Part shown: positions 1-64,000 of the stretch, piece by piece
How the letters are laid out: every line of letters begins with the position of its first letter
How positions within the stretch are numbered: the first letter of the stretch is position 1
Made by a program: the position numbers and the translations under genes
The notes under the pieces: generated by a model
The model's input: the letters and a program-made list of their open reading frames with translations, nothing else
Database searches by the model: none
Told to the model about the DNA's origin: nothing
Virus record (IMG/VR): IMGVR_UViG_3300038312_000327
Location: 1 to 64,000 of that record
Length of the DNA: 64,000 nucleotides
Reading direction: 5' to 3' (one strand)
From: a virus
Taxonomy: Duplodnaviria > Caudoviricetes

Positions 1-75
1 GGGCGTTTAGCTCAGCTGGTTCAGAGCATCTGCCTTACAAGCAGAGGGTCGGCGGTTCGAATCCGTCAACGCCCA
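1..75 (+). tRNA. trnV: tRNA-Val (anticodon TAC), prophage integration target
   Basis: Acceptor stem GGGCGTT/AACGCCC, D arm, anticodon arm CTGCC-TTACAA-GCAG, T loop GGTTCGAATCC. Confidence 0.97.
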
Positions 76-76
76 C
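33..76 (+). repeat. attL core (3' half of tRNA-Val)
   Basis: CCTTACAAGCAGAGGGTCGGCGGTTCGAATCCGTCAACGCCCAC identical to 56896-56939. Confidence 0.97.
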
Positions 77-112
77 CGAGTTAAAAAGCTGTTTTACAGC
101 AAACTAAAACAT

Positions 113-150
113 AAAGCGAGTTGGTACAATTCTGTATCACTCGCTTTTTT
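113..150 (+). terminator. Intrinsic terminator between tRNA and integrase
   Basis: AAAGCGAG-T-TGGTACA-attc-TGTATCA-CTCGCTTT hairpin ending in a T run. Confidence 0.8.
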
Positions 151-201
151 CGTTAAAATCACCCTTATTTTTAACTAATAAGGCCAAATAAAACAAATAT
201 T

Positions 202-216
202 TCTTTGAAATATCTT
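202..216 (+). repeat. Candidate integrase arm-type site
   Basis: TCTTTGAAATATCTT is identical at 56816-56830, the other arm of attP. Confidence 0.5.
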
Positions 217-284
217 TGAAGTGATTTTGCGGGTTTTGCGGGATTGGTTTTGAATAATCAATAACTATTTAAGACTATCCAACA

Positions 285-1508
285 ATGGCAACTTTCAAAC
301 CGGTTGTGTTTACAACCAAAAATCATATTAAATCAGACGGCACTACGAATTTAAAAATACGTGTTTATCACAATAAACAATCGCAGTACATCCCTACCCC
401 ATATTATATTGAACCCGGATTTATGAATCCTGATGGGAATATCTCATCATTTTATCCTGATGCCGATATGCTAAATTACGAATTAGGGGAGATCATGCAA
501 TTACACAAAAAGAATTTCCTTCAATTGGGATCATCCCGAACATTTAAAATGTCATGTTCTGAACTCAAGGAAATACTTGTGAGCATGTCAGAGCAAAATA
601 CGGAATTTATCGATTTCGTAGATTTTTCGAATAAAGTAATAAATAACACAGTAAAAGAAAAAACAGCTTCATGGTACCGGTGTTCTCTTGAATCATTCAA
701 GAAATTTTGGAAAAACAACAAAATAAATGCCTGTGATATCACTGCAAAAAAGATGCGGGAGTATAAAGACTATTTGGAGAAAAATGGCATGCAGCCGGGG
801 GGCATCAATAACTACATGAGAGGTATTCGTTCCTTATTCAATAAATGCAAGGATCATCACAATAAAGATGATTATGATATTATCCTTATTCCGAATAAGC
901 CATTTAAAAATGTGGATATTCCTGAATACCGTAGGAGAAGGAAGAACATACCTATTGAAACGGTAAAACAGATCAGAGACGGGAATTTTGATACAGAGCG
1001 GGAGAATTTCGCCAAAGATATGTTCATGATAATGTTCTACATGATGGGAATCAATGTGAATGATTTGTTTAATCTAAAACCTCCTATTTATGGCAGGATC
1101 GAATATGAACGTTCAAAAACAAACACCCGGGACAATATCTATAAGTTCCCATTATCTATTAAAATCGAACCGGAATTAAAGGTTTTGATTGACAATTACA
1201 GTAGCGATGGATTCCTTTCCAATATAAAAACAAAGTACACTTGTTCTTATAATTTCATGAAAGCAATCAACATCGGGCTAAAGAGGATCAGCGAAGAATT
1301 GAACATACCAAAAATCACCACCAACTGGGCGCGTCACTCATGGGCCAGTATCGCCCGGAACAAAGCCAAAGTTCCCAAAGCCGATGTGGATTTTTGTCTT
1401 GGCCACGTGAATAATGACTACAAGATGGCGGATATTTATATAGATATTGATTATGGCATCTGCGATGATGCAAATCGCAAGGTTCTCAATATGTTACTTG
1501 ATAAATAA
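285..1508 (+). CDS. int: Tyrosine integrase (Bacteroidota type with arm-binding and SAM-like domains)
   Basis: GINVNDL, ARHSWAS, LGH and IY catalytic motifs; adjacent to attL. Confidence 0.95.
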   Translation: MATFKPVVFTTKNHIKSDGTTNLKIRVYHNKQSQYIPTPYYIEPGFMNPDGNISSFYPDADMLNYELGEIMQLHKKNFLQLGSSRTFKMSCSELKEILVSMSEQNTEFIDFVDFSNKVINNTVKEKTASWYRCSLESFKKFWKNNKINACDITAKKMREYKDYLEKNGMQPGGINNYMRGIRSLFNKCKDHHNKDDYDIILIPNKPFKNVDIPEYRRRRKNIPIETVKQIRDGNFDTERENFAKDMFMIMFYMMGINVNDLFNLKPPIYGRIEYERSKTNTRDNIYKFPLSIKIEPELKVLIDNYSSDGFLSNIKTKYTCSYNFMKAINIGLKRISEELNIPKITTNWARHSWASIARNKAKVPKADVDFCLGHVNNDYKMADIYIDIDYGICDDANRKVLNMLLDK

Positions 1509-1577
1509 ATATTTTAACACAATATTCTTAAATATTTTTCGTGTGTAAAATGAATTTTGAAAATTTCTTGTAAAAAA

Positions 1578-1608
1578 TTTGGTGATTAAAAAATAACCCG
1601 TATATTTG
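1578..1608 (+). promoter_or_regulatory. Bacteroidota sigma-A promoter of the rightward operon
   Basis: TTTG(1578-1581)-N19-TATATTTG(1601-1608), exact consensus. Confidence 0.8.
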
Positions 1609-1622
1609 CACCCATTAAAGCG

Positions 1623-1660
1623 AGTTGGATTTCAAACGAAAGTTTGGGATTCAACTTTTT
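1623..1660 (+). terminator. Leader terminator/attenuator just after the promoter
   Basis: 15-bp stem with 3 G-U pairs (AGTTGGATTTCAAAC-gaaa-GTTTGGGATTCAACT) followed by TTTT. Confidence 0.75.
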
Positions 1661-1732
1661 GTGTTTATATACCTACCCTTAAACTTTCCGCTTAACACCC
1701 TCTAAATCAAACCGGGCACTTGAAAAAGTGTC

Positions 1733-4342
1733 ATGCAAAATCAAAAAACATACGACGAATTTTTAAAGTCAAAAATCAAAGTTTCTGAGAATTTCGGGTT
1801 CAATCTCGACATAGACGATATCAATCCGAACTTGAAACCGCACAACAAGCTGATGGTAAAATGGCTTGTCGAAGGGGGCCGGCGCGCGTGTTTTGCATCT
1901 TTTGGGCTGCATAAGACAGTTACCCAGCTAGAGGCTGTGCGTTGCACAATGGAGAAGGCATCACTTCCGTTAGGCCTTATTGTCTGCCCTCTCAATATCA
2001 AACAAGAATTCGTACAGGATTCAATCAACATTCTTGGCTGGGAGAAAACCCCTAAATTCATTCGCCGGGCAAATGAAATGTCCGGAGATGGTATCTATCT
2101 AACCAATTATGAAAGTATCCGGGATGGCCGCCTTGATCCCCGGATATTCGACGTTGCAAGTCTGGATGAGGCTTCCGTATTACGCGGATTTGGAGGATCA
2201 AAGACATTCCGCGAATTCATGCGGTTGTTTACCGGTGATGCCGGCCCTATGCAGATGAGACGTGGAGCCGACAATATCAAATACCGTTTTGTTGCAACGG
2301 CAACACCATCTCCGAACGATTATATTGAACTACTCGCTTATGCCGATTTTCTCGGGATTATGGATATCTCTCAGGCAAAAACAAGATTTTTCAAACGTGA
2401 TAGCACAAAGGCAGATAAATTGACACTTCATGCACATAAAGAGGAAGAGTTTTGGCTATGGGTGTCATCGTGGGCACTGTTTGTAAACAAACCGTCTGAT
2501 ATCACCGGTAACCCTGCTGATGATGAGGGATATATTTTGCCTGAATTGGATTTACGCTGGCACGAAATACCAACCGATCACGTAGAGATAACAGTAGAGA
2601 AAAACGGGCAGCTTCAAATGTTCAAAACGGAAGCATTGGGACTTGAACAATCGGCAAAAGAAAAACGGTTGAGCCTTGATAGCCGAATAAAGAAAATGCT
2701 CGAATTACGGGCAGAAGATCCAGCTGCACATCGAATAATCTGGCATGATCTGGAAGATGAACGACATGTTATCGATAAGGCTATACCTGGAATCACTTCC
2801 ATATACGGATCACAGGACTATGAGAAACGTGAAAATAACATCCTTGATTTCTCATACGGTCGTGTTCCAGAGTTATCAGCAAAACCTGTGATCGCTGGTT
2901 CAGGTTGTAACTTTCAAAGGTACTGCAGTTGGGCCATATATCTCGGCATCGGTTACAAATTCAATGACTTCATACAATCCATCCATCGCCTGCAGCGATT
3001 CTTGCAGAAAAATACGGTGCGTGTGGACCTCATCTACACCGAAACGGAAAAAAACGTCCGCAAATCCCTCGAACGCAAATGGCAAAATCACAAAAAACTA
3101 ATCAACAAGATGACAGAAATAATAAGAAAGTACGGTTTATCCCATGCGGAAATGGCAAAGCATCTGGCCAGAAAAATGGGTGTTGAAAGAGTGGAGATTA
3201 AAGGAGACAACTTCACCCTTGTAAACAACGACAATGTGCCGGAGTTGAATGATACCAAACGGTATCCGGATAATTCGGTAGGCCTTGTCCTCACTTCGAT
3301 ACCATTTTCCTCTCAATATGAGTACTCACCTAATTATTCTGATTTCGGGCACTCAGAGAGCAACGAAGAGTTTTTTCAGCAGATGGATTATCTAACCCCT
3401 AACCTTTTCCGGGTACTGCAACCTGGCCGGATTGCGGCCATCCACGTAAAAGATCGTATCGTCCCGATGGGATTATCGAAGGCTGGTGTTCAAACGGTTT
3501 ACCCCTTTCATATAGACACATACAATCATTTCGTTAAACATGGTTTTGCCTACATGGGGATGAAAACAATCGTTACCGACGTGGTACGTGAGAATAATCA
3601 GACCTATCGGCTTGGATGGACTGAGCAATGTAAAGACGGCACCAAAATGGGAGTCGGAATGCCTGAATATCTTCTTTATTTCCGTAAACCACAAACAGAC
3701 CGTGCAAATGCTTACGCCGATATCCCTGTTGAGAAGGACAAAAAAGAATGGGACAAACTTAATGAAGAATGGATTAACCCGAATGGATATTCACGTGCAC
3801 GTTGGCAATTCGATGCAGCCGGGTACACTCGAAGTAATGGCAATCGAGGAATCACTCCTGAAGAACTGGCCGCAATGGACCACAAACAGATCTTCCAGTG
3901 GTTCAAAAACTATACTTTGAATGAAATCTGGGATTTTGAATTTGTGGTGAAAGTAGCTGAAACATTGGAAATGCAGGGTAAACTTCCTTCCGGTTTCATG
4001 CTGTTACAACCGCAAAGCTGGACGGATGAGGTGTGGACGGATGTAGTCCGCATGAGGACGCTCAATGGTTCACAATGGAGTAAGGGTAAAGAAATGCATC
4101 TCTGTCCAATGCAGTTCGATATTGCCGACCGTGTAATTGAACAATTGAGCAACCCCGGAGAGACGGTATTGGATCCTTTCGGTGGATTAATGACGGTGCC
4201 ATACCGCGCGGTCCTAAAAGGCCGGAAAGGTATCGGTATCGAGTTGAGTAAACCTTATTTTATCGACGGAGCTGCATATTGCAAGGGCGCTGAAAGGAAT
4301 ATCAAGATGCCATCTTTATTTGACACGCTAGAAGCTATATAA
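1733..4342 (+). CDS. SNF2-like helicase domain fused to N4/N6 DNA methyltransferase
   Basis: FGLHKT, LDEAS, QSIHRLQR in the N-terminal part; TSIPF and VLDPFGG in the C-terminal part. Confidence 0.85.
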   Translation: MQNQKTYDEFLKSKIKVSENFGFNLDIDDINPNLKPHNKLMVKWLVEGGRRACFASFGLHKTVTQLEAVRCTMEKASLPLGLIVCPLNIKQEFVQDSINILGWEKTPKFIRRANEMSGDGIYLTNYESIRDGRLDPRIFDVASLDEASVLRGFGGSKTFREFMRLFTGDAGPMQMRRGADNIKYRFVATATPSPNDYIELLAYADFLGIMDISQAKTRFFKRDSTKADKLTLHAHKEEEFWLWVSSWALFVNKPSDITGNPADDEGYILPELDLRWHEIPTDHVEITVEKNGQLQMFKTEALGLEQSAKEKRLSLDSRIKKMLELRAEDPAAHRIIWHDLEDERHVIDKAIPGITSIYGSQDYEKRENNILDFSYGRVPELSAKPVIAGSGCNFQRYCSWAIYLGIGYKFNDFIQSIHRLQRFLQKNTVRVDLIYTETEKNVRKSLERKWQNHKKLINKMTEIIRKYGLSHAEMAKHLARKMGVERVEIKGDNFTLVNNDNVPELNDTKRYPDNSVGLVLTSIPFSSQYEYSPNYSDFGHSESNEEFFQQMDYLTPNLFRVLQPGRIAAIHVKDRIVPMGLSKAGVQTVYPFHIDTYNHFVKHGFAYMGMKTIVTDVVRENNQTYRLGWTEQCKDGTKMGVGMPEYLLYFRKPQTDRANAYADIPVEKDKKEWDKLNEEWINPNGYSRARWQFDAAGYTRSNGNRGITPEELAAMDHKQIFQWFKNYTLNEIWDFEFVVKVAETLEMQGKLPSGFMLLQPQSWTDEVWTDVVRMRTLNGSQWSKGKEMHLCPMQFDIADRVIEQLSNPGETVLDPFGGLMTVPYRAVLKGRKGIGIELSKPYFIDGAAYCKGAERNIKMPSLFDTLEAI

Positions 4343-4373
4343 AATTCAATAACTATTTAAAACAATTGCAACA

Positions 4374-5495
4374 ATGAAAATTAATGTATCAAAAAATGAA
4401 TTGCTCTCCAGGCTGAGAGCTGTAGGTAAAATCATCAAACAGTCGAATCAACAGCCGGCGTATAACTCATTCCTGATTAAAATAGAGAGTGAGAAAATCA
4501 TCCGTATCACAGGATCCGACGAACAGGGACGGATTGAAACAACCGTCGAATGCAAGATTGATGGTTTTGAGGAGAAGTCATTCCTGATCGATTCAGCTAT
4601 CCTCATGAACGGTCTGAAAGAAATACCGGAACAACCTATCACCATTGAAGTGAACGATATGAAAGTGGTAGTAAAATACTATACCGGTAAATTTGAGATA
4701 GCACTACAGGATGCCGCACTGTATCCAGACTTCTCATTTGGCGACAAAGGCCTAAAATGCGAAATTGTCCGGGAACAACTATATGATGGGTTGAAGTCGG
4801 TAACAAAATTCACCTTGACGGATGACACCCTTCGCCCTGTTATGACTGCTGTTAATCTTGAGAGTACCGGCGATACAATCACATTTGCAGCGAGCACCGG
4901 GCACGTACTTGCTATCCATGAGAACAAAAACGAGGATAGTCAATATCTTTTCAATATCAATCTGCCAAACAAGATCTCTAAAATAATAACTGATTTGACG
5001 GCTATCATTGATAAAAGCATTCAATTCATCGTGTCGGGCAATCATGTGCGATTCGTGATCGGTGATTATATAGTATCGTCACGCCTGGTTGAAGGGTCAT
5101 ACCCCAATTTCCGGTCGGTTATCCCGAAAAATACTGAAATGGTTATGATTATTAACGCCTCGGAATTGATTGCGGCAATAAACCGTGTATCTGTTTTTTC
5201 TGACGAATCATCATCCATGATTGTGCTTGACATTGAAAACAACGTTTTGACGCTATCTGCAGAAAATATTGATTATTCGCGAAGTGCGAAAGAAACATTG
5301 ATGCTTGCCGAGGTATACAAACCACTCAAAATCGGTTTTAAAAGCAGTTTCCTGGTTGACGTTTTAAAGACGGTTTCTACTGAAACAAATGAATGCGAAT
5401 TGCATTTCTCAGGGCCGAACAAGGCGGCCATTATCCGTCCCAGAGACAGTGAAGTACTGACAATGATATTAATGCCAATGATGGTGAATAATTAA
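4374..5495 (+). CDS. dnaN: Phage-encoded DNA polymerase III beta sliding clamp
   Basis: 373 aa; SRLVEGSYPNFRSVIP and terminal ILMPM signatures. Confidence 0.92.
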   Translation: MKINVSKNELLSRLRAVGKIIKQSNQQPAYNSFLIKIESEKIIRITGSDEQGRIETTVECKIDGFEEKSFLIDSAILMNGLKEIPEQPITIEVNDMKVVVKYYTGKFEIALQDAALYPDFSFGDKGLKCEIVREQLYDGLKSVTKFTLTDDTLRPVMTAVNLESTGDTITFAASTGHVLAIHENKNEDSQYLFNINLPNKISKIITDLTAIIDKSIQFIVSGNHVRFVIGDYIVSSRLVEGSYPNFRSVIPKNTEMVMIINASELIAAINRVSVFSDESSSMIVLDIENNVLTLSAENIDYSRSAKETLMLAEVYKPLKIGFKSSFLVDVLKTVSTETNECELHFSGPNKAAIIRPRDSEVLTMILMPMMVNN

Positions 5496-5504
5496 TTTAC
5501 AGCT

Positions 5505-5771
5505 ATGACTAAACCAGAATTACAACGAAAGATATCGAATATTCTCAAACACGGGAATATCAACAAACCGGAGAATTCAGGGGCAAAACAGGGGCTTGAA
5601 AAAGCCCTTGAAATCCTGAAATCAAATCAGAAAGATTTATCCGGTATAAATGAACTTGACACTACCCAGGCACGTGCCATTGCAAAATTTGCGGTTGACT
5701 TTAATAATCTTCAAAGTGATGGTAAGCTTTTTATTCAGTTAGGTAAAATGATAAAAAGAGCAAAAGATTGA
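5505..5771 (+). CDS. Hypothetical protein
   Basis: 88-aa ORF in operon context. Confidence 0.6.
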   Translation: MTKPELQRKISNILKHGNINKPENSGAKQGLEKALEILKSNQKDLSGINELDTTQARAIAKFAVDFNNLQSDGKLFIQLGKMIKRAKD

Positions 5772-5775
5772 AACT

Positions 5776-5943
5776 ATGAAAACAAAAAAGTACAGAATAA
5801 ATATATACAGGTTAGATCCTTCATTTACTATTGTCATAAATGAAAATGGCCTTGAGATAATCGATGGTGAAGATGGCTGGGGACAACCATTAAGAGATGA
5901 CGATGTGCTTATCGAAGAAATAGAAGAGGAGAAAGAAGTATGA
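5776..5943 (+). CDS. Small acidic hypothetical protein (55 aa, not in ORF track)
   Basis: Fills the gap between ORFs; ATGA overlap with 5940 start. Confidence 0.55.
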   Translation: MKTKKYRINIYRLDPSFTIVINENGLEIIDGEDGWGQPLRDDDVLIEEIEEEKEV

Positions 5944-6368
5944 AAACAACGGATCATTTTAAAAACACAATAAAGTCCTATTTGGACCAAAGAGCTAAAG
6001 AAGATGCTCTGTTCACGGTAACATATGCCAAAGAGGGCAAGAATATTGACGATTGCTGCACCTATATCCTGAACCAGGTTCAAACGTCGGGATGCAACGG
6101 TTTCACCGATGATGAAATTTACGGTATGGCTGTGCATTACTACGATGAGGATAAAATCGAAATCGGAAGTAAAATTGATCCCGGGCGCGTCGTGGTTAAT
6201 CATGTGGTTGAATTGACCGATCAAGAAAAGGAAGAGGCACGGAAAAAAGCAGTCGAGAGGTTCCAGGATCATATTATCGCTGATATGAGAAAGAACTCAG
6301 TAAAACCGGATAAGCCCGTAAAGAAGAAAAAGGAAATAGTCAACCAACCCAGTTTATTTGACTTATGA
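5940..6368 (+). CDS. PcfK-like protein
   Basis: KNIDDCCTYILNQVQ..GCNGFTDDEIYGMAVHYYDED motif; paired with PcfJ-like gene. Confidence 0.85.
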   Translation: MKTTDHFKNTIKSYLDQRAKEDALFTVTYAKEGKNIDDCCTYILNQVQTSGCNGFTDDEIYGMAVHYYDEDKIEIGSKIDPGRVVVNHVVELTDQEKEEARKKAVERFQDHIIADMRKNSVKPDKPVKKKKEIVNQPSLFDL

Positions 6369-7663
6369 GACCAAAAACAAAACTGCAGAAACAGGTATTA
6401 GGATTCAGCGGGGCACTTTCCCCAATCTCACTAAAACAGCTTGAATGGGGGCATAAACATTGCTTTGAACACAAAGGCTACCAAACGAAGAAGGGTATAA
6501 CATGTCTTGATTGCGGCCATAAATTTGAAGATATAAAGCCATCACTTCTGGCAACCATTGATGGTTGTGTCTGTCAGAATTGCGGAACAAAACTGGTAGT
6601 CACCGACACCCGTAAACTCAAAGACAGGCAGGGCGCCTATTATGGAATAATAACAAGCTTCAAGGGCTTTCAGGTCTTCCGCATCTTCATATTACAGGCG
6701 GCTTACAAAGCCGGCACACCTGTATGCCGGAAAGATGATGAAATCATCCAGCACTGGATATCTCCCTATGGCAAACATGAGGTAATAGCAAAACTAAGGA
6801 ACATTAACTGGTATGCCGAGAATTGGGGTGGATCAATGGAAATCCGTGACAGGAATAGTGACAGCTACGACATTAACCCCTACAAGATCTATCCCGGCAG
6901 AGGAGTAATTCCGGAAGTGAAACGTAATGGTTTTACCGGGAACTTTTACAATATTTCCCCTCAAAAATTCTTTAAAGCAGTTTTATCGAATAACCAGGCG
7001 GAAACATTGCTGAAAGCATTTGAAATTTCCTTATTTAAAGAATGTGTTAGAGATCCGAAGCGGATAGACAAATATTGGGCTTCAATTAAGATCTGTATAC
7101 GGAATAACTACCCCGTGAAAGACGCCTCTATTTATTTTGATTACCTGGGATTCCTTGAATATTTCGAAAAGGACCTAAGGAATGCAAAATACGTTTGTCC
7201 GGCAAATTTGATGAAAGAGCATGACCGGTTATCCAATAAAAAGTTTAAGATCGAGAGAAGAAAGCGTGAAGAGGAGAAGTTGAAAAAGGCCCTTGAAAAT
7301 GAGAAGAAATTCAATGAATTAAAAGGCCGCTTTTTCGGTATTGTCTTTTCCGACGAAGTTGTATCTGTCAAGGTTCTTGAAAGTATCCGGGAATACATAG
7401 AAGAGGGCAAATTGATGCACCATTGTGTTGGGCACAGTGAATATTACCTGAAGCCGAACACGCTTGTAATGACAGCCATCGCGGATAGTAAACACGTGGC
7501 GACAATTGAATTTTCGCTGAAAACATTCGAGATTATTCAATGTCGTGGTGTTGCAAATCAAAAGCCAAAATACCATGATCGCATAATCGGCCTTGTAAAC
7601 AGGAATGCCGGATTAATCCGGAATAGAATGAAATTGAAAAAGAAATCAAATAAAGCAGCATAA
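6365..7663 (+). CDS. PcfJ-like protein
   Basis: N-terminal CxxC pairs; EGKLMHHCV and ATIE motifs. Confidence 0.85.
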   Translation: MRPKTKLQKQVLGFSGALSPISLKQLEWGHKHCFEHKGYQTKKGITCLDCGHKFEDIKPSLLATIDGCVCQNCGTKLVVTDTRKLKDRQGAYYGIITSFKGFQVFRIFILQAAYKAGTPVCRKDDEIIQHWISPYGKHEVIAKLRNINWYAENWGGSMEIRDRNSDSYDINPYKIYPGRGVIPEVKRNGFTGNFYNISPQKFFKAVLSNNQAETLLKAFEISLFKECVRDPKRIDKYWASIKICIRNNYPVKDASIYFDYLGFLEYFEKDLRNAKYVCPANLMKEHDRLSNKKFKIERRKREEEKLKKALENEKKFNELKGRFFGIVFSDEVVSVKVLESIREYIEEGKLMHHCVGHSEYYLKPNTLVMTAIADSKHVATIEFSLKTFEIIQCRGVANQKPKYHDRIIGLVNRNAGLIRNRMKLKKKSNKAA

Positions 7664-7665
7664 TT

Positions 7666-7857
7666 ATGGCAGTAATATTTAAGATAACGGATGATAATAG
7701 GGCATTAGAAATAGCTTTTTCACAAGAAGATAAGATTGCCACAATATTCATTGGTGAAGAGCTTGACGCTGAAACTTGGACAAGTATAAACATTGACAAA
7801 GAAGGGGCGATAGAATTGATAAGGTATTTACAAAAGATTGTCCGTAAAATGGATTAA
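7666..7857 (+). CDS. Hypothetical protein
   Basis: 63-aa ORF in operon. Confidence 0.55.
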   Translation: MAVIFKITDDNRALEIAFSQEDKIATIFIGEELDAETWTSINIDKEGAIELIRYLQKIVRKMD

Positions 7858-7868
7858 TAACGAAGAAT

Positions 7869-8213
7869 ATGGCTAGACCAATCAAAAGTGATGAAATGCA
7901 TTTTCCTGTATGGAGGCCTCAATTTAGGACAAGGATGGGCTTTGAGTCGCAAGATTTCAAATCTCGATATAATACTTTGAGATCATCATCGGATGGATTT
8001 ATATCAAACAAGGTCGTCAGGGATATGATTATGAGAAAATGCAATTATAAGTGCGTGGAATGCGGATCATGCAACGACCTCCAAATTGATCACATCGTAT
8101 CTGTATATCTTGTTGCTAAAGGCGAATACCCTGTAAGCATACTGAATACATTCGATAATCTTTCAGTTCTATGTAGAAAATGTAACGCCAAAAAATTACC
8201 TGATAGAATATGA
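7869..8213 (+). CDS. HNH endonuclease
   Basis: CVEC..LQIDHIV..NLSVLCRKCN. Confidence 0.88.
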   Translation: MARPIKSDEMHFPVWRPQFRTRMGFESQDFKSRYNTLRSSSDGFISNKVVRDMIMRKCNYKCVECGSCNDLQIDHIVSVYLVAKGEYPVSILNTFDNLSVLCRKCNAKKLPDRI

Positions 8214-9073
8214 AAAAAACAAACTACTTCAGCCATGATAGTAACTCCCGTAACGATGAGAAGCTTCTCGCCGTGCGAATGCGACTTGGCGCTGAGGGAT
8301 ATGGTGTGTATTTCATGCTTCTTGAGCGATTAAGGGAGGAGTCGGATTACATGAGTATCAAAGATTATAACATGATAGCCTTTGATCTTCGTGTAGATTC
8401 CAAAACGATCAAATCTGTTGTTGAGGAATTCGGGTTATTTGTCTTTACCGATGACGGTAAGTACTTCTACTCCGAAAGTTTCAACAGTCGAATGAATTTA
8501 AAAGATGAATCGAAGCAAAAGCGCTCAGAAGCTGGAAAAAAAGGAATGAAAAGTAGGTGGAAAAGCGAAAAAGATAACAATGTTATAAATACGGATAACA
8601 ATGATATAACAAAAGACAAAAAAAACATAACAAGTAAAGTAAAGGAAAGTAAAGTAAAGGAAATAATATCTACTGACGTAGATATCCCAGAGTCCGAGAA
8701 GCAAGCTTCACGAACGCAAATTGACTACAAAAAACTGATTGAATTCTTCAATTCTGAAACAAAAGGTGTATTTGGGGAAGTGAGATATCCTCTTTCATCG
8801 AAACGCCAGGACAGTATTCGAGCGCGTATACGTGAGCATGGCAAAGAAGCATTTGTCGAGATGGTTAGGAAAGCCACTATAAGTGAATTTCTTAAAGGTA
8901 ATAACAGTAGAGGATTTCAGGCAACATTTGACTGGCTGATAAAGCCATCGAATTTTCCAAAAGTATTAGAAGGTAATTATGATAACAGAAGCAAAGAAAC
9001 TAAACGAAATAATCCCGATGCGGACAGGCTTGAATGGCTTGCAAGAGAAGCAGAGGAAGCATTCAGGAGCTAG
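8210..9073 (+). CDS. Replication initiator-like protein (DUF4373-type N-terminus)
   Basis: YFSHDSNSRNDEK, GYGVYFMLLE; C-terminal ATFDWLIKPSNFPKVLEGNY. Confidence 0.8.
   Translation: MKKTNYFSHDSNSRNDEKLLAVRMRLGAEGYGVYFMLLERLREESDYMSIKDYNMIAFDLRVDSKTIKSVVEEFGLFVFTDDGKYFYSESFNSRMNLKDESKQKRSEAGKKGMKSRWKSEKDNNVINTDNNDITKDKKNITSKVKESKVKEIISTDVDIPESEKQASRTQIDYKKLIEFFNSETKGVFGEVRYPLSSKRQDSIRARIREHGKEAFVEMVRKATISEFLKGNNSRGFQATFDWLIKPSNFPKVLEGNYDNRSKETKRNNPDADRLEWLAREAEEAFRS
8573..8661 (+). repeat. Iteron-like repeats inside the initiator gene (candidate origin)
   Basis: GATAACAATG(T/A)TATA at 8573 and 8594; ATAACAA at 8606 and 8627; tandem AAGTAAAGTAAAGGA at 8632 and 8647. Confidence 0.55.
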
Positions 9074-9632
9074 TGTCGCACTTGTAAATAAGTATGGTGA
9101 TGCAAGGAAATTCGCTGAAACATTCAATCCTGATCTTCAACGTGTATGCGCAGAGAATTTGGAGAGATCATTTTCTGGCGATGCTCCATCAATTGCATTA
9201 TTAAGAAATACATATACAGATAGACAAGTGAGGGTGTGGGTCCTGGCACAACTGGAGAATCTTAATCAGTATGCAGGCACTAAAAACAAGATGAATTCAG
9301 ATCAGATGACAATGCTCGCAGAAATTATCATAACAGAATACTTTTATCTGAAAGCTTCAGAGCTGTTGCTGTTCTTCTTTCAATTCAAAGCTGGCAAATA
9401 TGGTGAACTCTACGGTTCAGTGGATCCTTTGAGAGTTTCATCAGCATTGGTTGAATTTGCATCATACAGGAGGGATATGTTATTCAGGATTGAAACTAAA
9501 TCAAGAGAAGAGCAAAGGATCCTTAATTCTGAAGCTTATGAGGCAAATGCAATTACAATACAGCAATACCGGAGGAGAAAATTAAAACGAAGTAAGAAAA
9601 TATGGTCAGTGAAAAAAAGCGATCGGAAATGA
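8979..9632 (+). CDS. Replication-associated hypothetical protein (possible helicase-loader partner)
   Basis: Directly follows initiator; FKAGKYGELYGSVDP motif. Confidence 0.55.
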   Translation: MITEAKKLNEIIPMRTGLNGLQEKQRKHSGASVALVNKYGDARKFAETFNPDLQRVCAENLERSFSGDAPSIALLRNTYTDRQVRVWVLAQLENLNQYAGTKNKMNSDQMTMLAEIIITEYFYLKASELLLFFFQFKAGKYGELYGSVDPLRVSSALVEFASYRRDMLFRIETKSREEQRILNSEAYEANAITIQQYRRRKLKRSKKIWSVKKSDRK

Positions 9633-9707
9633 ATCTCAATCGCCTTTATTCTTTCGTTTACACGATTTGTGGGTGACATCACAAATATATGAAAAACAAT
9701 TGAATAA

Positions 9708-10271
9708 ATGGCAAAAGAAGAGATAAATAAATATATTCAAAAGAGGTATGATCGATGGTTGGATTATGCATCATACCATTGCTCGTGTGCCGGCATTGGA
9801 GATGAAGCAATAGATGTCTTGAATGAAGTACTGCTTGATCTGCTACAGAAGCCTGAGGTGAAGCTGATAGGATTACTGCATAAGAAGTCTGGTCAATATA
9901 CGGAACTTGATTATTTCGTTCTCAGGATGATCAAACTAAACGCTACGTCTCCAACATCGCCATATAGACATCGTTACAAGCCAATACCGGTTGATGCCAA
10001 TATCAGTTATTCTCAGCTCGATATAGAGGACCTGGACTATGATGACCATGACGCGCCTGGTGACATCATTGAGAAGACTAGAATTGTCAGGAATATATTT
10101 GATTCACTTATAATATCTGAATACGCGAAGAAGGTATTCATCTGGCGCTTTTTCTGTGGGGAGAGGTTTTCCGACTGGCCAGGTATAGAGAGTGAAAAAG
10201 AGTTGTTTGATACGTACTACAAAGTAATCAACTTGATAAAAGAGAAATTGAATCATAAAACATTGTTCTAA
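9708..10271 (+). CDS. Sigma-70/ECF-like factor (probable late-gene activator)
   Basis: AIDVLNEVLLDLL region-2-like segment; C-terminal region-4-like helix pattern; precedes terminase. Confidence 0.65.
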   Translation: MAKEEINKYIQKRYDRWLDYASYHCSCAGIGDEAIDVLNEVLLDLLQKPEVKLIGLLHKKSGQYTELDYFVLRMIKLNATSPTSPYRHRYKPIPVDANISYSQLDIEDLDYDDHDAPGDIIEKTRIVRNIFDSLIISEYAKKVFIWRFFCGERFSDWPGIESEKELFDTYYKVINLIKEKLNHKTLF

Positions 10272-10282
10272 ATTAGTTATAT

Positions 10283-10885
10283 TTGAAAAAAATATCGCTT
10301 ATGTCTAGTATATTAACAATTCTGGATATAGTTATAACAGGTTTTATAGCATATCATATTTTCTACCTATCTAAAAGGCTATCATTCAAAGATAAGTTGA
10401 ATCATAAAAGAGATATTGAAGAGAAAATTGAACAAATACTTAGTGAAGTATGGGATAAAAAGCACAGAAATAGAGTTTACTTAGTTGATGTTGATATCTA
10501 TGAATCAGCCTATCCAGGATATGCATCTAAAAAAAGGCCGTCGCATCTGAGTGGTGCAATTGTTCGTGCCGGTCTTAATGGAGTATGGATTGATCGCAGA
10601 GAAATAATTTCATATGCCGACGAAAATGGGGAAGAGTTCGATACAGTTAGAGCCGGGCTAATCCCTTATGAGTGGATTGTGGATATTAATATTGATGGAG
10701 ATTCAGCAAATACATCGCCATTGATATATTGCAAGTTTAAGAACCGGAGAAGTAAAAAACAAGAATCCATTAAACGATCCCCATTTAAAAAGTTTATGTA
10801 TTTTTTAATAAATAAAGATTATAAAGAAGAAATTAATTTTCCTTGGGAGTATTACAAATATCTTGTAGATCCATATTATAAATAA
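10283..10885 (+). CDS. Hypothetical membrane-anchored moron protein (start may be ATG 10301)
   Basis: N-terminal hydrophobic segment; AT-rich. Confidence 0.65.
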   Translation: MKKISLMSSILTILDIVITGFIAYHIFYLSKRLSFKDKLNHKRDIEEKIEQILSEVWDKKHRNRVYLVDVDIYESAYPGYASKKRPSHLSGAIVRAGLNGVWIDRREIISYADENGEEFDTVRAGLIPYEWIVDINIDGDSANTSPLIYCKFKNRRSKKQESIKRSPFKKFMYFLINKDYKEEINFPWEYYKYLVDPYYK

Positions 10886-10941
10886 TTTTCTAGCCTTTCA
10901 TCGAACTCCGCCATATTTATATATTTTATATAAAAGAATAA

Positions 10942-11526
10942 TTGGCGAGATGTATGAACACTAAACTCACTGTTAAACAGGAAAACTTCTGCAACTATTA
11001 CATTGAAACCGGCAACGCTTCCGAAGCGTATCGTCGTGCATATTCCTGCGATAACATGAAGTATGAGACGGTGAATAGAACGGCCATAGAATTGCTTAAT
11101 AACCCCAAGATTGCCGCAAGGGTGAAACAGCTTCAATCAGCACTTCAAAAACGCTCCGATATTACCAAGGACGAAGCGATAAAAGAGCTCTCCGCTATTG
11201 TCCGATCCCGGGTTACGGACGTATTGAGCGCTAAGGGCATGACCGTCCGGATAAAAAGCATTGAAGATCTTCCGGACGAAGTTGTAGCTTGTATCTCTTC
11301 TATCAAAAAAATCAAAGGCGGCATCGAGGTAAAATTCTATGACAAGATAGCCGCCATCGATCGATTATGTAAAATGCTAGGATGGGATGAACCGGCAAAA
11401 ATGGATATTCAGGGAACAATCGACACAAGTCAATTCGAGAAAATGAGCAAAGAAGAGTTGGAGTTGTATATTAAAATGCAAACTGAGCGATTGTCTGCAA
11501 AAAAAGGTGACAGCGATAAGCAGTGA
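10942..11526 (+). CDS. terS: Terminase small subunit (start probably ATG 10954)
   Basis: LTVKQENFCNYYIETGNASEAYRRAY; LLNNPKI. Confidence 0.92.
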   Translation: MARCMNTKLTVKQENFCNYYIETGNASEAYRRAYSCDNMKYETVNRTAIELLNNPKIAARVKQLQSALQKRSDITKDEAIKELSAIVRSRVTDVLSAKGMTVRIKSIEDLPDEVVACISSIKKIKGGIEVKFYDKIAAIDRLCKMLGWDEPAKMDIQGTIDTSQFEKMSKEELELYIKMQTERLSAKKGDSDKQ

Positions 11527-12961
11527 ACATAGGGATATGGTTTTGTTGGCGGCTGCACTGCATGAAGCGGACAAAATGGAGGCCCGGGAAAACTTCTGGG
11601 CCTTTTGCTTGTATATGGACCCGAAGTTCTTCACAAATCGCTCCTTTCTTATTCAGGTCGCCAATGCATTTATGCGCGTATACCACGCTTTTTCTAACAA
11701 AACGATATATCGGCTCGCTGTGAGTATGCCACCTCGAGCGGGAAAATCTTACATTTCGTCACTTTTCATCGCTTGGATGTTGGGGCACTTCCCTGAACAT
11801 TCAGTTATGCGCAACTGCTGTTCCGATACTTTGTACAACAAACTCTCATACGACACACGTAACATTGTTAGAGGTGTGAAATACCATGAGATTTTCCCTG
11901 ATGTCAAATTAAGCGGTGATAAACAAAACGTAAAAGGATGGAATCTTCAGTCAAGTAGGCAAGTAGGTTACTTCGGTGCCGGTGTTGGTGGTACCGTCAT
12001 CGGTTTTGGCGCTTCCATGCTTGCCATGACAGACGACTTGTACAAATCACTTGAAGATGCTCTTTCAGATACGAACAATGAAAAGGTTTGGAGCTGGAAG
12101 CAAGGTACTCACGACTCACGTATTGAGGGTAATTGCTGTTCAATAGATATTGGCACCAGATGGAGTGAAACGGACGTTCTGGGACGCTTGGAATCGTCCG
12201 GGAAGTACGACGAGATTATCCGCATCGCTGCACTTGATGAAAATGATCAGTCATTCTGCGAGGATGTGCACACGACAGAATATTATCACGAGATCCGGCA
12301 GGATCTGGATGAATCTATATGGGAAGCTGAGTACATGCAGAACCCCATCGAAGCAAAAGGATTGCTCTTCCCGAAATCGGAACTTAATCGATACAGAAGG
12401 AAAGATATCATCGATCGCAAACCTGAAGGTGTGGTCAGTGCCTGTGACGTGGCCGATGAAGGAGATGACGACTTCTCATCACCATTTGGCAGGATATTTG
12501 GTGATAAGATCTTCATAACTGACGTGGTATTCACAAAGGATCCAGTCGAGATATCAGAACCACGAATCACGCAGATGATCATAGACGAGAAATGTGACAA
12601 AATAAGGGTTGAATCAAACAATGGTGGCCGTATCTTCGGGAAGAATGTACGTACCGGCCTTGCAAAGAAGAAACATAAATGCGAAGTGCAAACCAAGGCA
12701 ACCACATCGAACAAGGCAACTCGTATCCTCATGCGCTCCGGATGGATTAAAAAGCATTGTGTGTTCCTGCATGATGACGATATCATCAAAGGATCCGATT
12801 ATGACCGATTCATGAAATCACTCACCGGCTATAAAAAAGAGGGCGGGAACAAACATGATGATGCTCCAGATTCACTCACAATCCTTGCTGAATATATTGA
12901 GGATATCGGATTGCGTAAAACGATGAATAAGAAAACGGTGGATAAGAGGGTGATTGCTTAA
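11507..12961 (+). CDS. terL: Terminase large subunit
   Basis: SMPPRAGKS Walker A; C-terminal nuclease DVADEGDD and HDDAPD. Confidence 0.95.
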   Translation: MTAISSEHRDMVLLAAALHEADKMEARENFWAFCLYMDPKFFTNRSFLIQVANAFMRVYHAFSNKTIYRLAVSMPPRAGKSYISSLFIAWMLGHFPEHSVMRNCCSDTLYNKLSYDTRNIVRGVKYHEIFPDVKLSGDKQNVKGWNLQSSRQVGYFGAGVGGTVIGFGASMLAMTDDLYKSLEDALSDTNNEKVWSWKQGTHDSRIEGNCCSIDIGTRWSETDVLGRLESSGKYDEIIRIAALDENDQSFCEDVHTTEYYHEIRQDLDESIWEAEYMQNPIEAKGLLFPKSELNRYRRKDIIDRKPEGVVSACDVADEGDDDFSSPFGRIFGDKIFITDVVFTKDPVEISEPRITQMIIDEKCDKIRVESNNGGRIFGKNVRTGLAKKKHKCEVQTKATTSNKATRILMRSGWIKKHCVFLHDDDIIKGSDYDRFMKSLTGYKKEGGNKHDDAPDSLTILAEYIEDIGLRKTMNKKTVDKRVIA

Positions 12962-13749
12962 TTGGTATTTAAATCAATTGCACCTTTTACGACAACCCCA
13001 AGGCGTTTTGAATTATAATAATCACACAGATTATTATACATTTCATTGGTAATTTTAAAATTAGGATTTGCCTCAACTTTGTAACCTTTGGATATTAAAA
13101 TATTAACTAATTCGCTAATAGGTACATTGAACTGTCTAGCAGCTTTTACGATTCTCATCGAAGATGGAGAATTTGGAGAATTTGGAGATCTTGGGGTTAT
13201 TTCTTCTAATATTCGAGTCTGCGTGTTCTTAACTTCGTCTAAGACATCAATAATATATTCATTAATACCTCCAACATTGTCTTCTTTAAACTTAAAATCT
13301 CTTTGAGCCCTGTATATTGGGTTATCAAAAGCGCTTTCATTAAAATCTAATGATTTGATAGCTCCTCTAATTTCCCTTTGTAGTTTAGGGACACCTTTCA
13401 TGTCATTTGTATAAAAAATTGTTCGTTCAGTCGTAATGTCAAATGGGAGCTTTGTCCCAAACTCAGCAATGGTTATGACATGTTTAGCGGTTGAATGTCT
13501 AACAGCTAACTCATACATTACATTTGGGTTTAATTCTGTTAAATTAGCAACAACCAGATCATTATTCATAATACACTCTAATACTTGTTTAGTAATTGAG
13601 CCTGGTGATGGCATTTTATGAGGAATATCGACTTTAAAATCAAATTCTTCAAGAATCGGCTCAATGGATTCAATAACACCTTCTGCTTTTAATCTTGTTT
13701 CAGATAACTCATCACCGATTGGTGTAATAATAAAGCACCTCTTGTCCAT
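12958..13749 (-). CDS. Nucleoside 2-deoxyribosyltransferase-like domain fused to an IF2_N-like domain (moron)
   Basis: CFIITPIG..DLVVANLTELNPNVMYELAVRH; C-terminal MRIVKAARQFNVPISELVNILISKGYKVEANPNFKITNEMY. Confidence 0.7.
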   Translation of the reverse strand: MDKRCFIITPIGDELSETRLKAEGVIESIEPILEEFDFKVDIPHKMPSPGSITKQVLECIMNNDLVVANLTELNPNVMYELAVRHSTAKHVITIAEFGTKLPFDITTERTIFYTNDMKGVPKLQREIRGAIKSLDFNESAFDNPIYRAQRDFKFKEDNVGGINEYIIDVLDEVKNTQTRILEEITPRSPNSPNSPSSMRIVKAARQFNVPISELVNILISKGYKVEANPNFKITNEMYNNLCDYYNSKRLGVVVKGAIDLNTN

Positions 13750-13834
13750 TTCGACTTAGTTTTAAATAGTTATTAATCAATAATGCAAATATAGCTAAAA
13801 ACCTCACCCCCTTTATATTTTACAATAAAAATAT

Positions 13835-16800
13835 ATGGGAGTTATCAACAAAGACGGTGCACTATACTTCGCTACCGGCATCGACAATTCCGGTCTGAAA
13901 AAGGATTCCGAAGAGGCGAAACGATACATTCAGGATATATCTGATTTCGCAAAGAGCACTGGTGCGGTGTTAGGAACAGCATTCAGTGTGGGGGTGTTGA
14001 AAAATTTTAGTGATGAAATTATCAACGTCCGGGGCGAAATGCAGATGCTGGAAACGTCCTTCGAGGTGTTGCTCGGGGGAAAGGGCGTGCCGGCATTCAT
14101 GTCCGAAATAAAGCAGTTCGCGGTTGACAGCCCTCTATCCCTATCCGGTGTATCGCAGGCCGCTCAAACATTGCTCGGTTTTAATGTCGAAGCCGAAAAG
14201 GTGATCCCAACCATTAAACAGTTAGGCGATATCTCGATGGGGAGCGAACAGCGTTTCCAGTCCCTCGCACTCGCTTTTGCTCAAATGTCCTCTACCGGCA
14301 AGCTGATGGGCCAGGATCTTCTGCAGATGATCAACGCCGGATTCAATCCACTTTCCGTCATGTCTGAAAAAACCGGGAAATCTATTGCAGACCTTAAAAA
14401 AGAAATGGAGTCCGGGGCAATATCGTCTGAAATGGTTGCCGATGCCTTTGCATCCGCCACGGCCGAGGGTGGCAAATTCTATGGAATGACGCAAAAACAA
14501 GCCGAAGGTATCAAAGGTTTACAGGCGCAACTGGAGGGTGCATGGCAGGATACATATAACGAGATGGGCCAAAAGGGTGAAAAACTCATCACGGACATGT
14601 ACAAGATGGGCATTTCCGTCGCTGAGAACTATGAAAAGATTGGCCGGGTGATAACATCCCTGATTGCTACATACGGGGCGTATAAAGCCGCTCTTGTGGT
14701 TGTAACGACTGCTGAAAGTGGTTGGACACTGGCTCAAATGACTAAATACAAATGGCTGGTGATGGTTGAGAAAGCGCAAAAGCTTCTGAATGCTACGATG
14801 CTCAAAAATCCATATGTAGCTGTTACCGTTCTTGTTGTAGGTTTGATATCCGCTATTGTTGCATTGCGTGACCGAACAACTATGATGGAAAAAGCCCAGA
14901 AGCAATTAAATGCCGTACTCAATGAAGCAAAAGACCGGAAAGAATCATTGAAAAATAAAGGTGGTGAGTTAATTTCCGTCCTGACAAGTGAAACTGCAAC
15001 AGTTTACCAGCAAATCAAAGCATATAAGGAATTGTTGACCCTGCTTCCACAATTGAAAGGCAAATCACTGGACGAAATCAAAGCCATGAAGCCGGAAGAT
15101 ATCGAAGCGTTGTTTGCCGAAAGGTCGGACCAAGTGGAAATCGAAACCGTCCGCAATAGGTATGAAGAACTGACTAAAAACATAGAGGGATATCGGAAAA
15201 AAATAAAAGAGCTTGTGAAAGATGGAGCCGATGATGCGGAGATATCATATTATCGAAAACAACTTGGTCAGACCCTTGCAGATTCGAAGGTATTAAAGGG
15301 GCAAATCGATGAAATTGCCCGAATCCAGAAAGAAGCATTCTATCAGGAAAACCCTGAGGCAAGGAGAATGGATCTTCAAGTGCAGCGTACCAATCTCCTA
15401 CAAAAGGAAAAAGAACTGACTGAAAAGATCGGTAAGGCTCAAAATGACTTTGAAAGTGCCAATGACCGGCTTCATCTTGGTGCTGTAAAGTCCCAGATCA
15501 AAGGCATCGATGAACAGATAGCCTCTTTGAACAAAACCACCGGAACAGCTGCAGTCAAGAACCATGCTTACTGGGAAAAGATTAAGGATGATGCGGAAAA
15601 AGCAAGAAAAGCGTTGGGATCTGACAAGCAGGGCTCAGATGAATGGGATGAATTGACCAGAAAAATAAATCAGGCAAATGCTGAATTAAAAAAGTATTCC
15701 GACAAGGAAGCAGGCGCAACACAGGCAAACCAGACTGGCGACGCGAACCGTAAGCTGCTTGACATGATAAAACAGAATGCGCTTGAAGAAAAGCGGCTCA
15801 GGGAGGATCTTGACAACGAAATATCCCAGGCCGAAATAGACGCCATGGCCGATGGATTCAACAGAACGATGAAACAGCGAGAGTTGAACCATCAAATTGA
15901 AATTCAAAACCTCAAACGGCAGAAAGAGGATTATATTAACCGTATCATCCAGGCACGGAAAGAGGAGTTTGAAGCAGAAGAAGAGGTCAAATCAAAGAAA
16001 GACAAGAACTATGTAAAGAAATCATTCGACGGGAGTACTGTCAAAGTTGATGCATCCTCATACGATGATATCATATCACAAAAAAACACCCAGTACGTCA
16101 ATGATACGAAGAAATCGTGGAATGACCTGGCATTGGAATTCGGTGATTACTACCAGAAGCGGCTTGCTATCGCAAAAAAATGGGAAAGCGAGATAGCCGA
16201 ATTACCCTCGCAATTTCAAGCAGGTGCAAGGATCAAGATGAATGCCGAGCTGGCCAGTCTTGACGATGAATATAAGAAAGCAACTTCCGCGATCACTGAA
16301 CTTTTCAAGGACACTTCGGAAAAAACCTCGAAAGAACTACGAAAGATAGCGGACGAAGCTGAACGGATGAAGGATTTCGTATTAGGTGGTCAGTGGGATG
16401 CCGGTAGCGGTGCAGACTTCGGTATCACAGAAGCGCAATTCAAATCTCTCAACGAGGAATGGAGTAAATCCCCAGAAAAACTCGAAGCTATCATAAAAGC
16501 CATCAAGGAGCTTAAGCGAGAGGCCTATTTGAAGGAAAATACATTCAAAGCAATCAGTAACAGCATCGAGGCGATATTAGACCCGAAAACGGGCGGTAAA
16601 GACAAAAAGAAAGCCTGGTCGGACCTTGCAAACGGCATTGGAGAGGTAAATGATATGGCGCAAAGCGTCGGGAATAATATCTCTTCCATCTTTTCCGCGT
16701 TTGGCAAGGATGATGGTGCCGATCTGGCCGGGAACATCACGCAGCTTGTAGGGGGCGTTGGAGAGGCGGGTATGGGTATTGCTCAATTGTATAGTGGGGA

Positions 16801-17779
16801 CATTATTGGAGGTATCAAAAGCCTTGCATCAGGAATTACCAATGTCGTAACCTCTATCACACGAATGAACGATGCTGTAAAGGAGAAAAAAATACAACAG
16901 CTGCAAGCCCAAATCGACGGTCTCGAAAAATCATACGATGCTTTAGGTGATGCGATTGATAAAGCGTATTCCAAAGACGCCTCAAAACTCATCGAGCAAC
17001 AGAATGTGCTTCTGAAACAACAGCAATTGCTGATAAAACAGCAGATCAAGGAAGAGGAAGCAAAGAAGAAAACCGATAAGAATAAAATCAAGGAGTGGCA
17101 GGCCACTTATGACGAAATTGATAAACAGATATCCGAAAACAAGGTCAAAGCCGTTGACGCCATATTCGGTGAAGATATACAGTCTGCTATTGATAATTTC
17201 GCTCAGGCGTATGTGAATATGTGGGCAGCCGGGGATGATAAGGCTAAATCACGGAAAGATTTCGTGAAAAGCATGATAAAAGGCATGATTCTCGAAGCGA
17301 TGAAAGCGGACGTATCGAAGCCAATGGAAGCGATCCGTAAAAAGCTTGAAGCATTTTGGTCGGATGACCGTATTACAGATCAAGAAGCCGATATCATTGA
17401 CCAGATGGTCGCAGACTTGCAAAATCAACTCGACAAAAGGTATTCATGGGCAGACAAATACATTAAGGATGACATCTCATCATCCGGCGTTACCGGCGAA
17501 CTAAAAGCAGCTATGACCGAGCAAACCGGATCGCAACTCGTCGGATTATGGAATATGACGGCTATGGACATCAGGCAAATCAAAGAATTCTTCGAAAAAA
17601 ACCCACCTGTGGATGTGGCAAAAGAATTGAACAGCCTTCTCAATGAATTGCAAGCAATACGACAGAACACGAGAGATGCTGCTGACAATACATCGTATCT
17701 CGAAGATGGATTGAAAAAGCTGGAAGAAAAGCTTGATGATATAAAGAAAAATACGAAACCCAATACCAGCAGGATATAA
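13835..17779 (+). CDS. Tape measure protein
   Basis: 1314 aa, helical and coiled-coil; TMP motif GKLMGQDLLQMINAGFNPL. Confidence 0.93.
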   Translation: MGVINKDGALYFATGIDNSGLKKDSEEAKRYIQDISDFAKSTGAVLGTAFSVGVLKNFSDEIINVRGEMQMLETSFEVLLGGKGVPAFMSEIKQFAVDSPLSLSGVSQAAQTLLGFNVEAEKVIPTIKQLGDISMGSEQRFQSLALAFAQMSSTGKLMGQDLLQMINAGFNPLSVMSEKTGKSIADLKKEMESGAISSEMVADAFASATAEGGKFYGMTQKQAEGIKGLQAQLEGAWQDTYNEMGQKGEKLITDMYKMGISVAENYEKIGRVITSLIATYGAYKAALVVVTTAESGWTLAQMTKYKWLVMVEKAQKLLNATMLKNPYVAVTVLVVGLISAIVALRDRTTMMEKAQKQLNAVLNEAKDRKESLKNKGGELISVLTSETATVYQQIKAYKELLTLLPQLKGKSLDEIKAMKPEDIEALFAERSDQVEIETVRNRYEELTKNIEGYRKKIKELVKDGADDAEISYYRKQLGQTLADSKVLKGQIDEIARIQKEAFYQENPEARRMDLQVQRTNLLQKEKELTEKIGKAQNDFESANDRLHLGAVKSQIKGIDEQIASLNKTTGTAAVKNHAYWEKIKDDAEKARKALGSDKQGSDEWDELTRKINQANAELKKYSDKEAGATQANQTGDANRKLLDMIKQNALEEKRLREDLDNEISQAEIDAMADGFNRTMKQRELNHQIEIQNLKRQKEDYINRIIQARKEEFEAEEEVKSKKDKNYVKKSFDGSTVKVDASSYDDIISQKNTQYVNDTKKSWNDLALEFGDYYQKRLAIAKKWESEIAELPSQFQAGARIKMNAELASLDDEYKKATSAITELFKDTSEKTSKELRKIADEAERMKDFVLGGQWDAGSGADFGITEAQFKSLNEEWSKSPEKLEAIIKAIKELKREAYLKENTFKAISNSIEAILDPKTGGKDKKKAWSDLANGIGEVNDMAQSVGNNISSIFSAFGKDDGADLAGNITQLVGGVGEAGMGIAQLYSGDIIGGIKSLASGITNVVTSITRMNDAVKEKKIQQLQAQIDGLEKSYDALGDAIDKAYSKDASKLIEQQNVLLKQQQLLIKQQIKEEEAKKKTDKNKIKEWQATYDEIDKQISENKVKAVDAIFGEDIQSAIDNFAQAYVNMWAAGDDKAKSRKDFVKSMIKGMILEAMKADVSKPMEAIRKKLEAFWSDDRITDQEADIIDQMVADLQNQLDKRYSWADKYIKDDISSSGVTGELKAAMTEQTGSQLVGLWNMTAMDIRQIKEFFEKNPPVDVAKELNSLLNELQAIRQNTRDAADNTSYLEDGLKKLEEKLDDIKKNTKPNTSRI

Positions 17780-18279
17780 TGGAACTTACATACTTACTAA
17801 CAGAAGCAGAAATAATGAAAGGTTGCGGACAAGGGTTAGACCAGTTGCGCAATTGCAAGACTATTGATGATATGATACAGTGTTACTTCGATAATATCGA
17901 TTTCTGTCTTGCAAATAATTTCCCATCAAATGAATTTTTAATGCAACACCGTGACGAATTACGACAAAAGGATGTGTTTATTGACGATGCGATGATTTGC
18001 GCAACAGAGGAAAGAGGAACGTGGGTTTTTCTCGGTAATTGCACTTGCACGATTAGTGTTGATGGGTTCTCGGTTCACAGATTATACGTAAAACACAACT
18101 CGAAGATAAATATAAAAGCGTTTGGGAGAGCGTTTGTGATGGTTGATGCTTTGGATAACTCCGATGTAGTTGTTGATATAAATGATGAGGCAAAAGTTAT
18201 CGTGAATCTCTACTCGAAAGCAACCTGTACCGGAGCAACCAAAATCATTCAAAAAAATAAAGAAACATATGATCTATAA
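17779..18279 (+). CDS. Hypothetical tail-region protein
   Basis: Stop-start overlap with TMP. Confidence 0.65.
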   Translation: MELTYLLTEAEIMKGCGQGLDQLRNCKTIDDMIQCYFDNIDFCLANNFPSNEFLMQHRDELRQKDVFIDDAMICATEERGTWVFLGNCTCTISVDGFSVHRLYVKHNSKINIKAFGRAFVMVDALDNSDVVVDINDEAKVIVNLYSKATCTGATKIIQKNKETYDL

Positions 18280-19024
18280 ACTGAACAATATTTCCATATC
18301 CTCTTTCGACGCAACCCCATCACCGGAAAACGGGCATCTTGCCCTATCTGGTATATTAGACCTACCAAAGCGTATTGGTGCGACAGAATACAACTGGGGA
18401 ACATCTATTGAACCGTTCGTGGATGCGGAAGATATCGAACTGGATGGCAGGACGCTTACCCTTAATGTCGCAATCAGGAAGATCGACCTCGATGCATTCA
18501 AATCCGCGTGTGTTGCATGTAGGGAATTGTCTTTCGACTACGATACATTCCAGGTAATTCAGAAAGACGAAATCAAAGTTGACATTGTTGGTGATTATTG
18601 TAGAGTATCCGTTCCGTTATGGCAAAATGAGATTGTTTTGCCGGAAATCACTGTAATCCCATCCGGAACAGGCGAATACCAGATTGATAATTTTAATCTT
18701 GTGAAAGATCTCGGCATACATGTCAGCCAAAGTGGGAATCTCCTGAATATAGCCGGCCGGATCGATGTGCAAACGACAGAATTCTATGAAAGAACGAATT
18801 TTAGGGGATTACGGAAAATAGACCTGTCGTGTTCAATAGTCGGAAACAGCTTTGCGGATGTGTACGACAAGATTAACCAATTCAATTCATTGTTGATTTC
18901 CCCGGGAATTCATACGCTGAAATTACGGAATAATGAATACAACGTATATTTTAAAGACGGATTGACAGCGAATATAATAGCTGAAAATATCATTAATTTC
19001 ACATTAAGGGCAACAGTAGCATGA
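18269..19024 (+). CDS. Probable distal tail (Dit-like) protein, two tandem domains
   Basis: Position between TMP and tail tip; two similar halves (..NLV/ALSGI/NLLNI..P/GRI). Confidence 0.55.
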   Translation: MIYKLNNISISSFDATPSPENGHLALSGILDLPKRIGATEYNWGTSIEPFVDAEDIELDGRTLTLNVAIRKIDLDAFKSACVACRELSFDYDTFQVIQKDEIKVDIVGDYCRVSVPLWQNEIVLPEITVIPSGTGEYQIDNFNLVKDLGIHVSQSGNLLNIAGRIDVQTTEFYERTNFRGLRKIDLSCSIVGNSFADVYDKINQFNSLLISPGIHTLKLRNNEYNVYFKDGLTANIIAENIINFTLRATVA

Positions 19025-22000
19025 TATCAGTATATAGGAAAATATCAGGAGTTGAAACGGAAATTTGCACATTATCAGCAAAACAATCTGAACATAAAAC
19101 AGCGATAAGGGGATTAAACGAAATTCAAATATCCATTACGGTTGATGTGATGCTGCCTATCCTGGAAGGGGATTATATCAAACTGAATGGCGTGAATTAC
19201 ACCATCAATCGTGATGTAGAATATACAATTGAATCGGATGTAAAATACAGTTATGACCTTGTATTCGAACATCCGTTTTATATCCTGCTCAATAAACTCT
19301 ATTGCAGCCGGATCACCGGCCATACGAGTTTTACACTTACCGGGAAACTCCGTGATTTTGTTGAATTACTTGTCTGGTGTGTAAACATATCACCTGAAAA
19401 CCCGGATGGCGTTGATACTGGTTGGACGGTTGGTGAAATTTTCAATACGGAATATAAGACTTTGACGTTCCAGGACATGTATTGCAATGAAGTCCTCAAT
19501 AAACTATCGGATGAATTCCAGGTTGAATATTTCTTCAATAACAAGCAAGTCAATTTCGTTGAACGTATCGAGCGTTTAACTGATCACGTTTTTGAGCATG
19601 GAGCCGGTAAAGGCCTGTATAAGCTCACACAGCAAAACGTTGACAAGGAAGATACGGTTACCAGGTTATTAGTGAGGGGTGGCAATCAAAACGTACCGAA
19701 TGGATATGCCGACGAAGAGGGTTATTTGAAATTACCTGAAAACTACCTTGAAGACTTTTCCGAGCACGCAAAAGTAGTTGAAAGGAAAAAGAAGTTCGAG
19801 GAGGAGTTTCCAAGATTCGTCGGTTCCATTGCAACAGTATCAGGTGAAAACAATAAGATCCTCACTTGCCCTCAAATTGATTTTGATATAGCGGCTATCG
19901 CCGTTGGAGATAATGTGAGGATAAATTTCCTTACCGGTGATTTGATGGGGGTATCGATGAAATTTAACTGGCAAAATTCAAACAAGCAAATTACCCTCAT
20001 TGAGCAGGAAGATGAAACGGCGTTGGCGGGTGCAGATGGAACAAAACCGACAATCCCAAACACATCGAAAAAAGCGAAAGTAGGCGATGAATTCAACTTC
20101 ACCGGCGTACTCATGCCTGAGTCCTATGTAACGGCTTCTATTACCCGTTTGCGTAATAAGGGGAACAAGTATCTTGGTCTGTTCTCAAAGAAAAGGGTGA
20201 AATTTACTCTCGATATCGACCATCGATATATGAGAGGCAAGCCTGAACTTATCGTCGGTGACCTGGTAGTAATTTCCATCCCGCAAAGGAATTTCAATCA
20301 AGTTATCCGGATAGCGGAACTTGGAAAAAACTTACATACCGGAGCAATATCTGCAACCGTCTCAAACTATCTTGAAGAGAACTGGGAGAAGTATGTTGAA
20401 AGCAAGGTAGAAAACGTGAGAAACGATATACTTGCAAAACAGGCGAATGTCAGAAATACGCTTGAAACGATATTCAGGGATGGAATAGTCACTGAGTCAG
20501 AACTAAAATCTATCGAAGCAATATTGACAAATCTGAGTGTAGAACGTGGGCAATTGAACGCCCAATACCTGGTTGTCCGTGGAAATGTTAATCTGATCAA
20601 CAAAACACCTTTAGAAACAGCATGGTCGAACTATCAGACTGCATTTGTTGATGTTGAAACAGCAATTAACAATGCCATTACCGACAAATTGATTTCTGAT
20701 GCTGAAAAAGCTAATATTGACAATAAGATTTCAGTTTACTCGACACGTACAAATGAGTTTGCAACAGCCTTAGAGAATGCAAGGGTAGCGATTGAAGATA
20801 ATAAGAATCAGGGAGTACTCGATGTTGTGGACCAGAACAGACAGTATTTGCAAGATCAAATTGATGGTGTGGTCGATAACTGGTTCTATCCGTATTCACC
20901 GACTTTGGCGAATTACCCCGCTTCTGACTGGACTACAAATACCATCAAAGACAGACACGTAGGCGACACTTTTACAAATACGGCACAAGCTCCCGCAACC
21001 GATGCCGGAAAATCATGGCGTTTCGTTAAAAATGGCACAGTCTACTCATGGACACAAATTGCGGATTCCGATGCCGTCTTGGCACTTCAAAAAGCGGCAC
21101 AGGCACAGAGCACAGCTGACGGAAAAAGCACCACCTATTTAATTCAGCCTTCATCTTACAAGTTTGGCGACATGTGGGTATTGGCAGCCGACCAAACCGT
21201 TAACGGAATAGCCTACAAACAAGGGGAAATCCTAACAGCCACACAGGACAGTACAACCTACAATCAGGCGCATTGGGTTAAGAAAGTGAGGTACACGGAC
21301 GATTCGGCGGTGAATAATTTGCAGATAGGTGGTAGAAACTACTTCACGTTATCAACGAATTTAACTTGCTGGAGAACTGACACAGGAGCTTCATTTTCGC
21401 CTACAGAAAGATTCATAGGAGGCTTTGCATTTAATTTAATTTCTGGTGTTGGTTCAAATATAAGAATCTCTAATTATTTATTTAAAGGTTTATGGACACT
21501 AAGTTTCGACATACTTAGTAACGCAACAAATGCCACCTTTCAAATTGATTTCGGCGATACTAATATTAAAAACTTTACTACTCATGAAACTTCAGGTATA
21601 CCTAAACATATAACTTATACGGCTGATAACAATGGAGCATACGATTTCTTTGATATTGCCCTTACAGCCCCAATTAATGATATTCGTATAGAGAACTTAA
21701 AGATTGAAAAATATGGAAAAGAAACAGATTATTCTGAAGCACCCGAAGACGTACAAGCAGAAATAGACAACGCTAAGCAGGAAGCCTTAAACGCAGCTAA
21801 TAGCGTTCAGACAAACGTAGATAACCTGAACAACTATGTTGACGGCTCTTTCAAAAATGGAATTATTGATTCCGCAGAAGCAAAGGCTATTGAAAAGTAC
21901 AAGAACACGATTAACGAGACGATGGCGAAAGCGGAAGCGTCGTTTCTGAAAGTTTTTGGTAACACGTATTTAGAAGGCGCAGCTAAAACAGCACTCGAAA

Positions 22001-24192
22001 ACGCTAAAATAAACCTTTGGGGACAGAGAGATACACTTCTTTCAACTATTAATACCGCTATTGCTGACGGGAAAACAACTATTGCTGAAAAGAATGCGGT
22101 TGATAGTGCTTTCAACACATTTAACAGCCTTATGTCAGCCTTTCAAAGTGCCTTGGAAGAAGCAAATAAAACTATTCAAGCTAAATTAGATAGTTTGAGT
22201 AAGGGGTACGTGGATGAGTTGGAGATTGGGGGAGTCAATCTACTTCTTAACTCAAAAGCATACGGAGATGTAAGGGTGAACCAGACAACCCCCAAAGCCG
22301 TAGTTCAAGGAGCTAATCTATCTAAATTAACTCTAGGTAAATGGTATATGGTTTCTTTTGATGCTAAATGGGTGAGCGGTAGCAATATCCTCCATTGCGA
22401 ATTTAATGGGTCGGAAGGCGGAGATGTAACTGTAAATACCGATGGGAGTTGGAAGAGATATTCATTAAAGAGCAAACCAAACGCAACATTCCTTTATTTT
22501 TGGAACGCTTCTGGCATAGGCGACATTTATGTAAGGAATATAAAGATTGAGGAGGGGGATAAAGCTACCCCTTGGACAGAAGCACCCGAAGATGTACAAG
22601 CCGCCATTGACACCGAAAAGACCCGTATCAACGACATCCTTTCGGACAACGTTGCAGACCCGTCGGAAAAGCAGTACCTGAGCAATCTTTGGCAAGAAAT
22701 CTACGCCGAATACCCACGCATCTGGGCGCAGGCAAACGATTATTCGGTCGATAAGAGCAATTACGAAGCGAAATACACGGCACTTAACAATCTGCTTTCT
22801 CCGGTACTTGCTAATCTTACTGTAAACACAACTGTTTCGGGTGCATCTATCAGAACAGCCTTTTCACAGTACTACGATGCGAGGATATTCTTACAAAATG
22901 CGATAACAAACAAGGTAAATCAAAATGCGGGTGATGCTGCTGCGGTTGCTGGCGATGCGCAGGCAAAGGCGAACACGGCGAAGGCTGTTACGGACAAGTT
23001 CGGTACTACTCAAGATGGCGGATTGATTAGTACCGTGATGATTCTCTTGAGGGAGCTCAACTCTATTATCGAAACTGCGGGTATTTCGGGAATTCAGGGT
23101 GCGTTGAAAAATTATCCGTCGATGTGGTCGGGAGGAACATACGCACAGGCGATGGCAGTCGTTGAATTCCTTTCTAAAATGTCTGCAGGTACAACACCCT
23201 CCAGCGGAGAATATGACAATTTAGCAAAAATAACATTTCTTCATAACGGTGCTGCGAAAGTAGGAGATTTTATCATTGAAGAAAGCGGAAGAATTGTAAT
23301 GGTTCATCCTGACACCGGAAAGGAGCGGCTTGTATTTAACGTCATGGATATCCCCCTTGTTGCTGATTTAATGTTACAAAATACGGATGGTGATTCAGTT
23401 ATAAATGCGGGGAGCTTGTCATCGACAACAAGTACAACAACTCTCCCTAACACCGTCACCGTTACAAAGACCGGCTCTGAATTAACCGTTTCGGGAACAT
23501 GCCTGGTTTCTGGCAGTCTCAATATTCCATCCTATTCAGTCGGGGAGGTTGGCGTGTCAATATATCTATATAAGAATGGAGCATATTATCAGACAATTAT
23601 TTCCGATGGGGACTCGCTATCCACTGAATCACCGAGCTATAGCAATACTACTGCATTTTCAAAAAAATATACTGTTGACAAAGGGACTTATTCAATTGTA
23701 ATATCGAGAACATTTTTTAACTGCAAAACTTCTTCCGGTGGACTTTCCGGGAACTCAACGCTTGCATGGAGTTTTGTTCAAAGCGGTGTTAGGTATTTCC
23801 AGTTTGGATTAAATGGGTTCATGGCTTTCTTCGAAAACAACCATGCTCACTTCACAGAGCTGGAGGGTTGGGATTTACGAGGCAAAACAAATATGCCCGG
23901 AGTACTGCTTTCAGGGAGTGTAGGTTTAAATGGAGGTTTTAACACAGTTTGGGGGGCAAAAAAACATGCTTCGTCCACCGCAATTAGAAATGCTTTAGGG
24001 CAATATACGGTTTATCATAGCGTCGGACATTCCGATTATAGTGTGCAAATAACATCTGAAACGAGCGGACGTGCGTTTTATGTGCCAACGGCTAATAAGG
24101 GAACTTCAAGTTTCGTAGTTTACTTTACTAATTTAAGTGGTGCGGCAGCGGATGCAAACTTCTCGTTTCAAATTACCGGGAGAAATTATTAA
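19021..24192 (+). CDS. Tail tip / receptor-binding protein with two CBM-like modules
   Basis: 1723 aa; Tal-like N-terminus (TVTRLLVRGG); IGGRNY..APED and IGGVNL..APED modules; C-terminal fibre domain. Confidence 0.85.
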   Translation: MISVYRKISGVETEICTLSAKQSEHKTAIRGLNEIQISITVDVMLPILEGDYIKLNGVNYTINRDVEYTIESDVKYSYDLVFEHPFYILLNKLYCSRITGHTSFTLTGKLRDFVELLVWCVNISPENPDGVDTGWTVGEIFNTEYKTLTFQDMYCNEVLNKLSDEFQVEYFFNNKQVNFVERIERLTDHVFEHGAGKGLYKLTQQNVDKEDTVTRLLVRGGNQNVPNGYADEEGYLKLPENYLEDFSEHAKVVERKKKFEEEFPRFVGSIATVSGENNKILTCPQIDFDIAAIAVGDNVRINFLTGDLMGVSMKFNWQNSNKQITLIEQEDETALAGADGTKPTIPNTSKKAKVGDEFNFTGVLMPESYVTASITRLRNKGNKYLGLFSKKRVKFTLDIDHRYMRGKPELIVGDLVVISIPQRNFNQVIRIAELGKNLHTGAISATVSNYLEENWEKYVESKVENVRNDILAKQANVRNTLETIFRDGIVTESELKSIEAILTNLSVERGQLNAQYLVVRGNVNLINKTPLETAWSNYQTAFVDVETAINNAITDKLISDAEKANIDNKISVYSTRTNEFATALENARVAIEDNKNQGVLDVVDQNRQYLQDQIDGVVDNWFYPYSPTLANYPASDWTTNTIKDRHVGDTFTNTAQAPATDAGKSWRFVKNGTVYSWTQIADSDAVLALQKAAQAQSTADGKSTTYLIQPSSYKFGDMWVLAADQTVNGIAYKQGEILTATQDSTTYNQAHWVKKVRYTDDSAVNNLQIGGRNYFTLSTNLTCWRTDTGASFSPTERFIGGFAFNLISGVGSNIRISNYLFKGLWTLSFDILSNATNATFQIDFGDTNIKNFTTHETSGIPKHITYTADNNGAYDFFDIALTAPINDIRIENLKIEKYGKETDYSEAPEDVQAEIDNAKQEALNAANSVQTNVDNLNNYVDGSFKNGIIDSAEAKAIEKYKNTINETMAKAEASFLKVFGNTYLEGAAKTALENAKINLWGQRDTLLSTINTAIADGKTTIAEKNAVDSAFNTFNSLMSAFQSALEEANKTIQAKLDSLSKGYVDELEIGGVNLLLNSKAYGDVRVNQTTPKAVVQGANLSKLTLGKWYMVSFDAKWVSGSNILHCEFNGSEGGDVTVNTDGSWKRYSLKSKPNATFLYFWNASGIGDIYVRNIKIEEGDKATPWTEAPEDVQAAIDTEKTRINDILSDNVADPSEKQYLSNLWQEIYAEYPRIWAQANDYSVDKSNYEAKYTALNNLLSPVLANLTVNTTVSGASIRTAFSQYYDARIFLQNAITNKVNQNAGDAAAVAGDAQAKANTAKAVTDKFGTTQDGGLISTVMILLRELNSIIETAGISGIQGALKNYPSMWSGGTYAQAMAVVEFLSKMSAGTTPSSGEYDNLAKITFLHNGAAKVGDFIIEESGRIVMVHPDTGKERLVFNVMDIPLVADLMLQNTDGDSVINAGSLSSTTSTTTLPNTVTVTKTGSELTVSGTCLVSGSLNIPSYSVGEVGVSIYLYKNGAYYQTIISDGDSLSTESPSYSNTTAFSKKYTVDKGTYSIVISRTFFNCKTSSGGLSGNSTLAWSFVQSGVRYFQFGLNGFMAFFENNHAHFTELEGWDLRGKTNMPGVLLSGSVGLNGGFNTVWGAKKHASSTAIRNALGQYTVYHSVGHSDYSVQITSETSGRAFYVPTANKGTSSFVVYFTNLSGAAADANFSFQITGRNY

Positions 24193-24194
24193 AA

Positions 24195-24220
24195 AATCCC
24201 GCAACGGCGGTTACGGGATT
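24195..24220. terminator. Bidirectional terminator between convergent genes
   Basis: AATCCCG..CGGGATT stem flanked by A/T runs. Confidence 0.6.
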
Positions 24221-24241
24221 CCATATATTTTTTATGAAATT

Positions 24242-24766
24242 CTATTGATTGGGATAAGGCAGAAATACAAAAGCGGTGTCAAACAGCCGATAACATTCGG
24301 TGTAGTTTTCACTGTTGAACGCTGCCTCTATCAACGGGCGGGCGTTATTGATGATCTCATCAGGCACATAAGCGATTGTGTCATTATTAACGTCGGTAAT
24401 TACTACATTGGTGGCATATGTCAGGTCTTTGTAGTATTCACCTTCCGAAGTGATAACGTCAATCCCAAGCATTTTAAGAGACGGTGTATTAAAATCTCGC
24501 TGTGAGTCCATAAAAGTGCGGGCAATGTGTTTCGGAGTTTCAAAGTAGGCATTACCGGCGTAGTGTGAAGTCCACTTGATATTGACAGCATTTTGTACAA
24601 CTTCGAGAGCCGTTAATCCAGTGATAGTCGAGCGAAGCTGGACGCCCTTTGCGGGTTTTAGAATTATCATTGCATTAGGGTCAAGCTGACCTTTATCTAC
24701 GATTTCTTTCGGGTCGCAATTAACAAAAAGAGCGACGGCCAATAATAAGAATAGAATTTTTTTCAT
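24242..24766 (-). CDS. Lipoprotein moron
   Basis: MKK-hydrophobic-FVNC lipoprotein signal. Confidence 0.8.
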   Translation of the reverse strand: MKKILFLLLAVALFVNCDPKEIVDKGQLDPNAMIILKPAKGVQLRSTITGLTALEVVQNAVNIKWTSHYAGNAYFETPKHIARTFMDSQRDFNTPSLKMLGIDVITSEGEYYKDLTYATNVVITDVNNDTIAYVPDEIINNARPLIEAAFNSENYTECYRLFDTAFVFLPYPNQ

Positions 24767-24866
24767 AGCGCTAAATTTTTAATTGATACAAAATTAACCT
24801 TTTATCCAATAAGAACTAACTTGTCAATCTAAAATATAAAAAAATACCGCTTAGAGGGTAAGAAAA

Positions 24867-26324
24867 TCAATAGATTCCTGATTTTATTTTCAGATAATTG
24901 CTACAAGCTTCATTTAGTATATTCCTTGTAATGTCGTGAGCATATTCAAGTATATTTTCACTTTTAAAATCAACAAAGGCAAGTAATTCTTTTGTCAATC
25001 TATATCTAATTATTATAGTACTATCTAATATGGTATATTCGTATGATGGATCCATATTATAGATTCTGAATCTGTTTTTTGAATAATCAGCTAATGCTAT
25101 AAATGTTCTAATAATCTTTTCAAGGATTTCATCATTAAAATATTCTGATATGAGTTTATTCCCAAGTATCTCTATTTTTAATTTAAGATCTTTGTCTGTG
25201 CCCATTAAATCACTCATTAAATCTAAAACGATGAAAGGAGCAAACGCTGTGTTGTAATTATAAGATTTCCAATTAATTGGAATCATGTAATCTTTTATAC
25301 TATAAGGTTTGTTTGAATACTTTAATAAAGACCGTAAATTAATTAAATTATTTTTAATGCAGAGTTTAATCAAAAATTTTAATGCCGACGAACATGTATA
25401 TAAATCATCTCTAAAATTTAAAATATCATTATAGGTCGAATCAAATCGAATTGATTTAAATATTCTGTCAACAGACTCTTCAACCAGAAGATGATTATCA
25501 AAGAAAAAAATATCTCTATCATAGAATTTATCAATGTAACCAGCAAAATCAACATCTAAACCATATTTTGAGTGGAATATTTTTCGAACATTATTAATAT
25601 CACACACTAACATTATTTTATCAAAGCCGTATTTTATTTCATTTTGCTGATAGTAATCCGAATGTGCTGCAAAGATATTGAAAATCCTAAAAATATGTTC
25701 AGGGTCTAATCTATCCAAATCGTCAATTATTAAGACTGTTTTTTTATTTGTATTCTCGGCTTTGTTTTTCCAATCATCAATTAACGAATCTAACAACTCT
25801 GTTATTAAATTTGATTCATAGATTGAGCCGTTCTTATTTTTTTGTGTATGCAAATAATCTAACAAAATATCATAATCAGTTTTTTGAACTCTTTCTTTAT
25901 ACTCTTCAAATGATTTATTCAGTTTTAAGATTTGGGGAAGCAATTTTAAAGCTTTGCCAATTTTCCCTGAAAATTCAGCAACGAGAGATATTAGCTCATT
26001 GATATTGTTCTGAATAAAAAAAGGCAGTAAAAGGTTATTTGAAAAATCAATTTTCTCTGACTCGTCTATAATTTCTAACAGCTTAAAAATTACATCGAAT
26101 TTAATATATTCAAAAATATCATCATTGGATGAAACCACGTAGTGAACAGGGTATATGAAAAAAGGTTGATATTCTCCATTACCATCAAAAAAATTATTTA
26201 AAAAGTATGTTTTCCCATTTCCAAAAGGAGCTGAAAATATAATTTTTTTGTTCTCTTCTAACAATAAGAATTTTTGGAAACGTTGAATTTCAGAATCAAT
26301 ACTAATTATTATTTTGTCATTCAT
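24867..26324 (-). CDS. KAP-family P-loop NTPase
   Basis: SAPFGNGKT Walker A; VLIIDDLDRLDP Walker B; FAGYIDKF. Confidence 0.85.
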   Translation of the reverse strand: MNDKIIISIDSEIQRFQKFLLLEENKKIIFSAPFGNGKTYFLNNFFDGNGEYQPFFIYPVHYVVSSNDDIFEYIKFDVIFKLLEIIDESEKIDFSNNLLLPFFIQNNINELISLVAEFSGKIGKALKLLPQILKLNKSFEEYKERVQKTDYDILLDYLHTQKNKNGSIYESNLITELLDSLIDDWKNKAENTNKKTVLIIDDLDRLDPEHIFRIFNIFAAHSDYYQQNEIKYGFDKIMLVCDINNVRKIFHSKYGLDVDFAGYIDKFYDRDIFFFDNHLLVEESVDRIFKSIRFDSTYNDILNFRDDLYTCSSALKFLIKLCIKNNLINLRSLLKYSNKPYSIKDYMIPINWKSYNYNTAFAPFIVLDLMSDLMGTDKDLKLKIEILGNKLISEYFNDEILEKIIRTFIALADYSKNRFRIYNMDPSYEYTILDSTIIIRYRLTKELLAFVDFKSENILEYAHDITRNILNEACSNYLKIKSGIY

Positions 26325-26401
26325 GAAAGTATATAGTTAAGAATAATACAAACATACTAAATAAAAAGATACCTCCTTTTATATTTTACCATAAAAAGGC
26401 C

Positions 26402-27868
26402 ATGACCATTGATGAAATATTAGCATTACAGGACTTTAAACAAGCTATCGATATTTTAACAAAAGACTCGAAGGAGGATCGAAATCGTGAAGAATATCTT
26501 AAAGAATTTAAAGGCGAAAGAAGCCGTCGTCCAGGAAGTGTTGACAAGCGAGAAGACAAGTCGGTCGAAATGTATTCTGAAACCGAAACGGAGATTGATA
26601 AAAACGGAGAAGAAGTTCCTAAAAGTCTTGGAAAAAAGTCTGTACCGGTTGCACGTGTAAAAACCAATACACCAAAACGCATTGTCCGTATTGCAGCTGC
26701 TTTCCTGTTTGGAGGAGAGATGAATATTTCCTTTGCCGAGGATAGTGAGGGATCACAATTTTTCAAGGAAGTATTCGAGGATAAATTGAAAATGAAATCA
26801 TTTTTCAATCAATTTGCTCGAGTTGTTAAAACTGAGACAAAAGGCGCTATCGTGTTTTATCCCCGTCCAGGCGTTGATGTTGATGGAAAGCAAATTTTGG
26901 AGGTAAAAGCAAAGATCCTGTCTTCAAAAAATGGCGACTTCTTCCCGCACTTCGACGATTTCGGTGACATGGATGCTTTCACCAGGAAGTATAAATCTAT
27001 CTACTCAGAGGACGGAAAAGAGCATGATTTTATTTGGATTCAAACAGCTGCGCAGGAATTTCTATATGTCGACGTATCCGGAACCTGGCAACTTGTAGAA
27101 AAGTATCCTCAAAAAAACCTTGCAGGCAAGATAACAGTAGTATATGCAGAACAGGACCAGCCGGAATGGGAGGATGTAACCACTTTGATGGATTACTACG
27201 AAAACAGGTTGAGCCGCATGGTTGATACCAACGACTACTTTGGCGACCCTATTTTAAAAAATTACGGTGAAAGCTCGTTGCCGTCGAAAAACACTGTAGG
27301 TAAACAGATTTCATATCCTGTCAAAATAGATCCCGATACTGGGAAAGAGTATCATGGTGATGCTGATTACCTCGTTTGGCAGCAATCAATCGACAGCATC
27401 AAGCTGGAATTGGAGACTTTAAGAAATGAAATATATGCCGGATCTTCGACGCCGGATTTGAGCTTTGAAAACATGAAAAGTATCGGAGCATTATCCGGTA
27501 CCGCAATTGAATTAATGTTTATTGAGGCGTTCATCAAGGCCGCTGAAGGGATGGAGATATTCGGGCCTGTTGTGCAAAGATCTGTATCTGTTGTTCGCGC
27601 ATTGATTTCTAATGTGACCAACACCAAGTACAAAAACGACCTGATCAAAGCTAATCCGAAAGTAACATTTGGCTCAGTACTTCCAGATGATTTGAAAGAA
27701 ATTGTTGAAGTCCTTACCAAAGCAAATGGAGATAAGCCAATCAATAGTCAAGAAACAATTGTTGGCCGATCACCTTTCACTAAAGATGTGGGAGAAGAAG
27801 TTAAGCGCCTAAAAGCAGAGGCGGATGAGGATAGTCAACGTAATGTTATAACCGGATTTTCAGTATAA
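26402..27868 (+). CDS. Portal protein (SPP1 gp6-like)
   Basis: 488 aa; TPDLSFENM..LSGTAIE signature. Confidence 0.9.
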   Translation: MTIDEILALQDFKQAIDILTKDSKEDRNREEYLKEFKGERSRRPGSVDKREDKSVEMYSETETEIDKNGEEVPKSLGKKSVPVARVKTNTPKRIVRIAAAFLFGGEMNISFAEDSEGSQFFKEVFEDKLKMKSFFNQFARVVKTETKGAIVFYPRPGVDVDGKQILEVKAKILSSKNGDFFPHFDDFGDMDAFTRKYKSIYSEDGKEHDFIWIQTAAQEFLYVDVSGTWQLVEKYPQKNLAGKITVVYAEQDQPEWEDVTTLMDYYENRLSRMVDTNDYFGDPILKNYGESSLPSKNTVGKQISYPVKIDPDTGKEYHGDADYLVWQQSIDSIKLELETLRNEIYAGSSTPDLSFENMKSIGALSGTAIELMFIEAFIKAAEGMEIFGPVVQRSVSVVRALISNVTNTKYKNDLIKANPKVTFGSVLPDDLKEIVEVLTKANGDKPINSQETIVGRSPFTKDVGEEVKRLKAEADEDSQRNVITGFSV

Positions 27869-27870
27869 TA

Positions 27871-29541
27871 ATGCCGTCCTTATTATCATTTCACGACCAG
27901 CAGCATATTACCCGTATGTTTGTCCAGGAACAGCGGGTAAATATGATATTTAACCAGTTCGTTTCTTCCATTGCACCCGAAATGCGAAAATGGAAAGATG
28001 CCGGCAATAAAAACAGCGTGTGGGTTCGCAATCCGGGCATTGAAAAAGCTATCGATAAATACCTGGTCCAGCTGCAATCCAATCTCGAAAAAGAAATCAA
28101 ATCCGGGCAAACGAAAGCCTGGAATGAGGCGGTCCTGAAGAATGATAAAATGGTAGAGAGCTATATCAAAGGAATGTCACTTTCTACTATTGTCAAGGAA
28201 GGGTTGTTCAGACGCAACCTTGATGCTCTCGAATTGCTTCAAAACAGGACCGAAAACGGGTTAAATATTTCGCAGCGTGTATGGAATATTGCAGACCAGA
28301 CAAAAGGCCATGTGGAACTATTCCTTGAAGGTGGTATTTCTACCGGTAGGAGCGCAGACCAGATCAGCCGGGATTTCAGGCAACTGTTACAAAATCCAGA
28401 GAAGCGTTTCCGACGAGTACGCAATAAAGAGGGCAAGCTTGTAATGTCCAAGCCGATGAAAGACTATCATCCCGGCCCGGGAGTCTACAGAAGTTCAAAG
28501 ATGAACGCCATCCGTGTATCGGCTACCGAAACAAATATGGGATACCGGTTGAGTGATTCGGAGCGATGGAAGCAGCTTGATTTCGTGTTAGGATTTGAGG
28601 TAAAGCGTTCCCGGAATGGTCATCCGTGCGCAATATGTGATGCGTTGGTGGGTAAATATCCGAAAGATTTTGTTTTCCCCGGATGGCACCCTTTCTGCAT
28701 ATGTATTGCTGTTCCAATTGTGATGGAGCATGAAGATTTTGCGGATTTTCTTTTGACTGATCAAATTCCTGAAAATAAATATGTAAAAGATATACCAGGT
28801 AAAGCACGGGAATGGATGGATGGCTATATCAAAAAGACCGGAAGTGTGCCATATTTCGTGAAACTAAATGCAAAGTGGCCTCATGATAAAAACAATCCAT
28901 CGATTTTATCGAAAGTGCAGAAAGGACAAGAAGCAAATAAAATAGCAGATTTTGGAATAACATCAATAATAAAACCAGAAAATGAAAGGACGCTAATTCA
29001 AGCAAAATGGGATGAGCAAAAATTATATAACGAAATAAGGAAAACAGAAGACGAAATCAGGATGAATAAAAAATTTGAAACTGCGGTAGCTTTTGATACA
29101 TCAGGGAATATCGTTTTGGATAAGCGAGGAGAAGCTTCTTTCGTACAATTAAACGGCACCGACATGGATAGGCTAAAAGATACAGTATTTACTCATAATC
29201 ACCCGAGAGGATGGGGTTATCCTGAAAAATCGTTGGGTAGAATAGGAAATTCGTTTAGCTCCCAAGATATATATACTGCAATAAAGGCAAATGTTCAGGA
29301 AATGCGAGCCGTAACTCCACATTATACATTCTCGATGAAAAGACCGGAGAGCGGATGGGGCGATATTAACAGCGTTAGGAATATTATCGAAAGTGAAAAT
29401 AATAAACTAAGCAATGAAATGTGGAAAGGAATAAATAGTGGCATATTTAAACCGGAAAGGGCCTCTGCTATTCATTTTCATATACTCTGGAAGCGGGTAA
29501 GCAAAAAAATGAATTGGAATTATTCAAAATCGAAAACTTGA
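27871..29541 (+). CDS. MuF/gpF minor head protein with C-terminal JAB-like extension
   Basis: CAICDAL..FPGWHPFCIC MuF motif; C-terminal E..THNHP..SFSSQD. Confidence 0.8.
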   Translation: MPSLLSFHDQQHITRMFVQEQRVNMIFNQFVSSIAPEMRKWKDAGNKNSVWVRNPGIEKAIDKYLVQLQSNLEKEIKSGQTKAWNEAVLKNDKMVESYIKGMSLSTIVKEGLFRRNLDALELLQNRTENGLNISQRVWNIADQTKGHVELFLEGGISTGRSADQISRDFRQLLQNPEKRFRRVRNKEGKLVMSKPMKDYHPGPGVYRSSKMNAIRVSATETNMGYRLSDSERWKQLDFVLGFEVKRSRNGHPCAICDALVGKYPKDFVFPGWHPFCICIAVPIVMEHEDFADFLLTDQIPENKYVKDIPGKAREWMDGYIKKTGSVPYFVKLNAKWPHDKNNPSILSKVQKGQEANKIADFGITSIIKPENERTLIQAKWDEQKLYNEIRKTEDEIRMNKKFETAVAFDTSGNIVLDKRGEASFVQLNGTDMDRLKDTVFTHNHPRGWGYPEKSLGRIGNSFSSQDIYTAIKANVQEMRAVTPHYTFSMKRPESGWGDINSVRNIIESENNKLSNEMWKGINSGIFKPERASAIHFHILWKRVSKKMNWNYSKSKT

Positions 29542-29549
29542 CAATTCGA

Positions 29550-29792
29550 TTAATCAATTTCTTCAAAGGCAATATCCCCCACTTGTCCATCAACCGGGTT
29601 ATCGTGCATTTTTTCACCCGATAAATACTCATCGGGTATTCCACCTGGAAACGCGGCACAAAAATAATCCCACTCTTTAAAGTGCTTGCATCTGCAGCAC
29701 TTGGAGACATACAAGTTAAGCAATTCATGCCTGTCATCAAGAATCATGTGCTTGTCTTTTTCTTCCTCGTTTTTATAAAGTCTTTTTGTCAT
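29550..29792 (-). CDS. Small Cys/His-rich protein convergent on MuF (candidate immunity)
   Basis: CCRCKH..CAAFPGGIP..H pattern. Confidence 0.7.
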   Translation of the reverse strand: MTKRLYKNEEEKDKHMILDDRHELLNLYVSKCCRCKHFKEWDYFCAAFPGGIPDEYLSGEKMHDNPVDGQVGDIAFEEID

Positions 29793-29843
29793 TTGTTTTT
29801 ATTTAAAATATAAATAAAAGTAGTGATTATTTTCCGTTTAAAG

Positions 29844-29869
29844 AAAAGCGGGCGGATTTACCCGCTTTT
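29844..29869 (-). terminator. Terminator closing the antirepressor operon
   Basis: AAAAGCGGG..CCCGCTTTT. Confidence 0.7.
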
Positions 29870-29882
29870 CAGATAACACAAA

Positions 29883-30074
29883 TCATTTATCTTCTTCAAA
29901 ATTCAGCGTGAGTTTTACATTATCATGAATGATTATCAATCGGGCGGATATACTCGTCTCAGTAGTGTGGCAAAGCACTTTTTGGCCATCCATTATCCAA
30001 TTGTCAATAAGTCTATTGAGTCCGTTTTTGAGTTTGTTCTTCGAAACCCGGCCGTGAATGGTTTTTACTGTCAT
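29883..30074 (-). CDS. Hypothetical protein, antirepressor operon
   Basis: ATGA-coupled to upstream ORF. Confidence 0.6.
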   Translation of the reverse strand: MTVKTIHGRVSKNKLKNGLNRLIDNWIMDGQKVLCHTTETSISARLIIIHDNVKLTLNFEEDK

Positions 30075-30307
30075 TTTGAGCCTCCTTCCATCTTTGGGAG
30101 TGGTGAATCGAAATATAACTCGTTCCAGTGTTCATTACCTATTAATGCTGAAATATGTCCCGCCGTATCATCAAGATTGGTCTCAATTTCATCAACATGC
30201 TTTTCCAGTGAAACATCCGACAATTTTATAGATGATGCATATTTCAAGTAGCAAGCCTTTATCGCTTTCAATTGCTTAAGGTGCTCAATCATTGCCTCAG
30301 TATTCAT
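30071..30307 (-). CDS. Hypothetical protein, antirepressor operon
   Basis: Start re-placed at ATGA overlap (MNTEAM..). Confidence 0.6.
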   Translation of the reverse strand: MNTEAMIEHLKQLKAIKACYLKYASSIKLSDVSLEKHVDEIETNLDDTAGHISALIGNEHWNELYFDSPLPKMEGGSK

Positions 30308-30465
30308 AATTTGCCTCCTTTCGCATTTACCATTTCCATGCACATGTTGCGGAAAAAAGAATCTAGTGAGCTGATGAATCTGTCAGGATCTGCGATATGA
30401 CGTCCGGCAAGTTCAAAAATCCCTTTGGCGTCACTGACCATGGTTATCTTGGTTTTGCTTTTCAT
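30304..30465 (-). CDS. Hypothetical protein, antirepressor operon
   Basis: Start re-placed at ATGA overlap with antirepressor stop (MKSKTK..). Confidence 0.55.
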   Translation of the reverse strand: MKSKTKITMVSDAKGIFELAGRHIADPDRFISSLDSFFRNMCMEMVNAKGGKL

Positions 30466-31304
30466 ATCCGGCCCCCTTTCCGCAATTGGTGAAGAAAAGC
30501 TCGACCTTTCTCGGTCCAAACCATCGATTGTTGCGTTTCAACATTACCTGTATGACGATTAACATATCTTGAAACACGCATATCTGTATAGTCCTTATCC
30601 TGATATTTTGAATAAAGAAACCACTGACCAGATTGAAAAAATTGAATCCCCGCTTCTTTAAGTTTCTTGTTTAAGGTTTTTGCACTCAAACCAAAATCTT
30701 TTGCTATTTGTGTTGTAGTGAATGTAGATGTTGATTGCAAAACCTCGTCAGTATATTCAGCTTTTGGAACTAAAACTTTGATTTCTTCTTTCTGAATTTC
30801 ATTTTCTCCCTGAAGTATCTGGATTGCTTGTTTGTGTCTCTCCAAAGTTCTTTGAGCAACTTGTAATGCACGAGCCATTATTAAATCTGAAGATTCAAAA
30901 TCAAGAGCAACATTACCGGTTGTCATTAATATTTTTATCTGGTCATTTGTCCAGATAGCGAATGCCGGGGATAGCCAGCGAGCAAACTCGATGGCAACGT
31001 CTTCATGGAACCATGTACCTGGATTTGCACCACCTGCCTGAGTTTTAACTAATTTCTCAAAGTGTGATTTTCTCACTTTGCTTAATTCTTCAAGAAATGT
31101 TTTAGATGTGGGCAATCTTAACCAGTCAACTGGTCGTTTCCCAAATGTTTTTGCCATCTGTGTGGCATTTACCATAACATCGTCACCTTTAGAAAAAGTA
31201 ACTTTTGAGCCTTCATAGGTTAAAACAATGCTCGTTTCGTGAGCGGACGTACTTCGACTGTTACTATTGTTCGCAATCGTCGCAATGTTTGTGTTGTTAA
31301 GCAT
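30462..31304 (-). CDS. KilA-N + ANT/KilAC phage antirepressor-like protein
   Basis: VNATQMAK..GTWFHEDVAIEFARWLSP; C-terminal TTTQIAKDFG..WTEKGR. Confidence 0.9.
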   Translation of the reverse strand: MLNNTNIATIANNSNSRSTSAHETSIVLTYEGSKVTFSKGDDVMVNATQMAKTFGKRPVDWLRLPTSKTFLEELSKVRKSHFEKLVKTQAGGANPGTWFHEDVAIEFARWLSPAFAIWTNDQIKILMTTGNVALDFESSDLIMARALQVAQRTLERHKQAIQILQGENEIQKEEIKVLVPKAEYTDEVLQSTSTFTTTQIAKDFGLSAKTLNKKLKEAGIQFFQSGQWFLYSKYQDKDYTDMRVSRYVNRHTGNVETQQSMVWTEKGRAFLHQLRKGGRI

Positions 31305-31356
31305 TTACACAAAATTTTAATAAGTAACGATTTTGAGAAGTGTGGAAATAAAAAGA

Positions 31357-31434
31357 GCGATCCTGCACTTCCCGTTGCTTAACACCTCAAGGGCTGCGGG
31401 GCCATTAAGCCTCCACACGGGGTTACAGAATCGC
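31357..31434 (-). ncRNA. Candidate C4/CI-like antisense RNA (78 nt)
   Basis: 11-bp closing stem, inner CCCGU/ACGGG stem, one hairpin, and an unpaired loop complementary to upstream and downstream boxes. Confidence 0.5.
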
Positions 31435-31542
31435 AATTAAATTTTGACGTAATAACTATTTAAAACAAAAACAGCCCGCCAATATGGTGAGCCGAACGCC
31501 TTGCAATTCTAATATTCTCACCCTTGAGTATGTTAAGCGTTA

Positions 31543-31573
31543 CAAATATCAGAATATTTTTTTAATCTACAAA
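31543..31573 (-). promoter_or_regulatory. Promoter of the antirepressor cassette
   Basis: TTTG-N19-GATATTTG on the minus strand (one mismatch to consensus). Confidence 0.6.
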
Positions 31574-31608
31574 ATAAAAATGACTATTTTTGCGAAAAAC
31601 ATAATATC

Positions 31609-32061
31609 ATGGGATTATTTTTCAATAACTACGAAAAAAAGCGGAAGCAGGCTATCGCGAAAGTGGAATTTCCGAGACATAAAAGGATTTTAGAGGATAG
31701 TATCAGTCTGATCAAATCAACCCAGAATTTAAGCACATTGATAAACCGGCATGAAATAGCACAAGAGGAATATTCGTGGATAAAAAGCCAAATGAATGCC
31801 GGTGTCCCGATTTACTTCAAATCTAACGGGTATTTTCCTGCCGAATTGAAGGAGTACGCAAATGTAAATATAGTCCGGATCGCAGATGCCGAATACGCAA
31901 AGTATGCAGCGAAAAAGGGAACATTGAAAACCGATAAAGCGAAAGAAAATCTACACGATAAATATACGAATGTTTTAAATGATTGCTTATTTGCTTTACT
32001 TACCGCTAAAAACCAAAAAGAATGTATCTCTGAAATTGCAGGGCTAATTACTAAACTATAA
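31609..32061 (+). CDS. Hypothetical moron protein
   Basis: 150-aa ORF preceded by TATTTTTG (31585-31592) and followed by a terminator. Confidence 0.7.
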   Translation: MGLFFNNYEKKRKQAIAKVEFPRHKRILEDSISLIKSTQNLSTLINRHEIAQEEYSWIKSQMNAGVPIYFKSNGYFPAELKEYANVNIVRIADAEYAKYAAKKGTLKTDKAKENLHDKYTNVLNDCLFALLTAKNQKECISEIAGLITKL

Positions 32062-32084
32062 AAAAATAGCCGAAAAATTACGTA

Positions 32085-32109
32085 GAGCCGGATCATTATG
32101 ATCCGGCTC
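32085..32109. terminator. Palindromic terminator
   Basis: GAGCCGGATCA-tta-TGATCCGGCTC followed by TTTT. Confidence 0.75.
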
Positions 32110-32264
32110 TTTTATGGGCGTGCAGGGAAACCTGAAAACTTCGAAAAAAGAGATTAAGCGATGATGTGCTTTCAAAGCACCCCATATAGATCACGAACCC
32201 TTACTGCTAATAACCCATCAAAAGAACAACCGCGTAACTCTAAGTTACCCCCTTCCGCAGGCAA

Positions 32265-34186
32265 ATCGAGTAGGAGGAAAACGAAGTAGTTTTCTTCCTA
32301 CTTTCGTTTTCCGACCTCTCACACCACCGTACGTACGGTTCTCGTATACGGCGGTTCCTTAACATTTCACTCTAACCGTTTTATAATAATCCGAGAAGAA
32401 AACGTAACCGGCTTTTCTTAAACGCTCGTCAGTAACTGTTCGGCTAAGGATAAAACTATTGGCTACATGCCAATAGCCCTTTCTGGTATTTGCCCACTCA
32501 TATGCCTTGTATCTGTTGATACCCAGCTTAACAAGATTAGCTACCTTGGTTCTGATCCGTTTCCATTGTTTCCATATCACCATACGTAGCCTTCGACGCA
32601 ACCAGGCATCCGTTGTTGTGAGTAACGTTTTAATGTCTGCCAGTTTGAAGTACTGCACCCAACCTGTTATATACTGGTTTAGTGCTGTCTTCCTGCACTC
32701 ATTCCCCCATCCGTTGCTTCGGGATGTAAGTTCTCTAATTCGAGCTTTCATCTTTTCCACACTTTTGGAGTGAACCCTCAGCCTGCATTCTCCCTTGTAT
32801 CGGTAAAAACTATAGCCAAGGAATTGGATATCCCTGATGTAGGCAACTTTCGTTTTGTTACGATTGACTTTCAGGAAGAGTTTCTTCTCAATGAACGAGA
32901 TAATGCTCTCCATCACTCTTTCGGCACTTCGCCTACTCTTGCACAGTATTACCAGATCATCCGCATAGCGAACGAACTTGTGTCCCCGTTTTTCGAGTTC
33001 CCTGTCCAGCTCACCCAGAAGGATATTTCCCAAAAGAGGACTTAATGGTCCTCCTTGCGGAACTCCCTCATGGCTCTCTTCGAAACAGACTCCATCTTTC
33101 ACTCCTGCATTGAGATACTTATGTATAAGTGAAACCACTCTCCCGTCCTTGATAGTACGGGATAAGACCTCTATCAGTTTGTTATGATGTACGGTATCGA
33201 AGAAACGCTCCAGATCCATATCTACGGCGTAGATGTAACCCTCGTTGATATACTGTTGACATTTTCTGAGGGCTCCGTGTGTTGAGCGTCTGGGACGGAA
33301 CCCATAGCTATGGTCACTGAATTCAGGTTCATAGACCTGAGACAGCTTCTGTGCAATGCCCTGCTGGATAACCCGATCTACTACTGTGGGGATACCCAGC
33401 TGGCGCTGCTTCCCGTCTTCTTTGGGGATGTATACCCTTCGTGTCGGATTGGGGCGATACTTGCCCCCCAGAATGGACCCGATCAATACATCCTTGTTCC
33501 CGACAAGATAATCTTTCAATGATTCAACCTCCATCTTGTCTATACCTGCTGCGCCATGGTTGCTCTTTACCCGTTTGTAGGCAGCGTTAAGGTTGGAAGG
33601 TGAAAGGATGTCTTCCAGCAATCCATTCTCTTTACGGTGTTCATGTCCGGTGAGGTTGTTTTCAGTTATCCATAGGAAAGTCTGCCCTGTCGCATGGCTT
33701 TCGGATGCCGTCCTATTATTCTGCGCTACAGGTCTCTGATATATAGAGATTTTCTGCTTTCGTCCTTTCATAACGGTAACTTTCATTGACTGCTCGACCA
33801 TTAAGGTTCAGCCCTTCCCATATCCGGTCGTGATGTGGTACTATGGCTTCTGCTGACTTCTCACGATGAACTTGTTTTGACCATGCTTCATACTCCGTTT
33901 CCGCATGTTCGTGAGACCTCCCGCGGTAAGGCAGTTAACTTTCATTCCATGTCCCCGCCATATTTACACCCCGACGTCCGTGTAATCTTTGGACTTTGAC
34001 TTGTTTTGCAGTCTCGTCCCGACGGGTATGCCTGATATGATTCGTGTCCCTCGGGGCGGAACTTTGCCTTAAGCTTCCTTCAGATTCCGCTTCGCAACGG
34101 ACACCCTTGCCCTCGGCTAATGGTTGGCGATCACAAACCCCCATAGTGGACTTTCACCACCAAGTTAACTGCCATGCACGGCACAC
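32265..34186 (-). mobile_element. Class IIC group II intron
   Basis: 5' GTGTG at 34186 right after a stem-loop plus T run; domain V AACCGCCGTATACGAGAACCGTACGTACGGTGGTGTGAGAGG with CGC triad; domain VI ending ACTCGAT at 32265. Confidence 0.9.
32359..33801 (-). CDS. ltrA: Group II intron reverse transcriptase/maturase, no endonuclease domain (start possibly 33771)
   Basis: RQLGIPTVVDR, GVPQGGPLSPLL, VRYADD, domain X. Confidence 0.95.
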   Translation of the reverse strand: MVEQSMKVTVMKGRKQKISIYQRPVAQNNRTASESHATGQTFLWITENNLTGHEHRKENGLLEDILSPSNLNAAYKRVKSNHGAAGIDKMEVESLKDYLVGNKDVLIGSILGGKYRPNPTRRVYIPKEDGKQRQLGIPTVVDRVIQQGIAQKLSQVYEPEFSDHSYGFRPRRSTHGALRKCQQYINEGYIYAVDMDLERFFDTVHHNKLIEVLSRTIKDGRVVSLIHKYLNAGVKDGVCFEESHEGVPQGGPLSPLLGNILLGELDRELEKRGHKFVRYADDLVILCKSRRSAERVMESIISFIEKKLFLKVNRNKTKVAYIRDIQFLGYSFYRYKGECRLRVHSKSVEKMKARIRELTSRSNGWGNECRKTALNQYITGWVQYFKLADIKTLLTTTDAWLRRRLRMVIWKQWKRIRTKVANLVKLGINRYKAYEWANTRKGYWHVANSFILSRTVTDERLRKAGYVFFSDYYKTVRVKC

Positions 34187-34277
34187 AAAAATAAGCGATG
34201 TAACGAAACGTTACACCGCTCTTCCGGCTCTGTATGGTCGGATATCGCCTTTCTTGAATTTGAATTGACAAACTAAA

Positions 34278-34466
34278 ATGAAAACAGAAGAGATTATTTC
34301 AAAACTTAGTGCAGAAAACAAAAAAATGAAAGAATTGATTGAGTTTGCTAATTCTAATCTGAGCGGATTATTTAATTCAATGGACAGAATGGATAAAAAT
34401 GAGGTGAAAGATGCAATTAGGTTTATTGGAATCGAAATCGAAAATTTTATAAATAAAAGGATGTGA
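34278..34466 (+). CDS. Hypothetical protein
   Basis: 62-aa ORF followed by a terminator. Confidence 0.55.
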   Translation: MKTEEIISKLSAENKKMKELIEFANSNLSGLFNSMDRMDKNEVKDAIRFIGIEIENFINKRM

Positions 34467-34492
34467 TTTTTTAATTGACAAAGATTGTAGAC

Positions 34493-34521
34493 AGCCGGAT
34501 CATAACGATTCGGCTTTTTTT
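34493..34521 (+). terminator. Intrinsic terminator
   Basis: AGCCGGATC..GATTCGGCT followed by a T run. Confidence 0.75.
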
Positions 34522-34573
34522 ATGTATTTCCGAAAAACACACTTCTCTTATATTTTAAATCAAAAACATTTTT

Positions 34574-35251
34574 ATGACAATCCTAGAATTAATCAAAGCA
34601 CAATGTAAAGTTCAGGGTGTGCCTGAAAATCATGCTGAACGTATCGAGAAGATCACGGGCATCACGGAAGAAAAAGACGGCAATATCATTGCTGCCGTTA
34701 AGAACTTCAAGGAAAATATTCTCCCGGCCATTCAGGAAGCGGAAAATTCCGGTAAAACGGCTATTTCGGAATATGAGAAAAAACATAATCTGAAAGACGG
34801 CAAGCCGGTTGAAGCGAAAAAAAATGATGAGCCGGGAAAGGTTGAATTGCCAAAGGATCTTGACCCGTCGGTAAAGGCTATGATCGAAGCGCAAAACAAA
34901 TCTATCGAGACGCTTACCGGACTTGTATCAGGTATGGTTAAGTCCCAGAAGAGTATATCGGTCCTCGAAACCGTAAAAACAAAGCTGAAAGGCAAGGTGG
35001 ATGATAAATTCATCGAAAAGGTAGCCGCAAAAGTGAATGTTGATGCTGAGGACATTGATAAAGAGATCGAGACCCAGATTACTGAATTCAATGATTTGAG
35101 ACAATCTCTAATCGATGAATATGTAGGTAAGGATTATATTCCCGCAGGTGGCTCAGCAGCCGGTGACCGCTCCGTTTCAGATTGGGCGAAACTGATGGAT
35201 AACAACGATGCTTCCGAAACCGGAGTAGTAGACTTAGGATTAGGTAAATAA
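34574..35251 (+). CDS. Probable capsid scaffolding protein
   Basis: Charged helical protein upstream of decoration and capsid genes. Confidence 0.6.
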   Translation: MTILELIKAQCKVQGVPENHAERIEKITGITEEKDGNIIAAVKNFKENILPAIQEAENSGKTAISEYEKKHNLKDGKPVEAKKNDEPGKVELPKDLDPSVKAMIEAQNKSIETLTGLVSGMVKSQKSISVLETVKTKLKGKVDDKFIEKVAAKVNVDAEDIDKEIETQITEFNDLRQSLIDEYVGKDYIPAGGSAAGDRSVSDWAKLMDNNDASETGVVDLGLGK

Positions 35252-35269
35252 CCATTAATATTTTAAAGT

Positions 35270-36172
35270 ATGTTTAGGAAAAAAGAAAATGAATTTCAAT
35301 ACGCCCCGGTGATCGTCAAGATCATAGAGGACGTTACTGGTGGTGGTACAATCGCCAGGGCTGAACTGAAAGGTGTGATTGACGAGTTGCCTCCCGGGGT
35401 TATCGTAGGAGTGGATTCGAACGGTTTGTATCATGTTTTGAAAACTGCAAAAGTGATAGGTGGTACTGTATCTGCGCCAAGGATTGCAAAAAACCACTTG
35501 TTGGTTGTTGGCGAGATCATCTCGGATGGTACGGATACGCTTAAAATTGCAAGTATCACGAAAGGTGAGGAATACGATACGTTAACTTTCGTTGACGGCC
35601 AATTGACCGCAGTTGGAGGGTTGATTTATCTTGCAATTGGAATTAATGCCGCTGCATCGGTAACCCTTACAGGCGATGTTGGAGACACGTTGACGATTTC
35701 GTGCCCGTCAGCTGCAGGAGTTGAAGAATTTAACGGAAAGACCGTTGAGCTGGTACAGGCGGAAAACGATACGCTTGCCGTTTCTTATGCAAACGGGAAG
35801 ATTACCATTGCGCTTGCAGACACAACCGCTTCAAAAAACAATGCTGCCGCCATTCAAGCTGCTATTCGCGCACTTGTCGCTGCCGGACTTGATTTTACGG
35901 GAATAACCGTAACAGGTGGTGCAGGATGGGATGGCGGGCAGACCGGAGCTGTTCTGACTACACCGTCAGGTAATCTTTTGGGAGGTAGTTATACCGCCAA
36001 TGAAACAGGCTATAAATATGCTCCAGAAGCAATCACGATGAACAAGATCGATACGACCGTTGCGAATCAGCAGTCCGGTCTGCTTGTTCGTGGTACTGTC
36101 AATGAGGCTGTCATGCCTTATCCTGTGGATAGTGAAATCAAGGCATTAATGTCGTTAATCCGTTTTGTGTAA
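35270..36172 (+). CDS. Probable head decoration protein with inserted domain
   Basis: Immediately before the capsid gene; C-terminal GLLVRGTVNEAVMP. Confidence 0.55.
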   Translation: MFRKKENEFQYAPVIVKIIEDVTGGGTIARAELKGVIDELPPGVIVGVDSNGLYHVLKTAKVIGGTVSAPRIAKNHLLVVGEIISDGTDTLKIASITKGEEYDTLTFVDGQLTAVGGLIYLAIGINAAASVTLTGDVGDTLTISCPSAAGVEEFNGKTVELVQAENDTLAVSYANGKITIALADTTASKNNAAAIQAAIRALVAAGLDFTGITVTGGAGWDGGQTGAVLTTPSGNLLGGSYTANETGYKYAPEAITMNKIDTTVANQQSGLLVRGTVNEAVMPYPVDSEIKALMSLIRFV

Positions 36173-36191
36173 CCCATTAAAATTTATATAG

Positions 36192-37304
36192 ATGGAAAGA
36201 AGTCTAATTAAACAAGTGAACCGGAAAAATATGGAAGCGCGCCTGAACACCCGTAAGGTGAAGCCGGTGTATTTCCCCAATTTTTTCGGAATTAAAGCTA
36301 AAACATCCCTGAAGTGGGAAACCCTGACGGGTGAGAAGGGGGCGCCGGTAATTGCTGATGTTATCAGCTACGATGCAAGCGCACCTATTAAAAAGCGTGA
36401 GGTGGTTGGGAAAATGTCCGGTGACATTCCTAAAACTGCTATCAAGCGTGGTATGAACGAAAGTGACTGGAACGAGTACAATCAATTAGCACGTGATGCT
36501 TCTGGTGATGCAAATCAGATGGCTATTCTGGACTTGGCGTTCAAAGATCAGGACTTCGTGTACAATGGTGTTCGTGGTCGCTTCGAGTGGTGGGCTATGC
36601 AGCTTATGTCGAATGCTGGTTTCGTGCTTAATGCAACCAACAACAACGGTGTTGTAACTGAAGAGTTCGTTGGGTGCGGAATGCCTAACGTTAACAAGAA
36701 GAAAGCTGCAACCAATTGGGCTACTGCTGCAACAGCTGACGGGTTGCAGGATATTGAGGACGTGATTGTAGCAGCTGCCGCCGATGGCGTGAGCATCAAG
36801 TATGTTATCATGAGGTCCGATACTTTCTCTTTGCTGAAGAAGCAAAAAGCAACTGTTGACAAGCTGAAAGGCTGGGTGAACAACACGACGAAGCTGACTG
36901 TGACCAAGCAAGTAATCAACGATTATCTTGCAGCTCAGGAAAAACCAGTTCAGATAGTCATTGTTGATCCTGCAGTACGTATCGAGGATAAAGCTCACAA
37001 GCGCACTACCGTGAACCCCTGGGAAGCTAATCGTGTGACATTTGTGGAAGACCTGCAGGTTGGAGATATCCAACATGGACCTATCGCAGCAGAAAGCTCT
37101 CCGGAATACAAAAAGCTGGCCACGACCGTGAAGAAAGACTTCGTTTTTATCTCAAAATGGTCAGAGCTGGAACCTTTCGGCGAATGGACTAAAGCTGAAG
37201 CAAATGCCATTCCCGTGATCAATGATCCGGACGCTATGTATATTCTGAAAACGGATGCTCTTGATTGGCCGGAAGGTAATACGGAAGCAACTGACGAAGA
37301 ATAA
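36192..37304 (+). CDS. Major capsid protein (gpE-like)
   Basis: 370 aa; APVIADVISYDASAPIKKR; typical position. Confidence 0.85.
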   Translation: MERSLIKQVNRKNMEARLNTRKVKPVYFPNFFGIKAKTSLKWETLTGEKGAPVIADVISYDASAPIKKREVVGKMSGDIPKTAIKRGMNESDWNEYNQLARDASGDANQMAILDLAFKDQDFVYNGVRGRFEWWAMQLMSNAGFVLNATNNNGVVTEEFVGCGMPNVNKKKAATNWATAATADGLQDIEDVIVAAAADGVSIKYVIMRSDTFSLLKKQKATVDKLKGWVNNTTKLTVTKQVINDYLAAQEKPVQIVIVDPAVRIEDKAHKRTTVNPWEANRVTFVEDLQVGDIQHGPIAAESSPEYKKLATTVKKDFVFISKWSELEPFGEWTKAEANAIPVINDPDAMYILKTDALDWPEGNTEATDEE

Positions 37305-37309
37305 TCCCG

Positions 37310-37642
37310 ATGACAGTTAAAGATGCAATATTGTCTTATCCAGGCCTTGCGGATTTTCCGGAAGGGTATCTGACCGTGATACTGGCCAGCCGCTCATTAA
37401 ATGTGGCGGCTGAGCTGGAGACGGTTGAGATTAAGACTGTCAGCCTTGCTATCGCTGACGCGCTGGCTGCTTTCGTCAATACTCCCAATTTCACCGAGAA
37501 CAAGCTGTCTGTAAGCTATCCGAGGGAATACTTCCTCAATACTGCAAGGCAGCTGTATCGGGAGAATGGGGAACCTGCAAAAGCAAGTAACCTGGGAAAG
37601 AAGATTTCAGTTCCAATTGGTAAGGCAAACAACAGATGGTGA
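37310..37642 (+). CDS. Head-tail connector/adaptor
   Basis: Position after capsid; size. Confidence 0.55.
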   Translation: MTVKDAILSYPGLADFPEGYLTVILASRSLNVAAELETVEIKTVSLAIADALAAFVNTPNFTENKLSVSYPREYFLNTARQLYRENGEPAKASNLGKKISVPIGKANNRW

Positions 37643-37938
37643 AGAGATACCCTCATATCGCAACAATAACCGGTGAAACGGGTGGTAGCCTGGTTAACGG
37701 TGAATGGGTAGAGGGTGCTCCATTTTCTGTTGAGATCATAGGCCGTTTTGATCCTGTCGATACAAACGACGTCATACGCACCAATACCGCCGGGGACGAG
37801 ATTACTGTTCGGGGCGAATTCTATACTCCTGTAAAGAAGATAGAGGGAGCCACAATCCTGGAAGTGCCGGAATTGGGGATAAAACGTAATATCATTTGCT
37901 GGTATCCTTGGCAATCGCATAATGTAATTTCAGTATGA
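37636..37938 (+). CDS. Head closure-like protein
   Basis: Position and size. Confidence 0.5.
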   Translation: MVKRYPHIATITGETGGSLVNGEWVEGAPFSVEIIGRFDPVDTNDVIRTNTAGDEITVRGEFYTPVKKIEGATILEVPELGIKRNIICWYPWQSHNVISV

Positions 37939-38417
37939 GTAAGAAAGCAGGTATTACACCAGTATTCACGAAGTCTGATTTGAACAAATGGTTCAAAATC
38001 TTTGAGAATGATGTTCATGCAAAAACATATACGTTATTGCAGGCAGCCGGGGAGATGTTTGTCAAATATGCCCGTGAAAGCGGAAGGTACATCGACCATA
38101 CCGGCAATCTTCGTTCATCGATCGGCTACGTGATAATCGAAAATGGAAGCATTGAAAGCGATAATTTCAAGATTGTTCATGCCGGAACAGATGGAAAAAA
38201 GGGTGTGGAAAAGGCGAAAAAACTCGCACGTCAACTCGCCAATACTTACAACACGGGTATGGTCCTTATCGGTGTTGCCGGAATGGAATATGCTGTTTAT
38301 GTTGAAGCGATGGAAAGCAAGGATGTAATTACGGCAGCCAATATCAAAACGGAAGAATGGATGCGGAAGTCGATCAAAGCGGTATTCGAAAAAGCAGGGA
38401 TATATGGACGAATTTGA
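37935..38417 (+). CDS. HK97 gp10-like neck/tail completion protein
   Basis: DHTGNLRSSIG and GMEYAVYVE motifs. Confidence 0.75.
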   Translation: MSKKAGITPVFTKSDLNKWFKIFENDVHAKTYTLLQAAGEMFVKYARESGRYIDHTGNLRSSIGYVIIENGSIESDNFKIVHAGTDGKKGVEKAKKLARQLANTYNTGMVLIGVAGMEYAVYVEAMESKDVITAANIKTEEWMRKSIKAVFEKAGIYGRI

Positions 38418-38805
38418 TATAATAGACCTGGTATACACCCACGTTGCGGCAGCCAATACCGGTCTGCCAATTTACAAGGATAGATCTGCTACAGGTGTGG
38501 ATGAAAACCACATTGTTATTTCCGGGATGGAGTTTCATGAATTTGACTGGCAAAACAAAATGCCCGTGAACGTGAATATCTTCATCAAGTTATCCGCTCA
38601 ATCAGGAATGCCGAACCGTACGCTTATGCGAGACGCGAAAAAAAAGATCCGAGCGGAGCTAAAGAAAATCAAGCCCGAAAATGGACAATATCGTGACGTT
38701 GAATTATCAGGTTCAGTAAGATTAACCGGTGCGAAAGAGAATTTCGATTGCACAAATATTAAAGTAATTATTAACACTCAAAAAAATATAGAAGATTATG
38801 AGTAG
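38404..38805 (+). CDS. Tail terminator-like protein
   Basis: Position before the tail tube gene. Confidence 0.5.
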   Translation: MDEFDIIDLVYTHVAAANTGLPIYKDRSATGVDENHIVISGMEFHEFDWQNKMPVNVNIFIKLSAQSGMPNRTLMRDAKKKIRAELKKIKPENGQYRDVELSGSVRLTGAKENFDCTNIKVIINTQKNIEDYE

Positions 38806-39343
38806 ACCTATTGCAATGGGCGTAAAGGAAGTACGCCATTTTGACGTTGGTGACGGCGTTCCCGGCACCGCAAATCCAAAGACAATGCCGAATCCGTCGG
38901 AAAATGCGGTTGCATTCAATTTTTCTGATCCGGAAGAGGTCCGTATCCCGATTGAAGGTACGGACGAACCATTGTATTCTCACTTCAAGAAAGGATCAAC
39001 GGATTACGTTGAGGTATCCTACCCCACACCCTCCAATGATATAATCAAAGAGGTCATGGGTGGCGTGCATAACGAAGGTACCGAGGCCGCCCCTCTCGAT
39101 GAATGGCAGGAAGCTGTCAGCATTCCTTCGATCAACAAGACAATCGAGATCGAATCAATGCCGATCAACGGCAAAAAGGTTATCTACACGATCGTGAATG
39201 CGAAAATTGTGGCTAAATTTTCACAGGCTCCCACGAAAGATAACGTCGAGCTGCTGATGGTAAGGTATTATAAGCAGGCTGCCATATCTGCAGCCGGTGT
39301 GCAAGGGTACGCTTTCTCCAGGAAGGTTGTAGCCGTTCCTTAA
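38798..39343 (+). CDS. Major tail (tube) protein
   Basis: Position before chaperones; followed by a hairpin terminator. Confidence 0.65.
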   Translation: MSRPIAMGVKEVRHFDVGDGVPGTANPKTMPNPSENAVAFNFSDPEEVRIPIEGTDEPLYSHFKKGSTDYVEVSYPTPSNDIIKEVMGGVHNEGTEAAPLDEWQEAVSIPSINKTIEIESMPINGKKVIYTIVNAKIVAKFSQAPTKDNVELLMVRYYKQAAISAAGVQGYAFSRKVVAVP

Positions 39344-39411
39344 TTCTCTCTTTGTCATTTTTGATTGGGCCGGGCGTTATTGTCCGGCCTTTTATATTTT
39401 AAAAGAAAAGT

Positions 39412-39939
39412 ATGATTAAAGAATTTGTACAACTCGAAACGAACACAATAACTGAACAGCCGCTAAAAATACCATTCGATTTCAGTAACAGGGAAAGCCT
39501 GCCGTCGGGCAAGGATCCAGGAGATTGTATTGTGATTTCACCGATAACGGTACGTACGTGGTTTAAACTGAAACCTCTTTTGCTGTCGATCAACAAATCT
39601 GATTTTGATAAGATCGTAGCTAAAGAAGATCCACTTCCGGAAGCTGAGTTAACCGGGATCATTTCAAAGTATGATGATCTTCTAATTGATATTCTCTGTA
39701 TCGGTATCCATAACAAAAAGAGTGATCCCCCGGCATGGTTTAGGGAAGTACTGAAAGACAATTGCACCTGGAAAGACATCTACATCCTGTTGAATGCGAT
39801 TCTCTTTCGTATAGGTTATAACCCTTTTTGCAAATCTATCACGACCGTTCAGAGCGTGAGCCCGATGGACGAAGCGGAGATAATAGCCGCTCGAAGAAAT
39901 CTCGAAAGCTGGATGAAGACAGACCAGTCAGCGGAGTAA
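39412..39939 (+). CDS. Tail assembly chaperone (G-like)
   Basis: Follows the tube gene; contains C CCT TTT slippery heptamer. Confidence 0.65.
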   Translation: MIKEFVQLETNTITEQPLKIPFDFSNRESLPSGKDPGDCIVISPITVRTWFKLKPLLLSINKSDFDKIVAKEDPLPEAELTGIISKYDDLLIDILCIGIHNKKSDPPAWFREVLKDNCTWKDIYILLNAILFRIGYNPFCKSITTVQSVSPMDEAEIIAARRNLESWMKTDQSAE

Positions 39940-40199
39940 TGTTCCTTGTGAATGCCCAGGAGGCGCTTGGTTTAACATACGGACAAACTCTCGACAGTAG
40001 CCTTACCCTTATCCGGGCGATGCTGTCAGAATATTCTTACATGTGGAATGAGCGCAATAAAGAAGAAAAGACCGGGGAAGATGAGGGCGGTGAATTTGAA
40101 TGGATAGAACTTCCCGATTGGGATGATCCATCAAAAACCAACCGGGTGAAGAAATACAAGGACGTTGGGAAATTCATACGGGCAGAAAAGAATATATAA
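39828..40199 (+). CDS. Tail chaperone T-like frame (reached by -1 frameshift, or by ATG 39939)
   Basis: -1 frame opens immediately at the slippery site; TAATG overlap at 39937-39941. Confidence 0.55.
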   Translation: MQIYHDRSEREPDGRSGDNSRSKKSRKLDEDRPVSGVMFLVNAQEALGLTYGQTLDSSLTLIRAMLSEYSYMWNERNKEEKTGEDEGGEFEWIELPDWDDPSKTNRVKKYKDVGKFIRAEKNI

Positions 40200-40342
40200 G
40201 TTATATTTTAAATTGTCCCATTTCAAACTGTGATTCATATTGGTTTTATTTAGTTATTGTCAGGCCGGTTGTTCGTGAGAATAGCCGGCTTTTTTATCCC
40301 GAAAATAACGATCGGGTATATTTTAATAGAAACAAATTAAGC

Positions 40343-40816
40343 ATGGAAAAAATTTTCACACAATTAGGGAGTGCACTGCATACCGCTTATGGTTGGTTTA
40401 TTGCATTAATGGTATCCGCTTTTACATTCATTCAGCCTGAGATTTGGAGTTTTGTTGTTGTAGGATGCGCAATCTTATCCGATTTGGGCTGGGGTATTGC
40501 CGCAGCAATAAAATTGAAGAAATTCATCCTTTCAAAAGCTCTTCGAGAGACATTCAAGAAAATCGGGATCTATGCCTTTGCGCTTGTGGGAACATTTGCA
40601 ATCGAAAGGATAACACATGATCAAGGGAGTTTTATCGCGGTAAAAACGATAGCACTGTTCGCGGCTGTGTGTGAGTTCTGGAGTATGTCTGCAAGTATGT
40701 TGATAGTAAAGCCGGATATGCCATTCCTTAAGCTATTTCGTGGCCAGCTAAAGGGCGAAATTCAATCAAAAGTGAGTAAGAATGTGAATCTGGATGAAAT
40801 TCTTAAGGACGAATGA
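40343..40816 (+). CDS. Holin
   Basis: Several transmembrane segments; ATGA overlap with endolysin. Confidence 0.8.
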   Translation: MEKIFTQLGSALHTAYGWFIALMVSAFTFIQPEIWSFVVVGCAILSDLGWGIAAAIKLKKFILSKALRETFKKIGIYAFALVGTFAIERITHDQGSFIAVKTIALFAAVCEFWSMSASMLIVKPDMPFLKLFRGQLKGEIQSKVSKNVNLDEILKDE

Positions 40817-41397
40817 ATTGCAGTAGATTTTATAAGGCAGTACAGGCCGAGTTCTTCAATGGCCGGTTAAGTCAGCAACAGACTGATGGGATGGCCGCCA
40901 TCCTTGAAAGATGGAATTGGAGCAGTTTTACGGACCTCAGGTGGCTTGCCTATATATTTGGCACTGTTTACCATGAAACAGCCCGCACGATGGCGCCTAT
41001 CGAAGAATACGGCAAAGGAAAAGGTCGGAGATACGGAAAGAAGATCAAGCAATCTGGCCAACCATATACGACACCAGATCATATCTACTATGGCCGGGGA
41101 TATGTGCAGCTTACCTGGTTCGAAAACTACGACAGGATGGGCCGGATACTGGGTATCCCATTGCTTCAGCATCCTGAGCTCGCTCTGGTGCCTGAGCATG
41201 CGGCAGATATCATGTTTGAAGGCATGACAAAGAGCGTGTCGTTTAAAGGTGATTTTACTGGACACTACCTTGAACAGTATTTTAATGATACAATGGAAGA
41301 TTGGATCAATGCCCGCCGGATCATTAATGGCCTTGATCGGGCCGAACTGATTGCTGGATATGCTAAAAGGTTTCACGAAATACTTAAATCATCATGA
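40813..41397 (+). CDS. Endolysin, GH19-like glycoside hydrolase
   Basis: YHETA..YYGRGYVQLTW..ARRIING. Confidence 0.88.
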   Translation: MNCSRFYKAVQAEFFNGRLSQQQTDGMAAILERWNWSSFTDLRWLAYIFGTVYHETARTMAPIEEYGKGKGRRYGKKIKQSGQPYTTPDHIYYGRGYVQLTWFENYDRMGRILGIPLLQHPELALVPEHAADIMFEGMTKSVSFKGDFTGHYLEQYFNDTMEDWINARRIINGLDRAELIAGYAKRFHEILKSS

Positions 41398-41900
41398 AGA
41401 AATATATACTCATAACACTTGCCTTCATCTTGCTTGCCTGTGGTTCAAAGAAGATATCCACGAACTCGAATATCAAGGAAAAAACTGAATTCGATTTGAA
41501 AAATAACAGTGTTTCCAGTTCAAAGGTGGATTTGGAAAAGCAATATACTAATGCTACAACGAACGAGAGGATTGTGACTATGTACGGAGTCCGATTTGAC
41601 ACGATCCAAGTGGCCGGTAAGCCCTATATCATCCCGATATCTTTCCCCACTCAGAAAGAGGAAAACAGGGATATTAACGTTGAAAATTACTTGTGGCGTA
41701 TGAATACACGGGATAGCATTCAAAATGCTGTTCAATTAGAGTTTAAGGGTATACTCGAGGAAAAGGAGAAGAAAATTACTGAGCTAAAAGAATCCACAAT
41801 AATTTATCAAATAGCGTTACTTATCCTCTCAATTTTAGGAATTGTAATGCTTGTTTTATATTTTATAGCAAAGATTAAAGCCAAAAGAATATTGTTCTGA
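41394..41900 (+). CDS. Probable unimolecular spanin
   Basis: N-terminal lipobox LLAC plus C-terminal transmembrane helix, directly after the endolysin. Confidence 0.65.
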   Translation: MKKYILITLAFILLACGSKKISTNSNIKEKTEFDLKNNSVSSSKVDLEKQYTNATTNERIVTMYGVRFDTIQVAGKPYIIPISFPTQKEENRDINVENYLWRMNTRDSIQNAVQLEFKGILEEKEKKITELKESTIIYQIALLILSILGIVMLVLYFIAKIKAKRILF

Positions 41901-41956
41901 TTTGCTCATGTTGTTGTTTGTTGCCCCTCGTTCGTGTAGCGAGGGGTTTTCTATTG

Positions 41957-43237
41957 TTACTCGTCCATTTCCTGTGTTAATCTTTGAGCAACAGCTTTAT
42001 CTAATAGATTTTTCACTAATCCCTCTAGATTTTTATTTTTTACTATAGCCGAAAAAGTCATTGCTCCCATTTCAATGAACAGTTTTCCCATTAATTCATC
42101 AGCGAAACTACTTGATACAACTGGAACTCCGTCCCAATCAACAACAATTGGGAGTCCTTTCTTTGCTGTTAACAAATTTAAAATTTTATTCCTAATTTGT
42201 AGTCCTGATTTTCTGGATCCAAACCCTGTTGACTCTTCTTTCATTCTAAGTAAAAGGCAATTGGATTCAGGAACTTCATATTTAAGATCAATTATATCCA
42301 GAGGATAATAATTTTCAAAATTATCAAAGCTTAAAGCTTCCGAAATTGAAAAATCATCAACAATATTTATTTCACCACTAACTAAAGTTCCATCGTATCC
42401 AGCAGGACTTAAACGTTTTCTAGTTGTTTTATTATCTGTGATAGTCAGCCTTCCATTTCCACTAAGAATTTCAAGGGAGCCCCCAGTCATAGTCGTAATT
42501 CTTAAGGATCCTGCAAGTCCATTTCCTTGCCCAATTTTGGAATTTCTTGTAACACCCGCTTTGATTGCCTCTCCTATTGCGTCTAACTCTGTTCTAAGCT
42601 CCGGGTATCCTTCTTGCATAGATTTCAGTATACCTATCCCTGAATCTGATACAGCGAATAAAATCTTATTTTCTTTATAGTGAGTGCTTGCTTGAATAAT
42701 TCCTCCGTGTTTAGATTCAGAATGATTCAATACATTATCTGTTATTTCATTTATAGACCATTCAAGACCAGATGTGATATCTTTAGGAATTCTCATCGTC
42801 CTTAACACAACATCCATAAAGTCATTCACTGATTTTTGCTGTTCTTCTGCATTCTCGAAACGTCTAGTAACTAGATGTCTGTCATAAATTGAATCTGACT
42901 TTTCGAACTGATCGGGAGATAAATAGTGAGCCCAGTTAACTGATCTGAATAACTTTCTCGTTTCATAATCTAGAGGAAGACGAACTTCAACTTTAACACC
43001 CGTCTCTCTTAAATCATCGATAATACAAATTACCGGTAACATTCCGTCTGCAAATACTTTTTTAACATACATGAAATCTACTACTACTGAATCAAACTTC
43101 AGTTGTTTGAAATAATTAACTGCAGAGCTAAATTGCAAGACTGAATACGTATTTATTTTATTAGTGAAAAAGACGATGCTATTATGTTTTCTGATATAAC
43201 GACAATTCGAATATCTTTGAAATGAAGTGTTTCGCAT
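41957..43237 (-). CDS. STAS-like + GHKL ATPase/kinase + DUF4325-like fusion (moron)
   Basis: EITDNVLNHS, AVSDSGIGI, GNGL; C-terminal DWDGVPVVSSSFADE. Confidence 0.75.
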   Translation of the reverse strand: MRNTSFQRYSNCRYIRKHNSIVFFTNKINTYSVLQFSSAVNYFKQLKFDSVVVDFMYVKKVFADGMLPVICIIDDLRETGVKVEVRLPLDYETRKLFRSVNWAHYLSPDQFEKSDSIYDRHLVTRRFENAEEQQKSVNDFMDVVLRTMRIPKDITSGLEWSINEITDNVLNHSESKHGGIIQASTHYKENKILFAVSDSGIGILKSMQEGYPELRTELDAIGEAIKAGVTRNSKIGQGNGLAGSLRITTMTGGSLEILSGNGRLTITDNKTTRKRLSPAGYDGTLVSGEINIVDDFSISEALSFDNFENYYPLDIIDLKYEVPESNCLLLRMKEESTGFGSRKSGLQIRNKILNLLTAKKGLPIVVDWDGVPVVSSSFADELMGKLFIEMGAMTFSAIVKNKNLEGLVKNLLDKAVAQRLTQEMDE

Positions 43238-43278
43238 ACTGAAAGAGTGTATTAATAGTTAATTCACAAAAATACACA

Positions 43279-43761
43279 TTATTTTAAATAAATCTTCATT
43301 TCATCAATCGCTTCTTTCACACTTCGGACGACTATGTATTTGCTCCCGCAATTCTCAGCTTGTTTCTGGAACTCTTTCTGTTCCGGAGATTGCTTACCTG
43401 TCTTTGTCTTGAACTCGAGGCAAAGGCTCGCAAAACCGCCTTTTGGCACTAGTAGAATGACGTCGGCTACACCACTCTTCACGCCTTGTCGTTTCAGGTT
43501 TGCAGCTTCGATTTTATTCCGGGAGCCGCCATTAGGTACGCTGAATAAAAGTTTATCCGGAATTTGCGGAAAAAACAGTTTCACTCGATTGAAAAACTCG
43601 CTTTGAATATCAGCTTCCTCGCTTGAGTTTCTTCGTTTCTTCTTCTCCGCTGCATCCTTTTTATCCATGTAGCATTGATAACATATATAGCCGGTATCGG
43701 CAGAAATAACCGAAACTGTTTCTTTTTTACAGGATATACAGGTTTGTTTATTCGGGGACAT
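43279..43761 (-). CDS. VRR-NUC nuclease
   Basis: GVKSGVADV..LEFK..QSPEQKEF. Confidence 0.88.
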   Translation of the reverse strand: MSPNKQTCISCKKETVSVISADTGYICYQCYMDKKDAAEKKKRRNSSEEADIQSEFFNRVKLFFPQIPDKLLFSVPNGGSRNKIEAANLKRQGVKSGVADVILLVPKGGFASLCLEFKTKTGKQSPEQKEFQKQAENCGSKYIVVRSVKEAIDEMKIYLK

Positions 43762-43799
43762 TTATTTACTTTTGGGGTAAAATATAAATTATATTTACC

Positions 43800-44396
43800 A
43801 TGAAAAAAGGATGGATTATTCTTATCATATTTTCAATCTTATTGACTGTTTGTTTGTATTTCTATCAATTTAACAAAGGGCTATCAATCAATTCCAGTGA
43901 TTGGGGAAGCTTCGGAGACTACGTGAACGGGGTTTTATCACCAATTCTCACGATTGTTAATATTTGGGTTTTTGTGAGATTGACTCAAGTAATTAATTCA
44001 AGTGATAAGAAACAAAAAGAGAATGAATTGTTACATCAAAAGAAGCTTGTATTTATACAAATACTTCAAAATGAATTAGATAAATTTTCCTCGATTATAA
44101 ATGTAAAAATAATATATCATCCTGATGATAAAACTGGGTATCTTGTTTATCAAGCAAAATCATTCCTGACGTCGTTTGTTGAAACAAAAAGTAAACTATT
44201 TCCTATTATTGATAGTGTCAAATTTGAAAAAGTATATAATGATTTATCAATAGCATTAACAAAATATCAGGAAACATATAGCCCGGCCACATTAGCTGGA
44301 AGAGAAGAAGTTGTCAGCCTAATACAAGAGCTAACAGAAAATATAAATGCTATCAATTCAATGTTACAAGAATTTGTACTATCCGAAATTCAATAA
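43800..44396 (+). CDS. Membrane protein moron
   Basis: Two N-terminal TM segments flanking SSDWGSFGDYVNG; opposite to neighbours. Confidence 0.75.
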   Translation: MKKGWIILIIFSILLTVCLYFYQFNKGLSINSSDWGSFGDYVNGVLSPILTIVNIWVFVRLTQVINSSDKKQKENELLHQKKLVFIQILQNELDKFSSIINVKIIYHPDDKTGYLVYQAKSFLTSFVETKSKLFPIIDSVKFEKVYNDLSIALTKYQETYSPATLAGREEVVSLIQELTENINAINSMLQEFVLSEIQ

Positions 44397-44401
44397 AATG
44401 C

Positions 44402-44695
44402 TCACCTTACTTGTTCAATTACATCATAACCTAATGCAACAGCGATATCCCTTTCAATTCTGGCCCCTCTGGAATCTTTCCAATTACTCAATAGGTAGAT
44501 AGTATTACATTCCATCAGAAGCTTGATATCAGCCTTCATGTGATGTTCCCATTTGTCATTTTGTGACAAACCGTTATTTAAAGGGTTAACAACTTTAAAC
44601 CCTTTCTCTTCAAGTCTGTTTTGAGCATTGTAGAAATTGTCCTCTACTTCCTCAAATGGCAGTCCTGTGATCTTACCTGATATATAGATTTTCAT
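44402..44695 (-). CDS. DUF4406-family (NDT-like fold) protein
   Basis: KIYISGKITG..VVNP..SRGARIE; start re-placed at ATGA overlap. Confidence 0.8.
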   Translation of the reverse strand: MKIYISGKITGLPFEEVEDNFYNAQNRLEEKGFKVVNPLNNGLSQNDKWEHHMKADIKLLMECNTIYLLSNWKDSRGARIERDIAVALGYDVIEQVR

Positions 44696-45261
44696 TTCAC
44701 TCTGTCCCATTCACTTTCCATGATCGTATATCCGCACTTATCGCACTCATGAATATATGTCATAAATGGAGAAGTATTCTTTACTTTTGCACACTGAATC
44801 TGTCCACATTCAGGGCATATAATTTCCTCATAATTTTTATTCCAAAACCTCAATTTACCTTTCACTTTCAGTAATGGTTTATCAAATAAAATAGGATCTG
44901 CAACGACCCAGTTCCAAACGCATTTGTCATCAAGCTGATCTGGCAAAGATGTCTCTTCCGCCCAAATACTCGGATGATTGACTACACAATCCACAAATCG
45001 AACTGAGCCGATAATGGCAGAAATAATTGGCAACTCATCAATTATTTTTCTTGCTTGTTTTTCAGGAATAGCCATCCATTGCTCTTTTGTAAACAAATCA
45101 TCAGATAATGGGTGTAGTTTAAATGCAGGTTTCGCACTCGCATGAATCAACACCCTTTTTCCTCTGTATTTTTCTGGTAGCTTCCACGTTCTGTTCTCTA
45201 TGTCTTTAATCCCGGCACACAAAAGGTATGCCCAAGGCTGTTTTACTGTTATTACTTTCAT
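44692..45261 (-). CDS. ASCH-domain protein with C-terminal Zn finger
   Basis: ITVKQPWA..KDIENRTW; CPEC/CDKC. Confidence 0.85.
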   Translation of the reverse strand: MKVITVKQPWAYLLCAGIKDIENRTWKLPEKYRGKRVLIHASAKPAFKLHPLSDDLFTKEQWMAIPEKQARKIIDELPIISAIIGSVRFVDCVVNHPSIWAEETSLPDQLDDKCVWNWVVADPILFDKPLLKVKGKLRFWNKNYEEIICPECGQIQCAKVKNTSPFMTYIHECDKCGYTIMESEWDRVK

Positions 45262-45272
45262 TTCTTTATCTA

Positions 45273-45356
45273 TTAAATTACAACATCATCACTCAGGCTG
45301 TAAACGATATGCCGCTTGACAAACAGCCTCCATCTTGCTTTTAGTCGTGGTTTCAT
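45273..45356 (-). CDS. 27-aa basic microprotein (not in ORF track)
   Basis: ATGA overlap with 45353 stop. Confidence 0.35.
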   Translation of the reverse strand: MKPRLKARWRLFVKRHIVYSLSDDVVI

Positions 45357-45592
45357 TGCTTTACCTCCTCCCATCGATAAATCGAATTACATGTCTTAAA
45401 TGTATTTTCGTCGATTATTTCCTTTACGAAACTTGTGCGGAACCATCCGCCAACCCAAAAGCATTTACCGACTTCCGGTTTGCCGTAAAAAGGACCTGTT
45501 ACTGTATATCCAGTTTCTATATTATTCTGGTGGATTGCGTCGGGCAATTCGTCTAATTTTGTCAATTTGATTTGAATTTCGTTCATTATCAC
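45353..45592 (-). CDS. Hypothetical protein
   Basis: Operon context. Confidence 0.6.
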   Translation of the reverse strand: MIMNEIQIKLTKLDELPDAIHQNNIETGYTVTGPFYGKPEVGKCFWVGGWFRTSFVKEIIDENTFKTCNSIYRWEEVKQ

Positions 45593-45891
45593 TTATTTAA
45601 TTCACTCAATACATTCATCCAAAACTCTTCTATATCTTCAATATTCCATGAGCCAGGGTGTCTTTTGTATTCTTCCATATCAACCCATAGAGTACGATTA
45701 AGCATCAACTTTACGGCGATTTCGGCACATTGCACAGCACGACCAATTTTCATTAATTCACCCTCATATTGAGCAGACGGGCATTCATCCGTTCTGTTCG
45801 TTGAAGTCCATCCAGAAACAAAGTTGTAATACTCTTTTATGAGTTCTTTTGCTTTCTCTTTAGCGGCTTCTTTTATTTCTTCCTGTGTCAT
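45589..45891 (-). CDS. Hypothetical protein
   Basis: Operon context. Confidence 0.6.
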   Translation of the reverse strand: MTQEEIKEAAKEKAKELIKEYYNFVSGWTSTNRTDECPSAQYEGELMKIGRAVQCAEIAVKLMLNRTLWVDMEEYKRHPGSWNIEDIEEFWMNVLSELNK

Positions 45892-45904
45892 AGCCTTTGT
45901 ATTT

Positions 45905-46138
45905 CTATCTTGTCAATGGAAATTCATATTTCTCATAAAATATACTGTCCGCCTCTCTGAACTGATCCGTGAAACGGTTTGGCTCATTCCTGTCCCGGTA
46001 GTCGGTAATCGACATACTACGGATGCCGTAACCTGGAAGAATGAAGCTAAATCTGTTTGTCTTGTAGATGAAAATAATCAGTCCGGTAGATATGATCAAT
46101 AAAATGATGATCAGTATTGTTTTGAATTTTTCCTTCAT
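45905..46138 (-). CDS. Hypothetical membrane-anchored protein
   Basis: N-terminal TM segment. Confidence 0.55.
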   Translation of the reverse strand: MKEKFKTILIIILLIISTGLIIFIYKTNRFSFILPGYGIRSMSITDYRDRNEPNRFTDQFREADSIFYEKYEFPLTR

Positions 46139-46368
46139 AATTGTTTTATTTGCTTTAATTCGTTTAATTCTCTTTCAACTACTACTAACCGTTTCAGTAT
46201 CGGCTTCAGTTTTCTGTGCTCAGCTTCGTACATGAATTTATAATAATCACACTCAGACCGGATACGCTCATTTTCGGATTGTTCTTTTGTGGCAAATCTT
46301 CCGTTCGAAATACGGTTGTAGACACGTTTTGATGTCTTGTTTTCAAAAAATGATAGTTGTAAGTCCAT
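46135..46368 (-). CDS. Hypothetical protein
   Basis: Operon context. Confidence 0.6.
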   Translation of the reverse strand: MDLQLSFFENKTSKRVYNRISNGRFATKEQSENERIRSECDYYKFMYEAEHRKLKPILKRLVVVERELNELKQIKQL

Positions 46369-46369
46369 T

Positions 46370-46834
46370 TTAATAATTTTTCAATCTCAACTTCGTTTCA
46401 GGCTGTAACCCTACTCTCAGCCTGAATTTCTCATTCTTAATTGTTTCATTCCGCTTCCGGTGTACACGCTCGATTAATTCAGGATTATTCTTCATTGCTG
46501 GTACATGCCCTGGCTTGAACTGGTACATTTCACCCCCGGGAACACTCCATCCTTTTTGTCCTTTCGTCGGATTTGGACTACGGGCATCCCTTGCCATTTG
46601 TGAGATTTTCTTCCTGTTTTTATCCAGGAACGCAGGTTCTTTCTCTAATCCGAGTTCCCGGGCTTTGCGGATCATAGTCCTCATACTAACCCCAAGTTCA
46701 TAAGCTAAATCACGGTTAAACGAAGTAGCAAATTTTGAAGTTATGATATCTACCATTTCATCGGTCCACTCAATACCAGTTATCCTTCTTTTTGACGGAA
46801 TAATTGTAGGAATATAGAGTTCGTAGTAGTGCAT
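46370..46834 (-). CDS. HTH-containing hypothetical protein
   Basis: WT..LAYELGVS..IRKARELGL; FKPGH motif. Confidence 0.6.
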   Translation of the reverse strand: MHYYELYIPTIIPSKRRITGIEWTDEMVDIITSKFATSFNRDLAYELGVSMRTMIRKARELGLEKEPAFLDKNRKKISQMARDARSPNPTKGQKGWSVPGGEMYQFKPGHVPAMKNNPELIERVHRKRNETIKNEKFRLRVGLQPETKLRLKNY

Positions 46835-46844
46835 GACAAATAAA

Positions 46845-47099
46845 TTATTTTATGTTTTTTAATTTATCCCAGTAGTCACAGGCCATAGAATCGTTAATTT
46901 CTAATTTGGTCATGAATTCATGAATTCCGTGGTGAACACTTGCAGCTGAATAGCCAAACATTTTACCTATTTTAGGCTCTGAAAAACGCTTTCTTCTGCT
47001 CAAATAATAATATGCAGCAAAACGTGCCCAGGCATATTCTGGCTGCCGTGTCCTTATCGACACATCAATGCCGAGTAATTCAGAAAGTTTCTTTATCAT
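46845..47099 (-). CDS. DnaA C-terminal-like HTH protein
   Basis: AWARF..IGKMFGYSAASVHHGI; start re-placed. Confidence 0.55.
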   Translation of the reverse strand: MIKKLSELLGIDVSIRTRQPEYAWARFAAYYYLSRRKRFSEPKIGKMFGYSAASVHHGIHEFMTKLEINDSMACDYWDKLKNIK

Positions 47100-48768
47100 C
47101 GTTATTATCTTTTTGATTGAATAAATTGGCCACAAGATCAACTATGTTTTCAGGAATTTCTTCAGTGCTTCCAGTAACGGCGTTGGCAATTCCTTTTTTC
47201 ATCTGAATGATCTGATACACCTTTTCATCGATTGTATTGCGACCGAGAAAATAATAGCACGTAACGCTGTCTTTTTGACCGATACGGTGCGCTCTGTCCT
47301 CGCATTGCACGCAATCCGCATAAGTCCATGGGAATTCTATAAATGCCACGTTCGAAGCTGCTGTGAGCGTTAAACCCACGCCTGCAGCTTTGATGGAACA
47401 GATGATTATATCCGTTTCCGGATTGTTCTGAAAACTATCGACTGCAGCTTGCTTTTCATTTTGATTCTCGCGACCGGTTACCGATACTGCTTTCGGAAAT
47501 GCTTTTTTAAGTCCGTCCACTACTTCATGAAGTGAGCAAAACAAAATGATTTTTTGATTGTTTTCCCGGAAGTCCTGAACGAATTCAACTACTTCCTTAA
47601 TCTTTCCACGTGCCGAGATCTGACGCAAAATATTGATGCGAACCATTACTTCACCCCTGAGCGCTCTCTGTATCTTTTCATCCGTTGCATCCTTGTATTT
47701 GATAAGGTATGAAATCAAATCCTTTTCGGCATCCTGATATTCCTTTCTGTTCGTTATTTCACAAATCATTGTTTGGCGAACCTTGTCGGGCAAATCCTTC
47801 AATACTTCATGCTTTTCACGACGGAACATGGATTTATGCCATAGATTGTAGTTTAATTCTTTCAGGTTGCTTGCCTCATTGGGTCCGGAGCAATAGCGCT
47901 GAACGAAATGCTTGTAACCGCCAAAGTCTTCCATTCGTCCGAGAATAGACAATTGAGCGACTAAATCTTTCGGCTTATTTACTACCGGTGTACCTGTGAG
48001 TTGAACAACATACTCCTTGCCGGCGCTGATTCCTTTTGTGAATTTGGCCTGCTGTGTGGCTGAACTTTTGCATTTATGGCTTTCGTCAATAATTACAGAT
48101 TTGAAAAGATTTATCGTTTGCCTGAATTCCACATCACGTAATGTCCACCGTTCGGCTTTTTTAATGCGCAGAACGAAGTATTTTTTCAGTGATTCATAGT
48201 TGACGATGAAAACCTGATACAATCCGGTTTGCCAAAAAAAAGGCCAACTTTCTTTCACGCTATCGGTGAGAATCATCGCTTTTTTATCAGTAAATTTGTG
48301 CCACTCCCGCTCCCAGTTGATTTTGAGAGCAGATGGACAAATAACAAGGCATGGAAAAGCATCAGCGAGATTGATCGTTGCGATTGATTGTAATGTTTTG
48401 CCCAACCCAGGGGCATCGGCATTTATAAACCGCTTTAACTCCAACCCGCGACTAATACCTTCCAACTGATATGGATAGGGTTGTATTTTCAATCCGTGTG
48501 GAATTTCAAGCTGCTTTAGCTTTGGTAAATCATAAACAACATCCTCGACGGTTTTCGGCGTATTGCCATTCATCCATTCAACCGGTCCGAAATACTTTGC
48601 GTAACCGGCAAAACGGTTCAATTGCTCATGGGAAGATTTTGGGACAGTCCATTCTTTTGTTCTGCCATCAAACCTTCTGCCATCGATTCTTTTAATCTGA
48701 TCGATTAGTTTGGGATGATATTTTACCGCAATACGATAAAAACCGCGAGGATCTTCTGTGATTGTCAT
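47080..48768 (-). CDS. SNF2-family helicase/translocase (HARP-like)
   Basis: DAPGLGKT, IIDESHK, LTGTP, QCEDRAHRIGQ. Confidence 0.92.
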   Translation of the reverse strand: MTITEDPRGFYRIAVKYHPKLIDQIKRIDGRRFDGRTKEWTVPKSSHEQLNRFAGYAKYFGPVEWMNGNTPKTVEDVVYDLPKLKQLEIPHGLKIQPYPYQLEGISRGLELKRFINADAPGLGKTLQSIATINLADAFPCLVICPSALKINWEREWHKFTDKKAMILTDSVKESWPFFWQTGLYQVFIVNYESLKKYFVLRIKKAERWTLRDVEFRQTINLFKSVIIDESHKCKSSATQQAKFTKGISAGKEYVVQLTGTPVVNKPKDLVAQLSILGRMEDFGGYKHFVQRYCSGPNEASNLKELNYNLWHKSMFRREKHEVLKDLPDKVRQTMICEITNRKEYQDAEKDLISYLIKYKDATDEKIQRALRGEVMVRINILRQISARGKIKEVVEFVQDFRENNQKIILFCSLHEVVDGLKKAFPKAVSVTGRENQNEKQAAVDSFQNNPETDIIICSIKAAGVGLTLTAASNVAFIEFPWTYADCVQCEDRAHRIGQKDSVTCYYFLGRNTIDEKVYQIIQMKKGIANAVTGSTEEIPENIVDLVANLFNQKDNNDDKETF

Positions 48769-48779
48769 AAGGAGTCGAG

Positions 48780-49394
48780 TTATGCTGTTTCGTCAAATGC
48801 TTTGTTCTCTATTTCGGCTTTCTTCTTTCTGCCGCGTTTCTTGGGCTTTTCAGCAGTCGAAAATTCAACCGACACATCTACTCCATCCGGGGCATCAAAA
48901 TCAAGTGAGAGCTGTTTAACACCCCACTTCTCGTTGAATAGATATTCGGTAGTTTCATAATCACATGCTTCAATATCTGCAGCCAGTTCACCTGCATAAT
49001 CGTAAGCGTCGGAATCCGCAAACTGAATGAACGGTGAAATCAAATTGAGAACTTTACCCGATTTGAGCAGCTTTTGTCCGATGATGGTAACGCCTGCCGA
49101 TTCTTCGGAACCACCGTGCGTGTAGCCGGTTATTACATAGCTATTCAAAATTTCGGGGTCGAAATCGTAAATACCTTCGCTTTTGATACGTTCAGATTCA
49201 GGCATTTCGCAAAAGCAAACCAGGTGTAGTTTTAGTTTATCCAATGCCTGGCGAAAATCGGTATGAATCATTTGTGCGCACTTCTTGTCGATGGTGTTTG
49301 AGTAGTTTTCTTGTGGAAAATACTCATCGTATGTTACTTCGAGTTTCCCATCTTTAATTTTCACTTTTTGGATGGTGTTTTTTGCTGTTTCCAT
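48780..49394 (-). CDS. Hypothetical protein
   Basis: 204-aa ORF in early operon. Confidence 0.7.
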   Translation of the reverse strand: METAKNTIQKVKIKDGKLEVTYDEYFPQENYSNTIDKKCAQMIHTDFRQALDKLKLHLVCFCEMPESERIKSEGIYDFDPEILNSYVITGYTHGGSEESAGVTIIGQKLLKSGKVLNLISPFIQFADSDAYDYAGELAADIEACDYETTEYLFNEKWGVKQLSLDFDAPDGVDVSVEFSTAEKPKKRGRKKKAEIENKAFDETA

Positions 49395-49597
49395 TAAATT
49401 GCCTCCCTTTTTACGAACCGTCCTCTTTCATCTCTCTCCGGTACCATTTGCTGATACATCTCGACTGCTTTGCGCAGTGAATCAGCCTGAAGCTTTGCAT
49501 CGTTTGCCAGTACTTGTAATTGCAGGTTTTCATCTGCTAATCCCCTAACTTGTGCTTCCAGGGATTGAATTCTTCTTTTTAGTTTTTTTGCGAACAT
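49394..49597 (-). CDS. Small coiled-coil protein
   Basis: RDERGRFV tail. Confidence 0.6.
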   Translation of the reverse strand: MFAKKLKRRIQSLEAQVRGLADENLQLQVLANDAKLQADSLRKAVEMYQQMVPERDERGRFVKREAI

Positions 49598-49629
49598 AAT
49601 TTTGAAATTTTAAATTGTGAAACTTATGA

Positions 49630-49740
49630 TCATTTGTCTTTTTGAAAGCCTTCGACGACCATTGAAATAAATATTCCAATAGCGAGGATAAACCCGATAG
49701 TTTTCCAGAAATTATCGAACAGGAACTGTACAATTTCCAT
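49630..49740 (-). CDS. 36-aa single-TM microprotein (not in ORF track)
   Basis: MEIVQFLFDNFWKTIGFILAIGIFISMVVEGFQKDK fills an operon gap. Confidence 0.5.
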   Translation of the reverse strand: MEIVQFLFDNFWKTIGFILAIGIFISMVVEGFQKDK

Positions 49741-49741
49741 A

Positions 49742-50158
49742 TTAAAAACCTTGATTTTGATAATTTGAAGTATATTTCATTTCTTCCTTTGCTTTGCTGA
49801 TTAAGGTCCTACACCAGTCTAATTGATGCGTTGCAGATCTGTTTACTCTCTCACACCAGTCGACCAGATATTGCTGTTCCTTGCAAAGTGATTTGATGAT
49901 CTGATTAACCGCAGTAGAAGTTGCTTTAGCTTGTTTGCCGGCCTCCCTGATTGTCTCAAATACTTCATCTTTCATTTTCTCGTTCAGGTAATACTTTGCG
50001 TCGGCTAAAAGCTTCCCGGAACGAGCGATAAATACTGCTAAGTCATTTCCACGTTCGGCTACTTCTTCGATTTGTTCACTGCAAGTGATATTAAGGTAAG
50101 CATCGATCATTCTCAGCTCGTCCAAGATCTGCTCTTGTGGTGTGATGTTTAGGTTCAT
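49742..50158 (-). CDS. Hypothetical helical protein
   Basis: Early operon. Confidence 0.7.
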   Translation of the reverse strand: MNLNITPQEQILDELRMIDAYLNITCSEQIEEVAERGNDLAVFIARSGKLLADAKYYLNEKMKDEVFETIREAGKQAKATSTAVNQIIKSLCKEQQYLVDWCERVNRSATHQLDWCRTLISKAKEEMKYTSNYQNQGF

Positions 50159-50162
50159 TTTC

Positions 50163-50822
50163 TTATACTATTAATTGCCAATACTTGAATGCGAGATCGA
50201 GGTATTTCTCTTTACCACGTTCATACGTTGCATCCCCCCGCTGAATAAAATATTTGAATACCTTGCAATTCTTCTTCGAAATGGCATAGATAAAATCCCG
50301 GTCACTATCTATTATATCCATGTACCACGCCCTCGACCTATCCCAGTCGAAGAAATCAATCGCTTCTTCAAATTGCTTTTGTGATTCAGCAGCCGTACTT
50401 TTCAGATCGCCACCGAAGTGCATCACGTTAAGGTACCAGTCCCACTTGCATCTCGTATCAAGTGTGAATTCAAACCCGCAATAATCAAATGTTTGCCCCT
50501 GCCGGATGCTGACCTTCTGCGTATCGGAAAGCTTGAGAACATTCGCCAAGAACGGATCCTTTCTTGATTCAACAAGTAGCGATTTTCTCATCTCTTCCGC
50601 AAGCCTGAAATCATCTTCCAGGTATTGAACATCGTCAACTTTCAGGTTGTAAAAATCAACTCTGTGAGGTTCTGTGATCATCGCATCGATAAGTGATCCG
50701 AACTTGAAAGCTTTCTCCTTATCCCCGTACTGAGTACGAGGATAAAGGAGATTTTTCAGCTCTGTCAAGTCGGAATTGCTGACTTCTTTACGTCGATAGT
50801 ATGTATCTGGATTTCCTGACAT
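50163..50822 (-). CDS. PD-(D/E)XK exonuclease (RecE/ExoVIII-like)
   Basis: RCKWD..GDLKST..AWY; near recT. Confidence 0.75.
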   Translation of the reverse strand: MSGNPDTYYRRKEVSNSDLTELKNLLYPRTQYGDKEKAFKFGSLIDAMITEPHRVDFYNLKVDDVQYLEDDFRLAEEMRKSLLVESRKDPFLANVLKLSDTQKVSIRQGQTFDYCGFEFTLDTRCKWDWYLNVMHFGGDLKSTAAESQKQFEEAIDFFDWDRSRAWYMDIIDSDRDFIYAISKKNCKVFKYFIQRGDATYERGKEKYLDLAFKYWQLIV

Positions 50823-50825
50823 GGT

Positions 50826-52055
50826 TTATTTTGCCTTTACATCGTCCACATATTCCACGAAAGCCGACTGGATGAATTCGCTATCCTTGTTCGCTTTCTT
50901 TTCACAGAAGGTGATCATCTTCTTGTGTATCTTTTCTAGTTCATCAATTGGCAATTTTGCTCCTTCGCCTAAAAACCACATCTGATATATGTCAAGAAAG
51001 CCTTTGGCGTTATTCACGATGATTTTCTTCGTAACCTTTGCTTCCGGAATAGATGTCGGGATTGCAGCTGCAGTTGCACCGAATGATGCAAAGATGCCCG
51101 CTTGGGCCGCCTGCGCTTCAAGTCGTAATTTCTCTTCTGCCTCGCGTTTTTTCTGCTCTTCTTCGCGTTTTTTCTTTTCTTCTTCCTCGCGAAGTTTTGC
51201 AACTTCTTGTGCACGTGCGGCAGCTTCAGAATCTTGCTTTCTAAGCTCTTCAATACGTTCCAGTTCCTTTTTCTTCGAAGCAAGACGGATAACAAAATCA
51301 TCTTTCATCGACTGGATATCATTGCGGAATTTTGTTTGATATTCTATGATGAGGCCCGGGACCACTTCTCGCTTTATAGCGGTGATCGCTTTTTCATCGA
51401 GATAAACGAATCGGAATTCATCCTTGAATCCTTTAAAATGTTCAGTTGCATCGTAAACTGTTGAGAATTCCGCAATCTTTTTTGAATCGTTTTCGAAGTT
51501 TTCAAGTGTTAATCCTGAAAACAGATCAGAGAGTTCAACAGCTTTACCTTCAAAATGCTTTGAGTAGTATTTCTGTAGCGAAAGAGAAAGGTCGGCCCGA
51601 TACTCGCTTTTTTCGTTTTCTTCAGCCTGGCGTTTGCGTTCCGCTTCCTCGCGTGCTTTCTGCTCTGCGAGTTTCTTTGCAGCATAATTGTTCCGGAAAA
51701 CTTGCAGTCGTGCAGGTATGGAACTTGCATTCGTGGGGTTTATTTCATTTTCCAACGTGGTGAACTCTTTGGCCACACGTGTAAGCAATTGCGTTAGCGG
51801 AGAGCGACGTTCATTCATCTTCTTGACAGTAACCTTGGCCTTATCTATGAAGTCCGATACCTTCGCATCCAGATCATCACTAGTAATAATACCTCCTGCA
51901 CCCTCAATCGTGTCAAGGAGTGTTTTTCCGGCATCGTTGCAACGTACAACTGAATTTTGATTTTTTGACAGCATGTCCGGAGCTGTCTGAATGATGCTTG
52001 TAAATTCTTCTACCTTAATGGGAAGATTTGCTGTTTGTGTTGTTTCTATTGTCAT
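50826..52055 (-). CDS. Coiled-coil hypothetical protein
   Basis: 409 aa, E/K/R-rich helices. Confidence 0.75.
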   Translation of the reverse strand: MTIETTQTANLPIKVEEFTSIIQTAPDMLSKNQNSVVRCNDAGKTLLDTIEGAGGIITSDDLDAKVSDFIDKAKVTVKKMNERRSPLTQLLTRVAKEFTTLENEINPTNASSIPARLQVFRNNYAAKKLAEQKAREEAERKRQAEENEKSEYRADLSLSLQKYYSKHFEGKAVELSDLFSGLTLENFENDSKKIAEFSTVYDATEHFKGFKDEFRFVYLDEKAITAIKREVVPGLIIEYQTKFRNDIQSMKDDFVIRLASKKKELERIEELRKQDSEAAARAQEVAKLREEEEKKKREEEQKKREAEEKLRLEAQAAQAGIFASFGATAAAIPTSIPEAKVTKKIIVNNAKGFLDIYQMWFLGEGAKLPIDELEKIHKKMITFCEKKANKDSEFIQSAFVEYVDDVKAK

Positions 52056-52075
52056 TTTATGAAAGTTTTAAATAG

Positions 52076-52357
52076 TTATTTTCTTAATGCTTCGTCTATA
52101 ACTTTTTCTGCCAAATTGAGGCTATGATTGATGTGATCGTTAATACTGCCGCGTTGTGTCGTATTCCAATAATCAACGATAGATATTAATGCTTCGAGCA
52201 TTCTGGGTGCTGTTGCTATGAGTTGAGCATTTGCTTTTGCTTCATCGTAACTCCACCCTGATACACTGTTAGTTATTTTACATTGATACGGCATTGAAAC
52301 TATTGAAGTTCCACCTGAAACAACCCATTCACCTTTTGTTCCTTTAAATCTTTCCAT
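52076..52357 (-). CDS. Hypothetical protein
   Basis: Start re-placed (MERFKGTKGEW); ANAQLIATAP motif. Confidence 0.65.
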   Translation of the reverse strand: MERFKGTKGEWVVSGGTSIVSMPYQCKITNSVSGWSYDEAKANAQLIATAPRMLEALISIVDYWNTTQRGSINDHINHSLNLAEKVIDEALRK

Positions 52358-52358
52358 C

Positions 52359-53303
52359 TCAAAATCCCTCCTCTTCGTCTGATTGAGAAACCATAACAGG
52401 AGTTGCTTCCTGAACTTCTTCGGGTTCATCAAAACCGTTTTCAACAACTTCAGCTTCAGCATCAACCACACCATAATCGATTTCAGGTTCAAGCTCTTCT
52501 ATTGATTGCATGTTCGTAAACTTGCCGACACGTACTTTAGGATAGGCATCGAAAGCATGCTTGATCATCTTATTTTCGAGGAAACCAGGATCGATCTGCC
52601 CGTCATTCGATGAATAGAGCTCATTTGCTTTGCCTTCTACACGTTTTCTTGCATTGTTGTCCCAATAGCTGTTTGATCGTGATGAAAACCCTTTCAGGCG
52701 CTCAATATCACCTTCAAGAAGCCACTGATAGTCCTCTGATCCATCATTGCGGACAATGCGGATGAAAGCACCTATGATCTTGTTTGATTTACGGGGGATG
52801 GCAGCTGAGTATGTGATTTTCTTCACACCTCTGTCAAGGTCAATCGAGAAAGTGTCACCTTCATACACGACAACTGGATTATCAGCGTACTTGATTTGGC
52901 CGGCCCTCATTCTCATTACTAATTCACCGTAACCGGTAACCGAAACAGATGCTCTCTTTTCATAGATATCCTTTCCGTATTGGTCCTTGTGGCCAGTTTT
53001 CGAATTGCGGGGGATCATGTAGCAGTGTGGTCTGCCGGTAGGGTCCAATGAGAGGCCATTGACAGCCATATCAAGGAAGCAACCATAAAGGCTCATCTTG
53101 CTACATTCCTGGAGTGTTGGGTTATCCTGCAATACTTTCTGGAAGTTAAATACTTCCTTGTGGTACATTTGTGTACCCTTGTCGGTACCATGAATCGAAT
53201 TGTACATCTGGATGAACTTCTGTTCAACCATTTTACTTTCCACAATTTGAGTTGCTTCAAGCTTGTTTAATTCGTCGACTTTGATTTGAATTGCTGTGCT
53301 CAT
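52359..53303 (-). CDS. recT: RecT-family single-strand annealing protein
   Basis: SLYGCFLDMAVNGLSLDP..CYMIP..VTGYGE..VVYEGD. Confidence 0.88.
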   Translation of the reverse strand: MSTAIQIKVDELNKLEATQIVESKMVEQKFIQMYNSIHGTDKGTQMYHKEVFNFQKVLQDNPTLQECSKMSLYGCFLDMAVNGLSLDPTGRPHCYMIPRNSKTGHKDQYGKDIYEKRASVSVTGYGELVMRMRAGQIKYADNPVVVYEGDTFSIDLDRGVKKITYSAAIPRKSNKIIGAFIRIVRNDGSEDYQWLLEGDIERLKGFSSRSNSYWDNNARKRVEGKANELYSSNDGQIDPGFLENKMIKHAFDAYPKVRVGKFTNMQSIEELEPEIDYGVVDAEAEVVENGFDEPEEVQEATPVMVSQSDEEEGF

Positions 53304-53315
53304 TTTGATTTGTCT

Positions 53316-53618
53316 TTAAATAGTTATAAGTGATTCTTTAAGTTGCTCTAGTTTCGTTTCAGCGGTTTTTAATTCCGCATTTACTTCTGTGTAGTATTCT
53401 TCAGTTTCGTAAGGCCTTGTTAATTTGTAATTCAAGATCCACAACTGACGTAATAACTCCACGATTTCATTATCATCAATTTTGCTGAGTACTATGCGGA
53501 ATTGATTTTTTTGAGATTCTGCTTTTTTTTGATTCTGCTTGTATCCATAATCATCCATCTGCCAATACCAGTCGAAAGAGGAGATTATAGTTAGTGCTTC
53601 TTTAATTAATTCCTCCAT
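53316..53618 (-). CDS. Hypothetical protein
   Basis: Early operon. Confidence 0.6.
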   Translation of the reverse strand: MEELIKEALTIISSFDWYWQMDDYGYKQNQKKAESQKNQFRIVLSKIDDNEIVELLRQLWILNYKLTRPYETEEYYTEVNAELKTAETKLEQLKESLITI

Positions 53619-53631
53619 ATAATTCCAATAT

Positions 53632-53748
53632 TTACCTGAATATCAAAGCTATAATTACAAGCGACACTACATATATTGCAGCTGCAATGGCGATCACATT
53701 TGTGACGATGTTTGATGTCTTCCCGAAAAGAATATCCTCAAGTTTCAT
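53632..53748 (-). CDS. 38-aa single-TM microprotein
   Basis: Start re-placed at ATG 53748, preceded by the ATAACTATTTAA motif. Confidence 0.5.
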   Translation of the reverse strand: MKLEDILFGKTSNIVTNVIAIAAAIYVVSLVIIALIFR

Positions 53749-53767
53749 TTTGCCGTCTTTTAAATAG

Positions 53768-54055
53768 TTATCTGAAAATCTTGTTTGCCGGAATGATATT
53801 CTGAATATCGAGCATCCGGCTTGCAGTCTCGAGTTCAGTACGTTTGAAATATACTTTGCCACGTTCTTTATTTCCTGTCGGGTAACCTACGATCCAGCGT
53901 TTGTGTCTCCAGTCTTTGATTAATCTGCTGCCGTATTGTTTTTTGGCTTGTGATTCTGTTACAATTTCGTGGGTGATTCCTAAATCGTTAAGAGTGTTGT
54001 GCACTCCGATCTCTATTGCTTTACTGATAATTGTTTCGATTACTCTGTCTTCCAT
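53768..54055 (-). CDS. Small DNA-binding protein, possible excisionase
   Basis: Short helix-turn pattern followed by KVYFKRTEL; early position. Confidence 0.5.
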   Translation of the reverse strand: MEDRVIETIISKAIEIGVHNTLNDLGITHEIVTESQAKKQYGSRLIKDWRHKRWIVGYPTGNKERGKVYFKRTELETASRMLDIQNIIPANKIFR

Positions 54056-54082
54056 AATTATACAACTGTTAAAATTGAGTTA

Positions 54083-54127
54083 TAAAGCGAGTTGGATTTT
54101 GTATGCTTAACACCTCGACAACGCTTT
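54083..54127 (-). ncRNA. Candidate regulatory RNA element in the early transcript
   Basis: AAAGCG/CGCUUU hairpin carrying complements of boxes at 111-124, 1616-1632 and 1690-1702. Confidence 0.4.
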
Positions 54128-54159
54128 GCCGGGCTGTTGTTTAATTATTGAATTTTAAG

Positions 54160-54327
54160 CTAATCGGGTAATTCTTCGTAAGTGAAACGAACAGATTTGC
54201 AGTTGAGTGTAGATTTGTAAATTTGCACTCTCATTGCTTCCAAGTCGGTTGTTGTACGCCTGTCGTTACTAACTTTACGATCTCCGTTTATCAGTTCGCA
54301 GATGATTTTTGTAATTACTAATTTCAT
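54160..54327 (-). CDS. Hypothetical protein (55 aa)
   Basis: Start re-placed just after the upstream stop. Confidence 0.5.
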   Translation of the reverse strand: MKLVITKIICELINGDRKVSNDRRTTTDLEAMRVQIYKSTLNCKSVRFTYEELPD

Positions 54328-54331
54328 TCTG

Positions 54332-54883
54332 TCAATGGTTGAAAAGGTTATTGTTCTTTGCGTATAAGTAAAATTCAGCGAGAGAATGTGTTCCGGTACG
54401 CTTGAAAGCATTGCGCTTGTGTGTACGTACAGTTTCGGTAGACAAGCACATATCATCGGCGATTTGCACTGTAGATTTATTCTTGTAGTAATTGCTCATC
54501 ACCTCAATTTCACGTTCCGAAAGATTCGAGTTGAATCTAGGTCTACAGATAATTCCTTCATGTGGGCACTCTCCACGTAACGGGCATTCAACTTCTTCAA
54601 AATTGAAATATCCGAATTGATCGATATCAACTACACTGTCAAAGCGGCCCCAGTTGCAGCGGATAAACCGGCTCACGATTGAATATTCGAAGTGTGGAAT
54701 GTTAAAGCGTTTTTTATCGAAATGCTGTGATAGCCTTGCAAGTGTATCGGGATGGAAATCACCGATTTTTTGCATCATTGCGGAAATGAAATTACGGTCG
54801 TTCTCCTTTAGTTCCCGAACACCTTTTTCATCATGAATCATAATCCCTCCATTCGGGGTACGGTAGAATTCGATGTTTTTCAT
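54332..54883 (-). CDS. LuxR-type HTH regulator with Cys-rich N-terminal domain
   Basis: LSEREIEV..IADDMCLSTETVRTHKRNAFKR; CPLRGEC. Confidence 0.85.
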   Translation of the reverse strand: MKNIEFYRTPNGGIMIHDEKGVRELKENDRNFISAMMQKIGDFHPDTLARLSQHFDKKRFNIPHFEYSIVSRFIRCNWGRFDSVVDIDQFGYFNFEEVECPLRGECPHEGIICRPRFNSNLSEREIEVMSNYYKNKSTVQIADDMCLSTETVRTHKRNAFKRTGTHSLAEFYLYAKNNNLFNH

Positions 54884-55155
54884 ACGGCGTCAGGAAAAAG
54901 GATTTCAGGTGATGAATTCAAGTGTTTTGCGATCTTTTCCTGGACGTGAAACGGAGGTGTGTTTTGTCCCAAACACCAGGTCCTTACAGTTTCCGGAGTA
55001 CGGCCAGTGAGTTCAGATATCGCCTCCAATAATTCATCTTTGGGTTTTGCTGCTATTACGCGTGTCGCATTGGGTAGTTTGGCATAATACTCTGTAAGAG
55101 GTAAATTTTTAAAATCAGAGTTGTTAATCTTGATTTTTTCGGTTTTTTTATCCAT
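54880..55155 (-). CDS. Cro-like HTH protein
   Basis: ISELTGRTPETVRTWCLG; first gene divergent from the repressor. Confidence 0.7.
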   Translation of the reverse strand: MDKKTEKIKINNSDFKNLPLTEYYAKLPNATRVIAAKPKDELLEAISELTGRTPETVRTWCLGQNTPPFHVQEKIAKHLNSSPEILFPDAV

Positions 55156-55210
55156 CTTTGTAATGTTTAAAATAGTTATACTTCGTGTTCCCTGTTTTAA
55201 ATAGTTATTG

Positions 55211-55263
55211 AAAATGAGGGTGGAAATTCATAGATTGGCGTCGCTGAAGCCACCCTCAATTTT
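55211..55263 (-). promoter_or_regulatory. Long hairpin in the early-operon leader (possible attenuator)
   Basis: GAGGGTGG/CCACCCTC stem with inner TTCA/TGAA, followed by ATTTT. Confidence 0.45.
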
Positions 55264-55321
55264 AAGTTTGCATTGTCGTCATTTAATCACTCGATTTCAG
55301 AGTTATTAAACTTAGATGTTG

Positions 55322-55353
55322 CAAAAATATGAACTTATTTCATATTATGCAAA
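55322..55353 (-). promoter_or_regulatory. Early leftward promoter
   Basis: TTTG-N20-TATTTTTG, exact consensus on the minus strand. Confidence 0.8.
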
Positions 55354-55377
55354 TATTTATAAGAATAAATTTCATAT
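55327..55377. promoter_or_regulatory. Two candidate repressor operators
   Basis: ATATGAA-N5-TTCATAT (55327-55345) and ATAAGAA-N5-TTCATAT (55359-55377). Confidence 0.7.
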
Positions 55378-55396
55378 TTCCTGAAATAATTTTTAT

Positions 55397-56116
55397 ATGT
55401 CTATAAATCAAGAACTAAAAAAGATCATATCTGAAATAAAATACAATTTCGAGATAAATCAAGCTGAGATAGCTGATAAACTAGAGGTTACGCCTACTTA
55501 TTTATCAGATATGATTAACGGTAGAGTTCCCTTTTCAGACAGTATAAAGATCAAAATATATGAAGTTTTCAAAATAGATATCAGAGAAAATACGAACAAT
55601 CTTCTTATTGACGAATTAAACTACGATTTGATCGATACCGAAGAAAAATACAAAAAAGCTATTGCGGCTGGTTTAAAGATGTTACCTGAAGTAGATTTTA
55701 TATTTTCAGCTGGTCAAAAGGCATTGACAGCTAATACAGATACAACGGTTAGATTTTGGCACTTGCCAGATTGTGAGGATTGTGAAGCAATTGCAAGAAT
55801 GGCTGGAAATTCAATGATGCCGACCTTACCTCCTGGATGTCAGTTGGCATTAAAAAGATATGGATATGACATTACCAGGCCAAACACTATCGCATTTGGT
55901 AATATGTACGGAATAGTTGTAGAGGACCCATCGACGGGCCTATGGCATGGACATATTAAAGTGTTGAGACGTCATAGAGATCCTGAATTGGCAAAGAAGT
56001 ACTGGATTGCTCATTCGATAAATACAGCTGAGTATGATGATTTCGATATTGATTTAACCTTGGTGCGCGGATTGTGGGTTGTAAAACAGCATGTGGTTAC
56101 AAACGTATTATTATAG
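55397..56116 (+). CDS. CI/LexA-like repressor (HTH + S24 peptidase-like domain)
   Basis: QAEIADKLEVTPTYLSDM HTH; GNSMMP. Confidence 0.85.
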   Translation: MSINQELKKIISEIKYNFEINQAEIADKLEVTPTYLSDMINGRVPFSDSIKIKIYEVFKIDIRENTNNLLIDELNYDLIDTEEKYKKAIAAGLKMLPEVDFIFSAGQKALTANTDTTVRFWHLPDCEDCEAIARMAGNSMMPTLPPGCQLALKRYGYDITRPNTIAFGNMYGIVVEDPSTGLWHGHIKVLRRHRDPELAKKYWIAHSINTAEYDDFDIDLTLVRGLWVVKQHVVTNVLL

Positions 56117-56137
56117 ACAAATATAAGAGTAATAAAC

Positions 56138-56683
56138 ATGTTTACTCTCAAGTTCAAAAGATCTAAATCGAAAAACTATCCGCTTGTCAAAAAGCTAGCA
56201 AATAATTTTATTGAACATACCTTTGAGAATGATCTACATGTAATACATTTATCTATCAAAGAATTATTTGAGAAATGGGATTACTTCAATCTCATGTTCT
56301 GGAAATCGGTAGATTGGGTAGGATCGACATTTGGGTATGATGGTTTTGATTTGCATGGACATGAAGACAAGACGAGGATATTCTATGCATTGCAGACAGC
56401 CCATGTGAAATGGATATGTTTATCTGAAGGATATTTATCGCAAATCGCACCGGCATACTTCGACGAATCACTTATTGAAAGAATTAAAGGGGAGACATTT
56501 AATAGTGAAGATACCGACAGAATTTTGGACTATATACTCGCGGAATCAAACCGGAAAGAGTATGAAAAGGAATATGGATATTTGGAATTTAGAACACCAC
56601 TCCGAAATAGTGATTTTTTCGGGAGATATCTTTTGAGAGAGGAAAAGAAATTACTTGAAAAAAATAAAGATGGATCAGATTGA
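56138..56683 (+). CDS. Hypothetical protein co-oriented with the repressor
   Basis: 181-aa ORF. Confidence 0.7.
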   Translation: MFTLKFKRSKSKNYPLVKKLANNFIEHTFENDLHVIHLSIKELFEKWDYFNLMFWKSVDWVGSTFGYDGFDLHGHEDKTRIFYALQTAHVKWICLSEGYLSQIAPAYFDESLIERIKGETFNSEDTDRILDYILAESNRKEYEKEYGYLEFRTPLRNSDFFGRYLLREEKKLLEKNKDGSD

Positions 56684-56822
56684 TAAGGATAAGATCATCG
56701 CATTACAGCGCCAAAAGATTGAGGATTTAAGTATAAAAGTGAACGCTTTGGAACAGGAGGTCGCCCTACTCCATCATGAAATAAAACAGCAAAAAAAGGC
56801 GAAAAAATCGCCCACTCTTTGA
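56670..56822 (+). CDS. 50-aa coiled-coil protein (not in ORF track)
   Basis: MDQIDKDKIIALQRQKIEDL.. overlapping the previous stop. Confidence 0.45.
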   Translation: MDQIDKDKIIALQRQKIEDLSIKVNALEQEVALLHHEIKQQKKAKKSPTL

Positions 56823-56895
56823 AATATCTTATAAATAAAAAACCAATATCGCATAAATGGCTATAATGCAACTTGTTGCAAGGAAACAAAACACT

Positions 56896-56939
56896 CCTTA
56901 CAAGCAGAGGGTCGGCGGTTCGAATCCGTCAACGCCCAC
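56896..56939 (+). repeat. attR core
   Basis: Identical to 33-76. Confidence 0.97.
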
Positions 56940-56950
56940 ACCAAATGATC

Positions 56951-56986
56951 AAGCACTTATCGAAATTTCGATAGGTGCTTTTTTAT
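56951..56986 (+). terminator. Displaced terminator of the original tRNA locus
   Basis: AAGCACTTATCGAA-at-TTCGATAGGTGCTT followed by a T run. Confidence 0.8.
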
Positions 56987-57098
56987 TTCTCGCACATAAT
57001 TCGCACATAACTTTCCCGCACGCCTCATATACTTTTCTTACTCTCATTAGCTTTGTTTTAATAAAAACAATAGACCCTTCCTCTTTTTTACGTCTTAC

Positions 57099-57115
57099 AA
57101 GTCGCATTATGAGAA
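57099..57115. repeat. hsdS inversion site IR1
   Basis: AAGTCGCATTATGAGAA; perfect inverted copy at 60470-60486. Confidence 0.85.
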
Positions 57116-57146
57116 CTTTTTCGAAGTTCCTGACAGTTGGACATGG

Positions 57147-58355
57147 GTGAAGTTAGGCGAAATTGGTGATTGGCAATCAGGTTCAACACCTAGTCGTTCG
57201 AATAAAGATTATTTTAATGGAAATATTTTATGGCTTAAAACAGGTGATTTGAAAGATAATTATATTTATGAGATTCCTGAAAAAATAACAGAGAAGGCTT
57301 TAATTGAAACATCACTTAAGGTAAATCCTATCGGCAGTGTATTGATTGCAATGTATGGGGCAACCATAGGGAAAGTGGGTATTCTAACACAACCGGCAAC
57401 CACTAATCAAGCATGCTGTGCTTGTTCAAATTTTAAGGGAATAAGCAACTTATACCTTTTTTATCTATTGATTGCATATAGAGATTACTTCATTCAGTTG
57501 GGAGAAGGAGGTGCTCAACCAAACATCTCAAAGATAAAAATAACGTCAACTTATATTCCACTTCCTCCTCTCGCAGAACAACACAGAATAGTTTATGAAA
57601 TTGAAAGATTATTTGAACTTGTCGATACTGTCGAAGAAAATAAACTTTCCTTAGAGCAATTCATCGCACAAACCAAATCCAAAGTTTTAGACCTTGCCAT
57701 TCGAGGTAAACTTGTACCGCAAGACTCTAGCGATGAACCTGCTTCGGTACTTTTAGAGCGAATAAGAAATGAGCAAAAGTTTAAGAAAACGACTTCTGAT
57801 AAATTTCCTTATCCGTTTGAGATACCTAAAAATTGGGAATGGTGTAGGTTACACGACATTGCAGATGTTTCTTTAGGAAAAACATTAGATCGGCTAAAAA
57901 ACACAGGAGTGTTTAAGTGCTATCTAAGAAGTATCAATGTTAAATGGGGAATTATAGATTTATCTGATGTGAAAGAAATGAAATTTGAAGAAGAGGAGGA
58001 AGAACGATATAGTCTTAAATATGGGGATTTATTGATTTGTGAAGGCGGGGAAGCTGGTAGAGCTGCTGTTTGGAAATACAAGGACAAATCAATGCGGTAC
58101 CAAAATGCGATTCATAGAGTTCGTTTTAATTTTGATTTTGAAGCCGATTTTTATATGTATGTCTTTTGGCATTATCACAACTCAAAGATTTTAGATAAAT
58201 ACAGTAAAGGTGTTACAATAAAGCATTTAACAGGACAGGCTTTGAAGCAAATGAGATTCCCTTTACCGCCTATAGCAGAGCAAAAACGCATAGTTTCTCA
58301 AATTGAAAATATGTTTTTTCAATTGGATATTATTGAAGAAGCTTTAAAAGCGTAG
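57147..58355 (+). CDS. hsdS: Silent type I R-M specificity cassette (two TRDs), in frame from IR1
   Basis: GSTP, QPNIS, PLPPLAEQ; lacks the N-terminal conserved leader of the expressed copy. Confidence 0.9.
   Translation: MKLGEIGDWQSGSTPSRSNKDYFNGNILWLKTGDLKDNYIYEIPEKITEKALIETSLKVNPIGSVLIAMYGATIGKVGILTQPATTNQACCACSNFKGISNLYLFYLLIAYRDYFIQLGEGGAQPNISKIKITSTYIPLPPLAEQHRIVYEIERLFELVDTVEENKLSLEQFIAQTKSKVLDLAIRGKLVPQDSSDEPASVLLERIRNEQKFKKTTSDKFPYPFEIPKNWEWCRLHDIADVSLGKTLDRLKNTGVFKCYLRSINVKWGIIDLSDVKEMKFEEEEEERYSLKYGDLLICEGGEAGRAAVWKYKDKSMRYQNAIHRVRFNFDFEADFYMYVFWHYHNSKILDKYSKGVTIKHLTGQALKQMRFPLPPIAEQKRIVSQIENMFFQLDIIEEALKA
57663..57820. repeat. hsdS central inverted repeats IR2
   Basis: 57663-57764 vs 59818-59919 (98/102); 57786-57820 vs 59762-59796 (33/35). 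Confidence 0.9.
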
Positions 58356-58383
58356 AATTCTACTTTCTACGCTTTTAGTTGGT

Positions 58384-59187
58384 TTACCATGTAACTATTT
58401 TATCAACAATACTTTGTTGTTCACTTGCGGTTCTACGCAAATAAATGCGAGTGGTTTCGATGCTTTCATGACCCATTAAATCGGCTAATAACGAAATATC
58501 ATTAAACTTTTCAAGGAAATTTTTGGCAAACCGATGCCGAAATGAATGCGGATAAATAACTTTTTTATTGAGACCGTATTTTTCTGCAAAATATTTGAGT
58601 TGTTGAGCAATTCCTCTTGCTGAAATCCTATCACCAAAGCGATTTTTGAAAATATAACCTGAGCTTATTTCTTTGTTTTTTAGCCAAATAGTAGCCTCAT
58701 CTCTAAGTTTCTTGGGTATGTAAAGACGCCTAATTTTACCGCCTTTGGTGTACAAATCCAAATAGCCTACTTCTATATGTTCAACTTTTATTTGAAGCAG
58801 TTCGCTTATACGAGCACCGGTCGCGGCAAGAAACCATATAACAAAATACCATTCGGTATATCCGTCATTTTTTAGTTTGGTTTTCAGAAACTTATAGTCC
58901 GCATCGCTGACCACGTTTTCAAGAAAATTCTTCTGCTGAACTTTTACGAATTTAAGTTTCAAACGCTCTTTGTTGGTAAATTCAAGAAACTTGTTTAGTG
59001 CCTGCAATCTTAAATTCACAGTTTGAGGTTTGAAGTGTTCGATTAAGAAACCCTTGTAAGCCAATAGGTTTTCTTTGTCAATCTTTTCGTATTGGGCAAT
59101 AAAATGATTGACAGTCCATACATAAGACCTAATCGTGCTTGCGGAAAGGTCGTTCTTTTCAAGAAATTTTTGAAATTTTGTTACCAT
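58384..59187 (-). CDS. Tyrosine recombinase (invertase) of the hsdS shufflon
   Basis: TGARISE, HSFRH, MGH, TRIY; lies between inverted hsdS copies. Confidence 0.9.
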   Translation of the reverse strand: MVTKFQKFLEKNDLSASTIRSYVWTVNHFIAQYEKIDKENLLAYKGFLIEHFKPQTVNLRLQALNKFLEFTNKERLKLKFVKVQQKNFLENVVSDADYKFLKTKLKNDGYTEWYFVIWFLAATGARISELLQIKVEHIEVGYLDLYTKGGKIRRLYIPKKLRDEATIWLKNKEISSGYIFKNRFGDRISARGIAQQLKYFAEKYGLNKKVIYPHSFRHRFAKNFLEKFNDISLLADLMGHESIETTRIYLRRTASEQQSIVDKIVTW

Positions 59188-59229
59188 ATTTTTTGTTGTT
59201 TAAAAATTTACGGTAACAAAACGTTTTTT

Positions 59230-60660
59230 TTAAGTATTCGCCTGTAAGTTTACTTGCATTTTATCCAACATCTTGAAAATCTCCTCGATTTTTTCAACTA
59301 TTCGTAGTTGTTCGGATAGCGGGGGAATTGGGTATAAAAAAGTAGTGATATTGGTGTTGTTTATCGAAGGAGAATTATCTCCTTTCATAAATGAATTCAA
59401 GCCGTTTATTACATAGTTAGATAGCATTAGAAAATATAAATACCTTGGATATAGCAATTTGTTTGGTTTGCATACGTAAAAACCCGTTGATGCTATACAC
59501 TTATCATGTTTTCTGTCAACATAAGCAATGTTTTCAAGGTACGGTCTTACCATTGAGAATAATGTATCGCCCTTATTTATCAATCTACTAGCTCTGCTTG
59601 GAGCCTCAGAGACTTTTAACTTCCTACTTTCTTTGATTACATGTTTTTCATTGTCAATGGCTTCAATATCTATGTAATTAAAGTAATCTCCGACTGGTTT
59701 CTTGTTTTCCATTGGATTAAAACAGGTGAACCCATTAGCCCAAATCCAACCACTCGGCACTTCAAACGGATAAGGAAATTTATCGGAAGTTGTTTTTGAT
59801 AATTTCAGCTCCTTCCGTATTCGCTCTAAAAGTACCGAAGCTGGCTCATCGCTAGAGTCTTGCGGTACAAGTTTACCTCGAATGGCGAGGTCTAAAACTT
59901 TGGATTTAGTTTGTGCGATATATTGCACCAAAGAGAGAGAGCTATCTTCAATTTCATCGATTACTTCGATAACAGAATCTGCAATACGAACTATTCGTTT
60001 TTGTTCTTCTATGGGAGGTAAAGGAAAAAGTGCATTTTCTCCATCATGAGTACCCAATCTGGGCATTTTAACTCCATAGCAACATTCTGCAGTATATTCC
60101 AAAAAATAACTAGACATTAATACATGTCTTGCAAACTTAGGAACAACAAATCCATTAAAATCCAAAGGCAGAATTTCGGTAGTACAGTATCCTTCGACGT
60201 CGGCAACTAAAACTTTATTCAAATAGGTCCTTAGTTTGCTGTATAAAACATCTCCTTTTTTGAATTTATTTCTTACACTTTTGGTCTCTTTTTCGTTTTT
60301 ATGAACTCGTTTTAGCAGTTTTCCCGTATCTTTCTCAATATCTTCCAAATCCAAAATCCATGCATTCTCGTTTATTTCTGATGGACTAGCCTTTTCATTT
60401 TTCCCATAATCGCAGAGATTACCTAATTTCACCCACTCCCAGCTCTCAGGCACCTCAAACGGCACTTCCTTCTCATAATGCGACTTAGCACCACTTTTTT
60501 TCTTATCCGCCTTAATCTTTTTTTCTTTGATTAGACGTTCTTTCTCAGCTCGTATTCTTTCGAGCAATACAGATGCAGGTTCGTCATTTGGGTCTTGTGG
60601 AACGAGTTTACCACGAATGGCAAGGTCTAATATTTTTTGTCGTAATTGTTTCGTGTTCAT
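59230..60660 (-). CDS. hsdS: Expressed type I R-M specificity subunit
   Basis: DLAIRGKLVPQD repeats, two TRDs, downstream of hsdM. Confidence 0.93.
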   Translation of the reverse strand: MNTKQLRQKILDLAIRGKLVPQDPNDEPASVLLERIRAEKERLIKEKKIKADKKKSGAKSHYEKEVPFEVPESWEWVKLGNLCDYGKNEKASPSEINENAWILDLEDIEKDTGKLLKRVHKNEKETKSVRNKFKKGDVLYSKLRTYLNKVLVADVEGYCTTEILPLDFNGFVVPKFARHVLMSSYFLEYTAECCYGVKMPRLGTHDGENALFPLPPIEEQKRIVRIADSVIEVIDEIEDSSLSLVQYIAQTKSKVLDLAIRGKLVPQDSSDEPASVLLERIRKELKLSKTTSDKFPYPFEVPSGWIWANGFTCFNPMENKKPVGDYFNYIDIEAIDNEKHVIKESRKLKVSEAPSRASRLINKGDTLFSMVRPYLENIAYVDRKHDKCIASTGFYVCKPNKLLYPRYLYFLMLSNYVINGLNSFMKGDNSPSINNTNITTFLYPIPPLSEQLRIVEKIEEIFKMLDKMQVNLQANT

Positions 60661-60764
60661 ATTTTATCATTAGCAAGTTACAAGCAAGTTAAAAACCCAA
60701 CTTTAACATCTCATAATCAACACATTAATGGTTTAAGTTGATGTAAAAGCAAGTTGCAGGCATG

Positions 60765-64000
<3,236 letters not shown>

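Follow-up and report, generated by a model that had tools for sequence, protein, structure and literature searches.

Matched sequence boxes in a terminated leader and in the early operon of a Bacteroidales prophage family: candidates for RNA pairing in trans

Two sites in opposite operons of a tRNA-Val-integrated prophage share a series of short sequence boxes, and it is close to certain that the two sites are linked by selection. Site A is in the leader of the rightward operon, at an intrinsic terminator just downstream of a promoter, and site B is in a gap of the leftward early operon. The match between A and B within a genome is 12 to 17 nucleotides long, is on the same strand, and is found across five lineages that have different boxes, such that the link appears to have outlived complete turnover of the box sequence. 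We consider it probable that the boxes join the early mRNA and the rightward leaders by RNA pairing. The reading that we prefer, with a probability of roughly 0.4, is that the boxes are two halves of a trans-acting sense/antisense RNA pair, through which the early RNA of this phage would cause antitermination. From the sequences, the hairpins, the strand of B, the conservation and the covariation across lineages, we infer the pairing, its direction and its sign.

The prophage and its box-bearing sites

The window, meaning the whole 64,000-nucleotide stretch of DNA that was analysed, is part of a 75.8-kb virus record and carries a prophage of ~57 kb integrated at a tRNA-Val gene (1-77, plus strand). 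The 3' part of this tRNA (33-76, the last 44 nucleotides) is the attL core, and is repeated at 56896-56939 as attR. A tyrosine integrase gene, int (285-1508, plus strand), whose product has Arm-DNA-bind_5 and Phage_int_SAM_5 domains, is followed by an N6/N4 DNA methylase gene (1733-4342, plus strand) that heads the rightward operon. Next in this operon are genes for DnaN, PcfK/PcfJ, an HNH protein and the small and large terminase subunits, and then structural genes. The leftward early block runs from 55155 to 41957 and includes, in order, genes for a small HTH protein and a GerE/LuxR-type regulator (54332-54883, minus strand; PHROG 10300), a 98-amino-acid ORF, a gap of 104 nucleotides that contains site B, a gene for a 95-amino-acid protein, and genes for RecT, a PDDEXK nuclease and an SNF2 helicase. 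The early promoter has its -7 box at 55322-55329 on the minus strand, with a -33 TTTG at a spacing of 20 nucleotides, and is divergent from a CI-like HTH gene (55397-56116, rightward on the plus strand). Full promoters of the Bacteroidetes type number six in the window, and include this early promoter (55329) and the promoter of site A, P_A (1601).

P_A (1578-1608, plus strand) consists of a -33 TTTG (1578-1581), 19 nucleotides and a -7 element TATATTTG (1601-1608), and is conserved 3' of int in the integrase relatives examined. A previous sequence-only reading of this DNA reported a consensus promoter followed immediately by a terminator, and we agree, although the hairpin is now placed at 1622-1657 with 16 base pairs instead of at 1623-1660 with 15. 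A T-run follows the hairpin. Site A (1616-1668, plus strand) comprises box 1 (1616-1632), at the likely 5' end of the transcript, together with the terminator and its T-run. Six nucleotides of box 1 are unpaired and the other 11 are in the 5' arm of the terminator, so the 5' toehold and the arm coverage that were earlier proposed are both present in the window. The terminator hairpin has several G.U pairs in the plus sense, and its fold in the window has a predicted energy of -18.7 kcal/mol. The terminator loop, 3' arm, T-run and ~25 additional nucleotides separate box 1 from the distal part of the leader (1690-1735, plus strand), which contains box 2 (1690-1702), box 3 (1712-1717) and a hairpin (1714-1732). 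This hairpin begins with box 3; its GAAA loop and its position next to the methylase ATG at 1733 were also recognised earlier. A promoter scan of the window detected no further promoter before the methylase gene in the rightward operon.

Site B (54083-54134, minus strand) lies in the 104-nucleotide gap of the early operon. Given in plus-strand letters, its boxes are almost contiguous: box 1 is at 54083-54099, box 2 at 54105-54116, and the rest of the site (54117-54134) contains hairpin H (54117-54130) and box 3 (54129-54134). The 17-nucleotide match reported earlier between 1616-1632 and 54083-54099 is exact, and the 75.8-kb record has no third copy of the full 17-mer. The second reported match is also present, with one base missing from box 2 at B, and box 3 is CCGGGC at both sites. 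All three boxes occur in the same order at A and B, and A corresponds to B with a terminator inserted between boxes 1 and 2, a layout that holds in every lineage compared.

Among 31 distinct sequences of hairpin H, the loop is nearly invariant and the stem covaries freely. Its 11 internal G.U pairs, as counted by program, are present only in the minus-strand RNA sense, and most of the six positions scored as internal A.C in that sense are bulged A residues by our reading of the rows. Because the G.U pairs occur only in the minus sense, B is most simply an element of the early mRNA and the complement of leader boxes 1 to 3, which upholds the earlier proposal that a minus-strand RNA across B is complementary to the leader. 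The senses in which the respective hairpins have G.U pairs thus indicate that A is a plus-strand RNA element and B a minus-strand one. An interaction between hairpin H and the box 1 complement of the same B RNA was considered and rejected; it is possible in the lineage of the window (lineage I) and, by eye, is not kept in lineage II.

Directly downstream of B is the conserved gene for the 95-amino-acid protein (53768-54055, minus strand), and B is 25 to 60 nucleotides before the start codon in every lineage examined. The protein has no Pfam, PHROG or PDB sequence match and its AlphaFold model is poor (pLDDT 62); that it is an excisionase is only guessed. On the other side of B, the 98-amino-acid ORF (54160-54456, minus strand) overlaps the end of the GerE-type gene by 125 nucleotides in another frame and has no homologue or family. 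Should this ORF prove not to be a true gene, as is possible, the untranslated stretch around site B would exceed 104 nucleotides. A full -33/-7 promoter match at 54193-54225 (plus strand) lies inside the ORF and is aimed antisense across the early regulators toward the CI-like gene, in a P_RE-like position, but it is not conserved in the closest relative.

The coordinates in the sequence-only reading were right, and its inventory was incomplete, lacking box 3, a copy of boxes 2 and 3 at 31376-31395 that is discussed below, and a third copy of box 1. The latter consists of the first 13 to 14 nucleotides of the box (111-124) and belongs to site C (112-150, plus strand), between the tRNA and int. 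At site C, box 1 (112-124) is the 5' arm of an intrinsic terminator, in which 116-128 pairs with 133-144 with one bulge and a T-run follows at 145-150 (fold -18.4 kcal/mol). Sites A, B and C all carry the box in plus-strand letters; A and C are on the 5' side of intrinsic terminators, and B is in a minus-strand operon. Relatives also have the site C layout, with box 1 unchanged and a varying 3' arm. An integrase arm site at C was rejected, since both att arms are flanked by another repeat. The word TCTTTGAA forms a tandem pair between site C and int (202-219), and a tandem copy near int is also found in relatives. A 15-nucleotide match to the first TCTTTGAA copy is at 56816-56830, ~70 bp to the left of the attR core. 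The TCTTTGAA repeats are candidate arm-type sites of the integrase, and one copy can also be read as a -7 promoter box for int.

Conservation of the sites in five lineages

Relatives were found in Proteiniphilum, Paludibacter, Prolixibacteraceae, Gaoshiqia and Draconibacterium genomes. An Rfam scan of the window at gathering thresholds and a permissive scan of both sites returned nothing at A, B or C, and the GenBank phage collection contained no relative of site A or B. Scans of viral contigs with the exact 17-mer and with a gapped pattern gave mostly chance matches, true relatives being only L009, L091, L099, L135/L163, L177 and L199. A degenerate box pattern was too noisy on whole genomes, and its only useful result was a pair of sites in Draconibacterium (G012). 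Seven public sequencing runs gave weak matches, all of them in assembled contigs that are probably DNA.

The closest relative, a Proteiniphilum provirus (G001/G002), has A and B ~50 kb apart, with compensatory substitutions at the top of the A stem. Its site A has neither box 2 nor box 3, and so the bipartite complementarity that was claimed earlier is true of boxes 1 and 2 in the window but is not universal. The full box occurs in the Proteiniphilum genome only at the two prophage sites, and is therefore not a general host motif. Boxes 1 and 2 are kept at both A and B in Gaoshiqia (G006), where box 3 is also clear, and in a Porphyromonadaceae MAG (G005, also L264). In one sub-lineage box 2 is changed at both A and B, and some relatives have a second, degenerate copy of box 1 at B. 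Box 1 of A and box 1 of B differ at three positions in Draconibacterium G012, all of them G.U-compatible, and in the hairpin region of this genome a lineage-specific change is common to both sites; these observations favour pairing. The terminator 3' arms of C and A vary in sequence and in register around an invariant box 1, which is therefore constrained beyond the need to form a hairpin.

On the contigs behind L023 (G011), L249 and L264, sites B, C and A are within ~4 kb of one another, which puts the lysogeny module between A and B once the phage is circular. The distance between A and B is 52 kb in the prophage and 4.4 kb in the circle, and this short spacing, at the two ends of one lysogeny module, explains part of their co-inheritance. 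The extra spacing between boxes 1 and 2 at A relative to B varies from 36 to 53 nucleotides (insert lengths were determined by eye), on which ground a DNA-phasing signal was rejected.

More distant relatives, with integrases at 52-59% identity, were examined at 13 individual loci and by scanning the leaders of the entire set. These phages have, 3' of int, a TTTG / TAnnTTTG promoter, a terminator within ~50 nucleotides and a hairpin at the first start codon, and the leader sequences of the integrase relatives form five types. In complete proviruses of the four further types, the A leader opens with a segment that is found again on the same strand ~51 kb away. This second copy marks site B, which in these proviruses lies in a gap that has the GerE-type gene on one side and the 95-amino-acid gene homologue on the other, and is continued by blocks that at A are located past the terminator. 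Box 1 is identical between A and B at 17 of 17 positions in lineage I (the window, with boxes 2 and 3 as further matches), 14 of 15 in lineage II (G015, two further blocks), 11 of 12 in lineage III (G019, four further blocks), 13 of 13 in lineage IV (G018, three further blocks) and 15 of 15 in lineage V (G016, with a 12-mer and more).

Phages of type V carry four box copies in one orientation, which are located after the tRNA, at A, at a site D that is 5.8 kb downstream, and at B. Site D is a second full promoter-box-terminator-box module (L356:7346-7547 and L327:8716-8883) and heads another rightward gene cluster. By our own reading of the type V sequence, the start codon falls within a hairpin whose 5' arm is box 3. 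In one type V phage, box 1 has a central A.C mismatch, which counts against pairing. All five full-length relatives that were compared have a promoter-proximal terminator before the operon that in the window holds replication and packaging genes.

RNA pairing and alternative explanations

Under the antitermination reading, rightward RNAs (the P_A leader, and a tRNA-Val trailer that extends into int) would carry the boxes in sense, and the leftward early-operon RNA, whose promoter is divergent from the CI-like gene, would carry the box complement before the 95-amino-acid gene. In a lysogen, P_A would be active and its transcript would end at the terminator ~45 nucleotides in, and the terminase-containing rightward operon would consequently be off. 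Upon induction, early RNA would build up, and its B segment would pair with the single-stranded 5' end of the emerging leader, then invade the 5' arm of the terminator, allowing RNA polymerase to read through. Pairing might then proceed to boxes 2 and 3, beside the hairpin that ends at the methylase start codon. Similarly, the box at site C could permit tRNA-driven transcription into int.

Antitermination fits lineage I well, and would supply the terminase-containing operon with a way past its terminator. The block shared between A and B overlaps the terminator stem by 10-16 nucleotides in lineage I genomes, and also includes an unpaired 5' toehold. A check of cofold energies, which the sequence-only reading had suggested, gave -64.2 kcal/mol for the predicted dimer of the A leader and the minus-strand B RNA, versus -46.4 kcal/mol for the separate folds; the dimer is better by 17.8 kcal/mol and displaces the terminator. 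For the first 26 nucleotides of the leader, no partner in the window other than their own antisense strand is better than minus-strand B. However, the overlap of the shared block with the stem is only 0-7 nucleotides in lineages III, IV and V, three of the five, where invasion would hardly weaken the terminator, and terminator invasion is therefore not a general mechanism of the family. Thus, of the invasion model proposed earlier, the geometry and the dimer energy stand in lineage I, but the model does not extend to lineages III-V. A further point against an antitermination role is that RNA polymerase reaches boxes 2 and 3 only once termination has been decided, too late for them to affect it.

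The opposite outcome of the same pairing is that short, terminated RNAs bearing box 1 silence the early mRNA at B. Such RNAs would originate at the P_A leader, at the 3' trailer of tRNA-Val and at the extra module that some relatives have, and they would repress the 95-amino-acid gene, and perhaps genes beyond it, in the lysogen, as an RNA layer of immunity. We regard this explanation as possible but doubtful. The sequence-only reading had offered a leader RNA acting as an antisense inhibitor as its own alternative, and that alternative is about as likely as terminator invasion. Box 1 at the 5' end of the transcript, with a terminator hairpin after it, is how small RNA genes are usually organised, and in lineages III-V, where box 1 is mostly outside the stem and would be a free seed, silencing fits better. 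There are several box-bearing sources and one complementary site, the location of B a short distance before a start codon suits a target, and integration would be required for the host tRNA promoter to transcribe the C copy. A precedent exists in StxS, the terminated leader RNA of the Shiga-toxin phage late promoter (PMC7547250). However, boxes 2 and 3 lie past the terminator and would be absent from the short RNA, yet they are kept as well as box 1. Moreover, 11 of the 17 nucleotides of box 1 in the window are buried in the -18.7 kcal/mol hairpin, and silencing leaves unexplained how the rightward operon passes the terminator. Antitermination and silencing may also operate together as a mutual switch.

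A broader synthesis of the two, which we consider speculative and on the whole unlikely, is a protein-free, "address-coded" RNA switch between lysis and lysogeny in a wide family of Bacteroidales prophages. In this scheme, a segment of the early mRNA would act as a natural small transcription-activating RNA (STAR) on the insulator between the tRNA and int, on the rightward leader and on the second module of some phages, and would then pair toward the start-codon hairpin. The early operon would be silenced by the short terminated leaders together with a host-tRNA trailer that is produced only in the integrated state, and the lineage-specific box sequence would set the specificity of immunity.

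Alternatively, a phage protein might read the boxes, such as a Q-like factor, an excisionase-regulator resembling Cox or Apl, or an RNA-binding antiterminator, with B serving, for example, as a site of autoregulation. This explanation also seems unlikely to us, and slightly more so than silencing. Box 1 is at about +1 to +17 of P_A, which is a typical position for an operator or for loading of a factor, and one box copy is ~40 bp from the att core. A protein and its sites would be expected to covary across lineages just as much. In ten genomes, A and B show 5 differences that are G.U-compatible, 7 that are incompatible and 18 transversions. The covariation of the boxes that was earlier proposed as a check is seen in that A matches B in five lineages, but there is no excess of G.U-compatible differences, and the test gave pairing no support. 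The G.U-compatibility test is neutral, and does not separate RNA pairing from a protein reader. The second degenerate box 1 at B in some relatives also counts in favour of a protein. Pfam and PHROG scans of 37 ORFs revealed no N-, Q- or NusG-like protein, as expected from the earlier suggestion that the switch works without an N/Q-type protein, but several small early proteins belong to no known family, and these preclude that conclusion and could include a reader.

Other observations are harder to reconcile with a protein. A DNA site would not need to be on the 5' side of a terminator, yet it is so placed at C, at A and at site D of type V, and at B the transcribed strand of the operon is the wrong one for an RNA-binding protein to recognise the box. 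The similarity between A and B extends over ~45 nucleotides in three blocks whose spacing differs between the sites by 36-53 nucleotides, which is awkward for a single complex. Box 1 is not palindromic, and no boxes are present in the CI/early promoter region. The GerE-type regulator has a recognition helix that is nearly identical in lineages I and III, despite their different boxes.

A less probable explanation, to which we give little credence, is that B is a rightward leader module of the A kind that has lost its terminator. In this case, a weak, activator-dependent promoter on the plus strand would be read antisense to the early regulators and into the CI-like gene, in the manner of lambda P_RE, and the boxes would be cis elements common to all rightward leaders. 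This would account for the single DNA orientation of all copies and for the extra full promoter-box-terminator module in relatives, and near-consensus -7 boxes do precede B in the window and in type V relatives. However, the -7 box before B is not conserved and has no -33 element, its distance to box 1 is unlike that at A, and the G.U pairs of hairpin H are confined to the minus sense.

Finally, an absence of function, with the similarity arising by chance or as a leftover of duplication, is very improbable: although an exact 17-mer direct repeat is by itself not significant in an AT-rich 64-kb window (29% of Markov-simulated windows have one, and 9 of 100 shuffles had two hits at up to three mismatches), the link is real in view of the third copy of box 1, the presence of boxes 2 and 3 in the same order, the retention of both sites and their layout in relatives from distant hosts, and the agreement of A with B within genomes for five different box sequences.

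Related systems and other elements of the prophage

The P4 CI RNA and P1 c4 RNA are the closest natural systems, and synthetic STARs are the closest in geometry. In P4 immunity, seqB of the CI RNA has the targets seqA and seqC, and in P1 and P7 the c4 RNA has a2/b2 targets; pairing leads to termination or to a block of translation, and the regulator and its targets are in one operon. The prophage sites resemble these systems in that short complementary RNA boxes at several sites would control a temperate phage, that the boxes vary between related phages and would set specificity, and that the outcome is tied to transcription termination. Boxes that vary between phages and are matched within each one were found here in five lineages. 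In contrast to P4 and P1, the partners here are in opposite operons that are far apart in the prophage and closer in the circle, and the box is on the 5' side of a terminator, such that pairing should relieve termination. Sites A and B do not have the arrangement of a small RNA derived from its own operon's leader with flanking targets, and Rfam detected no C4 or IsrK match.

A STAR target consists of a promoter, an unpaired stretch and an intrinsic terminator, and the activator is complementary to the unpaired stretch and the 5' half of the stem (PMC5648800). This is exactly the geometry of A and minus-strand B in lineages I and II, and an intrinsic terminator is indeed present between P_A and the methylase gene with no second promoter after it. 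Unlike STARs, which are engineered, the candidate activator in the prophage is a segment of a long mRNA that also matches two boxes past the terminator, and its overlap with the stem is small in lineages III-V. Abortive transcripts of phage T7 act in trans on the terminator T-phi by hybridising to its 5' half, such that downstream phage genes are expressed (PMC2952870). These transcripts are by-products of initiation by T7 RNA polymerase and are 5-6 nucleotides long, whereas the prophage has a dedicated, conserved box of 12-17 nucleotides in a regulated operon.

Late control in lambdoid phages uses a constitutive promoter PR', the terminator tR' and the protein Q, and the terminated leader StxS is itself regulatory (PMC7547250). 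A promoter-proximal terminator gates a lytic operon in both cases, but no Q homologue was found here, and the gate in the prophage contains a box that is matched in the early operon. In Tn916, the end terminator T1 shields the element from host read-through, and the cis-acting antiterminator RNA canT works after activation (PMC11658703). The insulator logic of site C is similar to that of T1. However, B is on the opposite strand and in another operon from the terminators, and could only act in trans. Both HK022 put and canT are cis elements in the same transcript, in sense and upstream of the terminators; in contrast, B is antisense within its own operon, and A and C are located right at the terminators, without conserved upstream structure.

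In the literature searched, we found no description of the present box and terminator layout, in agreement with the sequence-only reading, which did not recognise a described system. To our knowledge, gene control in temperate Bacteroidales phages has been little studied. If the boxes work as RNA, they would be the natural equivalent of engineered transcription-activating RNAs, with co-evolving specificities, and they could provide an additional RNA layer of phage immunity and a means by which the phage could tell that it is integrated. A close relative resides in a cultured lysogen, Proteiniphilum acetatigenes DSM 18083 (prophage on NZ_KB905702), and the five natural box "addresses" are a ready-made set for swaps.

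The antirepressor leader of the same prophage (31295-31545, minus strand) is nearer to the P4 and P1 layout than are sites A and B. It contains the copy of boxes 2 and 3 at 31376-31395 (minus strand), which has the same plus-strand letters as B and pairs in cis with a sense copy at 31519-31538 (minus strand) at the 5' end of the leader. This leader folds far better than shuffled sequence (z -4.9), and a word resembling box 2 overlaps the antirepressor start codon. Overall, the element looks like a switch in the style of P1 c4 or P4, whose seed is in common with site B.

Three other elements of the prophage were observed. The motif AATAACTATTTAAAAC occurs ~8-10 nucleotides before the start codons of int, dnaN, recT, the early HTH gene and other genes, and is invariably in the mRNA sense. 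Its copies are at 260-277, 4348-4365 and 31451-31468 on the plus strand and at 13757-13775, 52053-52079, 53301-53327, 53759-53782 and 55193-55212 on the minus strand. A group II intron resides inside the prophage (32265-34101, minus strand); it matches the Rfam D1-D4 and domain V-VI models and includes an ORF for a reverse transcriptase of 480 amino acids (32359-33801). Lastly, a repeated block with the core TTATATTTTA is found upstream of structural-gene clusters, at 13796-13831, 26362-26397, 34531-34566 and 39389-39418, and is likely a phage-specific late promoter.

Follow-up and report, generated by a model that had tools for sequence, protein, structure and literature searches.

The leader of an antirepressor-type gene in a temperate Bacteroidota-type phage contains a structured RNA of 78 nt, and this leader RNA most likely acts in the manner of the c4/CI immunity RNAs known from coliphages P1/P4. 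We consider it fairly probable that the leader functions as a self-contained cassette for RNA immunity, by which the antirepressor gene is silenced. The structure of the leader, the position of its promoter, its two terminator-like signals and the covariation of its three pairing sites (a1, a' and a2) were all observed. The element appears to represent an uncatalogued RNA family of well over 100 Bacteroidota phages and prophages, absent from Rfam 15.

The window that we analysed covers the first 64 kb of an IMG/VR virus record of 75.8 kb, which is rated complete. The phage has a tRNA-Val, a tyrosine integrase and an HTH_3 repressor-like gene (Table 1), and its leftward early operon contains a LuxR-type regulator and RecT. 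The RNA element and the antirepressor gene form a small minus-strand island within the morphogenesis genes. This island also holds a divergent 150-aa ORF without a family and, upstream of this, a group II intron. The 280-aa product of the antirepressor gene matched ANT (2.3e-25) and KilA-N (2.2e-21) in Pfam and PHROG 63, 'anti-repressor Ant' (2.3e-31). A plus-strand gene of 69 aa at 31484-31693, behind an A-rich leader, was rejected as coding because of its implausible composition and its out-of-frame overlap with the 150-aa ORF; the motif that it shares with the closest ANT relative (L009) is not followed there by a start codon.

On the minus strand the order of the leader is promoter, a1, T1, the 78-nt element, the U-run of T2 and then a2 on the AUG of the KilA-N/ANT gene. 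Reading of the sequence, together with a repeat search, placed every feature of the initial annotation at the minus-strand position that had been given for it. In the a1 site, 2 nt separate the A box, GCUUAACA, from the B box, CUCAAGGG. The proposed 8+8 pairing of a' with a1 was recovered as two perfect 8-nt arms, and that of a' with a2 on the antirepressor start as one 15-nt arm of 87%, a2 beginning one base into the AUG (31304-31302). The terminator-like hairpin said to follow a1 does abut a U-run. The candidate antiterminator hairpin H1 shares bases with both neighbours, its 5' arm with the end of a1 and its 3' arm with the 5' arm of T1.

Two details had to be amended. The a' site had been described as exposed by the element; it is indeed single-stranded, but it makes up the 3' strand of an asymmetric internal loop that separates P3 from P2 and does not lie in a hairpin loop. 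The overall architecture stands as it was listed, with the addition that the closing stem carries a U-run of its own, P1 being followed in the window by UCUUUUUAUUU. Because this U-run comes right after P1, P1 would double as a terminator stem, and the end of the element reads as an intrinsic terminator (T2).

Table 1. Positions of the leader elements and of other features of the phage in the window
Feature	Position	Strand	Details	Basis
tRNA-Val	1-77			
Tyrosine integrase	285-1508			
Antirepressor-type gene	30462-31304	-	280 aa, KilA-N + KilAC/ANT	Pfam + PHROG
Small conserved hairpin in codons 19-25	31230-31250	-	GCUC / loop ACGAAAC / GAGC, ACGU before	
a2	31289-31304	-	UGCUUAACA at 31303-31295, weaker pairing on to 31289	sequence + repeat search
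T2 U-run	31346-31356	-	directly 3' of P1, read from sequence	
78-nt structured RNA	31357-31434	-	scaffold P1/P2/P3	fold, R1 model, covariation
P1	31434-31424 with 31367-31357	-	11 bp, including 2 G-U	
P2	31421-31417 with 31375-31371	-		
P3	31416-31396	-	hairpin, loop UAAU	
a'	31393-31376	-	CCCUUGAGGUGUUAAGCA, single-stranded	
T1	31462-31494	-	intrinsic-terminator-like; hairpin 31494-31472 abutting U-run 31471-31462	fold
H1	31486-31522	-	candidate antiterminator hairpin; GGUGAG 31522-31517 with CUCACC 31491-31486	fold
a1	31521-31538	-	GCUUAACAUACUCAAGGG, predicted 5'-terminal target site, complementary to a'	sequence + repeat search
Promoter	31543-31573	-	Bacteroidota-type; -33 TTTG (31573-31570), 19-nt spacer, -7 box GATATTTG (31550-31543)	sequence
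Distal site	54104-54116	+	exact 13-nt copy of the a' complement	motif search
HTH_3 repressor-like gene	55397-56116	+		

An exact match to a' was present in one other phage (L028), where the covarying stems differ and a Bro-N gene lies downstream. In L009 the scaffold is kept, and a1, a' and a2 are changed together. A pattern made from the scaffold (CCCCGT, KTAATR loop, AGCARCGGGA) matched more than 113 IMG/VR contigs, which is a lower bound, with 81 distinct loci among the matches listed. From the family alignment a covariance model (R1) was built, which, with the window sequence in its seed, scored the window element at 78.1 bits (E = 3e-18) over the full model length. The window has the P1-P2-P3 arrangement, CCCCGU, the UAAU loop, a single-stranded address and RCGGG followed by a U-run, as the family does. 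In the 81 IMG/VR loci R1 gave 106 matches, some of them diverged copies that the pattern misses, and two or three copies of the element were present in some of the loci. Among genome contigs it confirmed 60 of the 80 pattern loci, with 63 matches in all, and the confirmed loci were almost all from Bacteroidota. The hosts include Bacteroides, Phocaeicola, Parabacteroides, Odoribacter, Butyricimonas, Alistipes, Prevotella, Tannerella, Petrimonas, Proteiniphilum and Draconibacterium, as well as Chitinophagaceae and a freshwater Bacteroidetes MAG. Pattern matches in Oscillospiraceae, Nitrospirota and similar taxa failed R1, as is expected of chance. Under strict filters 8 of 151 sampled Bacteroidales species genomes matched, which is an underestimate. 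Because the same architecture recurs with other pairing sequences in more than 100 other loci, a chance arrangement is excluded.

No Rfam family was found for the element at E <= 10 over 30000-33000 or at E <= 1 over eight homologous loci, and ARAGORN found no tRNA-like gene at the locus. Our literature search found no description of this leader RNA, and in the searchable part (200 of 408 files) of the supplementary table of PMC8040213 there was no matching Bacteroidetes candidate beside antirepressor domains.

The 78-nt element folds at -35.6 kcal/mol (z = -4.2), and none of 200 shuffled sequences folded as well, in agreement with the proposal of an element closed by an 11-bp stem. For the whole leader the value was -80.4 kcal/mol (z = -3.9), and again no shuffle was as good. 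In the R1-based alignment of 65 distinct sequences, which is fitted to the model, 94% of the cells were standard pairs, compared to 38-48% when the partners were slid by 1-3 columns. Double-sided changes were found in 16 of the 20 pairs, and the observed values were reached by 0 of 500 shuffles. Compensatory changes affected all eight pairs of P1 and all seven pairs of P3. P2 (CCCCG/CGGGR) hardly varies, and one diverged copy has a U-A replacement; the invariance of nucleotides in P2, the junctions and the UAAU loop was partly imposed by the search pattern. An independent MAFFT/RNAalifold run returned P1 with eight covarying pairs, and the T-run after P1 was kept across alignments A1 and A2.

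The -7 consensus of Bacteroides promoters is TAnnTTTG, and the transcription start was placed here from this consensus. At all of 52 loci an xAnnTTTG box ends exactly 4 nt before the GCU of a1. The strict TAnnTTTG is present in 32 of them and the remainder deviate at the first base, with TTTG or TTG about 19 nt upstream of the -7 box. Because the spacing between box and a1 is fixed, a1 is the predicted 5' end of the RNA, and this agrees with the earlier suggestion that the transcript begins at a1. A T1 hairpin with a U-run follows 43-67 nt after a1 in 49 of the 52 loci, or about 45-75 nt after the predicted start. It formed in 49 of 49 when a1 was blocked and in 32 of 49 in the free MFE fold. 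When nascent RNAs were folded, H1 sequestered 3 nt or more of the 5' arm of T1 in 47/49 loci (68% for shuffles), and its own 5' arm overlapped the a1 duplex in 46/49 (60% for shuffles); this overlap of a1, H1 and T1 in modelled folds is an enrichment, not a proof. By eye, no canonical TAnnTTTG was seen between T1 and P1 in the window and a few other loci, and the element therefore probably depends on read-through of T1.

Pairing was evaluated with 58 distinct a' sequences by comparing the duplex within each locus with those formed by the a' of other loci. The own a':a1 duplex had a median of -29.2 kcal/mol compared to -13.4 for foreign a', and the own a' was the best partner in 54 of the 58. 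With the a2 region the values were -17.5 and -12.4 kcal/mol, and the own a' ranked first in 15/58 and among the top five in 33/58. The window itself had an a':a1 duplex of -29.0 kcal/mol (rank 1 of 58) and an a':a2 duplex of -16.2 kcal/mol (rank 4 of 58). Thus a1, a' and a2 covary across the family loci, as do the stems of the scaffold, a2 doing so more weakly. The a':a1 pairing is bipartite and 16-21 bp long. It contains 100 G-U among 1178 pairs, and the sense strand was more stable than its complement in 53/58; because of this strand bias, the pairing belongs to the RNA of the ant strand. For a':a2 there was no strand bias.

The recognition sequence likewise has two parts, the A box, whose last bases are AGCA, and the B box on its 5' side. 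Ten cassettes are nearly identical apart from substitutions that fall mainly in the B box of about 7 nt and occur jointly at a1, a' and a2. We take the B box to be an address that diversifying selection acts on, and compare this with the difference between P1 and P7. A downstream copy of the A box was present in 47 of the 58 loci, and the other 11 had only B-type or no clear copies. The a2 site lies on the start codon (AUGCU) in 22 of these 47 loci and 9-22 nt before the start in another 20, which together account for 42 of the 47.

The c4 of P1/P7 is a trans-acting RNA that represses Ant (PMC8546580). In P4, the CI RNA pairs with seqA upstream and seqC downstream and this leads to premature termination (PMC4825925). 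In Gifsy-1, transcription first yields a short terminated RNA, IsrK; the transcript that reads through is processed into a C4-like RNA, and IsrK has a trans effect on the long isoform (PMC4825925). Members of the catalogued c4 family are proteobacterial (PMC2864571); c4-2 is distantly related to c4 (Weinberg et al. 2017, PMC5737381).

The element resembles the immI region of P1/P7 (c4-icd-ant; RF01695, c4-a1b1 RF03163) in many respects. C4 RNAs are leader-encoded RNAs of about 77-79 nt with a closing stem (about 77-78 nt in P1/P7) that lie in the leader of the antirepressor operon in the sense of their targets; here the RNA has 78 nt and an 11-bp stem and lies in the interval between promoter and ant. 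Its antisense is complementary to an upstream and a downstream site on one transcript, as c4 is to a1/b1 upstream and to a2/b2 over the first downstream translation start. Both have bipartite recognition boxes, with a specificity that differs among related phages. However, there is no detectable homology in sequence or structure. The antisense of c4 is presented in two hairpin loops, whereas here it is a strand of an internal loop. Unlike c4, the element ends in its own terminator-like stem with a U-run, and there is an extra T1 after a1. The host phylum, Bacteroidota, also differs, and the translation start has no Shine-Dalgarno.

Like the CI RNA of P4 (seqB), which acts on nascent transcripts, the element is a sense-encoded RNA with complementary sites upstream and downstream in its own operon. 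The read-out of P4 CI is premature termination; here a1 may be tied to the H1/T1 alternative, and termination is predicted from the sequence. P4 CI controls replication genes and belongs to the Rfam C4 family, whereas the present element would control an antirepressor and does not belong to it. The succession in Gifsy-1 of Salmonella (IsrK/STnc1160), of a promoter, a short terminated RNA with a seqA-like site, read-through, a C4-like RNA and a regulatory gene, is the same as the order here, but IsrK activates translation of the long isoform, family and phylum differ, and our system is known at the level of its sequence. In pT181, pIP501 and pAMbeta1 a small RNA binds the 5' part of the nascent leader and blocks an antiterminator hairpin, so that an intrinsic terminator forms. 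These plasmid attenuators use cis-encoded antisense RNAs from the opposite strand, whereas the regulator here is encoded downstream on the same strand.

The initial annotation had seen no sequence identity to the enterobacterial RNAs, and the Infernal search of Rfam agreed with this. At E <= 10 the C4 model (RF01695, gathering 45 bits) matched nowhere in 30000-33000 or in the full 75.8-kb record, and c4-2 (RF02944, gathering 41 bits), which is a separate family, matched nowhere in the full record; at E <= 1 neither model matched any of eight further family loci. We therefore regard the element as an analogue of c4/CI and not as a detectable member, and the unrelated fold with c4/CI logic is apparently convergent. 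The proposal of a c4/CI-like RNA that is made from the same transcript as its upstream and downstream sites and guards the antirepressor is supported comparatively, by covariation of sites and scaffold, the promoter, the position of a2 and the cargo.

We suggest the following mechanism. The host-type promoter would start an RNA at a1, and the leader would meet T1, then the 78-nt RNA with T2 and then the start site at a2. Transcripts that end at T2, probably without their a1-bearing 5' part, would yield a stable RNA some 80 nt long in which a' is exposed. This RNA may pair in trans with a2 of read-through transcripts and block the initiation of translation, as in P1 c4. It may also pair with nascent a1, such that H1 is not made and T1 forms, and the result would be premature termination and self-limitation, as in P4 CI. 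The hypervariable B box would be the address, and each RNA would silence its own cassette or those of the same type, which amounts to heteroimmunity. In a full-length transcript that has passed both terminators, a1 could bind a' of the same molecule, so that a2 stays open and the gene would be expressed as long as free RNA is lacking. A trans-acting RNA is favoured because a1/H1/T1 can be read only by a pre-existing a', because the element has its own terminator and an exposed a', and because the address turns over fast at three sites. Weaker points of this model are that a':a2 is much weaker than a':a1, has no strand bias and has no downstream A box to draw on in 11 of 58 loci, that the H1/T1 overlap is frequent in shuffles too and T1 forms in many free folds, and that about half of the downstream genes are without antirepressor domains. 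Since a1 is on every primary transcript and binds a' far more strongly than a2 does, activity in trans would imply 5' processing or competition, as in c4/CI.

The same leader could in principle be a switch that acts only in cis, set by a protein, a ligand or transcription kinetics and with no RNA acting in trans. In its ON state the a1:a' helix would leave a2 free and weaken P1/T2, and in its OFF state P1/P2/P3 and T2 would form and a' would mask a2. We think this unlikely. It would suit the nested MFE folds of the whole leader, in which a1:a' formed in 48/52 loci, was favoured by about 13 kcal/mol on average and excluded P1/P2, and in which P1 returned in 51/52 loci once a1 was blocked; however, this exclusion of P1 is partly forced by the pseudoknot-free algorithm. 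On structural grounds, a helix of 16-21 bp in the P2-P3 internal loop would at least need P2 to open. One transcript holds all three sites within about 250 nt, and a factor could bind the invariant nucleotides of P2, the junctions and the UAAU loop. However, a' is transcribed after T1, so a switch in cis cannot explain the conserved a1/H1/T1. The joint turnover of the 7-nt box fits selection for specificities in trans and would be hard to obtain by neutral drift, and the U-run behind P1, where an RNA with exposed a' would be released, is in keeping with an sRNA. The MFE fold of the window also pairs 31510-31501 with the 5' arm of P1, but this anti-T2 (anti-P1) pairing was rejected as a conserved feature, as its mean was -6.4 kcal/mol compared to -6.8 for shuffles.

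The good formation of T1, even in free folds, also suits two antagonistic sRNAs, where an a1-T1 RNA of about 55-75 nt would act like IsrK/SeqA as a sponge or activator against the a' RNA, and their ratio, not attenuation, would set the antirepressor. Gifsy-1, described above, is a precedent for this arrangement. This version has most of its elements in common with the immunity cassette that we prefer and is compatible with it, and the overlap of a1 with H1 suggests that occupancy of a1 is read out at T1; we hold this version to be quite improbable. The repeats might finally be DNA operators for a DNA-binding protein of the phage, with incidental RNA folds, since three copies of an 8-9-mer surround the promoter and the gene start and the phage encodes HTH regulators elsewhere. 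This is hardly credible, because a' lies within a scaffold of strong compensatory covariation, the a':a1 pairing uses G-U pairs with the strand bias given above, the spacing of a1 from the -7 box is constant and puts a1 at the predicted 5' end of the RNA, there is no conserved neighbouring regulator gene and a bipartite pairing of 16-21 bp is unlike operator half-sites.

The genes downstream of the element are varied. The 47 distinct downstream proteins included ANT (13), KilA-N (8), Rha (7), Bro-N (5) and P22_AR_N (1), and about half of the downstream genes were small ORFs without antirepressor domains or a family. A Chitinophagaceae MAG has nine copies of the element, and the cargo in this MAG and in the freshwater Bacteroidetes MAG is a conserved protein of about 70-77 aa. 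No conserved protein-coding neighbour was found upstream of the element. A conserved divergent regulator like mnt/arc of P22 was rejected, because 22 divergent ORFs fell into 21 unrelated clusters and 29 loci had none. We also rejected the element as a feature of the KilA-N/ANT protein, since among 19 loci with relatives of the protein only L009 has it; no Rfam family reached the gathering score in these 19 loci. Given the varied cargo and the unconserved upstream neighbours, the cassette is autonomous and mobile, and it serves mostly but not solely antirepressor-type genes.

Temperate Bacteroidota phages are the main temperate viruses of the human gut, and to our knowledge the maintenance of their lysogeny is barely known. 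We tentatively suggest, as a real possibility, a phylum-wide and programmable RNA immunity of Bacteroidota phages, in which an RNA of about 80 nt with a hypervariable address of about 7 nt acts by termination at the 5' end and by a start-codon block and provides many heteroimmunity types without a protein repressor. As part of this suggestion, the distal copy at 54104-54116 in the early lytic mRNA would wire a CI/Cro-type switch to the antirepressor by RNA. If true, this would mean a widespread RNA-only control of antirepressor genes with the logic of P1 c4/P4 CI and an unrelated fold. It would argue for convergent evolution of sense-encoded antisense immunity, and cross-immunity would be predicted to follow the 7-nt box. 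It would also offer a natural, compact and re-addressable RNA regulator for Bacteroides genetics, and the new RNA family and its covariance model would be usable for annotation of the gut virome.

The distal site is intergenic within the early operon, and on the leftward early mRNA it reads GAGGUGUUAAGCA, which is the sense of a'. The search for a' complements gave seven matches with at most two mismatches, compared to 1.2 expected. A fourth copy of the address was absent from two other phages that were checked. The distal 13-mer was rejected as a second full element, as R1 finds one copy in the genome, and as a structured RNA, as neither strand folds better than shuffles.

A small hairpin in codons 19-25 of the antirepressor gene was conserved in about 26 of the 81 loci. 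Covariation was seen in its 4-bp stem, and in the codons CAC-GAA-ACG even the synonymous positions do not vary. This hairpin probably marks the 3' edge of the mobile regulatory cassette.

The RNA element is repeated within some loci of IMG/VR. Two or three copies, lying about 1 kb or less apart, were found in L059, L042, L047, L109, L122 and L123, and some of these copies were too diverged for the search pattern, their a' (the exposed address of the RNA) not ending in AGCA. These loci are tandem cassettes, each apparently with a small downstream ORF of its own. In a Chitinophagaceae MAG (G004; loci L143, L147, L165, L171 and L180), a single genome carried nine copies of the element, and in the five copies examined a conserved protein of 69-77 aa (MLYPENNQP...DELIATGEAVF...) was encoded downstream. 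This cargo suggests that the cassette is employed beyond classical antirepressor genes, and perhaps the cassettes with this protein reside on a multicopy mobile element. Loci L170 and L179, from a freshwater Bacteroidetes MAG, go with this group, the cargo there being a conserved protein of about 70-77 aa as well.

In about 26 of the 81 related loci, the cargo gene contained a small hairpin within its first 25 codons. It has a 4-bp covarying stem and the loop ACGAAAC, with ACGU a few bases 5' of it. The peptide encoded there is ..TSAHET.., in which the His, Glu and Thr codons are fixed at synonymous sites. The cargo proteins (KilA-N, Rha and others) diverge from this hairpin onward.

In the window, the leftward early operon has an exact copy of the a' complement between two of its genes, and we estimate the chance expectation for such a 13-mer in the window at about 0.002. 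On the early mRNA the copy has the sense orientation of a', so that base pairing with the antirepressor (ant) leader 23 kb away, at both a1 and a2, would be possible. A fourth copy of this kind was absent from two other phages of the RNA family.

Coordinates of the features in the window
Feature	Position	Strand	Details
Copy of a' complement	54104-54116	+	TGCTTAACACCTC, 13 nt, exact match
Cargo-gene hairpin	31230-31250	-	
Group II intron	32265-33801	-	RT/maturase ORF and domain V/VI
Reverse transcriptase/maturase ORF	32359-33801	-	RVT_1 5e-42, GIIM 5e-19
Intron domain V/VI	32265-32356	-	Rfam Intron_gpII, 43 bits
Palindromic terminator by intron/ant island	32084-32110		
Divergent 150-aa ORF	31609-32061	+	
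Perfect -7 box of the 150-aa ORF	31583-31590		TATTTTTG
TTAAAACAAAAACAG(CC) sites	4348-4365, 13756-13775, 52065-52080, 53309-53327, 55193-55209		

The ant island lies immediately downstream of a group II intron. The divergent ORF had no family in Pfam or PHROG, and in other phages it is not conserved beside the cassette.

The motif TTAAAACAAAAACAG(CC) is repeated directly 5' of the start codons of several genes in the window and is probably an A-rich translation-initiation leader of this phage. Its complement forms the U-run of T1, the terminator-like hairpin between a1 and the 78-nt RNA in the ant leader.
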